The notes below the pieces were generated by a model. That model ran no database searches. It was not told where the DNA came from and saw nothing but the letters and a program-made list of their open reading frames with translations. Of a DNA stretch of 64,000 nucleotides, positions 1 to 64,000 are shown in pieces; within the stretch, counting starts at the first letter, position 1; each line of letters opens with the position of its first letter. A program made the translations under genes and the position numbers. Origin of the DNA: an uncultured Planctomycetaceae bacterium (GTDB taxonomy: Bacteria; Planctomycetota; Planctomycetia; Isosphaerales; Isosphaeraceae); contig CAWIAD010000002.1 of NCBI GenBank assembly GCA_963833985.1, forward strand, positions 5,984,001 through 6,048,000, in the 5' to 3' direction.

Positions 1-1115
1 TCGTCCAGCGCTATTCCAGCGCGAAGTTCTACACCGACTACCGTGTGCTGCTCGATCGCCAGAAAGACATCGACGGCGTGGTGATCGCCACGCCCGACCA
101 CACGCACGCGGTGATTGCCATGGCGGCCCTCCGCGCAGGCAAGCACGTCTACTGCCAGAAGCCGCTCACCCACGACGTTCACGAGGCCCGGATGCTCACG
201 AAGGCGGCGCGGGAATCTCGGGTCAGCACGCAGATGGGGATCCAGGGCCACTCGGGTGAAGGCATTCGCCAGACCTGTGAATGGATTGCCTCGGGACGGC
301 TGGGCGAGATTCGCCGGGTGGATGCCTGGTGCAGCCTCACGTATTACCCCTGGGGCCACGCCTACTGGAGCTCGCAGTGGGGAGACCGTCCCCGGGACGC
401 CATGCCCGTACCAAAGGAGCTGAACTGGGACCTGTGGATCGGTCCGGCGGCGATGCGGGCCTATCACAGGGCCTATCATCCCGCCACCTGGCGCTGCTTC
501 TGGGACTTCGGCTGCGGCATGATGGGTGATCGCGGCGTGCACACGCTGGATCCCGTCGTCACCGCACTGGAGCTGACCGCCCCGGAGACGATCGACGCCA
601 CCTGCTGCGGCGCAAGTCAGGAGGTTCATCCCCTGGCCGCCGTGGTCACGTTCCAGTTCCCCGCCCGCGGCAAGCTCCCTCCCGTGAAGGTCGTCTGGTA
701 CGAGGGCATGCAGCCGCCCCGGCCCGACGCGCTGGAGGACGGCGCGAAGTTGCCGGCGGAGGGCGGCGCCATTTTCCACGGCACTCAGGGCACGCTCGTG
801 GCCGGCGTGACTGGAAACGATCTTCCCGTGCTCATCGGGGCGGCACGAACGAAGGAGATCCCGCCTCCCGCCCGCACCCTGCCGCGGGTCGCCACCTCGC
901 ACGAGCTCGACTGGGTCCGCGCCTGCAAGGCGGGAAACCGGGCCGTCGCCGATTTCGCGTTTTCCGGCCCGCTCACCGAGATCTGTCTTCTGGGTAACGT
1001 CGCCAAGCGCGTCGAGGCGCGGATTGCCTGGAACGCAGAGAAAGGCGAGATCACCAATCTCCCGGACGCCAACAGGTACCTGCGCAGCTCCTACCGGAAC
1101 GGGTGGTCGCTCTGA
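1..1115 (+). CDS. Gfo/Idh/MocA family oxidoreductase (5'-partial; start lies upstream of the window)
   Basis: Frame is open from position 3; motifs ATPDHTH, GKHVYCQKP, WDFGCGMMGDRGVH typical of planctomycete Gfo/Idh/MocA proteins. Confidence 0.9.
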   Translation, partial: VQRYSSAKFYTDYRVLLDRQKDIDGVVIATPDHTHAVIAMAALRAGKHVYCQKPLTHDVHEARMLTKAARESRVSTQMGIQGHSGEGIRQTCEWIASGRLGEIRRVDAWCSLTYYPWGHAYWSSQWGDRPRDAMPVPKELNWDLWIGPAAMRAYHRAYHPATWRCFWDFGCGMMGDRGVHTLDPVVTALELTAPETIDATCCGASQEVHPLAAVVTFQFPARGKLPPVKVVWYEGMQPPRPDALEDGAKLPAEGGAIFHGTQGTLVAGVTGNDLPVLIGAARTKEIPPPARTLPRVATSHELDWVRACKAGNRAVADFAFSGPLTEICLLGNVAKRVEARIAWNAEKGEITNLPDANRYLRSSYRNGWSL

Positions 1116-1147
1116 CATGGAACCAATTCACTTCGAGGGGCTCTGTC

Positions 1148-3199
1148 ATGGTGTCACGCGTACTGGGTTTGCGGGTTGCCGGTTTGCTCCTGCTCACAAT
1201 GCTGGCAACACTCTCACGGGCCGATAGCCCGAGACCTTCGCAATGGGTGCGCCCCGGTGAAATGGCGCGGAAGTCCGAATGGGTCAAGGCGCGCTTCGAG
1301 AGCCCGCGGCAGAATCCGCCGTTCTCCTTCGTGTACGGGGGAAAGCCGTCAGCGACGCTTCTTGGGGCCTGGCCGAGCCACAGCGAGACGGCAGAGATGG
1401 CCCCGGCGCGCACCCGGCGCACTTTGACCTGGACGGACGCCGCGACGGGACTGGAGGTGCGCTGTGTCGTCGTCGAGTATGCCGACTATCCCGCCGTGGA
1501 ATGGACCGTGTATTTCAAGAACATGGGTAAGTCCGCGACGCCCATCCTGGAGCGGATCGAGGGACTGGATACCAGTCTTGATCGCGGTGCGGAAGAGCCC
1601 GGGAAATTCGTCCTGCACGGCCGCAAGGGGGACACGTCCGCCGCCGACCTCTACGAACCGTTCGAGCGGACGCTGAACGCCGGCACCACGGAGCGGTTCG
1701 CGCCGGTCGGAGGTCGAGGGAGCAATGGAGCCTTTCCTTACTACAACCTGGAGATGCCGCCTGGCGGCGGGCTGATGATCGCGGTGGGATGGCCCGGCCA
1801 GTGGGCGTCCACGTTCGCGCGGGACGAGGGTCGAGCGCTGCACATCACGGCCGGCCAGGAGCTGACCCGCCTGGTGCTCCGGCCCGGAGAAACCGTGCGG
1901 ACGCCGCTCATCGCCCTGGTCTTCTGGCAGGGAGACGACACGGCGCAGGCGCAGAACCTCTGGCGGCGCTGGATGTTCGCCCACAATGTTCCACGCACCG
2001 GCGACGGCGCGCTGCCGCCTCCGTTGCTCTTCGGCAACACCTCGGGCGAGTTCAACGAGATGACTGGCGCCAACGAGGAGAACCAGAACTTCTTCATCGA
2101 CCGCTACAGGCAGGAGCGCGTGCCGATCAATTTCTGGTGGATGGACGCGGGCTGGTATCCGTGTGAGGGGCAGTGGCCCCGAACGGGCACCTGGGAGCCC
2201 GACCTGAAGCGGTTTCCGCGAGGACTGCGTGCCATCAGCGACCATGCAGAAAAGGTGGGAGTCAAGACGCTCGTCTGGTTCGAGCCCGAGCGTGTGGCCC
2301 AGGGAACGTGGCTGGCCGAGAATCATCCCGACTGGCTGCTGGGCAAGATCTTGCTGAACCTGGGCCGGCCTGAGGTCCGCGACTGGCTGACCGATCATGT
2401 GGACAAGGTACTGCGCGAGCAGAGGATCCGGCTCTATCGCCAGGACTTCAACATGGACCCACTGGCGTACTGGCGCAAGAACGATGCACCCGACCGAGAA
2501 GGAATGACCGAGAACCAGCACATTCAGAACTACCTGGCCTACTGGGACGAGCTGCGCCGGCGGCATCCCGGCCTGATCATCGATAGCTGCGCCTCCGGCG
2601 GCCGGCGCAACGACCTGGAGACGATGCGCCGGGCGATCGCCCTGCACCCGACCGATTACAACTATGCACACCTGGCGGCCAAGCAGGCGTTCCACGCCAG
2701 CCTGTTCGAGTGGCTTCCCTGCTTCGGCTCGAATACGGTCCCGGTGGAAACTGTCGACGCATACGCCATTCGCAGCGGGCACGCCATGAACGTGGTGCTC
2801 GGCTATGACCTGCGGCGCGCGGATCTCGACTACGACTTGCTCCGCAAGCTTACTGCCGAATGGCGCGCCGTCGTGCCCTATTACCAGGGCGACTTCTACC
2901 GCCTGACCGGTGACAACCGTGCTGAGGAGCGCTGGCTCGCCTGGCAGTTCGATCGGCCGGAGCAAGCAGACGGCATCGTGGAGGCGTTCCGCCGATCGCG
3001 GGCCGTGCAGGCCGCCGAGAGCTATCGCCTGCGCGGGATTGCGCCGGAGGCGCGCTACGAGATCTCGGATCTCGCTACGGGCCGGACGTCGCTTCACGAT
3101 GGCCAGGAGCTGGCCGACCATGGGTTGCCGCTGGCGATTGGGGCGAAGCCCGGCGCCGCGGTGGTACGCTATCGCCGCCTGCCGGAGACGCGTCCCTGA
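1148..3199 (+). CDS. Secreted alpha-galactosidase-like glycoside hydrolase (GH36, clan D)
   Basis: Signal peptide; WWMDAGWY, VWFEPE, YRQDFN, IDSCASGGRRND motifs; GAGGGG RBS before ATG 1148. Confidence 0.85.
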   Translation: MVSRVLGLRVAGLLLLTMLATLSRADSPRPSQWVRPGEMARKSEWVKARFESPRQNPPFSFVYGGKPSATLLGAWPSHSETAEMAPARTRRTLTWTDAATGLEVRCVVVEYADYPAVEWTVYFKNMGKSATPILERIEGLDTSLDRGAEEPGKFVLHGRKGDTSAADLYEPFERTLNAGTTERFAPVGGRGSNGAFPYYNLEMPPGGGLMIAVGWPGQWASTFARDEGRALHITAGQELTRLVLRPGETVRTPLIALVFWQGDDTAQAQNLWRRWMFAHNVPRTGDGALPPPLLFGNTSGEFNEMTGANEENQNFFIDRYRQERVPINFWWMDAGWYPCEGQWPRTGTWEPDLKRFPRGLRAISDHAEKVGVKTLVWFEPERVAQGTWLAENHPDWLLGKILLNLGRPEVRDWLTDHVDKVLREQRIRLYRQDFNMDPLAYWRKNDAPDREGMTENQHIQNYLAYWDELRRRHPGLIIDSCASGGRRNDLETMRRAIALHPTDYNYAHLAAKQAFHASLFEWLPCFGSNTVPVETVDAYAIRSGHAMNVVLGYDLRRADLDYDLLRKLTAEWRAVVPYYQGDFYRLTGDNRAEERWLAWQFDRPEQADGIVEAFRRSRAVQAAESYRLRGIAPEARYEISDLATGRTSLHDGQELADHGLPLAIGAKPGAAVVRYRRLPETRP

Positions 3200-3309
3200 T
3201 TTCCATGAAACGGAGGCGGAGCAGGTGTGGACGGGCCGCATCGGTCTCATCGGTGACCGGCGCTCGCCGCGCCGCGTGAGCCACATGCCGCATGGCGCAT
3301 GCCTTATGT

Positions 3310-3351
3310 GGTCGCATGGCGATGAGGTCGCATGGCGATGAGGTCGCATGA
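3310..3351. repeat. Intergenic 16-bp tandem repeat GGTCGCATGGCGATGA, about 2.6 copies
   Basis: Copies at 3310-3325 and 3326-3341, partial copy 3342-3351. Confidence 0.9.
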
Positions 3352-3483
3352 TCCCGGACAGATTTCTTGTGGCATCCGGCGTTCGCCTGGGAGAGAATGA
3401 TGTGCTTGCTCGCGTGGCGCTGAGCCAGGCCCCCGAGCGGAACTTCTGAAAACGCGTGAGCTCCGGTGCTTCTGAAATGTCTT

Positions 3484-4971
3484 ATGGAAAAACTCATGTT
3501 TTCTTTGCAAGTCGCTCTCCTGGCTTTGGTGCTGTCTCTAGGGGCAGGCTGCGGAGATCCGGCTGGCAGGCTTTCCGGATCTCCGACCGCGCAGGGGCCG
3601 GCCGGACCGTTCCTGGTCAAACCCTATCTCCAGTGGGGGGATTCCGCGAAGTTCGAGAGTGGCCCGGGCATGCAGTTGCTCTGGCAAGACAATGATGACG
3701 AGGCCGCCTGGACGGTGGAGTACCGGCAGGCGAACCCGTCCGGTGCCCCGTCCGAGTGGCGCAAGGCCGGCCCGGCCGCGATGCGGAGAGTCGCCGTGCC
3801 TGGCATTCCGCCCCACCGGGTCTATCGCTCCAGCCTGAAGGGTCTGACCACGGGGGCCGAGTTTTCCTACCGCGTGAACAAGAACAACGAACTGGTCTTC
3901 TCGGCCCGTGGGCGCCCGCCCGCCGCCGGCGACGCGCCCTACCGGTTCGTCGTCTTCGGCGACTGCGGAACCAGCAGCCGCGAACAGAAGGCCATCGCCT
4001 ACCAGGCATTCCAGGCGCGCCCCGATCTCGTCATGATCACGGGCGACATCGTCTACGACCGGGGCAGGATCTCCGAGTATCGCCCCAACTTCTGGCCGAT
4101 CTACAACGCCGATGACGCGTCGCCCGCGGCCGGTGCGCCGCTCTTGCGATCGACGATCTTCGTGGCCGCGCCGGGAAACCATGACGTCGGCACTCGCGAC
4201 CTGGGCAAGTACCCCGACTCGCTGGCCTATTTCCTCTACTGGTCGCAGCCCCTCAATGGTCCGCCGGGCGTGGAGGGTTCCGCACACGTGCCCGCCCTGA
4301 AGGGGCCGGAGGCCAACCGCCGCGCATTCCTTGACGCCGCCGGGCCGGCGTTTCCCCGCATGGGCAACTTCTCGTTCGACCATGGCAACGCTCACTGGCT
4401 GGTCCTGGACGCCAACCCGTACGTCGACTGGACCGACCCGCAATTGCGAGCCTGGGTGCAGCAGGACCTGGCGGCCGCCCAGCACGCCACCTGGCGGTTC
4501 GTCGCCCTTCATCAGCCGGGCTTCCAGTCGGCCCGAAAGCATTCGGACGAGGAGAATTCGCGCGTCCTCGCCGACCTTTTCGAGGCCGGCAACGTGTCGA
4601 TTGTCTTTTGCGGCCACGTGCACAATTACCAGCGCACCTTCCCACTCCGGTTCGCCGCGGAACCGCGCACCAGCGGCAAGCCCATGCATGACAAGGAACT
4701 CGTGCCGGGCACCTGGACCCTGGACCGCACCTTCGATGGCCGCTTGCATACGCGGCCCTCAGGCGTCATCTACCTGGTCACCGGCGCCGGCGGCGCGAGC
4801 CTGTACAACCCGGAGCAGCAGAACGACCCCGCGTCCTGGAAAAGCTTCACATGCAAGTTCGTTTCGAAGGTCCATTCGCTGACCGTCGCCACGGTGGATG
4901 GGCCGAGCGTGCTGGTCCGCCAGGTCTCGCTCCAGGGCGAGGAGCTGGACCGGTTCGTGATCACCAGGTGA
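3484..4971 (+). CDS. Purple-acid-phosphatase-like metallophosphoesterase, probable lipoprotein with N-terminal FN3-like domain
   Basis: Lipobox LGAGC; metal motifs GDCG, GDIVY, GNHD, ALHQP, GHVH; start uncertain (3466/3484/3496). Confidence 0.85.
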   Translation: MEKLMFSLQVALLALVLSLGAGCGDPAGRLSGSPTAQGPAGPFLVKPYLQWGDSAKFESGPGMQLLWQDNDDEAAWTVEYRQANPSGAPSEWRKAGPAAMRRVAVPGIPPHRVYRSSLKGLTTGAEFSYRVNKNNELVFSARGRPPAAGDAPYRFVVFGDCGTSSREQKAIAYQAFQARPDLVMITGDIVYDRGRISEYRPNFWPIYNADDASPAAGAPLLRSTIFVAAPGNHDVGTRDLGKYPDSLAYFLYWSQPLNGPPGVEGSAHVPALKGPEANRRAFLDAAGPAFPRMGNFSFDHGNAHWLVLDANPYVDWTDPQLRAWVQQDLAAAQHATWRFVALHQPGFQSARKHSDEENSRVLADLFEAGNVSIVFCGHVHNYQRTFPLRFAAEPRTSGKPMHDKELVPGTWTLDRTFDGRLHTRPSGVIYLVTGAGGASLYNPEQQNDPASWKSFTCKFVSKVHSLTVATVDGPSVLVRQVSLQGEELDRFVITR

Positions 4972-4982
4972 CCACAGCGTGA

Positions 4983-6557
4983 TCAAGGAAAGTCTTCCCG
5001 GAGGAGACGGCTGGCGCGCACCAGGTTCGCCAGCTTGGCAGAGGCAGTCTCGAACGCGGTGATGGGGCTGTCGGCGAAGGTGGCGAAGCCGCAGTCGGGA
5101 TTCAGCAGCACTCGGTCGCGGCCGAACAGGGCGATCGCACGCCGGGCGCGGAAGACGATCTCCTCGACCGGTTCCACCCGGCCGGACTTCTGGTCGACCA
5201 CGCCCACGCCGATGCGGACGCTCTCGGGCAAGCCCTTGAGCACATCGATCTCGCCGGCCCTGGAAGTGCACAGCTCGAGGAAAAGCGTCCCCACGGGAAG
5301 CGAACGGAAGAGCGGGACCAGTGGCGCGTAATCGCCGGAAAGCGCGGCGGACACATCGCGCGTCCAGTTGCCGCGGCAAACGTGCATCGCCAGCCTTTCG
5401 ATGGGGAATGGCTCCAGCGTGCTGACCAGGAGCGATCGTGCAAAATCGAGCTCCTCGGCGATGGGCCTTTTCTCCCCGAGGGCGCCGCACATGAACGAGC
5501 GATTGCCGCCCGCAGGGCGTCCGTGGACCACCTCGGTCAAGACTGGCTCGTCAAGCTGTACGAGCGCGGCACCGGCCTCCAGGAGCGCGGCGATCTCCGC
5601 CCGCAACACCTCGACCACGTCGGCGGCAAGTGCCTCGCGGCTGCTATAGGCACGGTCGGCAACGCATTCCAGCCACATGGTCCGGGTCAGCAGGTAAGGG
5701 CCCGGCAGCGCAATCTTGACCGGCCGGTCCGTCAGCTTCCGCACCGCGATCAGCTCATGCACGGCCAGCGGCCGCGCCGGGTTGCGCGCCAGCCTGCCGA
5801 AGACGGCGGGATGGCGTACCGACTGGGCCGGGACGTCGAGCGCCTGGAGCTCGCGGGCGAAAGCCTCCGGATGTTCCACGTAAGGCAGCAGGTCGACGAT
5901 CGGGATGAGCTGGCAGTTCTCCAGGCGGCTGGCCACGAAGCTGGCGTAGCTGTCGCGATGCTGCTCGCCGTCGGTGACGACATCGACGCCCGCCTCGAGC
6001 TGTGCCTGGACGACCTGGGCGACGGCACGGTCGGCGAGCGCGGAGTATTCCGGCTCCGAGACGCGGCCTTCGAGCCTGCCGTGCAGGGCCTCCAGCAGCC
6101 AGGGGGGCCGGGGCCAGCTTCCAAGGCCCATGACAGCAAGGGCGGCGATCGCCGGCTGGCGATCGTCCGGGGACGTCAAGCGGCCCGACGCCGGATCGGC
6201 CGTCGCAAGTGGCCGGGCTGAGGAGGCATGGCTGGAGGCAACCCGCGGCTCCCTGGCGGTGGGTCCGGTTCCTTGCCTGGCGATCAGGAACGTCCATGCG
6301 GCCGCGTCCCGGTCATGCCGCAAGGAGACGAGCACATTGCCGGTGAGCCGGCACCAGGCCGGCAAGTCCTCGCTCACGGAGGGCTCGGTGGAGCGAATTT
6401 CGAGGATCTCTCCCGGTTGCAGCGGGTCGATGTGGCGCCTGATCTGGAGCAAGAGACCGCTGCCACAGTCGAGGTTGCCGCCATCAAACCGCGCCGCGGG
6501 CTCGGGGCCCGGCTGTTCACCTGGTGTGCGTCTCGGATCAATCATGATGGTCGCCAT
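4983..6557 (-). CDS. TusA/SirA-like sulfur-carrier domain fused to a cobalamin-independent methionine synthase (MetE C-terminal/YxjG-like) Zn domain
   Basis: N-terminus FDGGNLDCGSGLLL...EDLPAWCRLTG; C-terminus GSWPRP, DVVTDGEQ, VQLDEP, Zn ligands HVCRGN, LFLE, NPDCGF. Confidence 0.85.
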   Translation of the reverse strand: MATIMIDPRRTPGEQPGPEPAARFDGGNLDCGSGLLLQIRRHIDPLQPGEILEIRSTEPSVSEDLPAWCRLTGNVLVSLRHDRDAAAWTFLIARQGTGPTAREPRVASSHASSARPLATADPASGRLTSPDDRQPAIAALAVMGLGSWPRPPWLLEALHGRLEGRVSEPEYSALADRAVAQVVQAQLEAGVDVVTDGEQHRDSYASFVASRLENCQLIPIVDLLPYVEHPEAFARELQALDVPAQSVRHPAVFGRLARNPARPLAVHELIAVRKLTDRPVKIALPGPYLLTRTMWLECVADRAYSSREALAADVVEVLRAEIAALLEAGAALVQLDEPVLTEVVHGRPAGGNRSFMCGALGEKRPIAEELDFARSLLVSTLEPFPIERLAMHVCRGNWTRDVSAALSGDYAPLVPLFRSLPVGTLFLELCTSRAGEIDVLKGLPESVRIGVGVVDQKSGRVEPVEEIVFRARRAIALFGRDRVLLNPDCGFATFADSPITAFETASAKLANLVRASRLLREDFP

Positions 6558-6573
6558 CGCCGCCAGGATCGTG

Positions 6574-6935
6574 TCAGTAGCTCACGCAGGGCGCCCCTGC
6601 GCCAGGAACTCGACCAGCCGGGCACCACCGACGATCGTCGCGCCGGGGATGAGCGTGCCTGGGTCCAGGCCGCGCTTCTTGAAGCAGGGGGAGCAGACGA
6701 GGATGGTGCCACCGGCCGCGATAAAGCTGGTCATGAGCTCCCTGAGCGGCTGGAAGCCTGGCTCGTGGATGGCATCGGCCGTGCCTTCGACGGCCAGACG
6801 GACGCCCTGGATACTCAGGAAGACCATGGTCTCTTGCCCGGAGGCCACGGCGGCGCCTGCCACCACGAAGGCCACCGTGGCGCGGTCGGGATCGTCCAGC
6901 GAGCGGGTCAGCGAGACGCAAAACGTTCCGGCCAT
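6574..6935 (-). CDS. DsrE/DsrF-like family protein with CSPC motif (probable 1-bp deletion near the 3' end)
   Basis: DDPDRATVAFVVAGAAVASG..VFLSIQGV, LVCSPCFKKRGL, IVGGARLVEFL; as written it stops at 6582, one extra G at about 6593 restores ...QGAPCVSY* ending at 6574; AAGGA RBS. Confidence 0.8.
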
Positions 6936-6942
6936 GGCGAGT

Positions 6943-7179
6943 TCAGTCCTTTCTGCGCTGAAGGTCGTAACGGGGGTGGTCCGAGTGCAGCAAGCGGTGT
7001 CCGGTAAGCCGGCACCAGGCGGGGACATCGACCGGGGCACCCTCATCGCTTGTGATCAGGCGGAAGACCTGCCCGGAGTTCAGCCGCTCCAGACGGCTCT
7101 TGAGCGCCAGGAGCATCGGCCCGCATGCCAGGTCGCCCGCGTCCCAGGTTTCAGCAGCCTCCGGCATCTCCAAATTCAC
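6943..7179 (-). CDS. TusA/SirA family sulfur carrier
   Basis: WDAGDLACGPML...SDEGAPVDVPAWCRLTGH, 78 aa. Confidence 0.8.
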   Translation of the reverse strand: MNLEMPEAAETWDAGDLACGPMLLALKSRLERLNSGQVFRLITSDEGAPVDVPAWCRLTGHRLLHSDHPRYDLQRRKD

Positions 7180-7282
7180 TCCGCCGCGCCTCTGGTGATC
7201 TTCTTGACTTGCTCTGCACTGGAATAATGAAGCAAATTCCCCGGCAAGTCACGGACTAATTTCTTGCAAGGCGGAGGGTCCG

Positions 7283-7762
7283 ATGGATGGCGAATCGCTG
7301 CGGCGACATCTTCGGGAGCTGCTGGAAGGCGGCAACGCGCACCTGGATTTCGAGGCGGCCATTGCCGATTTGCCGCCCGCACAACGCGGCCTCCGGCCTC
7401 CGGGGCTGTCCCATACAGCCTGGCGGCTGCTCGAGCACATGCGCATTGCCCAGTGGGACATTCTGCGGTTCTCGATCGACCCGAGCCATGAGTCGCCCGA
7501 CTTTCCCCTGGGCTACTGGCCCGACGGTGACGCCCCGCCGGATGACACCGCCTGGGATCGGACGGTGCAAGCATTCCGCGCGGATCTGAAAACCATGGTA
7601 GCACTGGTGGAAGACCCCACGACCGACCTCTTCGCTCCGATTCCCCACGGCCAGGGGCAAACGATCCTCCGTGAGGCGCTCCTGGTGGCGGACCATAATG
7701 CCTATCACCTGGGCCAGCTCGTGACGGTCCGCAAGTTGCTACGCGCCTGGCCACATGACTGA
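7283..7762 (+). CDS. DinB/YfiT-like family protein
   Basis: [15 protein letters not shown] and [10 protein letters not shown] histidine motifs. Confidence 0.8.
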
Positions 7763-8015
7763 GATCCTTACAAGCCAAGAGTTTGCCCGAGTCTAATCTT
7801 GGCTGCTTGCATTGATTGATCGGTGCCCCCGGTTCCCTGAATGCGCTGGTTCATGCGACTGACGGCTACTTTTCTTTTCGAATGACAGTGTACATTGAAT
7901 GAACAAGATGTCGTGCGATGGCGAAGCAAACGAAGGTGCCGCAACGGGGTGATCCGCGTGTGAAAGCACCCGCGAGCAGAATCATGGCCAGGCTGAGTGG
8001 ACAGGCAGGCACTGC

Positions 8016-11000
8016 ATGGTACGAACGCTCATTTCCTGGAGCTTGCACAACCGGTTCGTTGTCCTGCTGGGGACGATTGCGTTGGTGGCGTTCGGCCTGC
8101 ATGCCGCTTACAACCTGAACATCGAGGCATATCCCGACCCGACGCCGCCCCTGGTAGAGGTGATCACGCAGAACCCTGGCACCAGCCCCGAGGAGATGGA
8201 GCGGCTGATCGGCATCCCGATCGAGACGGCCCTCAACGGGATGCCGGGGCTGAAATACCTACGGAGTATTTCGCTCGCGGGGCTCAACGATGTCAAATGC
8301 ATCTTTGAGTACGGGACGGATTACTGGCAGGCACGGCAGGAGGTGATCAATCGCATCGGCATGGTGAGCACCCTGCCCCAGGGAGTCACGCCGACACTCT
8401 CGCCCTGGAGCCCCACCGGTGAGATCGTGCGTTACGTCCTGGAAGGTGACGGCTACACGCTGAACCAGCTCAAGGCGGTGCAGGACTGGGTGCTGGAGCG
8501 GCAGCTCCGCACCGTACCGGGGGTGATCGACGTCACCGGGTTCGGCGGCACGGTCAAGCAGTACCAGGTGCTGCTGGATACCCAGCTCATGAAGCGGTAC
8601 GACGTGACCTTGCAGATGGTCACCGACGCGATCACGCAATCCAACGCAAACGTGGGCGGCGACGTGCTTCCCCTGGGTGACCAGTCGCACAACGTCCGGG
8701 CGATCGGCTACCTGGGTGAAGGCATCGACTCGCTCGAACCCGGCAATGCCGGACGCGCATATGCGCTGGAGGTGGAGAAGCTCGAGGACATCCAGGACGT
8801 CGTGGTCACCACCTACCGGAACATGCCGGTCTACATCAAGCAAATTGCCCGCGTGGTGATCGGCTACCAGCCCCGGCTGGGCGTCGTGGGGCGCAACGAC
8901 CAGAACGATGTCGTGGAAGGCATCGTGCTGATGCGCAAGTACGAGAAATCGCTCCCCACATCCAACGCTGTCCAGAAGAAGATCGACGAGCTGAATGCCG
9001 GCGGTCTCTTGCCCAAGGGCATGAAGATCGAGCCGTTCAACCGGCGCACCGACCTGGTCTACGTCACCCGGCACAACGTGCTGCACAACATGCTGGTGGG
9101 AATGGGGCTGGTGATCCTCATCCTGTTCATCTTCCTGGGCGATATCACCAGCGCGGGGATCGTGGCGCTGATGATCCCGCTGGCCATCCTGTTCTCGGTC
9201 TCGGTGCTCTACCTCCAGGGGAAGTCCGCCAACCTGCTGTCCATCGGGGCGATCGACTTTGGAATCATCGTGGACAGCTCTGTGATCATCGTCGAGAACA
9301 TCTACCGGCACATCACCGCGCCCGACGCCGACCGCACGCGCCCCCTGGTCGACCGCATCATCGAAGCCTCGTACGAGATCGAGCGGGCCCTCTTCTTCTC
9401 GACGCTGATCATCGTCTGCGCCTTCATTCCGCTCTTCTCCATGACCGGTCCGGAAGGGGCGCTCTTTGGACCGATGGCGAACACTTACGCCTTTGCCATC
9501 TGCGGCGCGCTCATCCTGGCCGTGACGCTCACGCCGGTCCTCTGCTCCTTCCTCTTCGCCAACAAGAGCGAAGAGAAAGAAACGTTCATTGACCGGATCA
9601 TGAAGCTGCGGTACCTCGTGATGCTCGACAAGATCCTCCGGCACCGCTACCTGCTGCTGGCCAGCATGGGGTCGCTGCTGGCGTTCACAATCTGGTTGAT
9701 CCCCGGGCTGGGCGGCGAGTTCATGCCCCCGCTCGAGGAGGGGAACCTGTGGATCCGCGCGCTCCTGCCGCGCACCGTCACGCTTCAGGAGGCCGCGCGG
9801 ATGGCGCCCCGGCTCCGCGCCGTGATCGGCTCGATTCCCGAGATCAGGGCCGTGATGTCGCACGTCGGCCGGCCCGACGACGGCACCGACGTGACCAGTT
9901 ATTACAACCTGGAATTCAACGCCCCGCTCATTCCCATGGAGGAGTGGCGCAGGAAGCCGGTCAAGATCTTCGGCAAGGAGATCTGGCAGCGGACCATCAC
10001 GCGTGAGGAGATCCAGAATGAACTGATGAAAAAGTTTGAGATCTTCCCAGGCATCAATTTCAATTTCTCGCAGCTCATCCGCGACAACGTGGAGGAGGCG
10101 CTCTCCGGAGTCAAGGGAGCCAACTCGATCAAGCTCTTCGGCAACGACCTGAAGAAGCTGGAGGAAGCCGGACAGCGCGTGATCAATATCCTCAACACGG
10201 TTCCGGGTATCTCCAACGCCGGTCTCTTTCACATCATCGGTCAGCCCAACCTGGAGATCCAGATTGACCGCCATGAGTGCGCACGGTACGGCATCAACGT
10301 GTCGGACGTGGAGGCGGTGGTCCAGGTGGCGGTCGGCGGCAGGGCCTTCACGCAGATGATCGAGGGTGAGAAACGGTTCGACATTGTGCTCCGCTTGCCG
10401 AAACATCAGCGTGACGACCCGGAAGTCATCGAACGGATCACGGTGGACACTCCCGGCCAGGACGGCAAGCCGGGGGCGCGAGTACCGCTCCAGCAAGTGG
10501 CCAAGATTGACCCGCACAAGCCGGGAGCGGCGTACATCTATCGCGAGAACAACCGGCGCTACATTCCGATCAAGTTCAGCGTCCAGGGGCGTGACCTGGC
10601 CTCGACGATTGCCGAGGCCAGAAGGAAGGTGATGGACCCGGTGCACGGGGCCAAGCTGCCCGAGGGATACGACATCGACTGGTCGGGCGAGTTCCAGCAG
10701 ATGGAGGAGGCCAATGCGCGGTTGCTCTGGATCGTGCCGATCTCGATCGTGCTGATCATGGTGCTTCTGTACACGGCCTTCTCCTCGATCAAGGATTCGA
10801 TCCTGGTGATGGTCAATGTGCTGGAGGCGTCGATGGGGGGAATCCTGGCACTCTGGATCACGGGCACACCGTTTTCCATCTCGGCGGCTGTGGGGTTCGT
10901 GTCGGTCTTCGGCGTGGCCGTTCAGGATGGAGTGCTCTTGATCTCTTACTTCAACCAGTTGCGCGAAGCGGGCCTGCCGGTGCGCGAGTCGGTCATGCGG

Positions 11001-11366
11001 GGCGCCGAGCTGCGCGTCCGGCCGGTCGTCATGACCTCGCTGACGGCGGCCCTGGGCCTGTTTCCGGCCGCGATCGCCACGTCGATTGGCTCCCAGGCGC
11101 AGAGACCGCTGGGCATTGTGGTCGTGGGCGCGATGCTCTGCACGCTCTTCCTGACCCGTTACCTGATGCCCGTGCTCTACAGCTTCTTCCCGGCCCCCGC
11201 CGGCCATGGCGAGTGCAAGGCCGAGCTGATCCTCGGTTCGCATTACACCGACCGGTTCCTGCATCCCCAGCACTCTTCCGCTCATCCGGCCCATCCCTGG
11301 ACGGCCGGCGAAACGCCCGACCCCACCACTCCGGACAACGCCGACACGGGAGGACCCGGGACATGA
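8016..11366 (+). CDS. CusA/CzcA family heavy-metal RND efflux transporter
   Basis: 1116 aa; AIDFGIIVDSSVIIVEN, EFMPPLEEG, RVRPVVMT; His-rich C-terminal tail. Confidence 0.93.
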   Translation: MVRTLISWSLHNRFVVLLGTIALVAFGLHAAYNLNIEAYPDPTPPLVEVITQNPGTSPEEMERLIGIPIETALNGMPGLKYLRSISLAGLNDVKCIFEYGTDYWQARQEVINRIGMVSTLPQGVTPTLSPWSPTGEIVRYVLEGDGYTLNQLKAVQDWVLERQLRTVPGVIDVTGFGGTVKQYQVLLDTQLMKRYDVTLQMVTDAITQSNANVGGDVLPLGDQSHNVRAIGYLGEGIDSLEPGNAGRAYALEVEKLEDIQDVVVTTYRNMPVYIKQIARVVIGYQPRLGVVGRNDQNDVVEGIVLMRKYEKSLPTSNAVQKKIDELNAGGLLPKGMKIEPFNRRTDLVYVTRHNVLHNMLVGMGLVILILFIFLGDITSAGIVALMIPLAILFSVSVLYLQGKSANLLSIGAIDFGIIVDSSVIIVENIYRHITAPDADRTRPLVDRIIEASYEIERALFFSTLIIVCAFIPLFSMTGPEGALFGPMANTYAFAICGALILAVTLTPVLCSFLFANKSEEKETFIDRIMKLRYLVMLDKILRHRYLLLASMGSLLAFTIWLIPGLGGEFMPPLEEGNLWIRALLPRTVTLQEAARMAPRLRAVIGSIPEIRAVMSHVGRPDDGTDVTSYYNLEFNAPLIPMEEWRRKPVKIFGKEIWQRTITREEIQNELMKKFEIFPGINFNFSQLIRDNVEEALSGVKGANSIKLFGNDLKKLEEAGQRVINILNTVPGISNAGLFHIIGQPNLEIQIDRHECARYGINVSDVEAVVQVAVGGRAFTQMIEGEKRFDIVLRLPKHQRDDPEVIERITVDTPGQDGKPGARVPLQQVAKIDPHKPGAAYIYRENNRRYIPIKFSVQGRDLASTIAEARRKVMDPVHGAKLPEGYDIDWSGEFQQMEEANARLLWIVPISIVLIMVLLYTAFSSIKDSILVMVNVLEASMGGILALWITGTPFSISAAVGFVSVFGVAVQDGVLLISYFNQLREAGLPVRESVMRGAELRVRPVVMTSLTAALGLFPAAIATSIGSQAQRPLGIVVVGAMLCTLFLTRYLMPVLYSFFPAPAGHGECKAELILGSHYTDRFLHPQHSSAHPAHPWTAGETPDPTTPDNADTGGPGT

Positions 11367-12714
11367 AGATCTCCTGGAAGCTCATGCTCTTTCTTGCCGT
11401 GCTGGCCGGGATCGGCACCTGGCTGACCCTCGACGAGCGGACGCGCGCCCGCGTCGAGCGGGTCTGGCATAGGCTTGCCGTTTCCACTGTTCAGGCCGGC
11501 GAGCCTCAGACCAGCAAGCTCTGGACTCCGGATGCCTCGCCGGCTGCGCGCTGGAATCACAGGCTCAGCTTGACTCCCGAGCAAGTGCAGGGAATTGGAC
11601 TGAAGACTGCCATTGTGGAGAAGCAGACTCTCCCCATGCTCTTGCGGCTGAGCGGAACGACCGACTACGACCCCGCCAAGCTGACGGTCGTGCGCGCCCA
11701 GTTCGACAGCCGGGTGGAGGAGGTCCTTGTCGACCTGGGATCGGTCGTCAAGGTTGGCGACCCGCTGCTGGAGCTCTTCAGCACCGACCTGGCCGTGGCC
11801 AAGAACGACTACGAAACGGCCATCAGCCAGCACGCCCGCGACAAGAAGGTGCTCGAGAACAAGTCGCCGCTGGCCGAGACCAACGCGATTCCGCGCAAGG
11901 ACCTGATCGAGGCTCAGAACGACGAGGCCAAGAGCAACCTGCAAATGAAGCTCGCTCGTGACAAGCTCCTGGTCTTTGGCCTGACCGAGGCGGAGATCAA
12001 CGCGGTTCCCAAGGAAGACGGAGTGAAGAAGGCCAAGATGTTCCTCCGCGCCGGGCGCCGGGAATCGTCATCAAACGGACGGCCGTCCGCGGCAACTACT
12101 ATGACTCCAAGGATGAGCTGATGCAAATAGCGCCGCTGGAACGGCTCTGGGTCCGCGGTACCGTCAGCGAGCTTGACGCCGATAAGGTCAAGGAAGGGCA
12201 GAAGCTGAAAGTCGTCTTCCCTTACTCCGGTCGGACCATCGACGGCCAGGTCGAGTACGTGGACAAGGCGATTGACATGGACACACGCGCGGCCAAGTTC
12301 CGCGCCTCGATTCCCAATCCCGACGGCAAGCTCAAGGCGGCGATGTTCGTGCGCGTCCTGCTCGAAGTGCCACCTGAGCAAGGTCAGACGGTGATCCCGC
12401 GCGGCGCGATGGTCTCGGTCGACCGCGTCGATTATGTCTACGTCAAGGAGGCCGGCCCCGACAACAAGTTTGATCGCCGGCCCATTCTCGTCGCCAAGGA
12501 AAACAACGATTTCGTCCTTGTCGCTCCCCCCGCGCCAGGTATCAGAGAGCTGAAACCGGGCGAGGAGGTGGTCGCCACCGGCAGCCTCATCCTCGAGCAG
12601 ATGTACGAGGACCGGGTCATGCTGGAGGGCGAATTCCTCTCCACCCAGCCGGAACTCGACGAGAAGCTGGACCCGCTCAAGAGCCACAACGTCTCGATCT
12701 CGGTCGAGCACTGA
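11363..12714 (+). CDS. RND periplasmic adaptor (CzcB/CusB-like MFP), frameshift at about 12051
   Basis: ATGA overlap with the RND gene; N-terminal anchor, lipoyl half VDLGSVVKVGDPLLE; ORFs 11213..12121 and 12121..12714 join if one C is added (..LRARAPGIVIKRT..). Confidence 0.88.
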
Positions 12715-12869
12715 TTTCTGCCGGGTGAGCCGACAAGACCCACTTCAGAAACGGCCCCGGATGGCCGATGAAGGACTGTACGGGTTATAGCAATCGCGCC
12801 GATTGCCCGGGCGAGCCGGACGCCGAGGCTGGCCGCAGCTTCCATCAGGCCAGGAAGGCTGTCGATGCA

Positions 12870-14486
12870 ATGATGGATCATGCGTTGCGACACAGTCGGC
12901 TTGCCAGCCTCCTCTTGCTGGGATCCTGGCTGCATGCGTTCGACTGCGATGCGCATGCACAGGGACCCGGAACCTCGCCGACGCCTTCCCAGATCGGGGG
13001 GTCGACTTCCGTCCTGGGAGGCGCACCAGGTGCCGGGGGCGGTAGCTACGGCAACCTACCCGGTGCCGGCGGCTTCTTGAGCAATCGCGCGGGCACGACG
13101 GCACCGAAGGGCATACCCACGGCCGTGGTCAACCCCGCGACGGCACCGTCCCCTACTATGCTACAGTCAGGCATCAGCGCACCGCAGCCCGAGCCTCTGT
13201 CCGGCTCCGCAGCCCCCTTCGTCGGACCGCTCGCGCTCCCCTCAGGCCCCGAGGATGACGGCCCCCCGGGCGGGCTGACGCTTGACCAGGCCATCGAGAT
13301 CACGCTTGAACGTAGCCGGGACCTTCGGGCCAAGTACTACGAGATCCCCCAGGCCAGGGCCGACGTCCTTCAGGCCAGCCTGCGCGCGAATCCCGTATTT
13401 TACCAGGATGGTCAGCTCGTCCCCTATCCGGGCTACCATTTCAACCGGTCAGTCACCGGCGGGCCCACGCAGTACGACACGAACGTGACGTTCCTTCTCG
13501 ACATCGCCCGCCAGCGCCAGGCCCGTACCGCGGTGGCCGAGCGTGCCGAGAAGGTGCTGGAGGCACAGTTCCAGGAGGCCGTCCGGCAGCGGATCGATGA
13601 TGTGTACGATGCCTACGTACTGGGTGCTCTGTCGGCGCGGCAGATCGTCCGCTACTCGCGCGTCAGTGTCCAGGGGACGCGGAGTCTCTTTCTCAAGTAC
13701 CAGGAGCTCTACAAGCGCGGCAGCGCTTCTCTGGGCGATCTGAACCGGATCAAGATCCAGTTCCGCACGGCCCAGCTTGGCCTTGCCGATGCGGAGACGG
13801 CCTACCGCAAGGCCAAGCTCGACCTCGGATCGCTTCTGAATCTGACCCGTGAAGAAGTCGATAAGATGGAGCTGCGCGGCACCATCTACGATACCCAGCC
13901 TGCGCCGCCTGCGGTGGAGGAGCTGCGGAGAATCGCGCTGGAATCGCGGCCCGACATCAACTCCTACCGGCTGGGCGTCGTCCGTGCCGAGGCCGATGTG
14001 CGGCTTGCCCGAGCCAATCGCTATGCGAACCCGTACCTTCTCTTCCAGCCCTACACCTACCAGGATAACGCACCCTACGGCCTCCGCAGTGCGGTCTCGT
14101 ATGCACTGGGAGTGACGGTCCCCTTGCCGATCTTCAACCGCAACCAGGGAGGCATCCAGCGCGCGGTGCTCAACGTCGCGCAAACCCAGATCGAGCTGTC
14201 CGACGTGGAGCGTCAGGCACTGGTGGACGTGGAGAAGGCGGTTCAGGAGTACCAGGTTTCGTTGCGCGAGGTCAACGAGCTCTCGCAGGATGTCATACCG
14301 GCGGCGAAACAGGTCCGCGACGAGGCCTTCCGGTTGCTCAATGCGGGTGAGAAAAGCGTTGTCGAGTTCATCGCCGCCCAGCAGGAGTTCAACCAGATCG
14401 CCAAGCAGTACCTCGACACGGCCATCCGCCATCGCCGCAGCATGGTGAACCTGAACACGGTCACCGGCAAACGAATATTGCCATGA
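12870..14486 (+). CDS. TolC/CzcC family outer membrane factor
   Basis: LTLDQAIEITLE, RPDI, VPLPIFNRNQG, GEKSVVEFI motifs; follows the RND and MFP genes; start uncertain. Confidence 0.88.
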   Translation: MMDHALRHSRLASLLLLGSWLHAFDCDAHAQGPGTSPTPSQIGGSTSVLGGAPGAGGGSYGNLPGAGGFLSNRAGTTAPKGIPTAVVNPATAPSPTMLQSGISAPQPEPLSGSAAPFVGPLALPSGPEDDGPPGGLTLDQAIEITLERSRDLRAKYYEIPQARADVLQASLRANPVFYQDGQLVPYPGYHFNRSVTGGPTQYDTNVTFLLDIARQRQARTAVAERAEKVLEAQFQEAVRQRIDDVYDAYVLGALSARQIVRYSRVSVQGTRSLFLKYQELYKRGSASLGDLNRIKIQFRTAQLGLADAETAYRKAKLDLGSLLNLTREEVDKMELRGTIYDTQPAPPAVEELRRIALESRPDINSYRLGVVRAEADVRLARANRYANPYLLFQPYTYQDNAPYGLRSAVSYALGVTVPLPIFNRNQGGIQRAVLNVAQTQIELSDVERQALVDVEKAVQEYQVSLREVNELSQDVIPAAKQVRDEAFRLLNAGEKSVVEFIAAQQEFNQIAKQYLDTAIRHRRSMVNLNTVTGKRILP

Positions 14487-14602
14487 CCGTGGCAGGCAAG
14501 GGCAACTTGTCAAAGCCCCGGTGTCGCTTGTGCCGATGTTTCAGGAGGGTTGAGGGGCGGGGCCGCGGGACCGGTTGAATTGCCAGGCCGGGGGAGAGAT
14601 CG

Positions 14603-15427
14603 ATGCGACAACGCACCACACGCGGCTGCAAGCCGGCCCTCGAGGCGATGGAAGACCGCGCGCTGCTCTCCCTGGTCACCGACGTCCTGGCGGGAAACTA
14701 CAACGCCATGGTCCATTCGCCCAAGGTGCAAGCCCTGATGCGGGGCGTGACCAGCCCGGCACAGGCGCCGCCCGCATTCGGAGGAGGGGCTGCCACCAGC
14801 AGCTCTTCGAGCGGAAATGCCAGGTTCACCCCGACATCCCAGTCCATCGCCGTTCCTTCCAACCAGGGCTTCCAGGCACCCGCGAACCCAGGCTACAACC
14901 TGGTGATCCAGCCCACCGGCACCGCAACCCAGACGGAGGTCAAGAAGCAGCTCTTCAAGGCGGTCTACCGCGGGCCCTACGTGATCCAGCCGGGTAACTT
15001 CAGCAGCCAGGCCATGCTGGTGAACATCCGCGGCGCGGGAACCAACACCACGATGCTGCACAGCGATATCCAGCTCCGGCTGGCCGTGGCGACCGATCCC
15101 TCGCTCCAGACCACCGGAACTTCCGCGATCTTCGACCGCAATCTCAACTCCAACACGGTGCTCGGCCTCGACCTGGCCACTCCCCGCACCAGCGTCGATG
15201 CGGGCGGCAGGCCGAACGTGATCAACAGCGTGACGCTGGATGTGAACGCGAGCTCGGGCGTCTACGACGAGGGCTATGTTCAGGGAGTCATCGACATTCA
15301 CTACTATCCCTCGAGCAAGAAAATGCCCGGCGCCCTCGAGCAGGGGACCGCGGTCGTGAAGATCTATGCCCAGATCTACGCTCCGAACGTCGGATTCATT
15401 CTCCGCAACACGGATATCAACCCCTGA
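14603..15427 (+). CDS. Planctomycete secreted protein with LEPR-XLL-like N-terminal motif
   Basis: N-terminus RGCKPALEAMEDRALLS; beta-rich, T/N/V-rich body; strong coding bias. Confidence 0.75.
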   Translation: MRQRTTRGCKPALEAMEDRALLSLVTDVLAGNYNAMVHSPKVQALMRGVTSPAQAPPAFGGGAATSSSSSGNARFTPTSQSIAVPSNQGFQAPANPGYNLVIQPTGTATQTEVKKQLFKAVYRGPYVIQPGNFSSQAMLVNIRGAGTNTTMLHSDIQLRLAVATDPSLQTTGTSAIFDRNLNSNTVLGLDLATPRTSVDAGGRPNVINSVTLDVNASSGVYDEGYVQGVIDIHYYPSSKKMPGALEQGTAVVKIYAQIYAPNVGFILRNTDINP

Positions 15428-15531
15428 CGTCCCAGCCCAGCCGGCATCTCCTGGCAGACGTCCAGATGCGCCGATTACAATGAAGTGACACCGCGGAGGT
15501 GCCCTCTGAGGCCGCATCGGGGAAAGTGCAT

Positions 15532-17547
15532 ATGCGACGAGCCATCCGCAACTTCATCCTGGCTGGATTCGCCCTGGTGGTCTGGGGAGGGTTGGAATGG
15601 GCGGCAGCCAGCGAACCGTCCGGTCCGTCTGAATCCAGGGTGCAGCCGCTAGCCTTGCAGCCGCTTCCGCTCGGTCAGATCAAACCCGCGGGCTGGCTGC
15701 ACGCGCAGCTGCGAACGCAGGCCGCCGGGCTCGGTGGTCATCTGGACGAGTTCTGGCCCGACATCAAGGACAGTGCCTGGATTGGTGGCAAGGCGGAGGG
15801 CTGGGAGCGCGTGCCCTACTGGCTTGACGGCGTCGTTCCGCTGGCCTACCTGCTGGAAGATCGAACGCTCCAGGCAAAGATCAAGCCGTTCATCGATTCC
15901 ATTCTGAACCGCCAGCATGCGGACGGCTGGCTGGGGCCGGTGGGCGACTCCGGGGGGCACAAGCCCTATGACGTCTGGCCGCTCTTTCCCTTGTTCAAGG
16001 CACTCATCCAGTATCAGGAGGCCACCGGAGATCCGCGCGTCATCCCCTCACTTTTGAAGTGCTGCAAGAAGATCGACCAGGTGATTGACCGCACGCCGCT
16101 CTATAGCTGGGCAAAGATGCGCGTGGCCGATCTCGCGGTCAGCCTCTACTGGCTGCATGCGAAGACCGGTGAAGGCTGGCTGCTGGACCTCGCCCGCAAG
16201 GCGTTCACTCAAAGTCATGACTGGCGGGCACAATGTGAGGACTTCAAGTTCACAGCCAGGTCGCAAGGCCACCTGGACCTGGACAACCACGGCGTGAACA
16301 ACGCCATGGCGCTCAAGTATGCCGCGCTGCGCTACCTGTTCACGGGCGGCACCGCCGACAAAACCGCCATCGGGTCAATGCTCGACCTGCTCGACCGGTA
16401 CCACGGACAGGCCACCGGTATCTTCACCTGCGACGAGCATCTCGCCGGTCGGAATCCGTCTCAGGGAACCGAGCTCTGCACCGTGGTCGAGGCCATGTTC
16501 TCGCTGGAATGGATGGCTGCCGTGAGCGGCAACGCCCGCATGGGCGACCGGCTTGAGAAGCTGGCCTACAATGCCTTACCCGCCACCTTCAAGAAAGATA
16601 TGACCGCGCACCAGTATGATCAGCAGTGCAATCAGGTTCTCTGCACCAGGCAGGGCGAGCACATCTATACGAGCAACAATGCCGACGCGAACCTGTACGG
16701 TCTGGAGCCAAACTTCGGCTGCTGCACGGCCAACTTTCACCAGGGCTGGCCGAAGTTCGCGTCGAGCCTGTGGATGAAGACCGCCGATGGAGGTCTCGCC
16801 GCGGTGGCCTACGCTCCTTGCACCGTGGAAACGACGCTCCAGGGCAAGCCGGTGAAGCTGGAAGTCACCACGGATTACCCGTTCCGCGACGTGATCCGGA
16901 TCGCCGTGACCGTGACCGAGCCGATGAGCTTTCCGCTCCACCTGCGCATCCCCGAGTGGTCTTCCGAGGCTGAGCTCGAGGCGCCATCGGGGGCGGTCGA
17001 TGTCGAGGGGGCCACCCCCGGCCCGGACGCGCCGGGGACCTTGAAGATCAAGCGGCCAGGCGCGTTTCTCAGGATCTCGGGAGGCTGGTCCGCGACCAGG
17101 AAGATCACGCTCCGCCTGCCGATGAACGCCCGCCTCTACCGGGGGTTCAACGACGCCGTGGCGATCGAGCGCGGTCCACTGGTCTACGCCTTGAAGGTCG
17201 GGACGCAGTGGAAGAAGCTCAAGGACAACCCGCAGTTTGCCGACTGGGAGGTCTCTCCAACCTCACCCTGGAGCTACGGGCTTGTGCTCGACCGCAACCG
17301 TCCGGAACGGTCCGTGCGATTCGAGGAACGGCCGGTTGGAGACCCTCCGTTTCAGGCCGAGTTCCCTGCCGATGTTGCAAGGGTCCAGGCAAGGCGACTC
17401 CCTGGCTGGAGCGTGGTCCGGGGAGCAGCAGCCCCGCCTCCGCCCAGCCCGTGCCGGAGCGACGAGCCGCTCGAGGAGCTGACGCTGGTTCCATACGGCT
17501 GCACCGATTTGCGAATCACCGAGTTCCCCACGCTCTCGCCTCGCTGA
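15532..17547 (+). CDS. Beta-L-arabinofuranosidase-like glycoside hydrolase (GH127/GH146)
   Basis: Signal peptide; HGVN, GTELCTVVE, FGCCTANFHQGWPKF, ERGPLVY motifs. Confidence 0.85.
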   Translation: MRRAIRNFILAGFALVVWGGLEWAAASEPSGPSESRVQPLALQPLPLGQIKPAGWLHAQLRTQAAGLGGHLDEFWPDIKDSAWIGGKAEGWERVPYWLDGVVPLAYLLEDRTLQAKIKPFIDSILNRQHADGWLGPVGDSGGHKPYDVWPLFPLFKALIQYQEATGDPRVIPSLLKCCKKIDQVIDRTPLYSWAKMRVADLAVSLYWLHAKTGEGWLLDLARKAFTQSHDWRAQCEDFKFTARSQGHLDLDNHGVNNAMALKYAALRYLFTGGTADKTAIGSMLDLLDRYHGQATGIFTCDEHLAGRNPSQGTELCTVVEAMFSLEWMAAVSGNARMGDRLEKLAYNALPATFKKDMTAHQYDQQCNQVLCTRQGEHIYTSNNADANLYGLEPNFGCCTANFHQGWPKFASSLWMKTADGGLAAVAYAPCTVETTLQGKPVKLEVTTDYPFRDVIRIAVTVTEPMSFPLHLRIPEWSSEAELEAPSGAVDVEGATPGPDAPGTLKIKRPGAFLRISGGWSATRKITLRLPMNARLYRGFNDAVAIERGPLVYALKVGTQWKKLKDNPQFADWEVSPTSPWSYGLVLDRNRPERSVRFEERPVGDPPFQAEFPADVARVQARRLPGWSVVRGAAAPPPPSPCRSDEPLEELTLVPYGCTDLRITEFPTLSPR

Positions 17548-17620
17548 CCATCGAGGACGACGGGCTCGTCACCGAGCACGCAGGCCAGGCCCGCCGCGGC
17601 TTCGATCCTCGAGCATCTCC

Positions 17621-20600
17621 ATGGACACCCTTCACGAACCTCGCCGCAACTCCGTGCTCGAGAGTCCGGGCCTGCCGCCCTGGCGCTCGATCGTCGTGAA
17701 GCTGACGCTCTTCGTGGGGGTGCTCGTCGCGGTCACCGCCGGCAGCCTGATCTCGGTGGGTTTCTATTCCACCAGCCGCATGCTCCGCGACCAGATTGAC
17801 AGCCGGCTCTCGGCAATGGCCGACGACCGCCAGGCCTTGCTCATGGACGGGCTGCTGCATGTCGAGGAGCAGGTGCGCATCCTCACGAGCCGGTACCGGC
17901 TGCTCGATGTCCTTGACCACCAGGCGGGTGTGGTGATCCCGGCCGATCGACTACAGGGAAACGGGGAGCGTACGCTGGACGGCGTGCGGCACGACACCGA
18001 TGGGCTGCTTGCGCTCTGGGTCGAAGATCCCGCGGGCAGGCTGCTGATCTCCAGCGGCCCGCCAGCCTTGCTGGACCTGTTCGCCGCCGATGCGCGTGCG
18101 CCGCACGCTGCCAGCCGCAACCCCGCTCTGATCGGTTTTCCCCGCCGCTTCGGCGTCACCTCCGCCGCGCTCTATCGCACGCCGGCGCGTTCACGATCAC
18201 GCGGAATCATCGGGCAACTGCTGCTGGTTATCGACGTGGGGTCGATTCTTTCTGCGCTCTCCGATCCGCAGCGTCTGGGAGCGACCGGAGAGGTGCTGCT
18301 GGCGGTCCAGGAAGACGAAAAAACGCACTACCTGGTTCCTCCCCGGCTGACGCCGGACGCGCAGGTGTTTCCTGCCTCCGCCACTCCCGCCATGAACCGG
18401 GCCATCGCCGGCGAGCTTGGGTTCATGAGGACGCACGACCGGCTGGGCCACGAGGTGCTGGCCGCCTTCCGTCCGGCGGGATACGAGCGCTGGGGACTGG
18501 TTGCCAAGATGGATGTGGATGAGGCGTACGCGCCGGTCAATCGCCTGCGCCGGCTCATGCTCCTGATTGGCGGATCGATCCTAACCCTGGGGCTGGCCGC
18601 GTCGTACCTGATCGCCCGCCAGAGCGCGCGGCCGATTCGCAGGCTGGCTGCGACCGCAGACGCCATGGCCCGGGGCCAGCCAGGCGCCCGCATCGAGGTG
18701 AACACACGCGACGAGATTGGCATCCTGGGGCTCGCGTTCGATCGCATGACCGAGCAGCTTGCACGGTCGCACGCGGAGCTCGAACAGCGGATCCTCGAAC
18801 GCACGCGCGATCTGGAAGCGATGCGCGACCTGCTCGATGCCTTCTTCCAGATCTTCACTTCGCGTCTCGACCCGCAGAACATCGATCGCACGTTCGACTC
18901 CGTCTTACGCTTCTGCCACCAACTGGGCTACGATCTGGCGATGATCTCTCTGGTGGATCGTCCGTCCGGCGTGATCCGGGGTATCCGCGGCGCGGGCACC
19001 ATGGCCGAAGTTGTCGGGGAGACGGTCAGGCCGCTGGACGGCGACGATATTCTGGCCGTCGTCGTCCGGTCGGGACGCTCGGTGGTGATCAGCGATTCCC
19101 TGTTTGATCCGCGCTGTGACCGGTTGGCCGTCCAGCAGGCACGGATCTGCGGCCAGATCATCTTGCCGCTGGTGGGAGTGGAAGTGCTGGGCACGCTCCA
19201 GGTGGCGACTCCCGATCGGCTCGACCCGGAGCGAGTCGATCTGCGTCCCCTCGAGTCGCTCGCCAGCCACACGGCACGGGCGCTTGACAGCCTGAACCAG
19301 CTCGAGGAGATTCGCCGGCTCAGTCACAGCCAGGAGGTGCAGGCCCAGGAACTGGTCAAGTCCTCTGCCGCCTTGAGGGAACAGACCCGACTCCTGCAAC
19401 TGGTTCTCGACTGCATGCGCGAGGGGGTCGTCGTCGCCGACCGCGAGGCGCGGATCCTGGTGTTCAATCCGGCCGCCGAGCGCATCCTCGGCCGCAGCAA
19501 CGGCCTGGCGGCGCCCGACCGCTGGGATCCGCTGTACCAGGTGTATGGGCCGGACCGGATCACCCGGTATACACCCGATGAACTTCCGCTCTACCGCGCA
19601 ATCGGAGGGGAATCCATCGATCATGCGGAGCTGTACATTGCTCATCCCAGCCTTCAGGACGGATCGTGGATGCTCGTCAATGCCCGTCCATTGCGCGATG
19701 ACCAGGGGCAGATCCAGGGGGGGCTGGTCGTCTTCCACGACGTCACGCGCCTCAAGAAAGACGAGCGCCGGCTTGACGTCCAGTATGCAGCCACCCGGGT
19801 TCTCTCCGAGGTCGATTCCCTGGCCGAGGCGAACCCCCGGATCCTGGAAATCATCGGCCAGCGGCTGGACTGGGACCTGGGGGCGTTCTGGAGACTGGAT
19901 CCCGGTTCCCACCAGCTTCGCTGCGTCACATTCTGGCACGCTCAGGGAGCGACGTTCCCGCGGTTTGAGGAAATCAGCCGGCGGATCACCTTTGCGCCTG
20001 GTTCCGGCATTCCCGGCCGCGTATGCTCTGACCGCGCGGCTGCCTGGATCGGTGACCTGACGAGTGACCCGAACCTGCCGCGCCGGGATGCCGCGACCGC
20101 CGACGGGCTCAAGTCCGCCTTTGCATTCCCCGTCCTGGTGCGCGGCGACTGCCTGGGAGTGCTCGAGTTCTACAGTCGCGTGGCGCGCGCCCCGGACCCG
20201 GGTCTGCTGGAGATGATGACGAACCTGGGCACGCAGATCGGCCAGTTCATTGATCGCCACCAGATGCACGCCCGCGTGGTTCAATCCGAGAAGCTGGCCT
20301 CGCTTGGAATGCTCAGCGCGGGGGTGGCTCATGAAATCAATAACCCTCTCGCCTACATTGCCAACAACCTGGCCGTCCTGGAGCGCGACCTGGGCTCTCT
20401 GCTGGAGCTCATGGCCGCCTACGAAAAGTCGCATGAGCTGCTGGCCGCCAGCCAGCCAGAGGTTCTGGAGCAGATCCGCCGGCTCAGCGAGGATTGCGAT
20501 CTTCCCTATATCCGGCAGAACCTGGACAAGATCCTGGCAAGCACGCGGCAGGGCGTGAAACGCGTGGCCGAGATCGTGCACAACCTGCGCGGATTCGCTC

Positions 20601-21079
20601 GGCTCGACCGCGCCGCCGTGGATCAGATTGATGCCCATGAGGCCATCGCCACGGCGCTCGAGATGATCCGCGGCCGGCTCAACCGCCGCCACATCGCGCT
20701 CGAGGAATGCAAGGGTGAAATTCCCCTTATCCCAGCATCTCCAGCACAGATCAACCAGGTGTTCTTGAACCTGCTGGTGAACGCCATGCAGGCCATCGAG
20801 ACGACGCACCAGGAAGACGGCCGGATCACGATCCGCACCCTGTGTGACGGGCCTGATGTCATCGTCGAGATCGTTGACAACGGCTGCGGCATCCCGGCGG
20901 ACGTCCTGCCCCACATCTTCGACCCCTTCTTCACCACGAAGTCGGTCGGCGACGGTACGGGCCTGGGGCTGAGCATCACCCACGGCATCGTGCAGGACCA
21001 CGGAGGCCGTATGGAAGTGGAGAGCACCCCGGGAAAAGGCACCTGCTTCCGGGTGATCCTGCCGGTGACGCGGCATTGA
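17621..21079 (+). CDS. Membrane sensor histidine kinase (Cache-like, HAMP, GAF, PAS, GAF, HisKA, HATPase)
   Basis: Two TM helices; DEIGILGLAFDRM HAMP; AGVAHEINNPL H-box; QVFLNLLVNA, DNGCGIP, FDPFFTTK, GTGLGL. Confidence 0.93.
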   Translation: MDTLHEPRRNSVLESPGLPPWRSIVVKLTLFVGVLVAVTAGSLISVGFYSTSRMLRDQIDSRLSAMADDRQALLMDGLLHVEEQVRILTSRYRLLDVLDHQAGVVIPADRLQGNGERTLDGVRHDTDGLLALWVEDPAGRLLISSGPPALLDLFAADARAPHAASRNPALIGFPRRFGVTSAALYRTPARSRSRGIIGQLLLVIDVGSILSALSDPQRLGATGEVLLAVQEDEKTHYLVPPRLTPDAQVFPASATPAMNRAIAGELGFMRTHDRLGHEVLAAFRPAGYERWGLVAKMDVDEAYAPVNRLRRLMLLIGGSILTLGLAASYLIARQSARPIRRLAATADAMARGQPGARIEVNTRDEIGILGLAFDRMTEQLARSHAELEQRILERTRDLEAMRDLLDAFFQIFTSRLDPQNIDRTFDSVLRFCHQLGYDLAMISLVDRPSGVIRGIRGAGTMAEVVGETVRPLDGDDILAVVVRSGRSVVISDSLFDPRCDRLAVQQARICGQIILPLVGVEVLGTLQVATPDRLDPERVDLRPLESLASHTARALDSLNQLEEIRRLSHSQEVQAQELVKSSAALREQTRLLQLVLDCMREGVVVADREARILVFNPAAERILGRSNGLAAPDRWDPLYQVYGPDRITRYTPDELPLYRAIGGESIDHAELYIAHPSLQDGSWMLVNARPLRDDQGQIQGGLVVFHDVTRLKKDERRLDVQYAATRVLSEVDSLAEANPRILEIIGQRLDWDLGAFWRLDPGSHQLRCVTFWHAQGATFPRFEEISRRITFAPGSGIPGRVCSDRAAAWIGDLTSDPNLPRRDAATADGLKSAFAFPVLVRGDCLGVLEFYSRVARAPDPGLLEMMTNLGTQIGQFIDRHQMHARVVQSEKLASLGMLSAGVAHEINNPLAYIANNLAVLERDLGSLLELMAAYEKSHELLAASQPEVLEQIRRLSEDCDLPYIRQNLDKILASTRQGVKRVAEIVHNLRGFARLDRAAVDQIDAHEAIATALEMIRGRLNRRHIALEECKGEIPLIPASPAQINQVFLNLLVNAMQAIETTHQEDGRITIRTLCDGPDVIVEIVDNGCGIPADVLPHIFDPFFTTKSVGDGTGLGLSITHGIVQDHGGRMEVESTPGKGTCFRVILPVTRH

Positions 21080-21163
21080 GCCCGCCGCCTGGACGGTCGT
21101 TGCGCAGGGTGCCCTCACCGGTCTGGCTCACACACGCCCGGCGTCCACGGCAAGCGTCGTCCC

Positions 21164-22597
21164 TCACCGCGAGAGGCTGCGGCACACCGCAAGGAAGGTG
21201 GGCTTGAGCGCCGCGAAGTCCTTCTCCGGGCCATCGCAGAGAACCGTGATCCGGCGATCCCTCGTCAGCAGGGTCACGTGGTAGCCGCGCAGCTTCGAGC
21301 CGAAGAGACCCTCGCCTGCGGCCGTGAACACCGAGAGCCGGCCTTCGCCCAGTTGCGACCCCTTGAAGACGGCGGGCTTGCTCTCCGAGAAATCGCTGTA
21401 CTCTTCGGCGGCGGTCTTCTTGTAGAGCTCGTGAGCCACATGGACCGGCGCGAGCTCGCTTCCCTCCGGCTGTGGACCGGCCGAGTCCGAACCGGACATG
21501 AGCGATCCCTTGATGTCGGCGATGACGCGGATCCTGGCCGAGTCCCTGGAAAACGTGGCCCACGAGTACATGTTGTCGGGCCGGCTCCCGGTCTCCGATT
21601 TCCAACCCTGAGGATGGCGGATCTTGAAGGCGTTGTCCTTGGGCGAAAACTCCACAGTTGCCAGCCGCTCGTCGGCAGCCTTGTCAACCTTGCCAGCATC
21701 GCCTGCGCCAAGGTCGCTCGGTGCGGGAGCCGGCTCGCTCTTGCGAGCGACGACGGGCGGCTCGCGAAACCGGATGAGCTGCACGGCAAGCTTGCCGGTC
21801 TCGGGGTCGAGCAAATCCAGGGTCGAGCGCCCCAGGACGATCTTGTACTGGGTCTCGGTGGAGTCTCCATCATCGTTCTTGAACGTCAACTTGAGGCGAT
21901 CACCCTTGAAAGTGTAGGTTCCCACCGACGTCTCCTTCTCCTGGAGCGTCATGGACGCGTTCTTTTTCTCGTCGAGAATCAGGTCGTACCGGGTGTGGAT
22001 GATCGGCTTGCCCGTCTCGAACTCGATCATCGAGCCACGCCACGTGCCGACGATCGTGGGAGGACTGAAGAAGCCGTCGTAGATCATGTAGCCAAAGAAT
22101 CCAAGCAGCAGCGCGACGAAAGCCCCCGCTCCCGCGAGCACGCGCTTGTCCAGCGCGTCGGGGTTCGCGGCTTTCTTCTTCTTGCCCCCCTTCTTCTTTT
22201 TCTTTTTGACCGCGGAACCGTTCTGGGACGCCGCGGCTGCCGGGGCGCTGAGCCGCGAAAGAACGGGCTCGGCGGTCGCGACCGGCGGCGCCACGTCCTC
22301 GAAGAGGAATGAGCGCTCCGGCGCTTCGGGCTGCGGCTCGGCTGAAGCGCGAGGCTTCGCCCTGGCCTTCCCGGACGATGCGGAGCCGCGGTTGACCTGC
22401 TCCACGAAACCCCGCGCGATCAGCTCGCTGGCCATCCGATCGCTGGCCGCCAGGGCAGCCTGCTCGCTGCCAAGCTCCTTCTCGTTGCGCTTCGAGCTGC
22501 CGTCGGAACCCATCTGGACCACGCTCATGAGGGTGCCGGTCACGTCGATCACGACGATCTTCCGGCCAGCGGACGTAGCAAGACTGAACCGGCGCAT
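21164..22597 (-). CDS. Bitopic membrane protein: degenerate WGR-like N-terminal domain, poly-Lys linker, TM helix, two predicted periplasmic beta/PsbP-like domains
   Basis: CAGGAG RBS before ATG 22597; MRRF...ELIARGFVE N-domain; KKKKKKGGKKKK; TM AFVALLLGFFGYMIY; IVGTW and FKIRHPQGW domain starts. Confidence 0.7.
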   Translation of the reverse strand: MRRFSLATSAGRKIVVIDVTGTLMSVVQMGSDGSSKRNEKELGSEQAALAASDRMASELIARGFVEQVNRGSASSGKARAKPRASAEPQPEAPERSFLFEDVAPPVATAEPVLSRLSAPAAAASQNGSAVKKKKKKGGKKKKAANPDALDKRVLAGAGAFVALLLGFFGYMIYDGFFSPPTIVGTWRGSMIEFETGKPIIHTRYDLILDEKKNASMTLQEKETSVGTYTFKGDRLKLTFKNDDGDSTETQYKIVLGRSTLDLLDPETGKLAVQLIRFREPPVVARKSEPAPAPSDLGAGDAGKVDKAADERLATVEFSPKDNAFKIRHPQGWKSETGSRPDNMYSWATFSRDSARIRVIADIKGSLMSGSDSAGPQPEGSELAPVHVAHELYKKTAAEEYSDFSESKPAVFKGSQLGEGRLSVFTAAGEGLFGSKLRGYHVTLLTRDRRITVLCDGPEKDFAALKPTFLAVCRSLSR

Positions 22598-22812
22598 CGC
22601 GGGTGGCTCCTGGTGATCGGCAGCAGAGCTTTGAGAGATGTTGCAGCCGAAAGGAGAACCGAAATTACCAAAACCGCACTTCGCGGGCAGGCAGGATCTT
22701 ACACGGCGGCGGGCTTCCATGCAATCGAAAAAGTGGGAGGCTACTGGGCCGGGACGGGAATGCCTTATTCTTCATCGAAAGGACACACAGCGCTCCCGAT
22801 GTGCTCACCGTG

Positions 22813-24108
22813 TCAGTCGTCGCCCTCCAGCTCCAAAACTCCATCCTCGAGCATCTGCTGAGCCTTGCGAACCAGTCCCCGACGCACCGTTTCCAGGTCT
22901 GCGGGGAGAGCGCCCGGCGGAATCTCCTCGAGCACGCGCAGCGCGGCCACGGGCCGCTGACCATCGCGAATCAGGATCTGGGCCAGCTTGACCCGCATCT
23001 TCAAAGAGCGGTCGGGAAAACGCCGGCAGTGGTCGCGCATCAGCCGGATCGAGCTGGCCTCGGCGCCCGCCGCGTGCATCGCCTTGATGAAGCCGTAAAG
23101 ATCGGTTTGAGACGGCCAGTCGGGCAGGACGCGGACGGCCCTGTCATAAGCCGCGACCGCACCGGGAATGTCCCGATCGTCCAGCAACGAGCGCACGCGC
23201 CGCACCGCCATCCGTCCGCGCTCCGAAGCGTCGGGGCCATCCTCGGGCCCGTCGTCAGGCACCCGGCTGGATCGGGCCCTGGACCGCGAGGGCGAGCGCG
23301 TCCTCATGTTCTGCTGGTCCAGGAGGCGGCCGCGTTGTTCCCAGTCGCGAGCCAGTTTGCGGCGCTTCTGCCAGAGTGCGAACAGATCCCACCCCTCACA
23401 ATCGACGAGCCCTGCCTTGAGCAAAACAACCGCGACGACCGTGCCCCAGAAGGCGCCGGAGAGATGCCCCAGCTCCGTGACCATCAGCTTGCCGCCCAGA
23501 GTTCCCCAGAAAACCAGGCCGAAAACCTGCTCGCCAATGTAGAAGAGGGCCACGGTCGTGTAGTAGAGATCCCAGTGATAGACCAGGCTGCGGAATCCGA
23601 TCAGGAGGATCACGATGCAGTTCAGCTCGTTGCGCGGCGCCCAGACCATGCAGACGGCAAGCAGGCCGTAGACCACGGCCGACGCTCCGGCCGCGTGGCT
23701 ATCCAGACCGGAGTTCCGCATCAAGATCTGCACGAATGCGCCGTGTAGTGTGCCGATGGCCAGGTAAGCCAGCAAATACTTGATCGCGCCCAGCTTCCCC
23801 TCGACCACAATTCCGAAGGCCCACAGGAACACCATGTTCCCGGCCAGATGCAGGAGTCCGTAGTGCAGGAAGTTATGAGTCAGCCATTGCACCGGGTGCA
23901 GCTTGCCGTCCCCGACGGCCAGCGCATAGCGCTCGAAGCTGGAAACCGTCTCGGCATCCTCGATCACCTCGTCGTGCTCGTCCAGCCGCACCTTGCCGGC
24001 GACAGGCGGCACGAGAAAAAGCAGCGCCACGTTCAGCACGATCAGCGCCACCGTGGCGTAGGGCCAGTGGTAGATGGGGGCGTCGGTACCGGTCGGAATG
24101 ACAATCAT
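22813..24108 (-). CDS. Rhomboid family intramembrane serine protease with C-terminal TPR-like extension
   Basis: FLHYGLLHLAGNMVFLW, GASAVVYG (catalytic Ser), GHLSGAFWG (catalytic His). Confidence 0.88.
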   Translation of the reverse strand: MIVIPTGTDAPIYHWPYATVALIVLNVALLFLVPPVAGKVRLDEHDEVIEDAETVSSFERYALAVGDGKLHPVQWLTHNFLHYGLLHLAGNMVFLWAFGIVVEGKLGAIKYLLAYLAIGTLHGAFVQILMRNSGLDSHAAGASAVVYGLLAVCMVWAPRNELNCIVILLIGFRSLVYHWDLYYTTVALFYIGEQVFGLVFWGTLGGKLMVTELGHLSGAFWGTVVAVVLLKAGLVDCEGWDLFALWQKRRKLARDWEQRGRLLDQQNMRTRSPSRSRARSSRVPDDGPEDGPDASERGRMAVRRVRSLLDDRDIPGAVAAYDRAVRVLPDWPSQTDLYGFIKAMHAAGAEASSIRLMRDHCRRFPDRSLKMRVKLAQILIRDGQRPVAALRVLEEIPPGALPADLETVRRGLVRKAQQMLEDGVLELEGDD

Positions 24109-24326
24109 GTGCGCAGTTTCCTGACCATTGATCCATCCGCCGCGGCGCCCCGTTAAGCTACCAAAGGCGTGGCGCGACTGGGAACAAGATGCCGGCGGCG
24201 GACTGCGGAAGAACCCGAATTTTGTCGTGGAACGGCCTTTGCCGTGGACTTATACTGACAACTGTCTTAGGGAGTCGTGCTTCCGCATCATCGAATACTT
24301 CACACGTTTCGTGAAAGGAATCTGGA

Positions 24327-26875
24327 ATGAGTCGGCTGGCGAACGCTTCGATGCTCTGGTCCCGGCGTGCCTCTGGACCGGTACACTGGCTTGTTCTGTT
24401 CGCGGTGGTGGGCGCGCTTGCCTGCCTCGCGCCGCGTACTGCCGCGCAGGCACCCGGCGCCACTGCCGCGCAGGCACCCGGCGCCACTGCCGCGCAGGCA
24501 CCCGGCGCGACCGCCGCTGCCTCACTGACCCGATATGTTCCACAGCACGATCTGATAGCCTGCCTGGAATTTGAAGGGCTGGATGCCCACGGCGAGGCCT
24601 GGCGCAAGACCGCCGCATACAGGTTGCTCAACAACACGTCGATGGGGGCCCTGCTGGAAGATCTGGCGACCCAGGTGATCGATCAGACTCAACAGTCGCG
24701 TCCCCAGGACCAGCGCGTGCCCGCCGGCCGCGTTCTGAACGTGCTGAAGCAGGTGGCGCGGAGCGGTCTGGCTGTCGCCCTGTTCGGGAAGCCCAATGGC
24801 GAACACGTGATGCTCGTGATCCGCAAGGGGAGCCAGCAGGACGTCGCTCGGCTCATGGAGCACATGACCGCGAACGAACCAGGTCAACCGGATCAGATAC
24901 CGGCACCCATCCAGAAGGGCGGAAGGACCGTGCACCCGCTGGGGACAGAGAACTGCTGGTGGCTCGAAAAGGATGACCTGATCCTCACGGACCAGGAGGG
25001 GATCGAGACGGTTGTCGCGGTCATCGAGGGCAAGCAACCCAGCGCCACGGCCCATCCGCTGCGCTCGGTGCTCTCCCGGTCCAGTGAGGGGTTCGAGCCG
25101 GCGGCCTACGGCTTCGTGGACATGGCCGCTCTTCCTGCGCCGCCCGAAAAGGCAGCCAGGCTGGGCCTGGGCGGTGTGAAGCGGATTGAGCTGCAATGGG
25201 GCTTTCAGGGCGAGGCACTGCTGACGCGCCTGCACGTGGCGGCCCCGGCGCCGCGGCAGGGCTTGCTCGGGCTCTTTGACCAGCCGACGTTCGATGCGGC
25301 GTCGTTGCCGTTGATCCCCGCGGGCCGGACGGCGTTTGCCGTGCTCTCGATCGATCTGGCGAAGACCTACGACCGGGTCGTCTCTCTTCTGAAGTCTGCC
25401 GAACCGGCGGCGGAACAGGGCATCGACGCGTTCGAGAACGCGTTCCGAGGCCAGCTGGGGCTGAACGTGCACAACGACCTGCTGAAGCACCTGGGGCCGA
25501 AGCTGGCACTCTACTCCCAGGAATCCGGCGCCGCACCAGCGGAGAATCCCATGGCCGCGTTGATGTCGGTCTACACGGGACTGACGCTCTCCATTGAGGC
25601 CCGCGACCCGGCCGAGCTCGGCAAACAGCTTGATGTGTTGATCAAGAGTGTGAACCAGGTCCTTTCCCAGCACCGGCTGGCGGGGTTGCCGACGCGCCGC
25701 AGTTCCGCAAGAAGGACGGGCCCGCCGTGGAGTACGTCCTTGACTTCCCTCCCGGCTCGGTCCCGAACGGACCGCTGAGCATGCTCTCGCCCACGATTGC
25801 CCTGGACAAGGAGCGACTGATCGTCAGCGGCACATCCTCCGCGGCGGAGCAGGCGCTGGCCTTGGGTACCGGCCCCGCCACCGGGCGTTATTCCGCGCAG
25901 GCGGCGGACCCGCGGATGGCCGAAAAGCTTCCCCATAACCTGATGATGCTTGTCATGACCGACCCGCGCGTCACCATGCCGGCCATCATCCAGAGCCTGC
26001 CAACCCTGGCCCAGACATTCAATGCACAGCTCGCACAGGGAGGGCAGGGAAGAAACGGTCCGGGGCTCGAGATCCAGGTCGATCCACAGAAGCTGCCCCC
26101 GGCAGAGCAATTGCGTTCCCTGCTCTTCCCTTCAACCACGTCGCTGACGGCCGATGCGCAGGGGATCACGATTCTCCAGCGCGAGCCGGTCCCCTCGATC
26201 ACCTCGCCGGCGTCCGGCGGCTTCCTGCTCGGGATCACAATGCCGGCCACGCAGGCGGCCCGGGAGGCGGCCCGCCGCGCCCAGTGCAGCAACAACGTGA
26301 AGCAGATCTTGCTGGCCTGGCACAACGTCCATTCCGCCACAAACTCTTTTCCCAGGGACATCACCGACAAGGATGGCAAGCCGCTCTTGAGCTGGCGCGT
26401 GGCCATCCTGCCCTACATCGAGCAGGGCGAGCTGTACAACAAGTTCAAGCTCGATGAGCCCTGGGACAGCCCGCAAAACAAGGAGCTCATCAAGGAGATG
26501 CCCGCGACGTACAAGTGCCCCAGCCGCAGCAAGCCCGAGCCGTTCACGACGAGCTATCGCAGCTTCCAGGGCCCGACCGCAATCCACGAGCCGGACCATA
26601 ACGTCGCCATCGCCGATATCCTGGACGGCACCTCGAACACGATTGCCGTGGTGGAAGCCACGGAGGCCACGATCTGGACCAAGCCGGGCGGCTTAGTATT
26701 CGACCCGGAGGCGAAGCCCTCTCTTTACGGGGCTGGCTCGCCCCACCCCGGGGGTTTCAACGCCGCGTTTGCCGACGGTTCGGTCCGTTTCATCAAGAAC
26801 ACGATCAGTACCATCGTCTTCAAGGCACTCATCACGCGCAACGGCGGCGAGGTGATCGCAGGGGATGCGTTCTGA
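24327..26875 (+). CDS. Secreted DUF1559-domain protein with large N-terminal domain, frameshift at about 25671
   Basis: ORFs 24327..25778 and 25727..26875 join; AAREAARRAQCSNNVKQI, PLLSWRVAILPYIEQ, DGTSNTI, HPGGFNAAFADGSVRF. Confidence 0.85.
24438..24509 (+). repeat. In-frame 24-bp tandem repeat x3 encoding TAAQAPGA
   Basis: ACTGCCGCGCAGGCACCCGGCGCC at 24438, 24462 and 24486 (last base differs in copy 3). Confidence 0.95.
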
Positions 26876-26961
26876 GGCGGGCGGTTCCCGGCCGCGTGCA
26901 ACGCCGCGTCAGTCCGAGTGCCGGCGCGGCTTTTCAATCCGCGGGAGTCGTGCTCTAATCG

Positions 26962-27091
26962 CAATACCGTTGAAATAGAGCTAACGAAAAGGGGGGCAAG
27001 AGCTTTGCGACAGACTTGTTCCCACGCTCTGCGTGGGAACGAGGGACAAACCTATGCTCGTACCCAACTTATCGTTATTTCAACGGTATTG
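26962..27091. mobile_element. 130-bp MITE with perfect 16-bp TIRs and a 10-bp target-site duplication
   Basis: TIR CAATACCGTTGAAATA (26962-26977) / TATTTCAACGGTATTG (27076-27091); direct repeat GCTCTAATCG at 26952-26961 and 27092-27101. Confidence 0.85.
27015..27043. repeat. REP-like palindrome inside the MITE
   Basis: GTTCCCACGC-TCT-GCGTGGGAAC perfect 10-bp stem. Confidence 0.8.
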
Positions 27092-27169
27092 GCTCTAATC
27101 GGATTCTTGCATGCGGGCCAGGGTGGCCACGGTTCCATCGATCCCTGGCTGACCCATTGTTTGAGATCC

Positions 27170-28248
27170 ATGCCCATGAACATTGTCGAACATCGGGCCG
27201 CGAGCGTTTCGCCCTCCGGGACAGAAGAAGTTCCGGACGAAACGCTCGACTTCATCCGCTCGGTACGCCAGCGCGTGGGGACGGTGGTCGTCGGCCAGGA
27301 TGCCGTCGTCGAACGGCTGCTCGTGGCCCTCTTCACCGGCGGCCACCTGCTCTTGCAAGGGGTTCCCGGGCTGGCCAAGACGCTGCTGGTCTCCGTGCTC
27401 TCGAAGACGATCGACCTCCATTTCGCCCGCATCCAGTTCACCGTCGATCTGCTGCCATCAGATATCCTCGGCTCGGAGATCCTCGACCAGCGCACCAATG
27501 ATTTCCGGATCCACAAGGGACCGATCTTCACGAACCTGCTGCTGGCCGACGAGATCAACCGGGCCGCGCCCAAGGTGCAGAGCGCGCTTGCTGGAGGCCA
27601 TGCAGGAGCGGCGTGTCACGATCGGCAACGAGACGTTCAAGCTCCCCGCACCGTTCCTGGTGATCGCCACCCAGAACCCGATCGAGCAGAGCGGCACGTT
27701 CGAGCTGCCCGAAGCGCAGCTCGACCGCTTCATGCTCTGTCACCGGCTCGACTATCCGACTCCTGAGGAAGAGAAGGAGATCCTCAAGCGCAACGCCGCC
27801 CTGGGCGTGCGCCGCGAGGATCGCGGGAGCCGTCGCACGTACCGAATTCGACGCCCTGGAGGGCGGCCCGGTCGCGACGCACGGAAGAGCTCGTGCGGGC
27901 GATGGAGGCCGTGCACGAGGTCTACGTCAGCGAGACCTTCACCGATCACGTCGTCGAGATCGTCAAGCGGACGCCGCACACACCCCGCTCTGAGCTTGGG
28001 GCAAGCCCGCGCGCGGGATCGCGCTGGTCAAGGGTTCGCGTGCCCGCGCCTTGATCCACGGCCGCAACTACGTGATTCCCGAGGACCTCTTCGCCCTGGC
28101 CGAAGACGTGATCCTGCACCGCATCCGTCTGAGCTACGAGGCACTTGCCGACGGCCTGACCGGAGCCGAAGTGCTCAAGGAGATCCTCGGCCCCTTTGGT
28201 CCGGCGCCCGCGCCGCGGACCGCAACGCCGAATGGCAGTGTGCGATAG
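27170..28248 (+). CDS. moxR: MoxR family AAA+ ATPase (several frameshifts)
   Basis: GHLLLQGVPGLAKT Walker A, RIQFTVDLLPSDI, LLADEINRAAPKVQSA, ATQNPIEQSGTFELPEAQLDRF spread over several frames. Confidence 0.9.
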
Positions 28249-28305
28249 CAAGAAGGTTCCTTGAGCGGTCGGTGCGGTGAACCGTCCCGTCCCCGGTCCC
28301 TTGAA

Positions 28306-29188
28306 ATGACGTCGCCGGAGCACCCCATTGGAAGGGCAGATTCAGAGCCACGACCTCCTCGATTCGCGGCAGTTCCAGCTGGCCGTGAAGCGGCTGGCCG
28401 ACAGCCTGAGCTACGGCACCGACCGCTCGCCATTCCTTGGCGCGGGGATCGAGTATGTCCAGTCGCGGCCTTACCAGTACGGCGACCCGATCAAGCTGAT
28501 CGACTGGAAGGTGACCGCGCGCACCCGCAGGGTGCACGTCAAGGAGTACGAGGCGCCCAAGCGGATGCCCGTCTACCTGCTCGTGGACACCTCGGCGTCG
28601 ATGACGATCAGCTCGCACCACCCGAGCAAGTACGAGACGGCCGTCTTCCTGGCTGGCGGCCTGGCCCTGGCGTGCCTGGAGCGGATCAGCCCGTGGGTCT
28701 CCTGGGTGTCGGCGGCCAGAACCTGCACGTGCGGCCCAGCCTCTCGAAAGACCAGGTGATGCAGTGGCTGCACAAGCTGCGGACGCTACCGCTACGACGA
28801 GCCGACCTCCCTGGGAGCGCGGCTGGTCGAGCTGATTCCCAGCCTGACCCAGCGCGTGCTGGTGATCGTTCTCAGCGACCTTCACGACCCTCGCGCCTTG
28901 CCCGCCCTGCGCCGGCTCGTGCAGCAGCATGACGCCGTGGTGCTCCAGGTGCGGGACCCGGCCGAGGACCGACTTCACGGTGTGGGCTTCGTCCGCGGCC
29001 GCGAGGCCGAGACCGGCCGCCCGTTCGTTGTCCGGGGCCGGGCGCGGTGGCTCGATCAGGATCGGATCAGTGATGAGTTGAAGCGGGACGGCATCGATCA
29101 CCTGCTGATCGAGACGGACCGGCCATTCGTGTCGCGTCTGCGCCAGTTCTTCAAGCATCGCAACCTGCTGGGGCGAGGAGCGCGCTAG
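28306..29188 (+). CDS. DUF58 domain protein (frameshifted)
   Basis: [52 protein letters not shown] across ORFs 28328..28759 and 28856..29188. Confidence 0.88.
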
Positions 29189-29190
29189 CG

Positions 29191-30094
29191 ATGTTCACTC
29201 GCCGCCGCTGGGCAGGATGGCTGACTGGCTGCTTCTTGCAGGGCGTTCTCCGGCTCCTTGCGGCCCATGCCGGACCGCCGGCAGAAGCCGCGTCCGACGC
29301 GCACCTGAGCGTCGGGATGACAGGCCAGATCGACCAGCTCGTACTCCCCGGCTCCGAGCTCGAAGTCCGGCCGCTGGAGGACCGCCGCGCTCCATTCGTC
29401 TTGCGTATCACGGACGTTTACCCGCACGGCTCGGCGTTCCGGTACGACCTGGTTTACTACGGGCTCGAGCCGGGCCGGTACGATCTGCGGAACTACCTGA
29501 GGCGGAAGGACGGCTCGGCCCTGGGTGAGCTGCCGCCCGTGCTGGTGCAGGTTGAGCCGATCTTGCCGCCCGGTCAGGTCGAGCCCAGCCCGCTGGAGCT
29601 GGCGCCTTCGCCCCGGCTGGGAGGCTATCGCTGGCTGCTCGCGCTGGGCGGTTCGCTCTGGTGCGCGGGCCTGGTGGCGATTGTGGTGCTCGGCCGGCGC
29701 AGGGTGAGTGAGGCCGTATCGAACGCCGGCAAACCGGCGACACTGGCTGACCGGCTCAGGCCCCTGGTCGACGCGGCCGTCGCCGGCACGCTTGACCAGG
29801 GCCAGCAGGCGGAGCTGGAACGCCTGCTGATCGGCTACTGGCGGAAGCGGCTGGGACTGGAACAGCAGAGCCCGTCAGGCGCCATGGCGGCGCTCCGTGC
29901 TCATCCGCAGGCCGGAGCGCTCATCCGCACGCTCGAGGACTGGCTGCACCGACCCGCGGCCGACAGAGCGCAGAACCGTCGACGTGGCCGCCCTGCTGCG
30001 TCCCTACCAGGACTTGCCCCCCGACGAATCGGCTCCGGTTGGACCGGCCGATCCGGCCCCCGAACCGGCGGCGTCACGTGGAGAACGCCCTTGA
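29191..30094 (+). CDS. Conserved membrane protein of the MoxR/VWA operon (frameshift at about 29975)
   Basis: Signal peptide, beta domain, TM GGYRWLLALGGSLWCAGLVAIVV, helical tail LEDWLHRP; abuts DUF58 and VWA genes. Confidence 0.7.
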
Positions 30095-31013
30095 GCTTCG
30101 CCTATCCCTGGCTGTGCTGGCCTTGCTCGCGGTGCCGCTCCTGCTTCTGGGCTGGGTCTGGAAGCGGACGGGCGGCGGAGTGGCCCTGCCGTTTGACCAC
30201 GGCGGCAACAGACCACGGGACGGGGCTGGGCGATCGTGCTCAAGCTGGCCGACTCACTGCCTGCTCTGGTCCTGGCCCTGGTGATCGTGCTCCTGGCCGG
30301 GCCGCAGCAGCTGAGCGCACCCACGGACCAGGCGCGTGCTCACCAATATCGAATTCTGCGTCGACGTCTCGAGCAGCATGAACACGCCGCTTGGCGACGG
30401 CACGCGCTACGACGCATCGATGAAGGCGATCGATGAGTTCCTGAAGATCCGACAAGGGCGACGCGTTCGGATTGACCTTCTTCGGCAATAACGTGATCCA
30501 CTGGGTTCCGCTGACGAGCGATCCCTCCGCGGTCCGCTGTGCTCCGCCGTTCATGAAGCCCGAGAACGTGCCGATGTGGATGGCCGGCACCATGATCGGC
30601 AAGGCGCTGCTGGCCTGCAAGGAAATCCTCACCAGCCGCGAGGAGGGGGACCGGATGATCATCCTGGTCTCCGACGGCGACAGCTTCGATCTCTCCGGCG
30701 GCAACGACGAGGCCGTTGCGCAGACGCTCCGGCAGAACAACATCACGGTCTACGCGATTCATATCTCCGCCGGCGACATCCCCGGCGAGATCGCCAACGA
30801 TCACCGGCCTGACCGGCGGCGAGGTCTTCCCCGTGGACGACCCGCAGTCGCTCCAGGCGGTCTTCCGGCGGATCGATGCCATGAAGCGCGACCCGGCTCG
30901 AGAAGACGGCGTCGGAGCTACTCGACGACTTCGCTCCCTTCTGCATGGCCGGGCTGGTCCTCCTCGGGCTGACCGGCCTGACCCTCTTCGGGCTGAGGTA
31001 CACGCCATGGTGA
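30091..31013 (+). CDS. BatA-like VWA domain membrane protein (multiple frameshifts)
   Basis: Start TTG SFAYPW; LLAGPQ; MIDAS VDVSSSM; GTMIGKAL; ILVSDGDS; C-terminal GLRYTPW*. Confidence 0.8.
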
Positions 31014-32083
31014 GCCAGTCTGCCGTGTCTCCCACGAGCTGGCCGCGGCCGCCATGGCGCTGCTTGCGGCCATGGCCGAACTGCTGCACGCGCGCCGCTG
31101 CCGTCGACTTGCCCGTCTGGCCTTCGGCCCAGACCATCGGCCCGCGCCCTGGGCGCGCCTGGCCCCGGTACTGCGCGTGCTGGCGATGACCGCGCTGGCC
31201 TGGGGTCTGGTGACGCTGCTGGAGCTTCCGCCCAAGATGCATGTTGCCGAGACCGTGCCCGATAACGAGCGCCGGCACGTCTTGATCGTGCTCGACGTCT
31301 CGCCCAGCATGCGTCTGAAGGACGCCGGCCCGAACGCCGACCAGGCCGGATGAAGCGCGCGGCCGACGTCATGGAATCGTTCCTTCAGCGGATCCCGGTG
31401 GAGCTGTACCTGGTCTCGGTCGTGGCCTGCTACAACGGCGCCAAGCCCGTCGTGGTCGACACAAAGGACCTGGAAGTGGTCCGCAACATCTTCGGCGACC
31501 TGCCCATGCATTATGCCTTTCCGGCCGGCAAGACCGATCTATTCTCGGGCCTGGCGGAAGCCGTCAGGATCGCCCAGCCCTGGCAGCCGAAGAGCACCCT
31601 GCTCTTGCTGCTCTCTGACGGCGACACCGTGCCCGCGACCGGCATGCCCAGGATGCCCGCCTCGATCGCCGACGTGCTGATCGTGGGCGTGGGCGACCCC
31701 CGCAGGGCACGTTCATCGACGGCAGGATGTCGCGGCAAGATCGCAATCGACCCTGCGCCAGATCGCCGCCCGGCTGGGCGGCATCTATCACGACGGCAAC
31801 GCCAAGCACCTCGGTACCGCAGCTCCTGGGCCGTCTGACCATGATCCCCCGCAAGAGCGCCTTCGAGCGGCTGACCCGCCGCGAATACGCCCTCATGGCA
31901 TGCGGCTGCGGTGCGCTGGTGCTGGCTTTCTTGCCCCTTCTACTCCACTACCACGGCACGCGCTGGAAGCCGGGAGTGCATGCCACCGGCCGAACGGCAA
32001 CACGCCGCCAACGCCAGCGCGGCCACCAGGTGTCAGCCCTGCACCCGCAGGCATCGCCATCGGCCGCACTTCAGCGGATTTGA
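31007..32083 (+). CDS. BatB-like VWA domain membrane protein (multiple frameshifts)
   Basis: MIDAS LDVSPSM, GKTDLFSG, LLSDGDT, IVGVGD; TM segments at both ends. Confidence 0.8.
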
Positions 32084-32187
32084 GTATCCGCTGGAATGGG
32101 AAAACGCTACTTTTGTAAGAGACACTTCCCGAAGGCCGGCAGCCCGGGTGAGTCAATGGTGGATCCACTGAGCTGAAAGGGGACTCC

Positions 32188-32910
32188 ATGAGAACTTTCG
32201 GACTTCTCGCCTGGCTGATGATTCCCGTTCTGGCCGGGGCTTACCACTACGGGCCCGGCCAGGAAAAGCTCCGGCTTGACGATGTTTCCCGGCTGCTCGC
32301 CGAGGCCGACACGCTCGCGGCCCACGAGAAGTGGTCCGAGGCATCCTCGCGGTATGAGAAGGCACTGGCTCTGTTGCCTCCCGGCCGGCTTGACGAGGCG
32401 CGGTGGGTGCGCCTGCAAAGAGCCAAGGTGCAGATGTTCGACCGGCAGTTGCCGGAGGCGACCGCTGCGCTCAAGGAACTGGCCGATCAACTGGAAGCGG
32501 ACAGGTCGGCTGACCCGAAACTCCGCGACGACGTTCATGCGGCTCTGGCGAATTCCCAGTATTACATGACCTGGCTGATGCGTCTGGAAGGTCTCGGCGC
32601 GGCGGACTGGGAGCCCGAGATCGAGAATTCCCGCCAGACCTTCCGCATGCTCGCCGAGCAGGCGGAGGCGCGCGGTGAAACCGTCGCGGCCACCAAGCAT
32701 CGCAAGGACCTGGAAAGCACGATCCGGCTGTCGCGGATGGACCTGGCCCAGCTTCAGGGGTTAGACCTGCCCAGGCAGTGACAGGGCTGCAAGAGCGGCC
32801 AGTCTGGCCGCGGCAATGGCAAGGGTAAGGGTAAGTCGAAGAGCTCCTCCAAAGACAAGGACGCCCGGGGCGCTGGGGCCGGCCCGCCACCCGATGATTC
32901 AGGATCGTGA
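32188..32910 (+). CDS. BatC-like TPR/helical protein; candidate selenoprotein (in-frame TGA 32779-32781, UQGC motif; 197 aa to the TGA, 240 aa with read-through)
   Basis: N-terminal hydrophobic anchor; TPR-like helices; after the TGA the frame stays open for QGCKSGQSGRGNGKGKGKSKSSSKDKDARGAGAGPPPDDSGS*; SECIS-like hairpin downstream. Confidence 0.7.
32788..32815 (+). promoter_or_regulatory. Candidate bacterial SECIS element
   Basis: Stem GCGGCCA (32795-32801) / TGGCCGC (32805-32811), loop GTC starting 20 nt after the TGA; possible lower pairing TGC/GCA. Confidence 0.65.
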
Positions 32911-33032
32911 GCGAGCCGATCAGGACAGGAAATCCTCACGGAGCACGAGGGGACGGGCCGCTCCACGCAACGCGTGGCGCTGCCCCTGGGCTCCGCGAGC
33001 CGTTTTATGGTTGAATGAAGGACACCCCTGCC

Positions 33033-36000
33033 ATGCACCGGTTTCTCGAGCGGGCCGCTCATTCTCTGGTCGCCCTCATGTTCGTGGCACTTTCTGGCGC
33101 GCGCGGTGAGGCCGCTGGGCAGTCTCCTGCGAAAGCGCCCGGCCAGCCCCAGGGGGCAGCCGCGCCCGGGTTACCGGATGACGTGTTCGCAGCCGCGCCG
33201 GTGCTCTCACAGGAAGAGCAGCAGAAGCAGCAGCAGCGGATGCAGAAGATTCAGCAGTTGAACTTCGATCGCCGGCCCTCGTCGATCCTCAAGGCGTGGG
33301 CCACACCCCGCGAGCTGGCCCTCGAGGAGGCAAACAGCGAGGACGCGAACGCGGCACCGGGCGTGCTCTCGCGCCGGGCCAGGCCCGGTCGAGTGGCGGG
33401 CGAGGTGGCGTCCTCGGCAGCTTCCGCAAACGCCGAACCGGCGGCACCCGACCCGTTCGACCGCGAGCTGAAGGGCTTCCAGCGCGACGTGACACTGGGG
33501 GACTGGCCAGCCGTGAAGGCATTTCTTCGCGGACTGGAGAATCAGGAGGGCAAGGCGGCCTACAGCCGGCTGCTCCAGGCGCTGGCCAGCGGCCCGACGG
33601 GCGCCCAGGGCATGATGCCGGGACAGGTCCAGAACATGCCGCCCGGCATGCGCATGCAGATGCAGGCTCAGATGCAGATGCAGCCGCAGCAGTACATGAT
33701 GGAACGCAATGTCTTTTCCAGTGAGGATGTCATTCGGCTGGCCTGGGTGGCGCCTCACGGCCTGGAGAAGGAGCACCTGGCTGGCCTGGGCCAGCTCCTC
33801 CGCCAGTCGATCGATCAGGGGAACGCCGTCGAGGATTTCCTGACCCGGGTGCGGGCCGAACTGGGCAAGCCCGCGCGTGAGGCGGCCGTTTCCCGGCGGC
33901 AGGCCGCCAGGGTGCTGTTCGCCGCCAGTTGCGCGGTGGAGGCCGGTCCGTTTCTTCCCGACCCCGCAACAGCCGTCAAGGACGACGATCGCGAGGCACT
34001 CAACCTGCTGGCCCGGCATTACCTGGCCCTGCACGAGCGGGACAAGAAAGCGGTCCACCTGGAGCAGGCCTGGTCGGTGACCCAGGACGCGCTCGCCGCC
34101 GGCAAGGTCGACCGCGAGCAGAAGGACGACGCCATTCGCCGCGCTGTCGAGCTGGTGCCCAGGATCAAGCAGGCGCTCGGCCGGGCCTGGCTCGAGGGCA
34201 GCTTCACCGGCCGGCCGGATCGGGGCATGGAGATCCTCGCGGCCATCGGCGGTGCCACCGCGCAAGGCCTGCAAACACACCCGTTTGATCCGGACTACCG
34301 CACCCGGTCGCTCGAATTGCAAAGTCTGGCGGTCGAGGCCCTCCTGCGTATCGCGCCTGCGCGTGGCCGAGAGTGGGCCAGGAACCTGCAACTGCTGGCG
34401 GAGGGCTGGCTCAAGGAGGCCGAGTTCTCCCACAAGTTTGACTTCTCGACGAGCCTGGGGCCGCGGATGCAGTTCGACCCGTTCGGCAATGTGTACTACT
34501 CGAACTACGACGCGATGTCGCCCGAGATGATGATGCAGCGCCAGGGGAACATGCCCCGCGCCCTGTTGACGGGCGACGTGGTCAAGCACCGGCCCGGCGA
34601 CGCGTGGCTGGCACTGCTGGACGAGGGGATCAGGCCCCGCTTCGCGACCGTCTTCGCGCAGCTCTATCTCAAGGTCAACGAGGAGGAGAAGGCGTTTCCC
34701 TACATCGAGCGGCTCTCCGCCACGCACCCGCGCCAGGCCAGGGAGCTGGCCGAGGAGTTTTTGAAAACCTGGACCAAGAACCACGACCCCAACTCACAGC
34801 AGATGCGCCGCAGCCGGTTCTTCTACGTCTACGGCTTCGAGTCGCGGGCCGAGGGGATACCGCTGACACGGTCGAAGCAGGAGCGCAACATTGTCGAGCT
34901 CGGCGAGTGGGTGAAGCGGCTGCGTAAGCTGCCGATCGGTGAGCTGGACGAGAAGCTGCTCACGGGTGCCTTCACCGCCTGCCATAGCCCTGCCGAGGTC
35001 TACCGGCTCGATGCGATCAACCGGGTTTTCGGCTCGTTTGACGCCCTCAAGCCGGTGACCCTGGCGGAGCTGATCCAGCAGATGCGGGGCAATCTCGTCG
35101 GCGTATGGCGCAGGCCCGACGAGCAGGAGAAGCAGAAGACGAAGCGCCGCGAGAAGGATATTCGCGGTGAGGTCCTGCGCGGATACGAGGTCGCCCGCTC
35201 CGTGGTCGACCAGGGGCTGAAGCGCTATCCGGACCACTGGGCGCTCGTGCTCGCACGGGCGTCGATCCTCCATGACGAGAACAACTACCGGCAGGAGATC
35301 GAGAAATCGTCGTCCTTCGCGCCCCGCCGGCAACAGGCGCTCGCCGAGTTCCAGAAGTCGGCACGTCTCTACCTCGCCGCGGCACCCGGCTTGCCGCAGG
35401 ACGAGCAGAACACCCAGGCCTTCGAGATCTGGTTCAATGCCGCACTGGGTGCCTGCGACCTCCAGCATATCACCGAGGAGACGCTGGCCGACGAGCGGCA
35501 AATGCCCCTCATCCGCCAGGCGCTCGAAAGCCTTCGGGGTGAGGACCGCGAGCGGCACCTGAGCAAGTTCGCCAACGCCCTGTTCACCCGACTGAGCGCC
35601 GTCAAGCCGTCGGTCAAGGTGCGCTACCTCCGGGCCGGCATCGAGATCGTCGGCGACCACCCACAGGCCCATGACGCCCGCAAGGTTTACGACTACTACA
35701 AGGACCTGGTCACCGAGATCAAGCTCGACACCGTCGTTGACGGCAGCGACGTGGTCGGCCACGAGAAGCCGTTCGGCGTTTTCGTCAACCTCCGGCATAC
35801 CCGCGAGATCGAGCGCGAATCGGGAGGGTTTGGCCGCTACCTGCAAAACCAGAACAACTCCGGTTCTTATTATTATAATTTCGGGCGTCCGCTGGAAAAC
35901 TACCGCGACAAGTTCCAGGAGATCGTCAAGCAGGCGCTTCAGGAGCAGTTTGAGATCCTCTCGGTGACGTTCCAGGACGATAAGGTGAATTCCCGGGCCA

Positions 36001-36899
36001 CTACTGACTACGGCTGGCGGGTGACGCCTTATGCGTATCTCCTGCTGAAGGCGAGGAGTGGGAAGGTTGACAAGATCGCACCCTTACGGCTCGACCTCGA
36101 CTTCATGGACACCTCGGGGTACGTCATCCTGCCCATCGAGTCGCCCACGATCCCCATCGACGCGGCACCTGCCTCGGGTGCGGCGAGACCCTACGAGAAG
36201 CTTCAGGTCACCCAGATCCTCGACGAGCGTCAGGCGAAGGACGGCAAGCTGATCCTGGAGATCAAGGCGACCGCCCGGGGCCTGGTCCCCGAGCTGCAGC
36301 AAATCCTCGACGTGCATGCCGAGGGGTTCACCATCGACAAGACGGACGACCAGGGGCTGTCGGTCTCGAAGTTCGATCCCGAAAGCCAGGCGAACCTCGT
36401 CGACTCGGAGCGTACCTGGCTGGTCCACTACCTCGGCGCCCCGATCGAGAACGAGGCGCCCAGAACGTTCAAGTACCCGCCCGCCCGGGTGAATACCGCG
36501 GAGATGGTGTATCAACGATACGCGGATGCCGACCTGGCGAAGGTTGGACCGGAAGTGGTCCTCGAGTCACGCTACGGACAGCCCACCTATGCCTGGGCGT
36601 GGTGGCTCGCGGCTGGAGTCTTGCTGGCGGCTCTCGCCGCGGCCGGAGTGACTGCCCTTTTCCGTTCGTTCTCCAGGCGCGTCAAGCCCTCAAGGTACCA
36701 GGTTCCGGAAGTGGTCACGCCGTTCACGGTGCTCGGCCTGCTGCGCGCGATCGCCTCCCACGACGGCCTCGCGGCGACTCAGCAGCAAGAGATCGCCCGC
36801 TCGATTCAGGAGCTGGAACGGCATTACTTCGCCGACGCGAACGGCAGCGCGCTGGACCTCAAGACCATTGCGGAGACGTGGGTTGCCAGGGCGTCGTGA
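33033..36899 (+). CDS. Large exported helical/TPR-like protein with C-terminal TM anchor, last gene of the MoxR/VWA operon (BatD-like position)
   Basis: About 1288 aa; GAAGGA RBS; signal peptide; M/Q-rich low-complexity insert; TM WAWWLAAGVLLAALAAAGVTALF. Confidence 0.8.
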   Translation: MHRFLERAAHSLVALMFVALSGARGEAAGQSPAKAPGQPQGAAAPGLPDDVFAAAPVLSQEEQQKQQQRMQKIQQLNFDRRPSSILKAWATPRELALEEANSEDANAAPGVLSRRARPGRVAGEVASSAASANAEPAAPDPFDRELKGFQRDVTLGDWPAVKAFLRGLENQEGKAAYSRLLQALASGPTGAQGMMPGQVQNMPPGMRMQMQAQMQMQPQQYMMERNVFSSEDVIRLAWVAPHGLEKEHLAGLGQLLRQSIDQGNAVEDFLTRVRAELGKPAREAAVSRRQAARVLFAASCAVEAGPFLPDPATAVKDDDREALNLLARHYLALHERDKKAVHLEQAWSVTQDALAAGKVDREQKDDAIRRAVELVPRIKQALGRAWLEGSFTGRPDRGMEILAAIGGATAQGLQTHPFDPDYRTRSLELQSLAVEALLRIAPARGREWARNLQLLAEGWLKEAEFSHKFDFSTSLGPRMQFDPFGNVYYSNYDAMSPEMMMQRQGNMPRALLTGDVVKHRPGDAWLALLDEGIRPRFATVFAQLYLKVNEEEKAFPYIERLSATHPRQARELAEEFLKTWTKNHDPNSQQMRRSRFFYVYGFESRAEGIPLTRSKQERNIVELGEWVKRLRKLPIGELDEKLLTGAFTACHSPAEVYRLDAINRVFGSFDALKPVTLAELIQQMRGNLVGVWRRPDEQEKQKTKRREKDIRGEVLRGYEVARSVVDQGLKRYPDHWALVLARASILHDENNYRQEIEKSSSFAPRRQQALAEFQKSARLYLAAAPGLPQDEQNTQAFEIWFNAALGACDLQHITEETLADERQMPLIRQALESLRGEDRERHLSKFANALFTRLSAVKPSVKVRYLRAGIEIVGDHPQAHDARKVYDYYKDLVTEIKLDTVVDGSDVVGHEKPFGVFVNLRHTREIERESGGFGRYLQNQNNSGSYYYNFGRPLENYRDKFQEIVKQALQEQFEILSVTFQDDKVNSRATTDYGWRVTPYAYLLLKARSGKVDKIAPLRLDLDFMDTSGYVILPIESPTIPIDAAPASGAARPYEKLQVTQILDERQAKDGKLILEIKATARGLVPELQQILDVHAEGFTIDKTDDQGLSVSKFDPESQANLVDSERTWLVHYLGAPIENEAPRTFKYPPARVNTAEMVYQRYADADLAKVGPEVVLESRYGQPTYAWAWWLAAGVLLAALAAAGVTALFRSFSRRVKPSRYQVPEVVTPFTVLGLLRAIASHDGLAATQQQEIARSIQELERHYFADANGSALDLKTIAETWVARAS

Positions 36900-36953
36900 G
36901 CCGCAACAGGCTCGCCCTGGCGGGACTGTCTTGAGGAAAGCCTCCCGCTGGAC

Positions 36954-39700
36954 TCAATTCGCCTCGAGCACCACGTAGAGGCAATCCCCGGGTAGCCGTA
37001 ACTGCACGCCCTGTGCGCCCGGCACCGGTTTGAGCTTCGCCTGCGGCTGGCCGTTGATGTCAAGCCGTGCGGCCTTTGTGAGTCCGGGATTGGACAGCGT
37101 GATGGTCATCTTCGTCTCGGCGATCGCCCAGGGCATCGTTCCGGTATCGACCACCTGCTTGCCGTGAAACGTCTGCTTGCCGTCGTCGCCCTGGAAGGTC
37201 GTCTCGCGCTCCACCCAGCCGGTGGGCCGCGCCCTGGTGCCGACCTGCACGAGCACCCGCTTGCTGGAATCGAGCGGCCGGTCGTCAAGCGAGACGAGCA
37301 GCACCGTGGCGTAGTCGTCGGCAGACTGGATCGTCAGGCCCTTCAGCTTGATGGGTGAAGACTGTTTCAGGAACCCCGAGGCACCCTTCGCTCTGGCAGC
37401 GTCAAGGGTGCAGACACCCGCGGCGAAGTTCCAGGTGACCTGGCCGGTGATGCTCTGGACCGTATTCTGCCGGTGGTCGATGAGCCGGGACAGGCCGGCG
37501 ATCTTCGTCCGGGCCGGATCGGAGCCGTACACCACCGTGACGGGCCCGGCCAGGAAGGCGAGTGGATCAACGGCCAACCCGTGCGATGAGCGCCTGGCCG
37601 AGTCGCCCCGGTCGCGGTTGGGATCGTAACTGGGGTCCTCCGAGATCAGCGGCAAGGCACGCTCCCAGAGCTGGCGCAGCGAGCGGTGCTCGGCGACGAC
37701 CGGCTGGCCCTGCTGAATGTAGCCCTTCCGGAAGGCCAGCGCGGCCGCCGGAAACTGGCCCAGAACCATGGGCGTGGCGATGGACCACTTCTGCCGTGAG
37801 GCGGCGTCCCAGTCCGCGCGATCGGTGTTCGACCACTCCGTCTCTCCGGTGCCGAACCAGTAGAACGCGTCCACGCCGGTGAGCGACTGGTAGACGGAGA
37901 CCAGGAACGGCCCTTCGGACTGGTAGCCCAGCGGAGGCACCCAGTGGCTCTCGGTCACCATCATCGGATGTCCGCTCACCTGCTTCAGGTTCAGCGGTAA
38001 GCCGCGCGGGTTGAGCAAGGCCGAGGAATCCTCGAAGTAGTCCCCCCGGTCGATGCGCCAGCCGCGGTCGGGTCCGATGTGCACCGGGCTGTAGTAGCTG
38101 TTCACCGCGAGCACCTCGTTTGCCGTGTAGCTCCAGCGCTCCACGTCGTTGAGCCTCGTGGTGTCGGCCGTCTTCCAGTTGCCCGCGTTGATGAGCTGCT
38201 TGCAGCCGAGCTCGTCGCGCAGGTACCGCGCGGTCTCGCGGTTGAAGTCGTGCATCGTCTCTGCGAAGAACTGGAGCTGGTCGTCGAGCCGCTTCTTGTG
38301 CCCCCCGCCCCGCTCCTGCGTCCATTCCCAGACGATGGCAATTCCGAGCCGCCCGCGGGCCAGATCGTCTTCGGGCATCGCGTCGGCGTCCCAGGCGCGG
38401 ACGGCCCTGTCCAGCGCGCCGTACTTCTTCTTCAGCCAGCGGCCGAACTGCTCTCCGAGGAGCTCGAGCTGCCTTCCCTTGACGTTTTGCATGCTCCAGA
38501 ACAGCATGCTGTCCTCATTCTGGAGCTGGATGATCGCCAGGGCGGGGTCCCGGGCCAGCGGGATTCCGGTATAGGGATTGACCGGGGCCAGGAGCGCCTT
38601 CAGCCATGCCCGGTAACCTTCCTGAAGCTTGGGATTGAAGAAGAGGAGACCCTGTGCATCGTGATTCTCGGGCCAGCCCTCGATGCCCCAGGAGGCGGGC
38701 ACGTGCTTCAGGCTGGCGGCCCAGTAGGGGCTGATCGTCGTGTAGATCCCTTCCTGCTTCATTGCGGCAACGAGCTTCCAGGCTTCGTCGATGGCCTTGG
38801 GATCGACATCGGTAAGGCCGGCGCCCTTGTCTTTGGACTCGAGCTCGCCATGGAATCGCACCATGTTGACCCCGCGCTTGGCGAGAAAACGGGCATGATG
38901 CGCCAGGTCCGGTGCGGATCGGTCGCGCTGAACATAGGTGGTGACGGCCCAGAAGCGGACCGGGGAGCCGTCGCCCAGGATGAACGAATCGCCATCACGG
39001 CTGAGCCGCACGAAGCCGCTTTGCCCCGCGACCTTCTCGTTCAACTGGCGGAGATCGAAGACGGCATCCGGGCGGAACGTGTCCCGCTCGGGCAGGAAGG
39101 GCCAGGTGCCGCCGGTGCCAGTCTGGACCAGGCCTTTCGCCTCCTCCGGCCGCGCCGTGCCGCGGGGCAGGAACGGCCTGGTGGTGAGCGCAAAGACGTC
39201 GATCGCTCCGTGGTGGTGGTTCTCGCTGCTCATGCGGAACGAGATCGTATGCCGCCCCCTCGAGAGCGCGAGGTCGCCCACGCGTTTCCAGGCCAGGAAC
39301 CGCAAGTCCGGCTTGTCGTCGGCCGCGACGTTCACCGTGTCGAGCAGATTCTCCGCCATGTCGATGGGCGTCCATGCTCCGGAGTCCATCCGGTATGCCA
39401 GGCGGGTTCCCACGGGATTGGCTCGAATCCAGAAATGATAGTGAGCTGTGGCAGGGACCTGAAGGGCGTACTCGATCGTTCCGTCGCGGTCATCGGACCA
39501 GTGCGAGATCCAATCGCCGCCGGAGAGGAGGTTCTTCTTTACCTGGTCGTACCACCAGGGATGGCGGCTCACGGTCGCCCGTGCGGGTTTTTCGGCCTCG
39601 ACCCAGATGGTCTGCGCCCGGCCGGCACTTGTGCCGAGGCGCTGGCGAGGGGCAGTAAGAGCACGAGGCGAATCGCAACATCGCGAGCGGAGGAGGTCAT
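36954..39700 (-). CDS. Secreted clan GH-A glycoside hydrolase (GH5-like) with N-terminal carbohydrate-binding-like module, frameshift at about 39620
   Basis: Signal peptide from ATG 39700 joins AQTIWVEAE; RGVNMVRFH, LQNEDS (acid/base), MVTES (nucleophile). Confidence 0.75.
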
Positions 39701-39921
39701 CGGCAGGGTCTCCCTGGAGCGGCTACGGCTGGAGTGCGCCCGGGCTTGCTTCCGTAAAGCATAAGCGATGCGCCCGGACAGATCAGGAGGCATGCCGGTT
39801 CTTCCATACCCGGATTCCTCTTGCCCGCATCGCGACCTCGACTTGTCAGCACCGTCTGCGGGTTTGTAGGTTCAACCTTTTCCGTCCTCGTCCATCGTGC
39901 CTGGAAAGCGAGACGATCCTC

Positions 39922-40398
39922 TTGCCAAGCGACGACTCGAATCCTTCCGAAAGCTTTGAGCCCACGATCAACGGAGCCGCATCCCGGTGGATCTTCGTGG
40001 GAATGCTGGGACTGGTGATCGCGGGTGGGATTGCGTATTCGCTGCTCAAGAAAGCCGCCCCGCCATTACCTCCGGAGGTTGCGGCCGACCCTCTGCTTCT
40101 GCAAGGCCGTTCGATTTACCTGACGCGGTGCGCGACCTGCCACGGACAGGAGGGACGCGGCGACGGACCGATTGCCGGCATGCTGCTCGGTCCTCCAGTG
40201 GGCAACATCAGCGACGGCAAGTGGAAGCACGGGGGCAAGCCCGACGAGGTGCTGGGTGTCATTTCCCGGGGCGTTCCAAACACCCGCATGGCCGGCTGGG
40301 GCCTGGCGCTCGAACCACCCCAGCTCCGGGCCGTGGCCGGTTATGTGTTCTACTTGGCCAGGCAGCCCGTGCCCGACGTCTTCCGCAATCCCGATTGA
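39922..40398 (+). CDS. Membrane-anchored monoheme cytochrome c
   Basis: TM helix, CATCHG heme motif, GVPNTRMAGW axial Met; start uncertain. Confidence 0.85.
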   Translation: MPSDDSNPSESFEPTINGAASRWIFVGMLGLVIAGGIAYSLLKKAAPPLPPEVAADPLLLQGRSIYLTRCATCHGQEGRGDGPIAGMLLGPPVGNISDGKWKHGGKPDEVLGVISRGVPNTRMAGWGLALEPPQLRAVAGYVFYLARQPVPDVFRNPD

Positions 40399-40406
40399 TG
40401 TTTCTC

Positions 40407-40751
40407 AATAGATCCTCGCCTCCTGGAATGTGGGCCAGCCGCCCTCGGCTGGCCCAGGACGGCCAGGGCGGCCTCCCCCCACTTTCCCTCTTACGGGGAG
40501 CTATTCAGGGCGGTTTTCTGACGGGTTGCAGGCAGTTTCTGAGTTTTGAAAAGGGGGGGCAGACTTTCCTGTCTGCCAGGGCAGGCCTGCTCCGGCAGGC
40601 AGGAATGCCTGCCCCCCGGTCTCGGTCCGCGATCCAAGTGAAAACCGCTCTAAATAGATGCTGGCCTCCTGGAAAGTGGGCCAGCCGCCCTCGGCTGGCC
40701 CAGGACGGCCAGGGCGGCCTCCCCCCACTTTCCCTCTTACGGGGAGCTATT
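40407..40751. repeat. A-B-A composite REP/MITE array
   Basis: 99-bp direct repeats 40407-40505 and 40653-40751 (3 mismatches) flank a 147-bp element with imperfect TIRs CAGGGCGGTTTTC/GAAAACCGCTCTA; every unit contains palindromic REP doublets. Confidence 0.88.
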
Positions 40752-41188
40752 TAGATATCCAGAATCTGTTCCGTGTGAACGATCGCGTCGGCTTCAATTT
40801 CGATCATGGCCGCGTCATCGATGAGTCGAGACACCTGCACCATCGTCAGCGCGGGGCGTACCTGATCGAAGAACTCTCGATGGACCTCCCCGACCTCCTT
40901 CCATTTCTGGATATCGGTCACGTAGATCCGCGTGCGGACGATGTCGGTTGTCTTGCCTCCCAGATGCTCGATCGCGGCGACGATGATATCCAGGGCGCGT
41001 CGGGTCTGACCTTTGATGGTCGGGGCAAAGCGGCCGTCGGCCTCGATGCCGACCGTGCCGGTCACCGCGATCACCATACCCGCGCGGATCGCCCGGGAAT
41101 AGCCGATGGCCGCTTCCCAGGCCGAACCGCTGGAGGCGCACTCGCGGCCGTTCCGTTCGCTCACCGTGATCCTGACGCTTGGTGTCAT
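40751..41188 (-). CDS. RidA/YjgF/UK114 family protein
   Basis: SSGSAWEAAIGYSRAIR, DIVRTRIYV, RPALTMVQV, IEIEADA; CAGGAG RBS. Confidence 0.88.
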   Translation of the reverse strand: MTPSVRITVSERNGRECASSGSAWEAAIGYSRAIRAGMVIAVTGTVGIEADGRFAPTIKGQTRRALDIIVAAIEHLGGKTTDIVRTRIYVTDIQKWKEVGEVHREFFDQVRPALTMVQVSRLIDDAAMIEIEADAIVHTEQILDI

Positions 41189-41337
41189 GGCTTGGTCAAC
41201 TCCTGAGCTTTCTGGTGGAGCGGCCTCGCATCGATCAAACGCCGGAAAAACAGCGTTCTTGCGCTGCGGTCGCCTCGCTCGCACGGTAAGAATCAGGTTA
41301 GACTGTGAAGCACCAGAAAGAAATCACGGAGTGAGAC

Positions 41338-41778
41338 ATGACTGTCCCGGACGCCTTGCGACGGAAGCTCGAGGGGCTCTGCGCCGCCCTGGATGCGTGC
41401 GCCGCCGGATACTGGAGAATGGACCAGCAAGACCAGCAGTTGATCCAGGTCGCCTTTGTGCCCGGGCCCGGGCTCGACCACCAGGTTGGCGGCCAGTTCG
41501 CGGCCGCGACCAGGTCGGTCGCACTGAGCCAGTCGAACCTGGGAATCGTGGCGGCCGCGGTCACGGGCCAGCCGGCGATCTCGCGCGTCGAGGACCTTCC
41601 CGCCGATTCCGGCTCGGGCCGATGGCTGCGCGCCTTCGGCGCCGCGCGCTCCGTGGCCGTGCCGGTCACCGGCAAAGACGGAAACGTGCTGAGCGTGCTT
41701 TCCGTGGCACTACCGCGCTGCTGCACGTTGACCGATGAAGAGGTCGCTCAGATGCTTCACCAGAGCGGAATCAACTGA
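41338..41778 (+). CDS. Stand-alone GAF domain protein
   Basis: LGIVAAAVTGQPAI, AFGAARSVAVPV..DGNVLSVLSV. Confidence 0.7.
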   Translation: MTVPDALRRKLEGLCAALDACAAGYWRMDQQDQQLIQVAFVPGPGLDHQVGGQFAAATRSVALSQSNLGIVAAAVTGQPAISRVEDLPADSGSGRWLRAFGAARSVAVPVTGKDGNVLSVLSVALPRCCTLTDEEVAQMLHQSGIN

Positions 41779-43692
41779 TCACCGGCCTTGTTGCTTGCCG
41801 AGCAGGTCGCCCACTTGCCGCTCCAGGGCATCGAGCCGCTGGAGGAGCCGGCCGTCGGCCCCGCGCTCTGTGCGTTTCGCCAGCTCATCGACGCGCCGCT
41901 CCAGTGCACTCAATCGTTCGGCCAGGTCAGGGCTGGCATGGTCCTGGGGCGGACTCGGACTCTGGCTCGGTCGCGCGTTCGGGGCGGTCACCGCCGTCCT
42001 GGGTGGAATGCCGACCGTCACGCGGACAAACATGCCGGGCTTGATGCGATGGTCCGCATTGGGGACCGAAGCGCGGATACGGGCCGTCTGCGTCCTCGGA
42101 TCAAAGACCGTTCCCACCGATTCAAGCCTGGCCTGGACAGACTGATTGCCGAAGGGAAAGTGGACGGTTACGGGGTCACCGATGGCGAGCTTATCGATTT
42201 GCTGCTCACTGACGTTCGCCGTGACCCAGAGCGGATCATCCTGCGCAATTGTCAGGAGCATGTCGTTCGCCGCGTAGTCGTTTCCAACAACTGCCGAGCG
42301 CTGGGTGACCAGGCCGTCCATAGGGGATGGAATGATCATCCTCGCCCGCCCGGGCCCACTCAGCCTGGGAATCTGACCGATCTCCTCCTCGTTGAGGCCC
42401 AGCAAGAGGAGCTTGTCCCTGGCAAACTTCAGTTGCAGCGCGGACCTGGCCACTGCGTCCTGAGCGTCCAGCAAGACCTTGCTCGGCACGACCCTGCTCT
42501 CAGCCATGGGTTCCATTCTCTGAAGCGACCTCTTGTCGTGGTCGAGCTGGGCCAGGGCGGATTCATATCCATTCTTGAGAGTCGCCAGCTCCATACTGAG
42601 GACTTCCAGCAAGGGATCGCCCGCCTTGACGCGCGCTCCAAGGTCCACGAAGACCCGGTCCACCCGGGACTCGAGACGCGGGCGAACCTGGAGAATCCTG
42701 TCCGGGTTGAGCTCCGTCGTGCCAGCAAGCTGGAGCTCCATCTCACCTGGATCTCCGGCGTTGGGACTGACTGCCTTGGGTGCGTCGCCGGCATGCCCAT
42801 CGCGCGCCGGCCGCTGTGCCAGGACCGCCGCACCCAGGCCCATGCCCAGAACAGCAAGCAGGGCCACGGCTGCGAGTTTGAACGTATGGAACCACATCGC
42901 TTTCAAGACTCCCTTTGTGACTTTGAGTACCGTGGGGGAAGCCGATCCAGCAGCCATTCCGGAGCGAGCGCTCACGCCGTTGCGGGATGTCATCGATAGC
43001 AGCTCATCGGATATCTTCACCGCGTCGAAGGGGATGCGGCCGCCCGGAAGTGCGACCGGCAGGGCGGACCACCCGCGCCGCTGGAGGCGCCGTCTGAGCT
43101 GCTCTCGCGCCCGGGTGAGTCGAGTCTTCACGGTTCCAACCGGCCAGCGCAGGAGCGTGGCGGCCTGCTCGTGGGTCAGCCCGTTGAAATAGCAATGGAT
43201 GATGGGCAAGCGGTATTTCCGCGGCAGCCGATCAATCTCCGCGTGCAGCTCCGTCCAGGATTCCAGAGAATCTGCCGGGCCGTCGGCCAGGTCGGCCAGG
43301 TCAGCCAGGCGGGCGCCGCATCGACCCTCGAGCCGGTGTCGCCGCGCTTCCTCCACGCGCATTCGCAGGGCCGCCCGGCGCGCCACTCCGAACAGCCAGA
43401 ATGCAACCGAGCCGCGCTTGCGGATGGACGACGCTCGCTGCGCCAGGACCAGGAAGGTGGCCTGGAACGCGTCCTCGGCCGCGTGGCGATCGGTCAGTGT
43501 CTGGCGGCAAACCCGGAGAACCATGGGACCATGGCGCTCCACGAGTGCGCGGAAGGCAGCTTCCGCCGCCGGGCTCCGACCGTCCAAAAAACGCTCCAGC
43601 AGTTCGCCGTCGCCGAGCTCGCCCACCACTCCGGCGGCGAAGAGGTCCTCGATCTCGCGCAGCAGCCCGCGGGATGTGGTTCCGCCCGTCAT
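41779..43692 (-). CDS. ECF sigma factor with TM helix fused to an RND periplasmic adaptor (MFP) domain
   Basis: DGELLERF, AFRALVERHGPMVLRVC, AEDAFQATFLVL (sigma2); GLTHEQAA..WPVGTVKTRLTRAR (sigma4); TM helix; VDLGARVKAGDPLLE, RASVPNADHRIKPGMFVRV. Confidence 0.88.
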   Translation of the reverse strand: MTGGTTSRGLLREIEDLFAAGVVGELGDGELLERFLDGRSPAAEAAFRALVERHGPMVLRVCRQTLTDRHAAEDAFQATFLVLAQRASSIRKRGSVAFWLFGVARRAALRMRVEEARRHRLEGRCGARLADLADLADGPADSLESWTELHAEIDRLPRKYRLPIIHCYFNGLTHEQAATLLRWPVGTVKTRLTRAREQLRRRLQRRGWSALPVALPGGRIPFDAVKISDELLSMTSRNGVSARSGMAAGSASPTVLKVTKGVLKAMWFHTFKLAAVALLAVLGMGLGAAVLAQRPARDGHAGDAPKAVSPNAGDPGEMELQLAGTTELNPDRILQVRPRLESRVDRVFVDLGARVKAGDPLLEVLSMELATLKNGYESALAQLDHDKRSLQRMEPMAESRVVPSKVLLDAQDAVARSALQLKFARDKLLLLGLNEEEIGQIPRLSGPGRARMIIPSPMDGLVTQRSAVVGNDYAANDMLLTIAQDDPLWVTANVSEQQIDKLAIGDPVTVHFPFGNQSVQARLESVGTVFDPRTQTARIRASVPNADHRIKPGMFVRVTVGIPPRTAVTAPNARPSQSPSPPQDHASPDLAERLSALERRVDELAKRTERGADGRLLQRLDALERQVGDLLGKQQGR

Positions 43693-43936
43693 GCCTCTGG
43701 CTCCTGGTTCCCGTCCATCATCACACTGTAGTGCCTGGTGATCATCTCCTGGATTCGGAACTCTGCGATTTCTCGAAGAAAAACCCCAGGCTTGCTGAGT
43801 TTCGCAGGTTTGCGACCCGCAATGACTGGACTCCTGTCCCAGGCTTCTCGACAATTATGGCTTGGAGGACGAGTCCGTTCCGTGGAACAAGGAGGTGCCA
43901 TGGTTTTGAGGGTATGCAGGAGCGGCGCAAGCGAGA

Positions 43937-46900
43937 ATGGTGCCCGACTTTTACGCTCGATTGGGAATTGATCCGGGGTCCGATCCGGTGGAGATCGAGG
44001 CCGCGCTCAAGAAGCAGCAGCCGGTCTGGTCCATGGGCACGCGCAACCCGAAGACGCGGCACACCAACCAGCTTTTTCTCGACGAGGTGCCCGCGCTGCG
44101 GCGTGCCCTGCTGGGCAGTCCGGAAGCCCGGGCGGCCTACGATGCCGACCTGGCCGCGGTGCAGATCGCGGAACGCGAGGAAAAGCTGAACGAGCTTCAG
44201 CGGCGCGTACGTCTCCGCGCGGCCAAAGGAGGGCTGACAGCCGCGGACCGGACCTTGCTGCTGACCGAAGCGGCCCGGCTCGGCCTCGATGGGGACGTTC
44301 TCGACCGCCTGACACGCCTGGTTCCGGTACTGAACAACCCTGTGAGCGCGCCGGATGGCAGCGACCCCGACGAAGATCCTCCCGCCGACGTCCTTGATCC
44401 GTCGACCCGGCGGCAGATCCGGGCAGCCCTCGAACATCTGGGCAGGCGCGATCTGTATGACGCGCTGGGGCTCTTTGGCGACGCACCGCCGTCGATCATC
44501 GCCGCCCGTGCCGACGAGGAGCGGCAGAGGTGGATGAAGAAAGCCCAGGTCACCGCCGAGAAGACGGCGTGGCTGGAAGTCATCGCGCACGCGCAGTCCC
44601 ACCTGGCAACGCCCAGGGCCAGGGCACGGTATGATCGCACGCTCCTGCTCGAGGCCGAGGAGAGGTTTCACGAGGTCGCCGCGTTCGCGCTCCAGGGGGC
44701 GAGCCACCTGGACCCCGGCACGCGCGTTGCCCTGGTCGACGAGGCCGCCGGGCTGGGGATTCCGTCCCGGCGCAGCGAACTGCTCATCGCCCGGGCCTGC
44801 CGCAAGCTGGGAGTCCGGCTCGATAATGGATCGGTGACGCCTCAGGCTGCCACGGCCGGAGCGAACCCGCTGGCGGCTGGCGGAAAGTACGATTTGCTCC
44901 GCTGCCGCAACTGTGCGGGGGTGACCGAGATCAGCCCGGTAGCGCGGAAGACCAGCCCGGCCCGGTGCCGCCACTGCGGTGCATCGCTCAAGTGGGAATG
45001 TCCGGTCTGCAAACGCGCGCCACTGGATCGACGTGCCGAAGTGCCAGTGCGGGTTCCCCCTGGCCCTGCGTGAACCCCTGGTGCGCCACTTCACGGCCGC
45101 GCTGCATGCCTTTCGCATCAGAGACCTGCCCGGTGCCCGAGCCCACCTGGAACAGGTGCAGCGCTTGCGCCGCACCACGTGGCGCGCGCAACGGGATGAT
45201 GAAGATTCAGCAGTACGCCGCTGATGTCGAATATGCCCGGATGTCCTGGGAACTCGCATTTGCCGGCAAGAAGCTGGTGGCGGCGAAGCGGGCGGTCGAG
45301 GCCTGGGGAAAACTCGTCGATCCGTCCTCTCCCGAGGTCGAGGCAGCCTGGAAGGAGGTCACCTCGGGCCTGCGCCAGGCCGTGGAGCTTGCTGCGCCGT
45401 GCGCAAGCTGGAGCGTGCCGATCCACCGTCCGCGAGAAGCCTGTACCGCAGATGCCTGGAAATCGCGGCCGACCTGCCGGCCGCCCTGGACGGACTGGAT
45501 CGCTGCCCGCCCGAGCCGCCGAAGGACCTGCAAGCCCACCTGCTGAGCGACCGGATCCGGCTGTGCTGGACGCCTCCGCAGCCAGACGGCCTGGGACCGC
45601 TCACGTTCTTCGTGTTGCGCAAGCGGGGCGGGCTGCCAGAGCATCCCGGCGACGGAACCAGAATCGCCGAGGTCTCCACATGCGAGTTTGAAGACCGGCA
45701 CGTGAGAGCCGGCGAGACGGTGAGCTATGCGGTCCGCGCCCGGCGCGGACAGGCCGAGTCACTTTCGGCAGTCGCGGCCGGCCCCTTGGTTTTCCTGCCC
45801 GACGTGCAGGATGTGCGGGCTCAAGGCCGGAGCGGGGAGATCGAGCTATCGTGGATCCCGCCGCATGGTGTCTTCGAGATCCGGGTGGTCCGCAAGGCGG
45901 GTTCCCCGCCCGCAGGGCCGCGCGACGGTCAGCCGGTGCCCGCGGCGCTCGATCAGGCGATCGACGCCGGTTTGCTGGAAGGCCAGGTCTATCATTACGC
46001 GATCTACGCCATCTACCGGATGGCGAACTCGAAGCGCTATCCTTCCCAGGGCGTGCATGTCGCCGCGTATGCCCGCGCCCGGCCGCGCCCCTGGCCGCGC
46101 CTCGGCTCGAGCTCACTGCCCTGGGGCACGCGCGGATGGACTGGGAAGCGCCTCCGCGAGGAGTGGTCCGGATCCTGCGGAGCTCCCGGCCCCTACCCGT
46201 CGCGCCCGGCTCATCGCTGACGGCTGGCGAGGCCGACCAGCTCGAAGGCGACTGGATCGCCACGACAGGCCCGGACCGAGCCGAGGACGCCGACCCTCCG
46301 TCCGCGGGACTCTGCTACTACACGCCGCTGGTCATGGCCGGCGACACGCTCACCGTCGGGCACACGGCTGTCCTCTCTCGCGTCGCTGACCCCACCGAAT
46401 TGCGGGCCGCCAGAACCGGAGGCCCGGGCGACGGGGCCCTGGCGGCCAGCCGCGTCCTGCTGCGCTGGCGCTGGGCGCCGGACGCCAGCGCGACGAGGCT
46501 CATCGCCCGCCAGGGCTCATCAGTGAACGGCCACGCCGACACCGATTCCATCGTGATCAACGTCACCCGCACGGACTACGAGCGGCAGGGCTCCTGGACC
46601 ATCGACCTTCCCCTCGGCCGAGCCGCGACCGATGGCGGGCCACGCACCGAGCCCGCGGCCGGCGGTCCACCGCAGCCCAGGCTCGAGCAAGCCGTTCCCG
46701 AGCAGGAGCTGGCCGCACAGTCCAGCCAGTGGTACATCAGCGCCTACAGCGTGGCTGAACTGGATGGAGGCGATATCGTCTCACCGGGACTGGAGCCCAC
46801 ATCAAAAACCTCTGTCCCCGGGCCTCATCCCCAGGTCACCGTGACGTACTCCCTGAAGCCGCCGTGGTTGCCCAGAGGTCCCTGGACCCTGACGCTCAGG

Positions 46901-47150
46901 ACCGAGCCGAAAGGATCGGCCATTCCGCAAATGGTGCTCGTCGCCAACCAGCGTGCCGTGCCGCTCTCCGCCGAGGACGGCGAGATCGTGGCGCGGCTGC
47001 CCGCCGGCCATGATGGGACCACGCATCGCATTCGCACGTCTCTGAATCTTGCGCAGTCCTGTTCGTGTGTTCCTTGATCCGACGATCGATCCCGGATCTC
47101 TGCCTCCCATCCGAGTGCACCATCCCGAAGCGGGGCTGGCGCGGGTATGA
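43937..47150 (+). CDS. Multidomain protein: two J-domain-like repeats, zinc ribbons, TPR-like region, FN3-like repeats (several frameshifts)
   Basis: DFYARLGI and DLYDALGL...RARYD; CRNC, CRHC, CPVC, CQC; IRLCWTPP, IELSWIPP, LLRWRW; pieces in ORFs 43937, 44979, 44965, 45399 and 45851, tail VFLDP...ARV* at 47150. Confidence 0.7.
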
Positions 47151-47450
47151 TCGGAACAGCGGCACAGGAGCTGGAAGAAATCTTCCAGCTCGCGTGGCCG
47201 GCCGGCTTCTCGTCGACCCGACAGGGCGGAGAGCCGAGAAATTGCGCAAATTCTTAAAGGGAAAATACTTACCACTCAACCTTTGGATCAGGAGCCCGAT
47301 TTATTTCGCCACCGGGGAGGTTCTGGTAGGATGGCACTTTTGCGGACGCCCTCTTTCGGATCTCGCGGTTCCACAGCGTTTCGGGGCGGTCGGTGATCAT
47401 TCTGATTCGCTGGCTGGACCGCGCGGGAAGAGGTACTCGGGGTACGACGG

Positions 47451-48194
47451 ATGAACCACTACAACCAGGACGCGGACGACTTCTACGTGAACATCCACCT
47501 CAACACCGAGATGGAACTGCCCACGAACCGCGACACGGTTTTGCACTTTTTCGAGCAGATCAAGAAGGGCTTTCCGGATCTCCGCAATTTCCACACGCGG
47601 GAGAACGGAGATCTGGTCCTGGAGGGGGACAAGGAGTCGGAATCGTACCGCTGGGTCTCCATCGAGCAACGCCGGCTCTGCTCCGGGCATACCAACCCTG
47701 CCTCGATGGAGGACGCTTACCGGCAGCACGAGCTTGTCCTGGACATGGCTCCTCCGCTGCTCACGATCAGTCTGCTCGACTGCGAGGCCCTGGATGTCAT
47801 GTACGGGTTCGACTTCACCTTCGAGGGGAACCACGACGAGGTGGTGACCGAGGCCCTGGGAGTTGGCAGCGCCCTGGAGGGCCTGCTCGAGATACCCAGA
47901 GCGCGCGTGATCAACTTCGAGCCTTCGCTCACGCTGGGGCTGGACGATTCATGCCAGCTTCAGTGCCGCCTGGCGATCGAGACGCGGACCAACACGTTCC
48001 AGGTTCGTACCAACGAGTATGCGGACGACCAGATCAGCGTCTACTTCACGGTCCGCCAGTACTGGGGGAGCGGCCCCGAGCAGTCGTTCCTGGAATCCTT
48101 TCAGCGGCAGCGCGAGGTCGGCGAGGAAGTTCTCCGCCGCTCCGTGATCCCGCGCATCGTCCGGCCGCTGGCCCAGGTGATCGCGTCGCGCTGA
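47451..48194 (+). CDS. Conserved hypothetical protein
   Basis: 247 aa, strong coding bias, globular composition; no family recognised. Confidence 0.8.
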   Translation: MNHYNQDADDFYVNIHLNTEMELPTNRDTVLHFFEQIKKGFPDLRNFHTRENGDLVLEGDKESESYRWVSIEQRRLCSGHTNPASMEDAYRQHELVLDMAPPLLTISLLDCEALDVMYGFDFTFEGNHDEVVTEALGVGSALEGLLEIPRARVINFEPSLTLGLDDSCQLQCRLAIETRTNTFQVRTNEYADDQISVYFTVRQYWGSGPEQSFLESFQRQREVGEEVLRRSVIPRIVRPLAQVIASR

Positions 48195-48225
48195 CTGACT
48201 GACGCAGCGCGGAGGGACGTCGTCC

Positions 48226-49512
48226 ATGCCCCGATTGAGTGTCCTGAGCCGCAACCTGTCCGCGGAGACCGCCTTCACCGTGCTGGCACTGGCGCGCGCA
48301 CTGAAGGCGCAGGGCAAAGACGTGGTGGAGCTGGAGATCGGCGACAGCCCGTTCCCCAGCACCCCCCATGCCAAGGCCGCGGGCATCCGGGCGATCGAGG
48401 AAAACCAGACGGGCTACTGCCCGAGCCTGGGATTGCCCACTCTCCGCGAGGCGGCTGCCGCATTCGTCACCGCGGAGTTTGGCTACTCAGCCTCGGCCGA
48501 GAATATCGTGGTGGCCTCCGGAGCCAAGCCCTTCGAGCAGTACTTCGCCGAGGCCTTGCTCGACCCTGGCGACGGCGTGCTCGTCTTCAGCCCGCAGTTC
48601 CCCACCTACATTCCCAACCTCGAGCGCCGGCAGGCGCGCGTGGTGCTGGCGCCGTTGCGGGTGGAGCACGCGTTCCGGCCGCGTGCCGAGGACGTCCAGC
48701 GTTTCCTGGCCACCGACCCGCGGCCGACGGCCATCTTCCTCAACTCGCCCCACAACCCCACCGGCGGAGTGGCCACGCGGGAAGACCTGGCGGCCATCGC
48801 GGACCTGGTGCGGGGCACCGACGTGATGGTCTTCTCGGACGAGCCCTATTGCCACATGGTCTGGTCAGGCCGGCATGTGTCGATCCTCTCGGAACCGGGC
48901 ATGCTGGAGCATACCGTCGCTGCGTACACCTTCAGCAAGTCCTACAGTATGAGCGGCTGGCGGATCGGCTTCGCCGTGGCTCATCCAGAATTGGTCGACG
49001 CGATTGGCAAGCTGATCAACACCACCGCGTCCTGCACCCCGCCGCTGGCGCAGTGGGCGGCCCAGGCCGCCCTGGAGTGCGACGCACCAACCCGGGACGA
49101 TTACATGGCCAGGTTCCGCCGCAAGGTGGACCGGCTCTGCACCGGCCTCAGCGGTATCACCGGCATCCGCGTCAATCCGCCCGCCGGAACCTTCTACGTG
49201 TTTCCCGATGTGCGGCCAATCTGCAACCGGCTGGGCATCAGCTCGCACGGGCTGGCGCTCTATCTCCTGGAAGGGGCCGATGATTGCTTCGGTGTGGCCT
49301 GCCTGGGCGGCGAGTGCTTCGGCGAGGCGGGACGCGGGTTCCTTCGCTTCAGTTGTGCAGAACCCGACGAGCGCATCGATCAGGCCATCGATTTCCTGGC
49401 CCAGGCGCTTCAGCGAACCCAGCGCGTCGAGGCTTTCCTGAAGGCGAACCCTCAGTTTGTGCTGTCGGCCGCGTACGCCGACTCTTCCGTTTCGTCACAC
49501 GTCGTGTCATGA
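48226..49512 (+). CDS. PLP-dependent aminotransferase class I/II
   Basis: NSPHNPTG, FSDEPY, FSKSYSMSGWRIG. Confidence 0.93.
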   Translation: MPRLSVLSRNLSAETAFTVLALARALKAQGKDVVELEIGDSPFPSTPHAKAAGIRAIEENQTGYCPSLGLPTLREAAAAFVTAEFGYSASAENIVVASGAKPFEQYFAEALLDPGDGVLVFSPQFPTYIPNLERRQARVVLAPLRVEHAFRPRAEDVQRFLATDPRPTAIFLNSPHNPTGGVATREDLAAIADLVRGTDVMVFSDEPYCHMVWSGRHVSILSEPGMLEHTVAAYTFSKSYSMSGWRIGFAVAHPELVDAIGKLINTTASCTPPLAQWAAQAALECDAPTRDDYMARFRRKVDRLCTGLSGITGIRVNPPAGTFYVFPDVRPICNRLGISSHGLALYLLEGADDCFGVACLGGECFGEAGRGFLRFSCAEPDERIDQAIDFLAQALQRTQRVEAFLKANPQFVLSAAYADSSVSSHVVS

Positions 49513-50153
49513 CCAGAGGCGACGGTTCATTGCTCGAGGAGGATCGCTGGCGAACCGCGGTTCGCCACCTGCGCCGGGTTGATCCCAACCTGCGCGCGGT
49601 GATTCAGCGCATCGGCCCTTGCCGGCTCGTCCCGCGTCCCGACCGCTTCGGTACGCTGGTGAGCTCGATCGTGGCTCAGCAAATATCGTCGAAGGCGGCA
49701 GCCTCCATCAATGCCCGGCTGAGAACCCTCTCAGGAGAGCCTCCCCTGCCCGGCCGCCTGCTGGAGCTCGGCGAGCCATTGCTCCGTGGCGTGGGGCTCT
49801 CCGCCGGCAAGGCCCGGTACGTGCTGAACCTGGCGGAGGCCGTCGCCAGTGGCCGCGTTCCTGTGGACGCCTTTGACGACTCGTGGGACGACGCGGCGAT
49901 CATCGCCGCTCTCACCTCGATCAAGGGCATCGGCGTCTGGACCGCGGAGATGTTCCTCATCTTCGCACTCAACCGGCCCGACGTGCTGCCAGTCCACGAC
50001 CTGGGGGTCCGCTCCGCGCTGCGGAACTTTCACGGGCTCGCCGAATTGCCGAAACCGGCGGAGTGCCACGCCCTGGGCCAGATCTGGAAACCTTATCGCA
50101 CGGTCGCGAGCTGGTATATCTGGCGCAATGTGGATAATCCGCCGGTCCGCTAG
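49509..50153 (+). CDS. DNA-3-methyladenine glycosylase (AlkA-like HhH-GPD)
   Basis: IVAQQISSKAA, LTSIKGIGVWTAEMFL, RPDVLPVHDLG, WKPYRT; ATGA overlap with the upstream gene. Confidence 0.9.
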   Translation: MTRGDGSLLEEDRWRTAVRHLRRVDPNLRAVIQRIGPCRLVPRPDRFGTLVSSIVAQQISSKAAASINARLRTLSGEPPLPGRLLELGEPLLRGVGLSAGKARYVLNLAEAVASGRVPVDAFDDSWDDAAIIAALTSIKGIGVWTAEMFLIFALNRPDVLPVHDLGVRSALRNFHGLAELPKPAECHALGQIWKPYRTVASWYIWRNVDNPPVR

Positions 50154-50168
50154 GTTTGTCGCGGTCAC

Positions 50169-50495
50169 TCACCGCCAGCCGCGACGACGGTAGTAACCCG
50201 GTCCGTAATAGCGCGGGCCGTATCCCCAGCCCCCGCGATAGAGCGGCGCACCGTATCCGTAGCCATAAATGGGCCGGGGCACGACCATCGGGTAAGGTGC
50301 CACGTAAGGAACCACCGGGGCCGCCATGACTGGTGCCCCGACGATCGGAGTTCCGAAGTTGACGACACCGCCAAACCCCGGCGTGCCGAAGCCGACGTAT
50401 CCCCCGCCGCCGACGATCTGCGCGTGGGCGCGTGGGGCAGCCAGACCGAGGACCGTCGCCACCGCGAGCAGCAGAACGATTCGCCTCATGCTCAT
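50169..50495 (-). CDS. Small secreted Gly/Tyr/Pro-rich protein
   Basis: GGAGAG RBS; signal peptide ending AHA; GYGYG/YYGPGYY low-complexity body. Confidence 0.7.
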   Translation of the reverse strand: MSMRRIVLLLAVATVLGLAAPRAHAQIVGGGGYVGFGTPGFGGVVNFGTPIVGAPVMAAPVVPYVAPYPMVVPRPIYGYGYGAPLYRGGWGYGPRYYGPGYYRRRGWR

Positions 50496-50611
50496 CTTGA
50501 TCTCTCCATCCATCCGGGTTCAAACTCACCTCGTCCGTCGGCCGCCCCTTGCAGGGTGCATCAGTCAAGAGCCAGCCGGAGTTACTCCGTTCATACGAAC
50601 GCGTAGCGCCC

Positions 50612-51778
50612 TCAGTTCAAGATTTCGAGTTTCGGCAACTTCGGCGTCTTGAGATTCTGGACGCTGATCTGGGCAGCGAGCTGCTCGACGACCGCCAGCA
50701 GATAGGGCCGGGTGGGGGAACCCGGAAGGAGTGCCTGTTCCATCTTGCCCTCGTCTCCCGATTCGCGGAGATGGAGGTTCAGCGGCACTTCACCCAGGAA
50801 CGGCACGCCCATTTCCCCGGCCCTGCGGCGCACGCCGCCGCGCCCGAACACATACACCCGCTCGTCGCCGGGAGCATCGAAGAAGCTCTTGCCGTTCATC
50901 AGCTTGCGCGCCTCGGGACCGCCCCGATCCTGGAGGTACGCAAGCACGTCGAAGAAGGCCATGTTCTCCACCATGCCAAGGATCGGCACACGCAACTGGC
51001 GAAACATCGTGATCGCCCGCGTGGCGTCCAGCAAGGCCACCTCCTGCGGAGTGCAGACCACGACCGCCCCGGTCAAGGGAAGCGTCTGGGCCAGGGTCAA
51101 GGGAACATCGCCGGTTCCCGGAGGCAGGTCGATAACCAGGTAATCGAGTGGTCCCCAGTCCACCTGCCGGAGGAACTGCTGCATGATCCCGTGCAGCATG
51201 GGCCCGCGCATGATGACGGCCTTGTCGGGCTCGAGCAGGAAGCCCATCGACATGAGCCGCAGCCCGTTGGTCTCGATCGGCTGGATTCGCTCGCCGCGGG
51301 CCATGGGCCGCCCGGTCGCTCCCACCAGGTGGGGAATCGACGGCCCGTAGACGTCGGCGTCCATCAGTCCCACCGAGGCGCCATAGGAGCGCAGGCCGTA
51401 AGCAATGGCGGCCGCCATCGTCGATTTCCCCACGCCGCCCTTTCCGGAGCCGACGGCGATCACATTCTTGATGCCGGGAATGTCTCCGGTTTCCGTGATA
51501 CCCTTGCCGCGGACCTCCGCCCCCATCGTGATGTTCACTTTCCACTGGCCGGGCAGGCGGCTCTCCAGCGCGGTGCGGACATCGCGCTCGATCTGCGCCT
51601 TGAGCGGGCAGGCCGGCGTGGTCAGGTTCACCATCAGCGACACGGTTCCATCGCTGATGCGGATATCCTTGATCATGCCGAGGTCCACGAGATCGCGACC
51701 CAGGTCAGGATCCTTGACTCCCTTGAGCGCCTCGAGGACGTCCCGTTCCGCAAGTGTGGGATTGGTCATGCCGAACAT
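50612..51778 (-). CDS. mrp: Mrp/NBP35/ApbC Fe-S carrier P-loop ATPase with N-terminal DUF59 domain
   Basis: DPDLGRDLV, TTPACPL, GSGKGGVGKST, DADVYGPS, DLPPGTGD, GMVENM. Confidence 0.92.
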   Translation of the reverse strand: MFGMTNPTLAERDVLEALKGVKDPDLGRDLVDLGMIKDIRISDGTVSLMVNLTTPACPLKAQIERDVRTALESRLPGQWKVNITMGAEVRGKGITETGDIPGIKNVIAVGSGKGGVGKSTMAAAIAYGLRSYGASVGLMDADVYGPSIPHLVGATGRPMARGERIQPIETNGLRLMSMGFLLEPDKAVIMRGPMLHGIMQQFLRQVDWGPLDYLVIDLPPGTGDVPLTLAQTLPLTGAVVVCTPQEVALLDATRAITMFRQLRVPILGMVENMAFFDVLAYLQDRGGPEARKLMNGKSFFDAPGDERVYVFGRGGVRRRAGEMGVPFLGEVPLNLHLRESGDEGKMEQALLPGSPTRPYLLAVVEQLAAQISVQNLKTPKLPKLEILN

Positions 51779-51951
51779 GAAGCGTGCTTCCTCCGCGCGA
51801 GTTGCCGCGCTTTCCCGGCGACGGAACCTTCTGTGAACGCGTTATTCTATGGCAGAACCGTGGAGACGACCAGCCGGGCTGGCGCCGGCATCAACCGCTC
51901 GAGCCGGGGCGAAGGTGAGGAGACCATCCCGTTGCGTGCACCGTCGCGCAT

Positions 51952-52431
51952 TCAAATCGGCTCCGTTTGACCCTGGCCGAGACCAAGCTGGAGCCACTCG
52001 TCCGGGGTCGCGGGGACATCAGAGACAAGTGGGCGCGTCCAGCCCACCCGGGTGATTTCAACCTCGGCGAGCGTGACCCAGCGGTCGATCAGACGAGCCA
52101 CCTGGGGAGGCGGTACGAAGCCAGAAATCACGTGCGTCGCCCCGAGCTCCAGTGCCAGCTCCGAGGCGCCTGCTTGCTGCTCCGGATCGAGCACGAGAAC
52201 CCTCGCCTCAGGGAAGAACCTGCCGATGAACTCCAGATCGGCCAGGCCTTCGTCGAGATTGCGTCTCAGGTCAAGAATGGCCAGCGGGCAGGCGAGACCG
52301 ATGAGCGCTCGCTCGAGGTCAGCCCGCGACCTGGTCTCGATCCAGTGCACCGGCCGGCCTTGCAATCGCGGCCGGAGCTGGGCGGACCAGGTGCCAAGAC
52401 GTTCATGAAGGATGACAGGCACACGCGACAC
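51952..52431 (-). CDS. Atypical (pseudo-)receiver domain protein
   Basis: REC-like pattern LAILDL...VLVLD...ALELGATHVI; lacks the canonical acidic pair and Lys. Confidence 0.6.
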   Translation of the reverse strand: MSRVPVILHERLGTWSAQLRPRLQGRPVHWIETRSRADLERALIGLACPLAILDLRRNLDEGLADLEFIGRFFPEARVLVLDPEQQAGASELALELGATHVISGFVPPPQVARLIDRWVTLAEVEITRVGWTRPLVSDVPATPDEWLQLGLGQGQTEPI

Positions 52432-52578
52432 CGGTCATTTCCTCACTTTCGCGGTGCAGATTCCTGCGGGAGACGTGCCGGCCCTCTGGGCCGTCGGTCC
52501 CGGGCAGAAACAGCCTATGGCTGCAAGCCCGAACTCCGCAAGCACAAGTCTGCGGTCGGACTCAGGCCGGGCTGGAGC

Positions 52579-54042
52579 TCACGCCAGGAGCTCCTTCACC
52601 ACCCGGGCTGGCTCGACACCCGTGAGCCGCACGTCCAGACCCTGGAACTTGTAGCCGAGACGCAAATGGTCGATGCCGCACAGGTGAAGGATGGTCGCAT
52701 GCAGGTCGCGCACGTGAAGCACGTTGTCCACGGCGCGGTAGCCCAGCTCGTCGGTGGCGCCGTAGGTCACTCCGCCCTTGATCCCGCCGCCGGCCATCCA
52801 CAGCGAGAAGCCCAGGATGTGATGGTCGCGCCCGCTCCCCTGCCCCATGGGCGTGCGGCCGAACTCGCCGCCCCAGATCACCAGCGTGTCGTCGAGCATG
52901 CCGCGCTGGTCCAGGTCGCGCACCAGGGCCGCACAGGCCTGGTCGACCTCGCGTGCGGCGGTCGGCATGGCGTGCTCGATGTCGCCGTGATGGTCCCAGG
53001 CGCGGTGGTAAAGCTGGATCATCCGTACTCCGCGCTCGGCGAGGCGGCGGGCCATCAGGCAGTTCGAGGCGAAGCTGCCGTCGCCGGGCGTTTTGATGCC
53101 GTACATCTTCAGCACGCTCGCAGGCTCGCTGCGGAAATCGGTCAGCTCCGGCACCGAGGCCTGCATCCGGAAGGCGAGCTCGAACTGGGCAATCCGCGTC
53201 TGGATCTCGGGATCGAGCCGGTCCTCGGCCAGCATCGCATTGAGCCGGTTGATCTCGGTGACGCTCATCTGCTGGAGGTTCCGGTCAATGCCCGGCGGGC
53301 TGGCGATGTAGTGCACGGCGTCGCCCCGCGACTGGAACTGGATGCCCTGAAACTTGCTGGGCAGGATTCCCGCCGACCACTGCCGCGCCGAGACCGGCTG
53401 CTGACCCGTGGCCCCGGCCGAGGTAAAGACGATGAACCCGGGCAGGCTGTCCGTCTCCGCTCCCAGCCCGTAGAGCAGCCATGACCCCATGCTCGGCCGG
53501 CCCTTGAGGATCGACCCTGTGTTCATGAAGGCATGTGCCGGGTCGTGATTGATCTGCTCGGTCGTCATCGACCGCACGATGCACATCCGGTCGGCGATGC
53601 CGGCGATGTGCGGGAAGAGGTCAGAGATCTCCTGCCCGGACTGGCCGTGCTTGTGGAACGCGCAGAATGGGCCGCGGGCCCGCAGCGCCATGTTCTGCAA
53701 CTGGGCAAGCTGTTGCCCCCGGGTGAACGACTCGGGAAAAGGCTTGCCGTGCAGCTCCTTCAGCTTCGGCTTGAAGTCGAAACTCTCGAACTGCGAGGGG
53801 CCGCCGGCCATGCAAAGGTGAATCACCCGCTTCGCCCGCACTGGTAGCGGAGGCGGATTGAGGATCCCACGCCAGTGCTCTCCCGGCCTGGCCGTGTCGG
53901 CCGCGCGCGCCACGGGCTGTACCAGCGACGGGTCGAGCAGCCCTGCCAGCGCGATGCCGCCCAGCCCGTATACCGAGTCTTTCAGGAAGGCCCTGCGGCG
54001 GATGGCCGCATGCCATGCGGAAGGATCGAAGGATCGGCTCAT
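52579..54042 (-). CDS. DUF1501 domain protein (Tat-exported)
   Basis: RRAFLK Tat motif; AKRVIHLCMAGGPSQFESFD, WGGEFGRTP, GRDHH. Confidence 0.92.
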   Translation of the reverse strand: MSRSFDPSAWHAAIRRRAFLKDSVYGLGGIALAGLLDPSLVQPVARAADTARPGEHWRGILNPPPLPVRAKRVIHLCMAGGPSQFESFDFKPKLKELHGKPFPESFTRGQQLAQLQNMALRARGPFCAFHKHGQSGQEISDLFPHIAGIADRMCIVRSMTTEQINHDPAHAFMNTGSILKGRPSMGSWLLYGLGAETDSLPGFIVFTSAGATGQQPVSARQWSAGILPSKFQGIQFQSRGDAVHYIASPPGIDRNLQQMSVTEINRLNAMLAEDRLDPEIQTRIAQFELAFRMQASVPELTDFRSEPASVLKMYGIKTPGDGSFASNCLMARRLAERGVRMIQLYHRAWDHHGDIEHAMPTAAREVDQACAALVRDLDQRGMLDDTLVIWGGEFGRTPMGQGSGRDHHILGFSLWMAGGGIKGGVTYGATDELGYRAVDNVLHVRDLHATILHLCGIDHLRLGYKFQGLDVRLTGVEPARVVKELLA

Positions 54043-54046
54043 GATT

Positions 54047-57206
<3,160 letters not shown>

Positions 57207-57711
57207 CGCGGATTCTCCCGATCGACGCCAGGCGCGCCTTTGCCTGCCTCAGGGCTTTGGGCCGGATCATCAGGGGGATTGAGTGCTTTCAAGTATACCC
57301 GACCGTGCCAGGGCCCCCGCAACACCCGATTTTCGGCCGGTTCGTGTGCGCACGCCCATAGCAATCGCAAAGCCACTCGACTCACCGTCGAAGCTCGCGA
57401 ATGGCTGCTGGATGAATTCATGGCTCGATACCCTTCGGACTCGTGTGCAGCCGCAGCGGTGACGTCAACGACTCCGCCCAGATCATCTTCAACATGACGC
57501 TCACGGGGAACCGCGAGGACATGCCGAGCGCGCCCGAGAACACCCGGAGGAGGCTTCCTCCGTGACTTGCGCCATGCGTGTCCCAGGGGATTCCCCGAGC
57601 TCCAGTGCTGCGGGCGGAGGCTCTCTTCTGGTAATCTGAAGCGAACGGCACCGCACGGGATGCGTCGTGATCGGCGGCACAGCCATTTGCTATTCGGAAG
57701 GGAGCGCAGCC

Positions 57712-57969
57712 ATGAGCATTGCCGAAGCCACGGCATTGTCGGACATCCTCAACCGGGTCGAGAACTGGCCAGCACTATCGCGGATTACACTGGCTCGCAA
57801 GATTCTCGAATCACTCGAGAAGTCGGAACCACCTGTGCGGCCCACGAAGACCCGTGGGCTCTCTGCGGCTGAGATCCAGGGGATGCTCAGGACCGACCGA
57901 CCCGCGCCGGATGATGAGATTGTCAAAGCATGGATTGATGAGCATCACATGGAGAAATACGGCCGATGA
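57712..57969 (+). CDS. Putative antitoxin (small protein upstream of a PIN remnant)
   Basis: 85 aa, GAAGGGA RBS; ATGA overlap with a PIN-like start. Confidence 0.6.
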   Translation: MSIAEATALSDILNRVENWPALSRITLARKILESLEKSEPPVRPTKTRGLSAAEIQGMLRTDRPAPDDEIVKAWIDEHHMEKYGR

Positions 57970-58106
57970 CCGTGTTGCTCGACTTGAACGTCGTGCTGGA
58001 TACCCCCGGCGAAGGCGGCATGGGCTCGGCCTGGATGCCCAGGTGTTGGGCACGTCGAGGACTCGATTTCTCTGATCGAGGCACACGGCGATACGTGGCC
58101 TCCTGA
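57966..58106 (+). pseudogene. Truncated PIN/VapC toxin remnant
   Basis: Begins MTVLLDLNVVLD (PIN beta1 motif), then loses similarity and stops after 46 codons. Confidence 0.6.
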
Positions 58107-58229
58107 CGGCGTCAGCCCCACGTGCCTACATGTCGTCTACTTGAAGGATCGACCTCGGCCCCACGCTCGCCGTCTCTGCCGATGTCATTCCGTGAGCGAC
58201 TTTCCAGTCCAGAGACGTTCGTGCCCCGA

Positions 58230-58592
58230 TCAGGCACCTTCGCGTAGCCACTTCCATGCGGCTTCGGCTTCGGAGGCATCAAAGTATTTGAGTTTCACAT
58301 GCGTGAACGGTTTGCAGAATCGCACCATCCACTCCTCCCATTTCTTGTCACCGACCATGGCGATCCGCTCGAAGTCCGAGAAGTGCTTGATGCCGAACTT
58401 GAGGTCGTCCCAGGCTGCGTGCAAATCCCATCCGTGGAAGTCCTCGAACTGTGCGAGCATACGAAGCTTGCCCGCGGTCGAGATGGCCGCTTCCACGGTG
58501 GGAATGAAGGTGTGGTAGTCTGCGTCGTGCAACTTGCCACTCAGCTTGAAACCGAGGATCTGCGGAGAATCCGTTGGAATTTGCTCGATCAT
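58230..58592 (-). CDS. SpoIIAA-like (STAS/SEC14) protein
   Basis: GKLHDADY, FHGWDLHAAWDDLKF, ERIAMVGDKKW, AEAAWKWL; GAGGAGG RBS. Confidence 0.88.
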   Translation of the reverse strand: MIEQIPTDSPQILGFKLSGKLHDADYHTFIPTVEAAISTAGKLRMLAQFEDFHGWDLHAAWDDLKFGIKHFSDFERIAMVGDKKWEEWMVRFCKPFTHVKLKYFDASEAEAAWKWLREGA

Positions 58593-58711
58593 GGTCACGG
58601 CCTCCTCATGGTCATCGAGATGCGCTTCGTTTCCCGCGTGGCGAACTCGCGAGAGGCAAGTCTCACCTCGCGAACAGCATAAGCAGATCCCTCTGATTCG
58701 GCATTCCTTTA

Positions 58712-60064
58712 GGCGACCGGCACGTCGAGATCTACCCGGAATTGAGCTTCCCCGTTCTGTGAGATGATGCAAGGCTAGAGCCTGGCCTGTTGCCGTCTGT
58801 ACACCAGGGAGGGGAACCGTCATGGAAGGATCCACTGAGTGCCTCGACGCCTTGATCTGTTCGGGAGCCAGACGGCTGACCGGATACCAGCGCCGATTGT
58901 TCATGGCCGAGGTGGCCACGGAACTCTGTGAAGGCAGCGCCCGCCAAGCTGAACGACGCTTCGGCTGGGGACGAGAAACGGTCCTGAAAGGACTGCACGA
59001 GGCCCGTCAAGGGATACGCTGTCTCGAGAATTTCGTCGCGAGAGGTCGGCTGCGCAGCGAAGAGAAGGACCCGCAACTGGCTGCGGACATCCGTGCGATC
59101 GTCGAGCCCCATACCTACGCCGATCCGGAACTGAAGTCGTCGCGACGGTACATGAACCTGTCGGCGGCGGAGGTGCGAGGAGCCTTGATTGACAAGGGCT
59201 ATCCCCGAGACGCGTTGCCCAGCGAGCGCACCATGCGGGACATCCTCAACCGCATGAACTTCCGCCTCAAGCGGATTCAGAAGGGCAGGCCGCTGAAGAA
59301 GACCAAGGAGACCGACGCGATCTTCGCCAACGTGAAGGAGGTGCAGCAACAGGCTCGGGACGATCCTGAGGCGCTGGAGATCTCCATGGACACCAAGGCG
59401 AAGGTGGGATTGGGCGATTACGCTCGTGGGGGGAAAAACCAGGACCGCCGCCGACGGTCAAGTGGCCAAGGGATGGGATCACGATCCGCCAGCCAAGGAG
59501 AAGCTGGTCCCTTTCGGCATCGTGATGCGGGTGACCGGGGTATTGATGCTCCTGTTCGGATCGCGCGAGACCAGCGACGCTTGGGCCGATGCGCTCCGCA
59601 TGTGGTGGCTGCAGGTCCGGTCAGGCTTCGGGCATGTCAAGCGCCTGGTGATCTATCTGGACAACGGCCCCAAGAACTCCGGTCGGCGGACCCAGTTCCT
59701 GAAACGGATGGTCCAGTTTGCCGACTGGTCGGGGTTGGAGATTCGGTTGGTGTACTATCCCCCCTACCACAGCAAATACAACCCGATTGAACGCTGCTGG
59801 TCGGCCCTGGAGAAGAAATGGAACGGCGTGTTACTGAACTGCCTGAAGGTGGTCCTGCAATGCGCCCTACGAATGACCTGGAAGCGCCGGCACCCGATCG
59901 TGAAACGCCTCCACGGCGAGTATCCCGATGGCGTTCGAGTCGCCGCCAAGGAGATGAAGCAGTACGAAGCTCGATTGGAAAGATCGGCGACCCTGCCGAA
60001 GTATGACATCACTATCAAACCGAGAATCACCGAGCAGCAGGGAAACTAAGACCTGCCGCTCGCC
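58712..60064 (+). mobile_element. ISAzo13 family insertion sequence, 1353 bp
   Basis: TIRs GGCGACCGGCACGTC / revcomp GGCGAGCGGCAGGTC (13/15); TTA duplicated at 58709-58711 and 60065-60067. Confidence 0.88.
58822..60049 (+). CDS. ISAzo13 transposase split at a G6A5 run (59428-59438)
   Basis: FGWGRETV, ISMDTKAKV, RGGK/TR junction, LDNGPKNSGRRTQF, YYPPYHSKYNPIERCW. Confidence 0.9.
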
Positions 60065-61379
60065 TTACGGCTTCTTTGCGTTGCTCAGCGTGACGTCCAT
60101 CCAGACTTTGATTTCCAGGTTACCTCTATCGTATCGGGATGAGCGCGGCTCGGCCATGAAAACGCGGAAGCATGCCTGGGCCGGTCGAGACCCTCGGCAA
60201 CGCTCGATCGTAGTCACGCCCCAGCGCGAATCAAGCAAATTCAGCCGAGTTCCGGACCTCGGGCTCTCGAGGTTTTGCCGTCCGTCGGCTTCGGCTCGCG
60301 AGTCAGCGGCCGGCCATGGTCGTCGCGGGCTGGGCGGGTCAGCGGGACGTGGCGAAACATGCATGCAGCAGGGCCGGGAATCGGGATGGGTGCCGCGTCA
60401 GGTTTCCCCCGGCTCGAACCGCCCAGCGGCGTCGCACGTTCCGGGCCAAGGCTCCCGGCCGTGAGCACGGGGGCGGATAGCGAGTGCAAATCTTTCGCAT
60501 CCCGATTCGCAAGAACACGCCGATTCCATCGTAAACTGACAGAAGACGCGATCGTCCGAACGCTCTTTGACAATACGGTGGATGGTCGGCAGAAGCGCGC
60601 CGCCGATGCGGCCCGGCGGCGCGCGTCTCCAGGGGTCCGGGCCGCACCGCGGAACCGGACACGAGCGATCAGCAGCAGTAAACTGCACAACCAACCGAAC
60701 GGAAAAACGAAGGCTAAGTGCCATGAGGCAAAGGATTAGCGTCCGATGGGTTTGATGCCGGACGGACGGAACGAACCCAAATGGCTTGCCGGATGGCACA
60801 CGTTCAACCGGCGCAGCCGATGGCTCCGGATGTACGGCAACCGTGGGAGTGCTTGGTCCTTGGCAGCCAGGGTGCTCTCGTGTCGAAGCGCGCGCGACGG
60901 CGCAGTCTCATCGAAATAGATCAGCGAACGAAGCCAATCAAGAATGGAAACTTAAAGCCTTGAGGAAAAGTAACTTGCGTCGTGTTTTGTCGGTTCCACC
61001 GACCTGAATCGAACCCAATTTCGAGCCGGTCTAGCGGTGCAATCTTCCAGGACAGACGGCCGTGTGTCGGTGCCGAGGGGGACCGGGTGAGGAGTCCTGT
61101 GCGGGCACCCGAGGCGTCCGCGGCCGCAGGGCGGGAACTCGCCCGCGGCTCTGCCACGACGGTTTACCGCTGAACCAGGGTGGTTGCCAGGAACGCGGTG
61201 ATGCCCGAAGATGCCAGGGGAAATTTCTCCAGGTCACACTCCGCTCGCATGCAGGTGGACGCAACCCACGCTCTTTCCGCATCCGGGACGGAACGGCCGC
61301 GGGCGGAAGCACCCCCTGCCCTTGTCGCGCGGCGCTTGAAGGTACGAGCCATCGACAACCCACGAATCCGGAGGCTGCC

Positions 61380-62759
61380 ATGTCCTCGGCGGAGAAGTTC
61401 GACCTGGTGGTGCTGGGAAGCGGCGCGCCCGGCAAGCTGCTGGCGTGGACGCTCGGGGCGCAGGGGAAGCGCGTGGCAGTCGTCGAGCGGAGATATGTCG
61501 GGGGATCCTGCCCGAACATCGCCTGTCTCCCCAGCAAGAACGTGATCCATGGCGCCAGGGTCGCCCACTTTTTCCGCAGGGCCGCCGAGTTCGGGGTGGC
61601 CACGGGAGAATGGAAGGTCGACATGGTTGCGGTCCGCGACCGCAAGCGAAAGATGGTGGACGGGCTCGTCGCCATGCACCTGGAGAAGTACAGGGACAGC
61701 GGCGCGGAGCTGGTCATGGGGAGTGGACGGTTCGTCGCGCCGAAGACCATCGAGGTCGCGCTCAATGCGGACGGGACGCGAACGCTCCAGGGCGCGATCG
61801 TCGTGATCAATACCGGGTCACGCGCCCGGATTGATGACACGCCCGGCCTGGTGGAAGCGCGCCCGCTGACCCACGTCGAGGCCCTCGACCTGGAGCAGCT
61901 CCCGGAGCACCTGATCGTTCTGGGCGGGGGTTACGTGGGCCTGGAGCTGGCTCAGGCGTTCCGCCGCTTCGGCAGTTGCGTGACCGTCGTCGAGCGCCAC
62001 GGCGCGCTGATCCACCGCGAGGACCCGGACGTGTCCGAGGCGGTGGAACAGCTCTTCCGCGACGAGGGGATCATGGTCTTGACGGGCACTCGCGTCCTGA
62101 GCGTCCAGGGAACTTCGGGGCATTCTGTCCGCCTGCAAACCGGACGGGGAACCGTTGAGGGCAGCCACCTTCTGCTCGCCGGTGGACGGACCCCGAACAC
62201 CGACGGCATCGGCCTCGAGTCGGCCGGGGTCGAGACAGACGAGCGCGGGCACGTCCGGGTCAATGAGCGGCTCCAGACCACGGCTCAGGACGTCTGGGCA
62301 GGAGGCGACTGTGCCGGTAGCCCCTATTTCACGCATATCGGCGAGGATGACTTCCGCGTACTGCTGGACAACCTGACCGGCGGGCATCGCGTGACGACCG
62401 GGCGACAGGTGCCGTTCTGCCTGTTCACGGACCCGGAGCTGGCCCGGGTCGGGCTGAACGAGCGCGAGGCACGCGACCGCGGCGTGGCGCATCGCCTGTT
62501 GAAGATACCCCTGGAACAAGTGCTGCGGGCCCGGACGCTTGCCGAGACGCGGGGTTTCCTCAAGGCGCTCGTCGAGCCGGAGACCGACCGCATCCTCGGC
62601 TTCACGGCCTTCGGCGTCGAGGCCGGCGAGCTGCTACCCGCTGTCCAGCTCGCGATGGCCGCCGGCCTGCCGTGCCGTGCGCTGCGGGACCTGGTTCTGA
62701 CCCACCCGACCATGGCCGAGGGACTCGGCGGGCTGTTCGCGTCGGTCCCGCAGCATTAA
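61380..62759 (+). CDS. Flavoprotein disulfide reductase (RclA/YkgC/MerA-like, without MerA C-terminal Cys pair)
   Basis: GSGAPG FAD motif, GGSCPNIACLPSK redox centre, GGGYVGLE, THPTMAE; GGAGG RBS. Confidence 0.9.
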   Translation: MSSAEKFDLVVLGSGAPGKLLAWTLGAQGKRVAVVERRYVGGSCPNIACLPSKNVIHGARVAHFFRRAAEFGVATGEWKVDMVAVRDRKRKMVDGLVAMHLEKYRDSGAELVMGSGRFVAPKTIEVALNADGTRTLQGAIVVINTGSRARIDDTPGLVEARPLTHVEALDLEQLPEHLIVLGGGYVGLELAQAFRRFGSCVTVVERHGALIHREDPDVSEAVEQLFRDEGIMVLTGTRVLSVQGTSGHSVRLQTGRGTVEGSHLLLAGGRTPNTDGIGLESAGVETDERGHVRVNERLQTTAQDVWAGGDCAGSPYFTHIGEDDFRVLLDNLTGGHRVTTGRQVPFCLFTDPELARVGLNEREARDRGVAHRLLKIPLEQVLRARTLAETRGFLKALVEPETDRILGFTAFGVEAGELLPAVQLAMAAGLPCRALRDLVLTHPTMAEGLGGLFASVPQH

Positions 62760-62822
62760 TAGACAAGCCGTTATATTATTTATATGCACACTTGGTTAAT
62801 TGTTCTCGATCTTTCGACCAGC

Positions 62823-64000
62823 TTACAACCGCGGCGCTCTGGGCTTGATGGGGGCCTCGTAAGTGTTCACCCCTTGCACCTTCACCTTCCGCTTGTAGAC
62901 CGCCTCACCGCAAGTCGCGTAAAGGATGTCGAAGTTCGGGCCGCCGAAGCAGAGGTTCGCCACCTTTCCGTTCGGTGTGGGGATGATGCCGTTGACGCGG
63001 CCGGCCTGGTCGCAGACCTGGATGCCCATGCGCGTGGCCACGTAGAGCCGGCCTTCGCGGTCGACGCGAATGCCATCGGCTCCTGCGTCATCGGCGTTAT
63101 CAGGGACGTGCAAATGATAATACTTTTGTTTGTGAGCCAGCGAGCCGTCGGGCTGAACCTGGTAGCTGTAAACCCAGTGGCTACGGAAGTCGGCCACGTA
63201 GAGCAGGGACTGGTCGGGCGAGAGGGCCAGGCCGTTGGGGAACGCGATCGCCTCGTCCACGACGCGCTTCGCCCCCTCGGGCTGGACCAGCCAGACCTTT
63301 CCCGGCCTGCGCGCGTCGGTGCTCGGCTCGGTGACGTACATGACGCCATCGTGGCAGACCACCAGGTCGTTCCCGCGAATTCCCTCGGCGACGGCCTTCG
63401 CCTGGCCGCTGGAGTCGTAAGAAAGGACCAGGGGGGCCGCTGTGGCCACGGCGTGAAGACGTCCGTCGGGGCCGAATGCCTGGCCATTGGCCTTCTGCGT
63501 GGCACTCAGAAACAATGACACCTTGCCGTCCAGTCCGATCTTGTAGCACTTGCCCGCGGGGATGTCATTGAAGAAGACCTCGCCTCTGGCGCTTGGGGCG
63601 GGACCCTCGGTGAACGAGTAGCCGTCGGCCACAAGACTCCATCCCTCGCCCGGGATGAGGATCTCCTGTAGTTGCTGCGACCCGCGCCCGGCGGCAACCG
63701 GCTTCGGCCAGTCTTTCCAGAGCCAGCGCATGGCGTCGGGGAAGACCTGGTCGGCCTGACGGTGGTCGTGCCCGCCCGTGCCCCACGCGTGGTTCACCTC
63801 GTAACCGGCAAACCGCAGTGCTCGCTCCATTTCCTGGTTGGCCATCCACCAGTCTCCCCCATAGATGTTCAGGTCGTTCGATCCGTCCTGTAGGAAGATG
63901 CGGATGGGTTTGGGCTCGAACTTGCGGACCAGGGTGGGATAGTCGTTGGCACCGCGGAGGCCGACGTAGGTGCCGATGGAGCTGAAGACCCTGCGGAAGG
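62823..64000 (-). CDS. Esterase + SMP-30/gluconolactonase fusion (5'-partial)
   Basis: FLQDGSNDLNIYGGDW and GGHDH esterase tail; FTEGPA, FPNGLALSPD, GADGIRVDREG propeller motifs. Confidence 0.88.
   Translation of the reverse strand, partial: FRRVFSSIGTYVGLRGANDYPTLVRKFEPKPIRIFLQDGSNDLNIYGGDWWMANQEMERALRFAGYEVNHAWGTGGHDHRQADQVFPDAMRWLWKDWPKPVAAGRGSQQLQEILIPGEGWSLVADGYSFTEGPAPSARGEVFFNDIPAGKCYKIGLDGKVSLFLSATQKANGQAFGPDGRLHAVATAAPLVLSYDSSGQAKAVAEGIRGNDLVVCHDGVMYVTEPSTDARRPGKVWLVQPEGAKRVVDEAIAFPNGLALSPDQSLLYVADFRSHWVYSYQVQPDGSLAHKQKYYHLHVPDNADDAGADGIRVDREGRLYVATRMGIQVCDQAGRVNGIIPTPNGKVANLCFGGPNFDILYATCGEAVYKRKVKVQGVNTYEAPIKPRAPRL

Follow-up and report, generated by a model that had tools for sequence, protein, structure and literature searches.

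The window (the whole 64,000-nucleotide stretch of DNA that was analysed) carries three co-directional ORFs on its minus strand, which an ORF and Pfam search assigns to a free TusA-like protein, a DsrE-like protein and a fusion of a TusA-like domain with a core-MetE barrel (TusA::core-MetE; Table 1). With gaps of 7 nt between the tusA-like and dsrE-like genes and 24 nt between the dsrE-like gene and the fusion, the ORF coordinates bear out the tight packing described in an earlier reading made from the letters alone (here the sequence-only reading). The free tusA-like ORF has a GTG start, and an alternative ATG lies 4 codons downstream. No sigma-70-like promoter was found at the module and the terminator count was at chance level; the upstream DNA compared in six congeners was not conserved, and the divergent dinB gene was not common to them.

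Table 1. Features of the TusA/DsrE/MetE-like module, in positions of the window
Feature	Positions	Strand	Basis
Free TusA-like protein, 78 aa	6943-7179	(-)	Pfam TusA, 41.8 bits (cut-off 28.6)
DsrE-like protein, 117 aa, CxxC = Cys81 and Cys84	6582-6935	(-)	Pfam DsrE, 49.4 bits
One-base gap at the G run 6594-6597, usual tail in the next frame	6574-6597	(-)	Congener comparison
TusA::core-MetE fusion, 524 aa	4983-6557	(-)	Pfam TusA and Meth_synt_2
Fused TusA-like domain, residues 22-93, Cys31 in DCGxG, Cys69	6279-6494	(-)	Pfam TusA, 33 bits
Unconserved linker, residues 99-125, predicted disordered	6183-6263	(-)	pLDDT <50
Single MetE catalytic barrel, residues 139-524	4986-6143	(-)	Invariant site residues, structural match
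Cys357 codon TGC, in-frame TGA here in the sister clade	5487-5489	(-)	Alignment

As assembled, the dsrE-like ORF terminates in QGRPA* and its product is without the last strand; a Tyr or Phe is terminal in 66/66 homologues, and four congeners have DsrE tails of the GA(A/C/S)xVSY type. A VSY-type tail is encoded in the next frame of the window, behind the GGGG run, with its stop at 6574-6576. Judged from these tails, the one-base gap is probably an assembly error, with a long-read indel as the likely cause, since a second MetE-like gene of this assembly is split and three congener assemblies have split fusions. One DNA read run (8% of words) yielded pieces that do not span the gap.

The barrel of the fusion scores over the Pfam cut-off for Meth_synt_2 (PF01717), and its AlphaFold2 model (131-row alignment, mean pLDDT 87, pTM 0.82) consists of a single barrel preceded by a TusA fold (residues 22-93) and a disordered linker (99-125). 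The N-terminal folate barrel, absent according to the sequence-only reading, is indeed missing, with no Meth_synt_1 match, and the zinc ligands which that reading had listed are all kept: H392 and C394 in HVC, E428, and C489 in PDC. The homocysteine-binding residues S147, E198 and D336 are also retained, aligning with residues of 3RPD and with S433, E484 and D599 of E. coli, and none of these seven zinc and homocysteine positions varies across 131 aligned rows. To our knowledge, MetE-type barrels are methyl or alkyl transferases whose only cysteines are zinc-bound. The extra cysteine of SFMCGAL, present here as Cys357, is likewise invariant in the 131 rows, while Cys215, Cys298 and Cys430 are clade-limited; two full-length 50%-cluster representatives (P0131 and P0136) have no cysteine at 357. 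With the homocysteine/zinc site intact, the nucleophile is probably the homocysteine thiolate, and MetE barrels activate homocysteine by means of zinc (PMC7857596).

No NCBIfam family scored over its cut-off for the fusion, the best being PRK04326 (152 bits vs 406). PRK09121, the comparison for MesD, gave 81.7 bits against a cut-off of 392; PRK00957, PRK04326 and PRK01207, the comparisons for MesA, MesB and MesC, all fell far below cut-off; and PRK06520, the only score bearing on epoxyalkane:CoM transferase or YxjG/H, reached 83 bits vs 313. The best structural match was MesD (3RPD; Z 38.2, rmsd 2.6, 327 aligned, 26% identity); full MetE chains reached Z 29-37 and were tied with it within about 2 Z units. 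The loop around Cys357 (residues 351-360) is modelled at a mean pLDDT of 57, and when the barrel was predicted in complex with zinc and the fused TusA domain, the score was 0.01 (mark 0.32).

A TusA fold with an N-terminal cysteine was found by Pfam, by the AlphaFold2 model and by alignment with E. coli TusA, in which the cysteine of the free TusA-like protein falls on the CPxP cysteine (E 0.008); NCBIfam PRK00299 (TusA) gave 24-29 bits vs a cut-off of 78, below threshold. Both domains of the window carry C-G in place of CPxP, in LACGP and LDCGS as had been described, and this extends to all homologues, none of which has CPxP in its TusA-like domains. Cys19 of the free protein is conserved in 53/53 homologues and Cys31 of the fused domain in 78/78, and the split clade introduced below keeps DCG in its TusA domain (52/52). 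A second cysteine, in PAWCRLTG, had been reported as common to both domains; this holds for the window and is near-invariant in the free protein (Cys56, 53/54), and at the fused position of Cys69 the homologue alignment has Cys in 63/77 and Ala in 13. In the DsrE-like protein, whose sole PDB match is 3MC3 (E 0.034), the CSPC motif is present as noted earlier, with both cysteines kept in 67/67 homologues. The DsrE and TusA genes examined showed no selenocysteine, the two apparent CxP-stop matches falling in unrelated frames.

Conservation was examined in a species-genome collection with 196 relatives, the best 80 of which served for neighbourhood counts and lie in Planctomycetota, Pseudomonadota, Actinomycetota, Binatota, Myxococcota and Bdellovibrionota. 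Among these best 80 of 196 loci, the TusA domain is fused in frame in 77, contig ends truncating the other three; 66 have dsrE upstream, the misses being mostly short contigs, yet three loci (L008, L015 and L046) have room for dsrE and none there; and a free tusA occurs in 53, with none in the 11 Binatia loci. Across the compared loci there is no change at Cys19, Cys31, Cys81, Cys84, Cys357 or the zinc cysteines. The link of this clade to TusA and DsrE, on which the sequence-only reading had staked its proposal, is therefore kept across phyla, and the fusion is real. The frameshifts apparent in dsrE and in another MetE-like gene of this assembly might be cited for misassembly or for chance proximity of the genes; that reading has a negligible probability and is ruled out by the 77 in-frame loci, which include cultured strains, and by the full-length fusions that dominate the 120 best protein matches.

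An evenly drawn set of 221 Planctomycetota genomes contains 34 with the barrel family, 12 of them at 57-100% identity with the fusion and 22 at 41-47% (the split clade). The split clade mostly has the order tusA, dsrE, tusA::osmC-like, free barrel, and tusA and dsrE lie near the barrel in 30 of the 33 regions fetched, split clade included. TusA thus accompanies the barrel in the fusion clade and in the split clade, although it is fused differently in each. At the first catalytic position of the OsmC-like domain, Cys occurs in just 16/35. The module is patchy, being present in 7/13 congeners and 0/11 other genera of the family, in 7/201 Burkholderiales and in 2/281 Actinomycetota. Neighbours limited to certain lineages include a PhnD/E/C-like ABC importer inside or beside the operon (8 of the best 80 of 196 loci), a second DsrE gene (14 of these loci), a divergent metY-metX-metW cluster on the opposite strand in 10/11 Binatia loci and, at one locus, a methionine-gamma-lyase-like gene; an acyl-CoA dehydrogenase-like gene and a binding-protein gene flank some split-clade loci. 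DUF1852 (MesX) was found neither beside the window copy nor among 80 neighbour proteins scanned, and no efflux pump or ArsR/MerR-type regulator recurred among the scanned neighbours. An ESM Atlas search with the Cys-rich N-terminal domain that relatives carry on free TusA returned unnamed clusters only.

Cys357 was also compared with its counterparts in the sister clade. A TGA lies exactly at 357 in 5 of the 33 Planctomycetota regions, which fall in two separate well-supported groups of the split clade in a quick tree; all five genomes are selA-positive and three of the five carry selD. The window's copy is without UGA, although its genome has selA, selD and tRNA-Sec, and TGA at this site occurred in 0/100 tree rows of the window's fused clade. 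Metagenome contigs scanned with a pattern for this TGA form gave 120 loci from 37 of 64 collection parts, 117 of which are family members with TGA at the 357 site; they fall in three motif groups, none showing the GAL motif of the fused clade (0/117). Other internal stops were absent from 116 alignments, and the zinc and homocysteine residues were invariant where covered. Two database representatives stop exactly before the 357 site: gene callers cut the sister-clade barrel at the UGA.

Removal of near-duplicates left 71 of the 120 metagenome sequences, 67 of them in two larger groups (ATL/GSL) and 4 in the GVL group. Behind the TGA, the 67 ATL/GSL sequences share a hairpin in which five pairs are kept in 66-67/67 and a sixth in 47, with a loop, CG(U/G)GAY, that begins 18 nt past the UGA. 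Third codon positions in the stem are frozen (ACC 64, CGC 65 and GCG 62 of 67) and flanking ones vary; compensatory change on both sides of a pair was limited to a single case. Compared with synonymous shuffles, folding z averaged -0.8 for the 71 TGA sequences and 0.02 for 94 Cys sequences, and the four THTFM-TGA-GVLA sequences had no excess folding (mean z +0.14) and no evident SECIS hairpin. The bacterial SECIS model has a 3-9 nt loop with an early G on a 4-16 bp stem, 16-37 nt from the UGA (PMC13188914), and the ATL/GSL hairpin fits it. These observations make the sister clade a predicted selenoprotein family. A Cys/Sec swap site under a dedicated hairpin is mostly a catalytic nucleophile or redox centre (PMC13188914; general knowledge), and the TGA with its SECIS-like hairpin gives the proposed functional role of the extra cysteine stronger support than the sequence-only reading had offered. 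Table 1 of PMC13188914, a 2026 list of 119 selenoprotein families that includes those of Haft and Tolstoy 2025, has no MetE-type (PF01717) or TusA entry, and the BSepDB family table may bear on this unlisted status. Neither a MetE-type selenoprotein nor a TusA fusion turned up in word searches of PMC9312934, PMC12013277, PMC13326102 and PMC10861871, and a literature search for the TusA/DsrE/MetE-like module, with most subscription papers outside its reach, found no publication.

The genomic context of selenium and methionine genes was also considered. The genome from which the window comes carries selA, tRNA-Sec, a TGA-bearing selD and a complete metH, and nothing in it matches a full MetE. 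Among 50 carriers hand-picked from the best 80 of 196 loci and spread over taxa, selD was present in 49 and selA in 39 (missing in 11); five of these are unpublished (G234, G237, G238, G255 and G261), and without them the counts are 44/45 and 34/45. The background of selD is 163/221 in Planctomycetota, 156/201 in Burkholderiales and 200/281 in Actinomycetota (71-78%), the latter two samples including one and ten unpublished genomes, respectively. Planctomycetota carriers have selA in 34/34 vs 167/221 overall (nominal P-value 3e-5) and selD in 31/34 (nominal P-value 0.007), both values overstated because kin are not independent, which applies to all co-occurrence counts here. Burkholderiales carriers show no enrichment of selD (5/7 vs 156/201), the Actinomycetota sample holds just 2 carriers in 281 (selD 2/2), and selD occurs in 22/24 genomes of the window's family, carriers and non-carriers alike. 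Adjacency of the module to sel genes is rare: neither selD nor selA lay within flanks of roughly 5-6 kb at 113 loci, 2 of 6 Burkholderiales regions had a selD and CBS-like gene pair beside the module, and selA with selD stood beside it at 1 of the 120 metagenome loci. MetH was found in 53/60 carriers (50 over the cut-off, three in pieces), for which reason the module is probably not the main methionine synthase of its carriers; of five of the remaining carriers that were checked, two had a full MetE. Family f28 was considered as a case where the module might be the sole methionine synthase, because carrier G130 has neither a MetH homocysteine domain nor MetE; non-carriers lack both as well, and the idea was abandoned.

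Set beside known systems, the module is like MesD/MesX in its single barrel without a folate domain, in the same zinc and homocysteine residues and, as PMC7857596 describes that system, in having a neighbouring partner gene and frequent co-occurrence with MetH. It is unlike MesD in its 26% identity to 3RPD, compared with the about 55% that defines MesD in that paper, and in its TusA/DsrE/OsmC-like partners, the absence of a DUF1852 cluster among the neighbours and the extra Cys/Sec loop; a search of the paper gave no mention of TusA or DsrE. The PF01717 fold and HxC..E..C zinc site are shared with the MetE C-terminal domain, split MetE and MesA-C, but unlike MetE and split MetE the module has no Meth_synt_1 domain or partner, and unlike MesA-C as described in PMC7857596, with methanogen or Wood-Ljungdahl hosts, it occurs in aerobic phyla. 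PMC11094781 reports that sulfur is bound by the TusA cysteine with which Cys19/Cys31 align, and that TusA is supplied with it by DsrE3 proteins; compared with these cascades of sulfur oxidisers, the folds and the sulfur-binding position agree, whereas C-G replaces CPxP, DsrE has CxxC, and a MetE barrel stands in for sHdr/rDsr. YedF (Lin et al. 2015, PMC5322559) likewise pairs TusA with a CxxC-DsrE and tracks selD, but it is a single fused polypeptide that carries CPxP and CGxC and has no MetE-like partner. Like the selenoproteins catalogued in PMC13188914, the family swaps Cys and Sec at a conserved position and has a SECIS-like hairpin there; that list includes DsrE-like (UxxC) and OsmC-like (UxxT) proteins, and here the TGA lies in the barrel instead. 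Going by sequence and structural comparison, the module is real, conserved and uncharacterised and resembles a partner-dependent core MetE; on the features tested it falls outside MesD and MetE, with MesA-C, YxjG/H and the epoxyalkane transferase compared by profile scores alone.

As the best explanation, which we hold tentatively and at somewhat less than an even chance, Cys/Sec357 would relay a sulfur or selenium group between the TusA/DsrE carriers and zinc-activated homocysteine. The three genes would form one accessory pathway in which the barrel is predicted to hold homocysteine on zinc as the thiolate and Cys357 (a Sec codon in the sister clade) would serve as the covalent relay to it, in the order DsrE, TusA, Cys/Sec357 and homocysteine, or the reverse. 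Lying between D336 and the H392/C394 strand, Cys357 is presumably on the active-site face, in a low-confidence and probably mobile loop, where the tethered TusA may reach it through the flexible linker; the CxxC of DsrE may load or reduce the chain, and the cargo could be bare S/Se as a persulfide or perselenide, or CH3-S/CH3-Se. The sequence-only reading had proposed a sulfur relay in which the MetE-like enzyme takes up or releases a protein-bound sulfur, methylthio or seleno group; the fusion and the TusA/DsrE linkage stand, and the relay may handle selenium, or sulfur and selenium together. Since persulfides and mixed disulfides yield readily to thiolate attack at the chalcogen, we rank the relay above methyl delivery. 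The relay is favoured by gene linkage, the invariance of Cys357, the Cys/TGA interchange with its hairpin, the invariant carrier cysteines and the selD/selA co-occurrence. Occasional homocysteine-handling neighbours (metY-metX-metW, the CBS-like gene with selD, the methionine-gamma-lyase-like gene) also speak for it. Against it stand the lack of selD enrichment in Burkholderiales, the missing selA in 11/50, the rare sel adjacency, the lack of CPxP, the GVL sequences without excess folding and the cysteine-less P0131 and P0136. Selenium in the sister clade may be just a better nucleophile and not cargo, given that the window's fused clade is without TGA at 357, and the intact MetE site would fit methyl transfer at least as well.

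Possible, though clearly less probable than the relay, is a fifth family of folate-independent core methionine synthase, in which the small proteins would supply the methyl group and Cys/Sec357 would relay it or guard against oxidation. The seven retained zinc and homocysteine residues, the closeness of MesD in structure and the metY-metX-metW cluster divergent from the module in Binatia speak for such an enzyme, which the MetH of 53/60 carriers and the full MetE in two of the rest speak against; this co-occurrence is weak evidence, however, as MetH likewise accompanies MesD in 75% of genomes (PMC7857596). MesX is thought to supply the methyl group for MesD. Family f28 includes four near-complete non-carriers without any Meth_synt_2 match, and the module is therefore not its required synthase; the patchiness within the genus (7/13) points the same way. 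We know of no methyl-carrier role for TusA or DsrE. The boldest version of the methyl-delivery reading is a salvage of methylselenol or methanethiol, quite unlikely in our estimate, in which CH3-Se/S would be caught on Cys/Sec357, the methyl would pass to zinc-homocysteine to give methionine, and the leftover Se/S would travel via TusA and DsrE to selenophosphate synthetase.

It is unlikely that the module serves detoxification or redox purposes, its cysteines acting by reduction or binding on an oxyanion or a methylated metalloid (Se, As, Te) taken up by the cell, with the zinc thiolate as final acceptor: such a function would account for the PhnD/E/C-like importer, the CxxC DsrE, a second DsrE gene in 14 and a Cys-rich N-terminal domain on free TusA in 20 of the best 80 of 196 loci and the patchy spread across phyla, but most loci have no importer, the scanned neighbours show no recurring efflux pump or ArsR/MerR-type regulator, and the OsmC-like domain keeps its first catalytic Cys in fewer than half of the cases counted above. 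Single-barrel MetE homologues include enzymes of the epoxyalkane:coenzyme M transferase type, and the barrel might similarly alkylate a thiol other than homocysteine, with the carriers recycling that thiol. The acyl-CoA dehydrogenase-like and binding-protein genes beside some split-clade loci are in keeping with this, which we nevertheless regard as improbable; an enzyme of that type is named in passing in PMC10861871.

Overall, the extra, invariant Cys/Sec of this MetE family and the TusA/DsrE partners dedicated to it point to a chemistry not yet assigned to this fold, and the sister clade adds a predicted selenoprotein family that is missing from the 2026 list (PMC13188914). The salvage of methylselenol or methanethiol, if true, would mean a methionine synthase that needs neither folate nor B12, a selenoenzyme family new to science and a possible selenium donor for SelD, whose donor in vivo is unsettled (PMC13188914). 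The all-cysteine, self-contained form of the window would be the easiest member of the family for expression and assay.

Beyond the TusA::MetE fusion, the genome of the window carries two more single-barrel MetE-like genes (see table), both of which fell under every NCBIfam cut-off where scanned, with the second (G000:C1:3409663-3410659) spread over two frames. The divergent 50%-cluster representative P0136 carries Trp at the Cys/Sec position of the family (SFYWGALS); this residue could be genuine, or the codon could be a UGA translated as tryptophan. Examination of family f28 revealed no MetH homocysteine-binding domain in the near-complete genomes G130, G085, G026, G180, G049 and G169, and no Meth_synt_2 matches except the module itself, in two of them. 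Only separate pterin- and B12-binding pieces were found in these six genomes, whose methionine synthase is unexplained by the domain searches run.

Upstream of the free tusA, the window dinB gene is absent beside the module in congeners, and DinB lies near only 1 of 80 other loci; the inverted repeat of the intervening gap likewise showed no conservation in congeners. The membrane-fusion protein gene beside the CzcA/CusA-like pump is apparently split at about 12121.

In several Burkholderiales, a PhnD/PhnE/PhnC-like ABC importer, which exceeds the TIGR01098 cut-off and fails the phosphonate and putative selenate models, sits between dsrE and the fusion, and in two Burkholderiales selD and then a cystathionine-beta-synthase-like gene lie 1-2.7 kb from the module. 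In Binatia, metY-metX-metW is divergent from the module, and at 7 loci a gene with a molybdopterin-oxidoreductase domain comes after it, as does a NUDIX gene.

Features in relatives' loci (L), the window and its genome (G000)
Feature	Location	Strand	Remark
PhnD/PhnE/PhnC-like importer	L049:535-3184		also L053, L054, L051, L058, L068, L076
selD + cystathionine-beta-synthase-like pair	L131:4293-6713, L132:6331-8777
Binatia example of module neighbours	L017:1774-4967, L017:7164-8093
DinB_2 / mycothiol-S-transferase-like gene	window 7283-7762	+	divergent from tusA
8-base inverted repeat TGACTTGC ... GCAAGTCA	window 7204-7251		within 100-base tusA-dinB gap
CzcA/CusA-like RND pump, membrane-fusion protein, TolC-like gene	window 8016-14486	+	from ORF list alone
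Split-clade barrel between binding-protein and dehydrogenase genes	L104:2548-8076
TusA with N-terminal Cys-rich domain	L005:3488-4063, L032:4704-5267, L078:4694-5269		and 17 other loci
Additional single-barrel MetE-like genes	G000:C1:1879846-1880829, G000:C1:3409663-3410659

The free TusA of many Planctomycetota (20 loci) bears an additional N-terminal CxxC...CxxC...C domain, for which Pfam gave zero matches and which resembles small metal-binding clusters without names in the ESM Atlas; the free TusA of the window is without it.

At locus L104, where the barrel belongs to the sister clade with a separate TusA, the adjacent binding protein is Rv1680-like (239 bits, below the cut-off of 400) and the dehydrogenase is Rv1679/FadE16-like (349, below the cut-off of 600). 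Both TusA domains of the window (6279-6494 and 6943-7179) show weak similarity (E 0.005-0.008) to the opening part of the Rv1681 radical-SAM model. The same C-G type of TusA may serve a second enzyme in this gene cluster.

Follow-up and report, generated by a model that had tools for sequence, protein, structure and literature searches.

Genes and features at the locus

The window is a stretch of 64,000 nucleotides taken from a genome assembly (G000, 10.2 Mb, 96% complete) whose nearest named relatives are Isosphaeraceae. Its central part carries a cluster of genes, all on the forward strand, with the following features:

27242..28212, + strand: MoxR AAA+ ATPase gene, frameshifted in the source assembly (PF07726; tblastn with an intact homolog)
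28328..29188, + strand: DUF58 protein gene, frameshifted in the source assembly (PF01882)
29191..29955, + strand: gene of a conserved exported membrane protein of about 270-300 aa, with no family match (conserved locus)
30156..31010, + strand: BatA-like VWA protein gene, frameshifted in the source assembly (intact homolog, VWA_2 E 2.4e-11)
31054..31975, + strand: BatB-like VWA protein gene, frameshifted in the source assembly (intact homolog, VWA_2 E 3.7e-12)
32175..32182, + strand: purine-rich site resembling a ribosome-binding site, 5 nt upstream of the ATG (sequence)
32188..32910, + strand: gene of a putative 240-aa selenoprotein (anchor, TPR domain and Sec tail) in the BatC slot (read-through of the ORF; homologs of 230-250 aa)
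32191..32247, + strand: hydrophobic signal anchor or signal peptide, residues 2-20 (predicted helix 2-20)
32254..32760, + strand: TPR-like helical domain, residues 23-191 (pLDDT 94-98 over residues 31-190)
32779..32781, + strand: in-frame TGA, very probably read as selenocysteine, U198 (TGA 58 and Cys codon 22 in the best 80 of at least 86 loci)
32785..32907, + strand: predicted disordered Gly/Lys/Ser-rich tail ending in the conserved motif DARGA..GPPPDxSGS (pLDDT below 50 for residues 200-229 and 237-240)
32788..32790, + strand: codon of the partner residue Cys201, forming UxxC in the source lineage (sequence; the partner position varies across the family)
32795..32811, + strand: putative SECIS upper hairpin of 6-7 bp, with an AGUCU loop starting 19 nt past the UGA (folding and covariation in relatives)
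33015..36899, + strand: gene of a 1294-aa exported protein whose C-terminal 400 aa resemble BatD (language-model features)

From the ATG at 32188 the frame runs to the in-frame TGA, continues for 42 open codons and closes at a second TGA (32908-32910); the read-through product has 240 aa and contains the motif U198-Q-G-C201. A sequence-only reading of this DNA had claimed both this open frame and the U-x-x-C motif, and had called the extension coding-like. Our recount bore out the frame and the motif, and the codon-usage figures were exact, with 31 of the 42 codons ending in G or C and 6 of 7 Lys codons being AAG. No sigma-70 promoter was found near the gene. As argued below from comparison of relatives, the first TGA is very probably a selenocysteine codon within the 240-aa protein.

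We noticed that moxR, the DUF58 gene and both VWA genes (27242-31975) are frameshifted, while the putative selenoprotein gene and the gene of 1294 aa are intact. The frameshifts are probably indel errors of long-read sequencing; alternatively, the operon may be decaying. As four upstream genes are disrupted in this assembly, a sequencing error at the TGA needed to be excluded. One public DNA run matched a small share of the stretch, its reads in this region spanning 31900-32037, upstream of the TGA, and no RNA run with the stretch was listed.

Conservation of the TGA and of the tail

The site was inspected in two sets of relatives. At the protein level we examined the best 120 of 2080 homologs, of which 98 have CxxC at the site and 22 stop exactly one residue before it, the database entry of the source gene being among the latter. 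The suspicion that members of this family are annotated as truncated proteins was thus correct for those 22 among the best 120 of 2080. Public records name the Cys forms 'hypothetical' or 'tetratricopeptide repeat protein'; one Cys form from a cultured carrier is OJF2_31290 of Aquisphaera giovannonii.

At the DNA level, the best 80 of at least 86 GTDB loci carry TGA (58) or a Cys codon (22) at the site, in the forms UxxC (35), U-x-x-T-U (23), CxxC (21) and CxxN (1), and none of these 80 has TAA or TAG there. The terminal stops of the 58 TGA forms in this set are mixed (TGA 22, TAA 19, TAG 17). This pairing, in which 58 of 58 stop forms at the site are TGA while the terminal stops of the same best 80 of at least 86 loci vary, supports selenocysteine. 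Moreover, all 58 reach a G-[SHNAR] end 33-42 codons past the UGA, as the Cys forms do, and 57 of the 58 keep a terminal Pro/Asp motif (again in the best 80 of at least 86 loci); the C-terminal motif is conserved in both TGA and Cys forms. The sequence-only reading had proposed to look for homologs with Cys or TGA at this position and for a conserved tail, and both were found; homologs ending here with TAA or TAG and lacking the tail, which it had named as the opposite outcome, were absent from these 80 loci.

The Sec/Cys position is one of 8 invariant columns of the alignment and is located where the fold ends. Close relatives with 79% identity carry Cys. On a quick FastTree phylogeny of 79 rows, made after 2 frameshifted loci had been removed and with many poorly resolved forks, TGA and Cys forms interleave, which takes 8 or more changes between the two in whichever direction. 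Record labels place the carriers mostly in Planctomycetota, with a few in Verrucomicrobiota. In an even sample of the phylum (251 genomes, filtered at 90% completeness), the gene is present in 31 genomes, and 24 of these 31 carriers have the in-frame TGA. One complete genome (G060) holds four paralogs (L105, L111, L118 and L120), with two Cys forms and one Sec form among those read.

A SECIS-like hairpin downstream of the TGA

The hairpin lies exactly where the sequence-only reading had put it. Its GUC begins 20 nt past the TGA, or the loop begins at 19 nt if read as the 5-nt AGUCU. With 6-7 bp, a loop at 19-20 nt and -12.0 to -13.4 kcal/mol, it fits the published consensus for bacterial SECIS elements, given as a 3-9-nt loop with G at position 1-2, a stem of 4-16 bp, a distance of 16-37 nt from the UGA and an MFE of at most -7.5 (PMC13188914). 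Judged on the source sequence by itself, the hairpin is modest and does not stand out. A piece of 26 nt has a folding energy of -13.4 kcal/mol (z -2.35), but over 52 nt counted from the UGA a competitor is the preferred hairpin (z -1.46), and for 101 nt the z value is 0.26. A ribosome paused on the UGA would presumably mask the 5' arm of that competitor.

The convincing evidence for the putative SECIS is comparative. We applied a strict rule, namely a C-G-closed loop of 4-5 nt with GU at positions 2-3 and a stem of at least 4 bp, located 16-37 nt downstream; a comparable hairpin follows only 174 of the 267,070 TGA triplets of the source genome. Among the best 80 of at least 86 loci, the rule picked up 54 of the 58 TGA forms (UxxC 35/35, UxxTU 19/23), none of the 22 Cys forms, and only 2 of 80 terminal stops. 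The four UxxTU forms without a strict match still have hairpins, with another closing pair or loop. In L057, L058, L068 and L073, a short tandem repeat permits two alternative hairpins 6 nt apart, at 27 and 33 nt from the first UGA.

For covariation we used 51 rows, 40 of them distinct, whose loop has 4 nt; four were re-registered and one was added by hand. The GGUC loop, which we take to be that of E. coli fdhF, is invariant in these rows. Although rows picked for having such a hairpin bias the pairing upward, 91% of cells are paired, a value that 0 of 500 shuffles equalled and that slid controls (28-61%) did not approach, and compensatory changes on both sides occur in 6 of 6 pairs. The covarying hairpin that the sequence-only reading had anticipated is therefore present, in TGA forms (54/58) and not in Cys forms (0/22) of the best 80 of at least 86 loci. 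The source hairpin itself belongs to a subtype with a 5-nt loop (AGUCU, GGUCU or GGUCC), and the SECIS of the source genome's own FdhA has a 6-bp stem and a GGUCU loop at 18 nt.

Selenocysteine machinery

A genome that reads UGA in this way should hold selA, selB, selC and selD, as the sequence-only reading had pointed out, and all four were found in the source genome, which has one tRNA-Sec. Its SelD and FdhA themselves have an in-frame UGA with hairpins. For the best 80 of at least 86 loci, selA, tallied by hand, exceeds its cut-off in 55/58 TGA and 12/22 Cys genomes (Fisher p 6.7e-5, with kin counted as though independent), and two of the three TGA genomes without a full selA match have gene fragments. 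A paired test that respects kinship has only 5 independent pairs and was not significant (median p 0.5). In the phylum sample, each of the 24 TGA carriers has selA; the share is 3 of 7 among the remaining carriers and 185 of 251 for the whole sample. In one family of that sample (f4) selA occurs in only 1 of 17 genomes, and all four gene carriers lack the TGA. All five double-TGA genomes tested have a single tRNA-Sec-like match each (E<=1e-8).

We also scanned the source genome loosely for a UGA followed by a hairpin, which gave 233 candidates, mostly false; among the candidates listed, no convincing Sec gene lies at the other MoxR loci of the genome. A few candidates outside the window deserve mention. 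At G000:C2:6157062 (+), a small protein with a hydrophobic stretch has an in-frame TGA, after which come MSGSC and a hairpin of 6 bp, and may be a selenoprotein. At G000:C2:96815 (-), a frame resembling a membrane protein has Cys-TGA with a GUC-loop hairpin 21-22 nt downstream, possibly a CU selenoprotein. The candidates at C2:4615473 (-), with UPFC, and C2:3582117 (+), with UxxG, likely belong to known selenoprotein families, presumably AhpC/TSA-like and arsenite methyltransferase-like, respectively.

Protein architecture

An AlphaFold2 model computed from a 122-row alignment has an N-terminal helix over residues 2-20, a helical domain predicted with confidence over residues 23-191, and a tail whose pLDDT is under 50; it contains no strands. 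The best structural match is the TPR protein LGN (4wng; Z 15.9, rmsd 3.1, 146 aligned), which indicates the TPR fold only, because helical repeats easily score high. Foldseek gave no match at E<=0.001. Sequence searches pointed in the same direction, since Pfam gave only weak TPR matches, with TPR_19 reaching E<=0.01 in 25 members out of 122, and a search of PDB sequences likewise gave only weak TPR matches (best E 0.003). The TPR-like character proposed from the sequence thus agrees with both model and profiles. No homology was found between this family and the BatB-like family.

The proposed membrane anchor was likewise supported by prediction. Across 64 scored members of the best 80 of at least 86 loci, the mean net charge is +1.3 before and -1.3 after the hydrophobic segment, a bias which suggests that the TPR domain and the tail lie outside the cytoplasm.

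A Bat-like operon

In an intact homolog locus, MoxR matches PF07726 (E 1.8e-61) and the DUF58 protein PF01882 (E 1.5e-35), while the two VWA proteins of intact homologs match NF047508 BatA (E 8.5e-14) and NF047506 BatB (E 6e-6), both far below the model cut-off. The slot of the protein at 29191..29955 is, we presume, usually held by DUF4381. A Pfam search found no PF13584 (BatD) match in the 1294-aa protein, but language-model look-alikes of its last 400 aa are named BatD (score 0.90-0.91). Ahead of this BatD-like end, the protein has about 800 residues without a known family, and it is conserved together with the putative selenoprotein gene.

The order MoxR, DUF58, a protein of about 280 aa, VWA, VWA, the putative selenoprotein gene and a protein of about 1300 aa recurs across relatives. 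Within the best 80 of at least 86 loci, many of which lie on short contigs, the downstream gene of about 1300 aa is present in 71 and the VWA genes in 61 and 63. The Bat-like operon with MoxR, DUF58 and VWA genes that had been read from the sequence is thus supported, and its gene order is conserved. This order places the putative selenoprotein gene in the BatC slot; by position and modelled TPR fold, it is a probable BatC equivalent.

Compared with the Bat operon (Bacteroides aerotolerance: MoxR, DUF58, BatA, BatB, the TPR protein BatC, BatD and BatE), the gene order is alike and the parts are similarly membrane-anchored or exported. In contrast, the BatD-like gene here encodes about 1300 aa with a long N-terminal extension, the Bat models score under their cut-off, no conserved BatE-like gene was seen, and the TPR subunit bears a Cys/Sec tail. 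As to the function of Bat proteins, reducing agents partly rescued a bat mutant of B. fragilis (PMC3557215), and batA deletion reduced peroxide survival in Riemerella (PMC11834572).

Variety of the Sec/Cys motif and double-Sec forms

A pattern search collected 124 distinct loci, 90 of them Sec forms and 34 non-Sec. The Sec forms comprise UxxC (54), UxxxU (24) and CU (8), with UxxCC, UxxCCxxxC, UxxU and UxxxxxU once each, and the tail has exactly two Cys/Sec residues in 88 of the 90. The partner residue ranges in position from -1 (CU) to +6, and in roughly one Sec form out of four it is a second Sec. Among the 34 non-Sec loci, 32 carry between 3 and 6 Cys (e.g., CxxCCxxxC) and the remaining two none. 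Of 150 distant representatives, 58 have tails with at least two Cys and 15 have full tails without Cys; another 32 stop at the site, and 45 escaped classification.

The sequence-only reading had taken the UxxC motif as a redox site. The motif is indeed present in the source lineage; a thioredoxin-type active site, on the other hand, was rejected, as the model is all-helical without strands and the motif lies in the low-confidence tail. A thioredoxin-type resolving residue fixed at +3 was likewise rejected, since the partner moves among the 90 Sec forms (UxxC 54, UxxxU 24, CU 8 and four single variants).

The common double-Sec form is UxxTU; such variants had not been noticed in the sequence-only reading. 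Double-Sec genes usually have one hairpin, located 18-21 nt behind the second UGA, which probably serves both UGAs. Its distances from the first and second UGA are 33 and 21 nt in UxxTU, 27 and 18 nt in L165 (UxxU), and 39 and 21 nt in L138 (UxxxxxU), whose first UGA is outside the 16-37 nt of the consensus. In the region about 60 nt past its first UGA, the metagenome locus L145, outside the 124-locus set, has U-S-G-C-U (UxxCU) with two tandem hairpins, one 21 nt past the first UGA and the other 20 nt past the second; each UGA thus has a SECIS of its own, which sets L145 apart from the remaining double-Sec forms. In L169-L176, eight genomes from a single family, the CU dipeptide is followed at 18 nt by a GGUUC loop, and five of the eight have a weaker hairpin.

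A proposed mechanism and its alternatives

We propose that SelB, bound to the GUC-loop hairpin, would insert selenocysteine at UGA 198 and yield the 240-aa selenoprotein, a reading to which we give a probability of about 95% and which agrees with the interpretation put forward from the sequence alone, given the TGA/Cys pairing, the covarying hairpin and the presence of selA, selB, selC and selD. The product is likely to be tethered to the inner membrane, its TPR domain and tail lying beyond the cytoplasm, and to take the place of BatC in an envelope complex of the MoxR/DUF58/VWA/BatD kind. What the residue does there is harder to tell. Our best guess, an even bet, is a flexible periplasmic redox arm, on which Sec and the nearby Cys or second Sec might form a reversible selenenylsulfide or diselenide; the arm might then swap disulfides with clients on the TPR/VWA/BatD scaffold, or act as a redox switch for the complex. 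A selenosulfide in a disordered tail has been proposed for eukaryotic SelS (PMC3628699).

Other explanations start from the decoding of the UGA. The TGA could be an error for TGC or TGT, as four genes upstream are frameshifted in this error-rich assembly and relatives of 79% identity have Cys. The same TGA and the same hairpin are present, however, in the same-genus genomes G007 and G009 and in the metagenome contig L130, which excludes an assembly error at the TGA, and the hairpin is absent from 22 of 22 Cys forms in the best 80 of at least 86 loci; on this comparison, a sequencing error appears largely refuted already and is barely credible. Slightly less remote, and still very improbable, is that the UGA is read as Cys by a tRNA-ReC-like tRNA, or as another residue, or that it is a true stop followed by a vestigial tail. 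In its favour, tRNA-ReC shows an enrichment among genomes that encode UXXU hydrogenases (PMC13582414), and 3 of 58 TGA genomes (best 80 of at least 86 loci) lack a full selA match; yet two of those three misses are fragments, the source genome has a single UCA-anticodon tRNA, and each of the five double-TGA genomes has a single tRNA-Sec-like match. A true stop, moreover, would drift to TAA or TAG and lose tail and hairpin, which no stop-bearing form among the best 80 of at least 86 loci did.

If selenocysteine is inserted, its chemistry may differ from a redox arm. Two Cys/Sec residues in 88 of 90 Sec tails favour a reversible bond, as a two-partner redox bond needs two. Several points speak against the redox arm. 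Part of the family does without the motif, as Cys is lacking from 15 of 150 distant tails and from 2 of 34 non-Sec loci, which shows the chemistry to be an optional extra in some lineages. A partner placed anywhere between -1 and +6 is hard to reconcile with a precise catalytic geometry. No dedicated reductant gene was found among the conserved neighbours, and deletion of bat genes in Leptospira biflexa left survival of oxidative stress unchanged (PMC3557215). The 3-6 Cys of the Cys forms, in patterns such as CxxCCxxxC, look more like a metal site, and the Cys-rich relatives favour the possible, if doubtful, reading that the tail of the same selenoprotein is a metal-ligand arm, whose three to six thiolates (Cys forms) or two soft Se/S donors (Sec forms) would hold a metal, e.g., Cu, Zn or Fe, to be delivered by the MoxR/VWA chaperone machine. 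The MoxR/VWA pair NorQ/NorD reportedly inserts FeB. The CU dipeptides of 8 loci also fit metal binding, since CU is seen in the metal-related selenoproteins SaoL and HgcA and a review describes many Sec sites as predicted metal ligands (PMC13188914). On the other side, the drop to two ligands is explained in part by the hairpin, whose sequence takes the place of the third Cys codon (in the source gene, TGC has become TCT), no metal transporter was found among the conserved neighbours, and Cys-free members exist. It is rather unlikely that the bond is instead structural or regulatory, clamping the tail or, through incomplete read-through, making a selenium-dependent switch between a form of 197 aa and one of 240 aa that has the conserved C-terminal motif. 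The UGA does stand exactly at the border of folded domain and tail, so that a 197-aa product would be able to fold, TGA and Cys forms share the C-terminal motif, and a diselenide in an oxidising compartment would be hard to reduce; but Cys forms cannot switch in this way and nevertheless interleave with Sec forms (at least 8 changes, 79-row tree), and there is no sign that the short form is made.

Relation to known systems

The claim that the family was unrecognised agrees with our searches: no selenoprotein model of NCBIfam 20.0 matched any of 122 members at E<=0.01, and no TPR, MoxR or VWA entry stands among the 119 families in Table 1 of PMC13188914, whose unnamed entries were compared via NCBIfam models only. 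The main texts of BSepDB (PMC13326102) and deep-Sep (PMC12013277) do not mention TPR, MoxR, VWA or planctomycetes. One 'hypothetical' selenoprotein candidate of planctomycete P1 is listed in S9 Table of PMC4807772; its gene is two IDs away from a 3-oxoacyl-ACP synthase, and it is therefore probably a different protein. A literature search, with most subscription journals outside it, found nothing on selenocysteine together with MoxR and von Willebrand, on selenoprotein, Planctomycetota and SECIS combined, or on Sec in Bat proteins. Taken together, the sequence comparisons indicate a real, widespread selenoprotein family with natural double-Sec variants in a Bat-like operon, for which no catalogue entry was found. 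Such a family would add an unusual build to the selenoproteins, a TPR scaffold with a probably exported, disordered Sec arm, and many of its members stand truncated in databases.

With known SelB/SECIS selenoprotein genes the family shares the in-frame UGA, Cys homologs, selABCD and a hairpin 16-37 nt downstream with G in the first two loop positions; it differs by its TPR scaffold, by a Sec located in a disordered tail and by the mobile partner residue. The eukaryotic SELENOS and SELENOK offer an analogy, not a homology, as they combine a single membrane segment, a helical region and a disordered tail with a Sec-Cys pair, and are linked to the AAA+ ATPase p97. Here the link to an AAA+ ATPase, MoxR, comes from gene neighbourhood alone, the Sec is 42 residues from the end rather than penultimate, and the tail, judged by charge bias, is predicted outside the cytoplasm, away from the ATPase. 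As a speculation that we consider doubtful as a whole, planctomycete MoxR/VWA (Bat-like) complexes might be selenium-dependent envelope redox or metal machines, with the TPR subunit as the reactive centre missing from the long-standing 'periplasmic reducing power' model of Bat. The subunit would then be a bacterial counterpart of SELENOS, with a disordered Sec arm tethered to the membrane and coupled to an AAA+ ATPase; evolution would have arrived at it repeatedly, using one Sec or two, and one SECIS would decode two UGAs at most 18 nt apart. As a reactive residue would be placed on a Bat-like complex, the redox model becomes testable through mutation of one codon.

In UXXU Group 4 [NiFeSe] hydrogenases (PMC13582414), too, a single hairpin lies behind two neighbouring UGAs and has been suggested to act on both; a direct test of one SECIS serving two UGAs was not found in our literature search. 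Unlike in those hydrogenases, the spacing here varies within one family (UxxU, UxxTU, UxxCU, UxxxxxU) and the hairpin tracks the second UGA, with L145 having two tandem hairpins and L138 a first UGA 39 nt from the loop. The single- and double-UGA genes of this family, among which the hairpin shifts its position, offer a natural test of the reach and double action of a SECIS, which is also relevant to the engineering of proteins with two Sec residues.
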